From NCBI GenBank assembly GCA_037133055.1, contig JBAXOY010000097.1, positions 1 through 11,058 of the forward strand: a stretch of DNA of 11,058 bases, written 5' to 3'. Every line of letters starts with the position of its first letter. The stretch's first letter is position 1. The position numbers and the translations under genes are program-made. This document shows positions 1 through 11,058 of this stretch, piece by piece. The DNA is from Chlamydiota bacterium (GTDB lineage: Bacteria; Auribacterota; Tritonobacteria; UBA1439). The notes below the pieces were generated by a model. It was not told the DNA's origin, ran no database searches, and was given only the letters and a program-made list of their open reading frames with translations.

Positions 1-2
1 CC

Positions 3-2633
3 AAGAACCTGACCGCCGAGCAGGAAGCGCAGCAGCGCTTCGAGCGGCTGTTCCGCAACAACCCGGTCGTGATGGCGCTCTCCACCGTGCCGGACCAGCG
101 GTTCTTCGATGTCAACAACGCCTTTCTGAAGGCGCTCGGCTATTCCATGGGCGAAGTCGTCGGCAAAACCGCCGCCGAACTCGGTCTCTTCCTGGAAGCG
201 GGGCAACAGGCCGCGATCGCGGATACCCTGCGGGCGGATGGGCGCATCGCCGACATCGAACTGCAGGTCCGACGCAGGGACGGGGCGATCCTCGACGGCC
301 TTTTCTCGGGTGAACTGATCGACATCCAGGGGCGGCAGTACTTCCTGACCGTGATGATCGACGTCACCGAGCGCAAGCAGGCGGATGAGGAACGCAAAAA
401 AACACTTCTGCGGGAGCAGCGCCTCAACGTGATCCAGCAGTCGCTTCTCACGGCGGCGCCGATTGAGGACAAGCTCAGAACCGTCACCGACGGCATCGTG
501 CGTAGCTTCGACGCCGATTTCTGCCGGATATGGCTTATTCGGCCTGGAGATCTGTGCGAACTGGACTGCGTCCACGCCGGGGTGAATACAGGGCCCCATG
601 TCTGCCGTTACCGCGACCGGTGTCTGCATTTGCTGGCGAGTTCCGGCCGCTACACCCATACAGACGGCAAGACCCACCGTCGTGTCCCGTTCGACTGTTA
701 TAAGATCGGACGCATCGCGTCAGGCGAAGACCACAGATTTCTCACAAACGATGTGCAGAACGATCCCCGCATTCACAACCACGAATGGGCGCGCGAGCTG
801 GGACTTGCGGCGTTCGCGGGATACCAGCTCCGAATATCCGGCGGAGACATACTGGGGGTCATGGCCCTCTTCTCTAAACACCCCATACTGCCTTCTGAAG
901 ACGCACTGCTGGATGGACTCAGCAGCTCCGTTGCCCTCGCCGTTCAACAATCTGTTACGGCGGAGGCGCTGCGGGAGAGCGAGGAGAACTACCGCGCTCT
1001 TTTTAACGAATCAAAAGACGCTATAATGACCGTTTCACCTGAGGAGGGATTCCTTTCCGGAAATCCGGAGGCTGTCAGAATATACGGCTGTCGCGACGAA
1101 AGGGATTTCATATCCAGGTCGCCGGCGGAGCTGTCCCCGGAATACCAGCCGGACGGCGCCTTGTCGTCTGAGAAAGCGCGGGAGATGATGCTGTCGGCAT
1201 TGGCGAAGGGCTCATGCTTCTTTGAATGGACGCATAAGAGGGTGGACGGCACGGAGTTTCCGGCAACTGTCCTGCTTTCAAGAATGGAAAAAAACGGCAA
1301 GGCGTTTCTGCAGGCGACCGTGCGCGACATCAGCGAGCACAAGCGGGCGGAGGAGGTGTTGCAGAGAAACCTAGCACTATATGAGGGGCTTATTGAAACA
1401 ACAGATACAGGTTTTGTAACTCTTGACCAAGAAGGCAAGATCCTTAATGCAAATCAGAAATATGTCCGTCTTTCTGGACATGAGAATTTCAACCAGATAC
1501 GCGGTAGAAGCGTAGTTGAATGGACAGCCGATTACGAAAAAGAAAAAAATGCCGAGGCTATCGGTAAATGTTTTAGAGAAGGCCACATCAAAGATTTAGA
1601 GATTGACTACGTGAATACTCAAGGCAAGATTACTCCAATTGAGATTAATGCGACTGTTATAAAAATAGATGGAGTACCACAGATTCTTACGCTGTGTCGC
1701 GACGTCACCGAGCGCAAACGGGCGGAGGAGACGCTGCGGGAGAGCGAGGCGCGATTTCGGAATTTATTGCAAGACATTCAATCCATAGCCATTCAAGGGT
1801 ATGGGACGGATGGCACGACGCAATACTGGAATCAAGCGTCCGAACATTTGTATGGGTACAGCGCGCAAGAGGCTATTGGACGCAATCTGTTGGATCTGAT
1901 CATACCGCCCGAAATGCGGGGGCATGTCGAGCAGGAGATACGACAGATGGCCGAGACGGGGCAACCCATCCCCTCGTCGGAACTATCTCTCATGCGAAAA
2001 GATGGATCACGGGTGACTGTTTTTTCGAGCCATGCCCGCGTCAAGCTGCCGGGACACGCAGCGGAGTTGTTCTGCCTTGATGTTGACATCAGCGAGCGCA
2101 AGCGGATAGAGGAGGCGCTCCTTGCCAGCGAAAAAAAGTACCGGGATCTTTTCAATGAGAACAACGACGCCATATTCATCGCGAATGCAAAGACAAGGAT
2201 GCTCGTCGACTGCAACAGGAAAGCGGAGGCGCTGACCGGGTACTCGAGGCAGGAGATCCTTTCCATGCGCGTGGACCAGCTTCACCCCGAGGATGTGGTG
2301 GGTGAAGCGGTGAAGGTATTCGGGAGGTATACTACGGGAGACAAGATGCCCGTGATGTCGGAAATCATGACCGGGGACAAGAAGAGGCGGTGGGTCGCGA
2401 TAAGCCCGGCCGAAGTGACGGTCGGCGGGGAAGCCTGCTTCATGGGTGTTTTCAGGGACATGACCGAGCTCAAGAATTACCAGCAGACGCTCGAGGAGCG
2501 CAACCGGGAGCTCGAGATCATCAGCAACGCCGCGTTCACGCGCGAGTTCCGCATCAAGGAGCTGCGCGACGAGATACGGGAGCTGAAGGAGCGGCTCGCG
2601 GGGGGCGGGGCGCGGGATGGGGGAGGGGGATAG
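3..2633 (+). CDS. Multi-PAS/GAF sensory protein, 5'-truncated (PAS-GAF-PAS-PAS-PAS-PAS-coiled coil); no output domain in the visible part
   Basis: Frame is open from nt 3 (KNLTAEQEAQQRFERLFRNNPVVMALS...), so the ORF-track start at 69 is not the true start. Five PAS/PAC units end in DVTERK, DISEHK, DVTERK, DISERK and DMTELK. GAF-like unit at about 430-960 (FDADFCRIWL...NDVQNDPRI...AFAGYQL...GVMALFS). C-terminal coiled coil ELEIISNAAFTREFRIKELRDEIRELKERL; stop TAG 2631-2633. Confidence 0.92.
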   Translation, partial: KNLTAEQEAQQRFERLFRNNPVVMALSTVPDQRFFDVNNAFLKALGYSMGEVVGKTAAELGLFLEAGQQAAIADTLRADGRIADIELQVRRRDGAILDGLFSGELIDIQGRQYFLTVMIDVTERKQADEERKKTLLREQRLNVIQQSLLTAAPIEDKLRTVTDGIVRSFDADFCRIWLIRPGDLCELDCVHAGVNTGPHVCRYRDRCLHLLASSGRYTHTDGKTHRRVPFDCYKIGRIASGEDHRFLTNDVQNDPRIHNHEWARELGLAAFAGYQLRISGGDILGVMALFSKHPILPSEDALLDGLSSSVALAVQQSVTAEALRESEENYRALFNESKDAIMTVSPEEGFLSGNPEAVRIYGCRDERDFISRSPAELSPEYQPDGALSSEKAREMMLSALAKGSCFFEWTHKRVDGTEFPATVLLSRMEKNGKAFLQATVRDISEHKRAEEVLQRNLALYEGLIETTDTGFVTLDQEGKILNANQKYVRLSGHENFNQIRGRSVVEWTADYEKEKNAEAIGKCFREGHIKDLEIDYVNTQGKITPIEINATVIKIDGVPQILTLCRDVTERKRAEETLRESEARFRNLLQDIQSIAIQGYGTDGTTQYWNQASEHLYGYSAQEAIGRNLLDLIIPPEMRGHVEQEIRQMAETGQPIPSSELSLMRKDGSRVTVFSSHARVKLPGHAAELFCLDVDISERKRIEEALLASEKKYRDLFNENNDAIFIANAKTRMLVDCNRKAEALTGYSRQEILSMRVDQLHPEDVVGEAVKVFGRYTTGDKMPVMSEIMTGDKKRRWVAISPAEVTVGGEACFMGVFRDMTELKNYQQTLEERNRELEIISNAAFTREFRIKELRDEIRELKERLAGGGARDGGGG

Positions 2634-2636
2634 TGT

Positions 2637-4154
2637 ATGGGACGGAGAACGGGGGCGGGCGGCTCGGGCGAAGGGCGCGTTACCCTCCGGGTGAAGACGC
2701 TGGGGATGACGCTCCTCACCGGCGCGTTCCTCATCGGCGTGGGGGCGATGATGATCTTCAACTACCAGCAGCGGCTGATGGATTTCAGCATCCACGAGTT
2801 CGTGCAGAAGGAGGTCCGCGCGGCGGCGGCGGGCGTCGCGGCCAGCCTCGAAGAGAAGGGAAAATTGCTGCGCCAGGTGGCCTATTCGGATATCGCACTG
2901 CGGTATCTGGAGTCGCCCTCTTCCCGGGGACCCGTGTACGAGGGCCTGCTCCATGACCTGCGGGCGCTCGTCTCGTCCGACCCGATGATCAACCTCGCGT
3001 ATGTCCAGTCCTCCACGTCGTACCTCTATTGTTGCCAGAGCGACGGCCTCCCGCCGGACGAGAGCTATAGCCCGATAGGCCAGCCGTGGTATGACCTGCC
3101 CGTCGCCCGGAAGGGATTGGTGGTGACGCCCCCCTACCTCGAACAGGGGGGGGAGAGCCTCAATCAGATGGGCAAGCCGATGATATCGATGGCGCTGCCC
3201 GTGTACGACGGCGCGCGGAAATTGCTCGGCGTTGCCGCGCTCGACCTCCTGCTGACGCCCTCCCAGAACCTCTTCTCCTCGATCGCCCCCCTTAAAAGCG
3301 GCTACTTCATCGTCATGGCCGCAGACGGCACGGTCCTGTCCGGACCGCATGCCTCCGCCGACGGGGAGCCCCTGCGCAGGCTGGAGCAGGCGGGCGACTA
3401 CCCGGTCGCGGCGGAGGTCATCGCGTCGCATGAGCCCGCGCTCCGCCTGCGGGACCCGGATTCGGGGCGGTGGGTCTGGGCGGGCTCGGGGACCGTCCCG
3501 GTGACGGGGTGGAGAATCGTCATGGTGTTCCCCGAGGCGAGGCTGGCGGCGGAGTTCGGAAGGTTTGCGCGGGAGCTCCTGTGGCTCGGCGCCGTGGGGG
3601 TCGCGGTGTTCTCGCTCCTGTCCGTGCTCTTCTCCTCGCGAATCTCGCGCATGGAGGCCGGGGTCCGCGCCGGCCGGGAGCGCTACCGCGAGATGTTCGA
3701 CCAGGCGCCGGTCGCGGCCTGCGCGACCGACGGGGGGGGGCGCGTAACGGACGCGAGCCGTGCCTTCCTCGCCTTGACGGGCGCGGAGCGCAGCGCGCTC
3801 ATCGGCGCCCGGGTCGAGGAGATCGTGTACCCGGAGGACGCGGCGAAGGCCGGGGAGCTCATCCGGAGGGCCGGTGAGGAGGGAAGCGCCGCGGACGAAC
3901 TGAGGTTCATGAGGGCGGACGGCGAACCCGTGGCCTGTGATGCGGCGGCTGCGCCCCTGCGGGGCGCGCGGCCGGGAGTGCTCATCGTCGCCCGGGACTC
4001 CGCCCAGGAGAGGCGGCGGTCGCGACGGATCGGGGAGATGGAGGCGGAGATCGCCGAGCTCAACCGGATCATGGTTCAGCGGGAGTTCCGCGTCAAGGAG
4101 CTCAGGGACAGGGTCAGGGAGTCCGAAAAAGGCGCCGGGGGAGGCTCGGGCTGA
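2637..4154 (+). CDS. Membrane sensor: TM-dCache_1-like-TM-PAS-coiled coil, no output domain
   Basis: TM1 (LGMTLLTGAFLIGVGAMMIF) and TM2 (LLWLGAVGVAVFSLLSVLFS). Cache hallmarks QPWY, VTPPY, ISMALPVYD, LLGVAALDL, GYFIVMAADGTVL, TGWRIVMVFP. PAS from RYREMFDQAP to IVARD. Ends ELNRIMVQREFRVKELRDRVRESEK. GGAGG at 2622-2626 precedes the ATG; GTG 2691 is an alternative start. Confidence 0.88.
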   Translation: MGRRTGAGGSGEGRVTLRVKTLGMTLLTGAFLIGVGAMMIFNYQQRLMDFSIHEFVQKEVRAAAAGVAASLEEKGKLLRQVAYSDIALRYLESPSSRGPVYEGLLHDLRALVSSDPMINLAYVQSSTSYLYCCQSDGLPPDESYSPIGQPWYDLPVARKGLVVTPPYLEQGGESLNQMGKPMISMALPVYDGARKLLGVAALDLLLTPSQNLFSSIAPLKSGYFIVMAADGTVLSGPHASADGEPLRRLEQAGDYPVAAEVIASHEPALRLRDPDSGRWVWAGSGTVPVTGWRIVMVFPEARLAAEFGRFARELLWLGAVGVAVFSLLSVLFSSRISRMEAGVRAGRERYREMFDQAPVAACATDGGGRVTDASRAFLALTGAERSALIGARVEEIVYPEDAAKAGELIRRAGEEGSAADELRFMRADGEPVACDAAAAPLRGARPGVLIVARDSAQERRRSRRIGEMEAEIAELNRIMVQREFRVKELRDRVRESEKGAGGGSG

Positions 4155-6061
4155 TGAAAATCGGGAAAAAGATCAGTCTCATCTTTTTCGAGAGCGTCCT
4201 CGTCCTCCTGGGGGTTGCCGGCGCGATCTATTATGCGACCGCGGTCTCGGCGGTCCGGCGGGGCGTCGATGACACGCTCCGCGGCATCGCCGCGGCGAGA
4301 GGCGCGGTGGTGGAGGCCCTTGTCGAGAAAGAGGCGGAGAGAGTGCAGCGGATGGCGGAATCCCCCCCCCTTCGCGTGTTTCTCGATGTGCGCGAATCCC
4401 CCCTTGCCCGGGGCGTCGCATTCGCGGCGGCGCGGGAGGAGTTTTCCCCGGCCGCGGGGGACGGGGCTCCCTTCATCGAGATCAGGGTCATGAACAAGGT
4501 TGGAGACACGGTGTACCTCGACGACCTGAGTCCTCCGGGGGATGATGATCCTCTCATGCGGCTTTTCAAGGAGGCCACTACGGGGCCCGCCGTGGCGGTC
4601 TGCGCCTCCGGCAGAATGCGGGAGCTCCTCATCGCTGTGCCGGTGGTGGTCAGGAAGGATGGAAGATTCCTCGGCGTCCTGGCCGTGGCGCTCGACGCCC
4701 GCGTTCTCGACAGGGCGCTGGAAAACCCTGTGGGGCTCGGGAGGACGGGCCTGTTCGCCCTCTTCTCGAAGGACGGGATGTTCCTCGCTTCCTCGCGGCA
4801 CGGCGCGGTCGCGGGCTCCGGTCCCGCGGCCCCGGCGTGGGGGGATATCCGCACGTATGTCGGCGTCAGCGGGCAGCGCGTCCTCGGGATCGGGATACCG
4901 CTGCGCGCGCTCGGCTGGACGCTCCGCGCGGAGATGGACGCGTCGGAGGCCCTCAGGCCGGTGTACATCTTAAAGATCGCGCTCATCGGCATCTTCGCGG
5001 TCATCCCCGTGCTCGCCGCCCTGGTGGGGATGAGGGCATCGCGGATCATCACGCGCCCGATCGAGGAGCTTCTGAAGGGTCTCCGGATCGTCGGAAAGGG
5101 CGACCTCGATCATGCCCTCGACGTTCGGGATCCCGAGGAGGTCGGCCTCCTCGCGGTCGCGTTCAACGAGATGGTCGCGAAAATCCGGAGCACGCAAAAG
5201 CTCCTGGATCAGCGGGTAGAGGAGCGGACCACAGACCTGCTGCAAAAAACCGGCGACCTCGATCTTTCCCGGAAGGCGTTGATCTACATGCTCGACGACA
5301 TGAACGAGCTGAACGAGAGGCTCCGGGAGCTCTACGTGATCAAGTCGGATTTCACGTCGATGGTCTCGCACGAGCTGAGGACCCCGCTCACCGCGATCGC
5401 GGAGGGGATCAATATCGTGCTCGACGGCACCGCCGGGCCGATCGGCGAAGAACAGCGTGAATTCCTCGACCTTGCCAAGAAAAACGTTCGCCGGCTCACG
5501 CGCCTGATCAACGACGTGCTCGATTTTTCCAAGCTCGAGGCGGGCAAGCTCGTGTATGTCATGGAGGGACAAGATCTTCGGGATGTCGTGCGCGAGGTCG
5601 TCGAGGCGCAGCGTCCCGTCGCACGCGAAAAGGGCCTCACCCTTGAATCGTCGTTCCCCGCTGCGCCCGCCACGGCCGTGTGCGACAGGGACCGGATCGT
5701 CCAGGTGCTGACGAACCTCATCAGCAACGCGTTCAAATTCACGCATCGCGGCGGGGTCAGCGTCGGGGTGGAGGATGCGGGCGGCCTGGTGACGGTCCGT
5801 GTGGCGGACACGGGCGAGGGGATCAGCCCGGAGAATATGGGGCGGCTCTTCCGGAAGTTCGAACAGATCCCGCGGGACGGAAAGCGGGCGCCGGGGGGCA
5901 CCGGGCTCGGCCTCGTGATCTCGAAGCAGATCGTGGAGCAGCACGGAGGAAGGATCCGGGCCGAGTCCGAACCGGGGAAGGGGAGCACATTCTCATTCAC
6001 GCTGCCGTCGGGGCCGAGGGAGCCCCGCGGCGGCACGCCCGCGGAGGGGAGGCAGCCATGA
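4154..6061 (+). CDS. Sensor histidine kinase (TM-Cache-like-TM-HAMP-coiled coil-HisKA-HATPase_c)
   Basis: HAMP (ITRPIEELLKGLRIVGKGDL...EEVGLLAVAFNEMV), H-box SHELRTPLT (His codon 5369-5371), N-box QVLTNLISNAFKFT, G1 DTGEGI, F-box LFRKFEQ, G2 GTGLGL. Start overlaps the upstream stop (TGATG, 4152-4156). Confidence 0.96.
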   Translation: MKIGKKISLIFFESVLVLLGVAGAIYYATAVSAVRRGVDDTLRGIAAARGAVVEALVEKEAERVQRMAESPPLRVFLDVRESPLARGVAFAAAREEFSPAAGDGAPFIEIRVMNKVGDTVYLDDLSPPGDDDPLMRLFKEATTGPAVAVCASGRMRELLIAVPVVVRKDGRFLGVLAVALDARVLDRALENPVGLGRTGLFALFSKDGMFLASSRHGAVAGSGPAAPAWGDIRTYVGVSGQRVLGIGIPLRALGWTLRAEMDASEALRPVYILKIALIGIFAVIPVLAALVGMRASRIITRPIEELLKGLRIVGKGDLDHALDVRDPEEVGLLAVAFNEMVAKIRSTQKLLDQRVEERTTDLLQKTGDLDLSRKALIYMLDDMNELNERLRELYVIKSDFTSMVSHELRTPLTAIAEGINIVLDGTAGPIGEEQREFLDLAKKNVRRLTRLINDVLDFSKLEAGKLVYVMEGQDLRDVVREVVEAQRPVAREKGLTLESSFPAAPATAVCDRDRIVQVLTNLISNAFKFTHRGGVSVGVEDAGGLVTVRVADTGEGISPENMGRLFRKFEQIPRDGKRAPGGTGLGLVISKQIVEQHGGRIRAESEPGKGSTFSFTLPSGPREPRGGTPAEGRQP

Positions 6062-6461
6062 GCGGTCGCGCGAGGATACTGGTCGTCGAGGACGAGCCTG
6101 ACCTGCTGAGGATCACGGTCTACCGGCTTGAGAAGGCGGGGTACGAGGTCGCGACGGCCATCGACGGGCGGGCCGCCCTTGAGGCGGTCCGACGGGGGGA
6201 CTTCGACCTGATCCTCCTCGACCTGAACCTCCCCGTCATCGACGGGGCCGAGGTGTGCCGCACGCTCAAGGCGGCGGACTCGGCGCACCGGCACATCCCC
6301 GTCATCGCCTTCACCGCGACGGTGAACAAGATCAAGGAGACCTATGGCATTCTCGGCGCGGACGACTACGTGATCAAGCCGTTTGACATCGGCGAGCTGC
6401 TCGAAAAGATCGCGCGGCTCATGGCCGGCCGCGGGGGAGAGCAATCAGGGCAGCCATGAGC
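6051..6461 (+). repeat. 13-bp direct repeat GGCAGCCATGAGC at both ends of the receiver gene
   Basis: Identical copies at 6051-6063 and 6449-6461, each containing an ATGA stop/start overlap. Confidence 0.75.
6058..6459 (+). CDS. Single-domain response regulator (CheY-like receiver), 133 aa
   Basis: C-terminal part of track ORF 5680..6459; ATG 6058 lies in an ATGA overlap with the kinase stop, behind GGAGG. Motifs ILVVEDE, DLILLDLNLP (phosphoacceptor Asp), IAFTA, DDYVIKPF. No output domain. Confidence 0.95.
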   Translation: MSGRARILVVEDEPDLLRITVYRLEKAGYEVATAIDGRAALEAVRRGDFDLILLDLNLPVIDGAEVCRTLKAADSAHRHIPVIAFTATVNKIKETYGILGADDYVIKPFDIGELLEKIARLMAGRGGEQSGQP

Positions 6462-7403
6462 CGCGAGGACGTGTCGGTCATCATCCCCGTGAAGAACGCG
6501 GGCCGCTTTCTTGACTCCCAGCTCCGGGCCGTCTTCTCCCAGGAGGGGGCGGCGCGCCCCGAGGTGGTGATCGTGGACTCGGGCTCGACCGACGGCACGC
6601 GCACGGTTGCCGCCCGCTACCCGGCGAGGGTCATCTCGATACCGCCGGAGGAGTTCAACCACGGCGAGACCAGGAACCTCGGGGCACGGGAGGCGAGGGG
6701 CGATTTCCTCGTGTACCTCACGCAGGACGCCGTTCCGGCGAACGGCGCGTGGCTGGAAAATCTGCTCCGCCCTTTGCGCGGGGACGCGGAAGTGGCGGGC
6801 TCCTTCAGCCGGCACGTGCCGCGCCGGGGATGCTCTCTCCCCCTTGCGCGCCAGATCGAGGAGGAGTGGCCGCAGGGCGGCGGACTCGAGCGGATCGTGA
6901 AGAGAGTGCGGTCGCGCGAGGAGCTCGAGGAGCGGAAGCCGTACTACGTCTATTTCGCCAACACGAGCTCGTGCCTTCGCCGGTCGGTCTGGGAACGGTT
7001 CCCGTTCCGGCGGGTGGAGTTCGGGGAGGACGCCGACTGGGCGGAGCGGGTGCTCCTCGCCGGGTACGCGATCGTCTATGAGCCGACCTCGGCCGTGGTC
7101 CACAGCCACGACTACTCCCTGCGCGAGCAGCTCCGGCAGCACTACGACTACGGCCGGTTCGTCCGGCAGGCGCGCCTCGCCCCGCCGATCACGGCCCGGC
7201 AGACGGTGAAGACCGCGCTCGTCTCGCTGAGGGACGACCGCGCCTACGCGCGGAGGAAGGGCGTGCCGGCGGCGCAGTTCCTCCGCGGCATCCCGTACCA
7301 CGCGGCGTGCGTGCTGGGGCGGTGGCTCGGGGAGCACTCGGAGGCGCTGCCCGCGGGGTTGCGCGGGGCGCTGTCGCGGCAGGGCACAATAAAAAAGCAG
7401 TAA
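6456..7403 (+). CDS. Glycosyltransferase family 2, resembling RfbN/WbaN-type rhamnosyltransferases
   Basis: VSVIIPVKN, VIVDSGSTDGT, FNHGETRN, YLTQDA, FGEDADW and VVHSHDY motifs; ATGA overlap with the receiver stop. The GT2 call is solid; sugar specificity is inferred from recalled motif similarity only. Confidence 0.88.
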   Translation: MSREDVSVIIPVKNAGRFLDSQLRAVFSQEGAARPEVVIVDSGSTDGTRTVAARYPARVISIPPEEFNHGETRNLGAREARGDFLVYLTQDAVPANGAWLENLLRPLRGDAEVAGSFSRHVPRRGCSLPLARQIEEEWPQGGGLERIVKRVRSREELEERKPYYVYFANTSSCLRRSVWERFPFRRVEFGEDADWAERVLLAGYAIVYEPTSAVVHSHDYSLREQLRQHYDYGRFVRQARLAPPITARQTVKTALVSLRDDRAYARRKGVPAAQFLRGIPYHAACVLGRWLGEHSEALPAGLRGALSRQGTIKKQ

Positions 7404-7536
7404 CTGCTCAGGAGCCGGAATTCAGAAGTCAGGAGCCAGGAGTTGGAATGAGGGCGCCGGCGGCGATATTTCTGGAAGCTTATTCGCGATCCATTCTGGA
7501 TTCCGGCTCCTGACTTCTGACTACCTGAGTAGTTAC
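7400..7536. repeat. 137-bp palindromic intergenic element (MITE/REP-like) with 13-bp terminal inverted repeats and internal heptamer repeats
   Basis: GTAACTGCTCAGG (7400-7412) versus CCTGAGTAGTTAC (7524-7536): 12/13 complementary. Perfect 16-bp stem 7422-7437/7505-7520. Six tandem heptamers at 7409-7450. A second copy lies at 11005. Confidence 0.85.
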
Positions 7537-7556
7537 AAAAAGTAACTATCTACTGC

Positions 7557-8966
7557 ATGAAGATACTCTTTGTGGTCCACGGCTACCCGCCGACCGCGAT
7601 GGCGGGGACGGAGCTGTGCGCCCGCAGGCTTTGCGTCGCCTTGAGGGACATGGGCCATGCCGTGAGCGTGTTCACCCGCGAGGAGCTTCTGGGCTGGCCC
7701 GAGTACAAGATGCTGCGGGGCGAGCTCGACGGGATCCCGGTCCTGCGCGTCGTGAACAATTTCACCACACTCGACACGCAGGGCCGCTACGAGCACCACC
7801 CCCGCATCGAGGAGATTTTCGAGGAGTGCCTCGACCGGGAAAAGCCCGACCTCGTGCACGTCCAGCACCTCGCGGGGGCCTCCTGGGGAATCCCCGGGAT
7901 CGCGGGGCGGCGCGGGATACCCGTGGTGATCTCGCTGCACGATTACTGGTACGCGTGCGCGCGGGTGCAGCTCCTCAGGCCCGACGGGAGCCTCTGCCCC
8001 GGCCCCGACGGGGGGAGGAACTGCGCGCGCGCCTGCGGGCGCGGGACCCTCGCCTCGAAGGCCTCCGCGGCCGCGGGACGGATCAAATACGCCGCCGGAT
8101 TCACCGGTTCCCTGCCGGCGGAAAGGGCGTGCCTCGCCGCGTGTGGCGCCCTCCAGCGGATCTTTTTCCGTGGGAGGACGCGGCAGCTCGAACGCCTCTA
8201 CGGCGAGCGGTGCGCGAAGCTCCTCGGCTGCCTCGGGGAGGCGGACGCGCTCATCGCCCCCTCGGCGCGGGCGCGTGAAATCTACGCGGCCATCGGCGTC
8301 CCGGCGGAGCGGATCCTTGTCATCCCCCACGGCGCGCCGCCGTTCCCCGGCCTCCCCGCCGGGTCCGCCCTCGCCCCGTATGACGGAACGCGCCCGCTCG
8401 TGATCGGCTACGCGGGGACCGTGATGCCGCACAAGGGCGTCATCACCCTGCTCCGGGCGGTCCGGCGGTTTCCCCCGTCGAGGGTGCGGCTCGCGGTGTA
8501 CGGGAGGGCCTATCCCGCCCGCTTTGAGCGGTTCTTCAACAAGGTCGCCGGGCGGTTCCCGGCGGGACAGGTGACCGTCCGCGGGATGTACCGGCCGGAG
8601 GATCTCCCCGCGATCCTCGCGGGGGTCGACCTCCTGGCGATTCCCTCGCTCTGGCACGAAACGTTCAATCTGGTGCTCTGGGAGGCGTGGGCCGCGGGGC
8701 TCCCGGTGCTCGCCTCGCGCGTCGGCGCGCTCGCCGATTTCGTGCGGGACGGCGTGGACGGGCTCGTCTTCCCTCCCGGCGATTGGCGGGCGCTCTCGGC
8801 GGCGATAGGGGCGGTGATCGAGAGGCCGGCGGTCCTTGGCGAGCTCCGGAAGAACCTCCCGCGCCTCTGCGAGAGCATCGAGGAGAACGCGTGGCGCTAC
8901 GAGGAGGTGTACACCCGGATCCTCGCCGGGCGCTCCGGATGTGGGAGAGGGGAGCGCGCGCGATGA
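7557..8966 (+). CDS. Glycosyltransferase family 4 (GT-B fold, ExpE7-like with Cys-rich insert)
   Basis: MKILFVVHGYPP...AGTE, PDLVHVQHL, SLHDYW, IGYAGTVMPHKG and the E-x7-E motif (ETFNLVLWE) followed by PVLASRVGAL. No clear Shine-Dalgarno before the ATG. Confidence 0.92.
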   Translation: MKILFVVHGYPPTAMAGTELCARRLCVALRDMGHAVSVFTREELLGWPEYKMLRGELDGIPVLRVVNNFTTLDTQGRYEHHPRIEEIFEECLDREKPDLVHVQHLAGASWGIPGIAGRRGIPVVISLHDYWYACARVQLLRPDGSLCPGPDGGRNCARACGRGTLASKASAAAGRIKYAAGFTGSLPAERACLAACGALQRIFFRGRTRQLERLYGERCAKLLGCLGEADALIAPSARAREIYAAIGVPAERILVIPHGAPPFPGLPAGSALAPYDGTRPLVIGYAGTVMPHKGVITLLRAVRRFPPSRVRLAVYGRAYPARFERFFNKVAGRFPAGQVTVRGMYRPEDLPAILAGVDLLAIPSLWHETFNLVLWEAWAAGLPVLASRVGALADFVRDGVDGLVFPPGDWRALSAAIGAVIERPAVLGELRKNLPRLCESIEENAWRYEEVYTRILAGRSGCGRGERAR

Positions 8967-9874
8967 CGACGCCGGCGGCGCGGAAGCCGTATGTCGCGGC
9001 GGTGGTGCTCAACTACCGCCGCCCCGACGACACGATCGGGTGCGTCCGCGCGCTCCTCCAATCGGAGGGGGGGGCCCCGGAGATCATCATCGTCGACAAC
9101 GGCTCGCCCGACGGCTCCGCGGAGCGGCTCGCCCGTGAGTTCCCCTCGCTCACCCTGATACGGAATCCGACAAACCTCGGCTACGCGGGCGGGAACAACG
9201 TCGGGATCAGGGCCGCCCTCGACAGGGGAGCGGAGCGCATACTTGTGCTCAACAACGACTGCACCGTCGCGCCGGACGCGGTCGAGGCGCTCGTCGAGGC
9301 GGCGGGAAGGACCGGCGCGGACATCGTGAGCCCCAAGGTCCTCGACGCCCGCCTGCCCGGCATCATCCAGTACGCGGGCTACCGGAACATCCATCTCCTC
9401 GCGCAGGGCATCCCCGTGGGGGAGGGGGAGAGGGACAGGGGGCAGTACGACCGCGAGCGCGAGCTCGACGCCGCCCCAGGCTGCGCGATGCTCCTGACCC
9501 GGCGTCTCCTCGACCGGGTGGGGCTGTTCGACGAGCAGTTCTTCTCCTACTCCGAGGAGCTCGACCTCTGCCGGAGGGCGCGGGAGGCCGGCTGCCGGAT
9601 TCTCTATGCCCCGCGCGCCCGCGTCCTGCACGTCAAGGCGGCGACGCTCGACGCGCGGAGCCCCGACTACGTGTATTACCTCGCGCGGGGGAGGCTCATC
9701 TACGCGCGCAAGCACCTGGGGCGGGCGGCGTTCGCCCTCGTCTTCCTTCCGTATTTCATCGCGGTGAAGCTCGCGAAGCCCGCCGCGGGGTTCGCCCTGC
9801 GCGGGCGGTGGGACTGCGTCGGGGCGCTCGGGCGCGCCGTGTCGTGGAACCTGAAAAACAGGGTGCGGAGGTAA
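8963..9874 (+). CDS. Glycosyltransferase family 2 (WbbL-like), 303 aa
   Basis: C-terminal part of track ORF 8687..9874; ATG 8963 in an ATGA overlap with the GT4 stop. Motifs VVLNY, IIIVDNGSPDGS, NLGYAGGNNVG, LVLNND, GCAMLL, FDEQFFSYSEELDLC. Confidence 0.92.
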   Translation: MTTPAARKPYVAAVVLNYRRPDDTIGCVRALLQSEGGAPEIIIVDNGSPDGSAERLAREFPSLTLIRNPTNLGYAGGNNVGIRAALDRGAERILVLNNDCTVAPDAVEALVEAAGRTGADIVSPKVLDARLPGIIQYAGYRNIHLLAQGIPVGEGERDRGQYDRERELDAAPGCAMLLTRRLLDRVGLFDEQFFSYSEELDLCRRAREAGCRILYAPRARVLHVKAATLDARSPDYVYYLARGRLIYARKHLGRAAFALVFLPYFIAVKLAKPAAGFALRGRWDCVGALGRAVSWNLKNRVRR

Positions 9875-9875
9875 G

Positions 9876-10991
9876 GTGAAGATACTCGTCCTCACAAAGC
9901 GCTACACCTCGGCGAAGGACATCTCGCGCGAGGATGTCGGGCGGCCGTACTGCCTCTTCGCGGCCCTGCGCCCGCTCGGACACGAGGTGCGCTTCCTCCT
10001 CGGCGACTACACCGAGAAGGCGAACCTCGACGCGCGGAAGGGCGACATCCCGTTCCTGATCCGGCCGCTCTCCCCGGGGCGCTTTTTCTCCTTTCGGCGG
10101 ACCCTCGCCGGGGAGCTCGGGCGGGGGCGGTACGACCTCCTCATCGCCGAGGGCGACCCGCTTTTCGCCCTCATCGCGTCCGGGCCCTGCCGCCGGGCGG
10201 GCGTCCCGCTCGTCTACGACCTCATGGACGACTACAGGACCTACGACATTTACCGGGTCCCCGGTTTCGGACTGCTCGACCGGCGGCTTATCAGGCGCGC
10301 CGACCTCGTGGTCTGCGTCACCCGGGCGCTCATGGAGCGGATCGCCCCGGTGCGGCGGAACGGGGTGTGCGTCGTCGGCAACGGGGTGGACACCGTGAAA
10401 TTCAGGCCGATGGACCGGGCGGAGTGCCGGGCGCGGCTCGGGCTTCCCGGAGACGGCGAGCCGGTCATCGGCTATTTCGGGTACCTCGTCGGCTACAAGG
10501 GGCTCGACCTTCTCCTCGAAGCGCACGCGATCCTCCGCCGCGAAGGCTTCCCCGCCGTGCTGCTGCTCGCCGGGCCGCGGCGCGGCGCGGCCGCGCGCGG
10601 GGGCGAGGGGGTGCGCGATCTCGGCCTTGTCCCCCAGGACGAGATCCCCGGCTGCATCAACGCCTGCGACGCCGTCGCGGTCCCGAGCCCGTCCAACGAC
10701 TACACCGAGTGCTGCTTCCCGCTCAAGGCGCTCGAGGCGCTCGCCTGCGGGGTCCCGGTCGCGGCGACCGCGCTTTCTCCCGTGCGGGAGCTTTTGGGCG
10801 ACGGACCCCCGCGGCTCGCGCGGCCCGGCGACGCGCCTGACCTCGCCCGCGCGCTCCGGGAGGCATGCGCCCGGGGGGGCGCGGGCCTCAGGGAGATCGC
10901 GGAGGCGCATACGTGGAGAGGAGCGGCGGAGGAGCTCGCGCGCGAGCTCGGACCGCTTGTCAAAAGAATGGCACATGCCGATACCCGATAA
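9876..10991 (+). CDS. Glycosyltransferase family 4
   Basis: GTG start 1 nt after the previous stop, with GGAGG upstream. MKILVL, LVYDLMDDY, ADLVVCVT, VGNGVD, IGYFGYLVGYKGLDLL and FPLKALEALACGVPVAAT motifs. Confidence 0.92.
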   Translation: MKILVLTKRYTSAKDISREDVGRPYCLFAALRPLGHEVRFLLGDYTEKANLDARKGDIPFLIRPLSPGRFFSFRRTLAGELGRGRYDLLIAEGDPLFALIASGPCRRAGVPLVYDLMDDYRTYDIYRVPGFGLLDRRLIRRADLVVCVTRALMERIAPVRRNGVCVVGNGVDTVKFRPMDRAECRARLGLPGDGEPVIGYFGYLVGYKGLDLLLEAHAILRREGFPAVLLLAGPRRGAAARGGEGVRDLGLVPQDEIPGCINACDAVAVPSPSNDYTECCFPLKALEALACGVPVAATALSPVRELLGDGPPRLARPGDAPDLARALREACARGGAGLREIAEAHTWRGAAEELARELGPLVKRMAHADTR

Positions 10992-11004
10992 TGACAAATG
11001 ACTG

Positions 11005-11058
11005 GTAACTACTCAGGTAGTCAGAAGCCAGGAGCCAGAATCCAGAATGGATCGCGCA
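11005..11058. repeat. Second, inverted copy of the 7400-7536 element, cut off by the window end
   Basis: 11005-11056 is the reverse complement of 7485-7536 at 50/52 positions (mismatches at 11028 and 11037). Confidence 0.9.

Follow-up and report, generated by a model that had tools for sequence, protein, structure and literature searches.

How does a sensor protein that ends without an output domain pass its signal on? The question is raised by a window of 11,058 nucleotides, the whole of contig C97 of a 3.0-Mb draft genome (64% GC), in which two sensor genes of different architecture precede a histidine kinase gene. The two sensor proteins have almost the same C-terminal helix, here called the tail or plug, and the kinase has an additional helix upstream of its H-box, here called the partner helix or socket. 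From ORF1 to ORF5 start and stop codons overlap or lie 3 nt apart throughout, and the features are as follows:

3..2633, + strand: ORF1, cytoplasmic multi-PAS/GAF sensor without output domain, 5' end beyond the contig (Pfam and full-length cluster mate P0009)
2460..2600, + strand: C-terminal tail helix (plug) of ORF1, core REFRIKELRD at 2541-2570
2637..4154, + strand: ORF2, dCache-PAS sensor without output domain (Pfam and independent copy P0012)
3999..4139, + strand: C-terminal tail helix (plug) of ORF2, core REFRVKELRD at 4080-4109
4154..6061, + strand: ORF3, dCache-HAMP histidine kinase (HisKA and HATPase_c), conserved His at 5369-5371 (Pfam)
5222..5323, + strand: partner helix (socket) of ORF3, following an ERT S-helix, core SRKALIYMLDDM at 5267-5302
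6058..6459, + strand: ORF4, single-domain receiver (Pfam), ATGA overlap with ORF3
6456..10991, + strand: four glycosyltransferase genes (GT2, GT4, GT2, GT4), the first overlapping ORF4, context only (Pfam)

A preliminary description of this DNA, made from the letters alone, had proposed that several stand-alone sensors dock by their tails on the helix of one kinase, and the three core motifs lie exactly where it placed them. ORF4 is likely the phospho-acceptor of the ORF3 kinase; in other loci too, a lone receiver gene lies 3' of many partner kinases.

Two sensors without an output domain

By Pfam, ORF1 contains five PAS domains and GAF, and ORF2 a dCache_1 domain (44.6 bits, just below the cut-off of 45) and PAS; two hydrophobic stretches, judged by eye, suggest that ORF2 is a membrane protein. 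The claim that both sensors lack a kinase, GGDEF, EAL or MCP domain is borne out, as neither ORF1 nor ORF2 has a Pfam match to HisKA, HATPase, GGDEF, EAL or MCP-signal families. A DHp hairpin or catalytic domain was also found in neither, by Pfam or by the tail profile (see below), which aligns to the pre-H-box half alone.

The N-terminus of ORF1 lies outside the window, and the preliminary description had cautioned that it could carry an output domain. This caveat is answered by the cluster mate P0009, which is identical to ORF1 at 875 of 876 residues over the part inside the window and, over its 1,328 aa, has PAS/GAF domains alone (Pfam), so that a hidden N-terminal output domain was rejected. 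The contig opens within a PAS cassette that recurs in a hybrid kinase gene on contig C135, and the exact N-terminus of ORF1 is therefore uncertain; both candidate starts are free of output domains. An assembly artefact as the source of the two protein ends was rejected as well, because independent assemblies share these ends (the independent copy P0012 ends as ORF2 does).

The hybrid kinase on C135 (L214, 2512-5718) has PAS cassettes common to ORF1 and to the tail proteins P0002-P0004, and the gene that follows it at the contig end may be the start of ORF1. The same cassettes are thus found in this genome once before a hybrid kinase and once before a tail, which would be expected of an exchangeable output module. 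One PAS module of ORF1 (window 1323-1650) has 43% GC and a GC3 of 0.42, against 64% GC for the genome, which suggests a recent domain acquisition.

The tail helix and its partner helix

The tail cores of ORF1 and ORF2 are identical at 9/10 amino acids and 25/30 nucleotides, and in a six-frame translation of the 3.0-Mb genome the tail patterns matched these two tails only. A third, decayed tail, in which RE has become RT, lies on another contig (G000:C2:51770-52183, minus strand). Its reading frame, of 138 residues, is broken and retains parts of PAS, and the kinase downstream of it has no partner helix; the gene is probably a pseudogene.

Outside this genome the tail is a large family. With a 47-column profile (E ≤0.001), 1,643 clusters at 50% identity were matched by their representatives. 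The median distance from the motif to the C-terminus is 23 residues (149 of the best 150 representatives could be anchored), and in 149 cluster representatives the key columns R-E-x-R-x-x-E-L are 94-100% conserved, the profile having been seeded on this subtype. Among 384 entries fetched, duplicates included, the tail is C-terminal in 382, and the remaining two are one fusion protein. The domains found before the tail by Pfam, in 145 of the best 150 proteins, are PAS, GAF, Cache, HAMP, TPR, SBP, PocR and receiver domains; no output family occurs among the top 25 families per batch (52 and 28 in all) of these 145. Signatures of an H-box, a G2 box, EAL or MCP were absent from a motif scan of the best 150, its two pattern matches being PAS-only proteins. 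The exact pattern REFR[IV]KELR gave 292 matches in species genomes, and the 74 loci kept cover Bacteroidota, Cloacimonadota, Thermodesulfobacteriota, Caldisericota, Zetaproteobacteria, Nitrospirota, Acidobacteriota, Calditrichota and others.

Over its first half the tail has the character of an ordinary S-helix/pre-H-box helix. Of the top relatives of the tail, about 83-85% have the ERT signature, which is missing from both tails of the window; ORF3 has VEERT. No Pfam or NCBIfam family covers the tail or the partner helix, a PDB sequence search with both profiles had a best E of 0.049, and the leads from the ESM Atlas were all under 0.9, the best being GerE/LuxR proteins of Thermodesulfobacteriota. 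A literature search, with most subscription papers and supplements outside its scope, found neither motif nor the pair described, and the pair is unmentioned in the accessible part of a 2025 review of accessory proteins (PMC12471899).

ORF3 is a class I sensor histidine kinase, with HisKA, the conserved His (SHELRTP) and HATPase_c, and it keeps its own dCache-like sensor and a HAMP domain (Pfam). The consensus of the partner helix, read from pre-H-box residues without a prior pattern, is S-x-x-A-[LM]-x-[YF]-[LM]-[LV]-E-D-x-N; the helix is present in one of the 25 kinases found in the genome of the window. Of 156 distinct kinases, from three H-box classes, 145 have the His 25, 32, 39, 46, 53, 60 or 74 residues (4 mod 7) after the last helix, and NtrB-like kinases favour another phase (10/13 at 6 mod 7). 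In ORF3 the acidic pair lies 25 residues before the His, one heptad below the usual 32; this distance is found in the kinase of the window and two close relatives, and the window's kinase is shorter by exactly one heptad.

The helix is also found in other settings. A profile search yielded 85 proteins; kinase domains are present in 83 of them, and GGDEF or EAL in none. Many of the 85 are sensor-less kinases whose N-terminus consists of three to seven tandem copies of RAxLNILED, a share inflated by the higher scores that repeat proteins reach in such a search. The copies are spaced by 21 residues in 189 of 200 intervals and by 42 or 63 in the rest; examples are encoded at L185:6471-7478 (minus strand), L203:3444-4661 and L204:3778-4977. 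Since these kinases carry tandem helices without a sensor, they need input in trans, and in the five neighbourhoods read (picked, not random) the tandem-helix kinases of L185, L202-L204 and L206 each follow a tail gene. A form RxAxxNxLED, named in the preliminary description, exists and pairs with RELxMIELK-type tails. The sensors upstream of the repeat kinases of L185, L203 and L204 have the distinct tail subtype ELERLAELERFQKLTVGRELKM in common. The family PF26724, listed for two tandem kinases, was absent from our Pfam scan of those kinases.

Nine proteins with the helix near a tail gene have an HD-GYP-type pattern, and four of them are confirmed as HD_5 by Pfam. Both motifs may also occur in one chain, as in L190, a fusion protein of 1,308 aa in which an internal tail is combined with two helices and a kinase, and in output-less adaptors in which the helix lies upstream of a terminal tail (L194/P0230, L123, L096 and P0030). 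HAMP proteins of 169-187 residues that end in the socket helix, without output, are encoded at L200:3362-3868 and L201:3213-3773, some 550 bp downstream of the gene for a tail sensor, and are possibly decoys or relays. In one locus, a gene for a small, seemingly YfiR-like protein takes the place of the tail gene before a helix kinase (L083:1192-1785).

Tail and helix in the same loci and genomes

When loci were picked by the tail, the helix was present in 31 of 34 kinases that start no more than 300 bp downstream of a tail gene, that of the window among them, and the three others are hybrid kinases; the count leaves out kinases whose core aligned only in part and one whose His could not be located. 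By comparison, 2 of the 30 remaining kinases in these loci had the helix, and each of the 2 has a tail gene in its locus. A separate collection of 80 metagenome loci, picked by the helix, comprised 68 distinct proteins, 13 of them without a readable upstream gene. In the 55 that are left, a tail gene lies directly upstream in 43, elsewhere in the locus in 3 and nowhere in 9, against 1/23 helix-less kinases with a tail gene. Co-occurrence and adjacency of the two motifs, named beforehand as a check on the docking proposal, are thus far above the controls (31/34 vs 2/30 and 43/55 vs 1/23).

The association extends to whole genomes. In the phylum of G071 (101 genomes) the tail occurs in 20 genomes, the helix in 15 and both in 14, and in the phylum of G069 (151 genomes) these counts are 32, 21 and 20, the helix lying within 3 kb downstream of the tail in 19 of the 20 genomes with both. 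Over the two phyla, 34 of 36 helix-positive genomes have tails, as do 6/86 (G071 phylum) and 12/130 (G069 phylum) helix-negative genomes; Fisher values overstate the association, since the genomes are kin and the profiles included a few sequences from both phyla. No helix match was found in 18 of the 52 tail genomes, which are drafts searched with a weak, 34-column helix profile. Tails outnumber helices (80 vs 22 matches in the G071-phylum sample): G116 has 19 tails and 3 helices, and G071 ten tails with a single helix, which lies on a separate contig. In G122, one tail and one helix are 1.7 Mb apart. The gene after a tail gene, readable in 81 of 108 cases, encodes a helix protein in 35, another tail protein in 23 and an unrelated protein in 23. 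An adjacent pair is also present in a cultured genome, that of Sunxiuqinia rutila (L034).

The idea that several sensors serve one kinase is thus supported by co-occurrence, by adjacency and by the excess of tails over helices. Its wording has to be widened, however, because the helix is found on HD-GYP proteins as well as on kinases, may occur in several copies and is at times in one chain with the tail. The pair is real and widespread and apparently undescribed, and the locus of the window is a clear two-sensor example. This locus was not found in the 7 same-family genomes searched, and a search of 40 relatives with the whole kinase gave three matches in two genomes, in the catalytic core only and without the partner helix.

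A docking model, its alternatives and its relatives

Further indications come from covariation and helix chemistry. In 63 adjacent pairs (<90% identity), 12 of the top 20 tail-kinase column pairs fall in the 26 helix columns, where 2.1 are expected, as against 220 core columns, and there is size compensation, bulky tail residues going with a small helix residue and vice versa. In the inter-protein coevolution suggested as a check, tail columns thus covary with the helix above the core, but two subtypes account for most of the signal. On a quick kinase-core tree 6 changes of tail subtype are needed, but only 1 of them is required by well-supported branches, and the covariation may therefore stem from shared descent. 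The tail has an invariant R-E-x-R and the helix is invariantly acidic (ED/DD), and the hydrophobic face of both is broader than a two-stranded coil buries. Complex prediction with two kinase S-helix/DHp fragments and two ORF2 tails (29-row alignments) gave 0.32, 0.02 and 0.59 in its runs, and 0.21 in one control, a spread that was given no weight either way.

From gene context, covariation and helix anatomy we infer a docking step. Tail and helix are likely an undescribed docking pair that permits sensing in trans, and we think it fairly probable that the tail is an output module which docks on the helix as a hetero-bundle on the kinase coiled coil, the fixed heptad phase relaying the change to the DHp domain. 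Each sensor would be a dimer whose S-helix ends in the tail in place of an enzyme; the tail pair would pack on the kinase coiled coil in a hetero-helical, probably four-helix bundle, the invariant Arg/Glu of the tail (RE-x-R) meeting the invariant Asp of the helix (ED/DD). A shift of the tail could then pass through the in-phase coiled coil to the DHp and alter autokinase or phosphatase activity toward ORF4. ORF1 and ORF2 would be separate sensors feeding ORF3 in trans and, because ORF3 keeps its own dCache sensor, we propose that three inputs are summed at this locus. In other loci the same plug and socket may serve HisKA, HisKA_2 and HD-GYP outputs. The docking model is weakened by the 23/81 unrelated next genes, by the 18/52 tail genomes without a helix match and by the output-less sockets of L200 and L201.

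It is tempting to go further and to see here an output-independent standard, in which any tail sensor could plug into any socketed kinase or c-di-GMP phosphodiesterase. Sockets stacked at 21 residues would bind several sensors, two-motif proteins would chain sensors head to tail, and output-less sockets would be decoys, an integration parallel to chemoreceptor arrays and unrelated to them. This extension is speculative, and we would sooner expect it to fail than to hold.

Three other readings have to be weighed against docking on the helix. (i) The tail could be a pseudo-DHp helix that is strand-swapped into the kinase dimer, a single strand of the tail pairing with a single one of the kinase, and blocks autophosphorylation as RetS does on GacS, the sensors being inhibitors released by signal. 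The tail would then occupy the place of DHp helix 1, and indeed ELERF..RE[FL]R resembles ELEAF..HDLR with an Arg near the His position; in the adaptor L123 the tail Arg lies 26 residues past the ED of the helix, about where the window's kinase has its His. The RetS-GacS heterodimer is a precedent, a helix-helix contact between two signalling proteins that alters a kinase in trans (accessible part of PMC8498467). RetS is, however, described there as a full kinase with a DHp-DHp interface, whereas DHp hairpin and ATPase are both missing from the tail proteins. Moreover, the tail profile aligns to the pre-H-box helix by its first half only (≤13 bits), leaving the RE-x-R part unaligned, and a strand swap does not account for a conserved partner helix 25-74 residues upstream of the His, which is also carried by HD-GYP proteins without DHp and repeated up to 7 times. 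We consider this reading unlikely. (ii) Slightly less probable still is that the two helices do not touch each other, and either bind a common third partner (a scaffold, the lone receiver or some factor for localisation) or are co-inherited as one cassette. Contact cannot be read from co-occurrence alone, a lone receiver gene is often found 3' of the kinase, and co-inheritance could produce covariation; yet no third conserved gene was noticed across the kinase and HD-GYP loci read, the covariation is concentrated on the helix and not on the co-inherited kinase core, and the invariant basic (tail) and acidic (helix) residues are complementary. (iii) It is very improbable that the tails are left over from truncated kinases, or are helices for homo-oligomerisation only, without a partner: the ordinary first half of the tail and the fusion of the same PAS cassettes to the hybrid kinase of C135 would fit, but R-E-x-R-x-x-E-L is conserved at a narrow C-terminal distance in many phyla where a remnant should decay, as in the C2 relic, and the partner helix and both adjacency counts (31/34 and 43/55) are left unexplained or speak against it. 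The truncated-kinase reading was rejected.

Docking of the tail on the helix would have parallels in known systems. In chemotaxis, many chemoreceptors (MCP) with varied inputs reach one kinase, CheA, together with CheW, by a common conserved helical output. The logic of many sensors with a conserved helix toward one kinase would be similar here; the tail proteins differ in having no MCP-signal domain, a tail of about 45 residues and a HisKA class I kinase, and Pfam found no CheW or CheA among the 8 genes of the window. The following papers are cited for their accessible parts. The H-NOX/HqsK and NosP/VpsS systems have a separate sensor, often co-cistronic, that regulates a histidine kinase in trans (PMC6769237), and the window likewise has separate sensor genes adjoining the kinase gene. 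In those systems the sensor domain itself partners one kinase, whereas here a portable helix pair is found on many sensor types and several outputs; the kinase of the window keeps its own sensor, unlike their sensor-less kinases, and no H-NOX or FIST (NosP) domain was matched by Pfam in ORF1, ORF2 or P0009. The S-helix, a coiled coil of ERT type, typically connects a sensor with a catalytic domain downstream in the same chain (PMC1592074). Tail and partner helix both seem to follow or extend such a coiled coil, the ERT signature being present in ORF3 and lacking in the two tails of the window, but the chain of a tail protein stops after the tail, with no catalytic domain; the words 'standalone', 'stand-alone' and 'heterodimer' are absent from the main text of that paper. 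Finally, the split kinases CheA3/CheA4 also spread one signalling function over two proteins, with ATP binding on one and phosphotransfer on the other (PMC3591291); in ORF3, by contrast, the ATPase and phosphotransfer domains are together and it is the sensor that is detached.

If docking is real, a function and a foreseeable partner can be assigned to thousands of 'orphan' PAS/Cache proteins of uncultured and anaerobic lineages, and two short peptides will allow tests of how one kinase integrates signals. Multi-input sensors could then also be built with a 45-residue plug and a 30-residue socket as a useful portable part that relays signals in trans.

Downstream in the window, the signalling genes pass gaplessly into the glycosyltransferase cluster (6456-10991), an adjacency that hints at control of surface polysaccharide by the signalling genes and that is no rule in other loci. 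An intergenic repeat at 7401-7530 and 11011-11056, with 62 matches on 29 contigs of the genome, resembles a REP- or MITE-type element.
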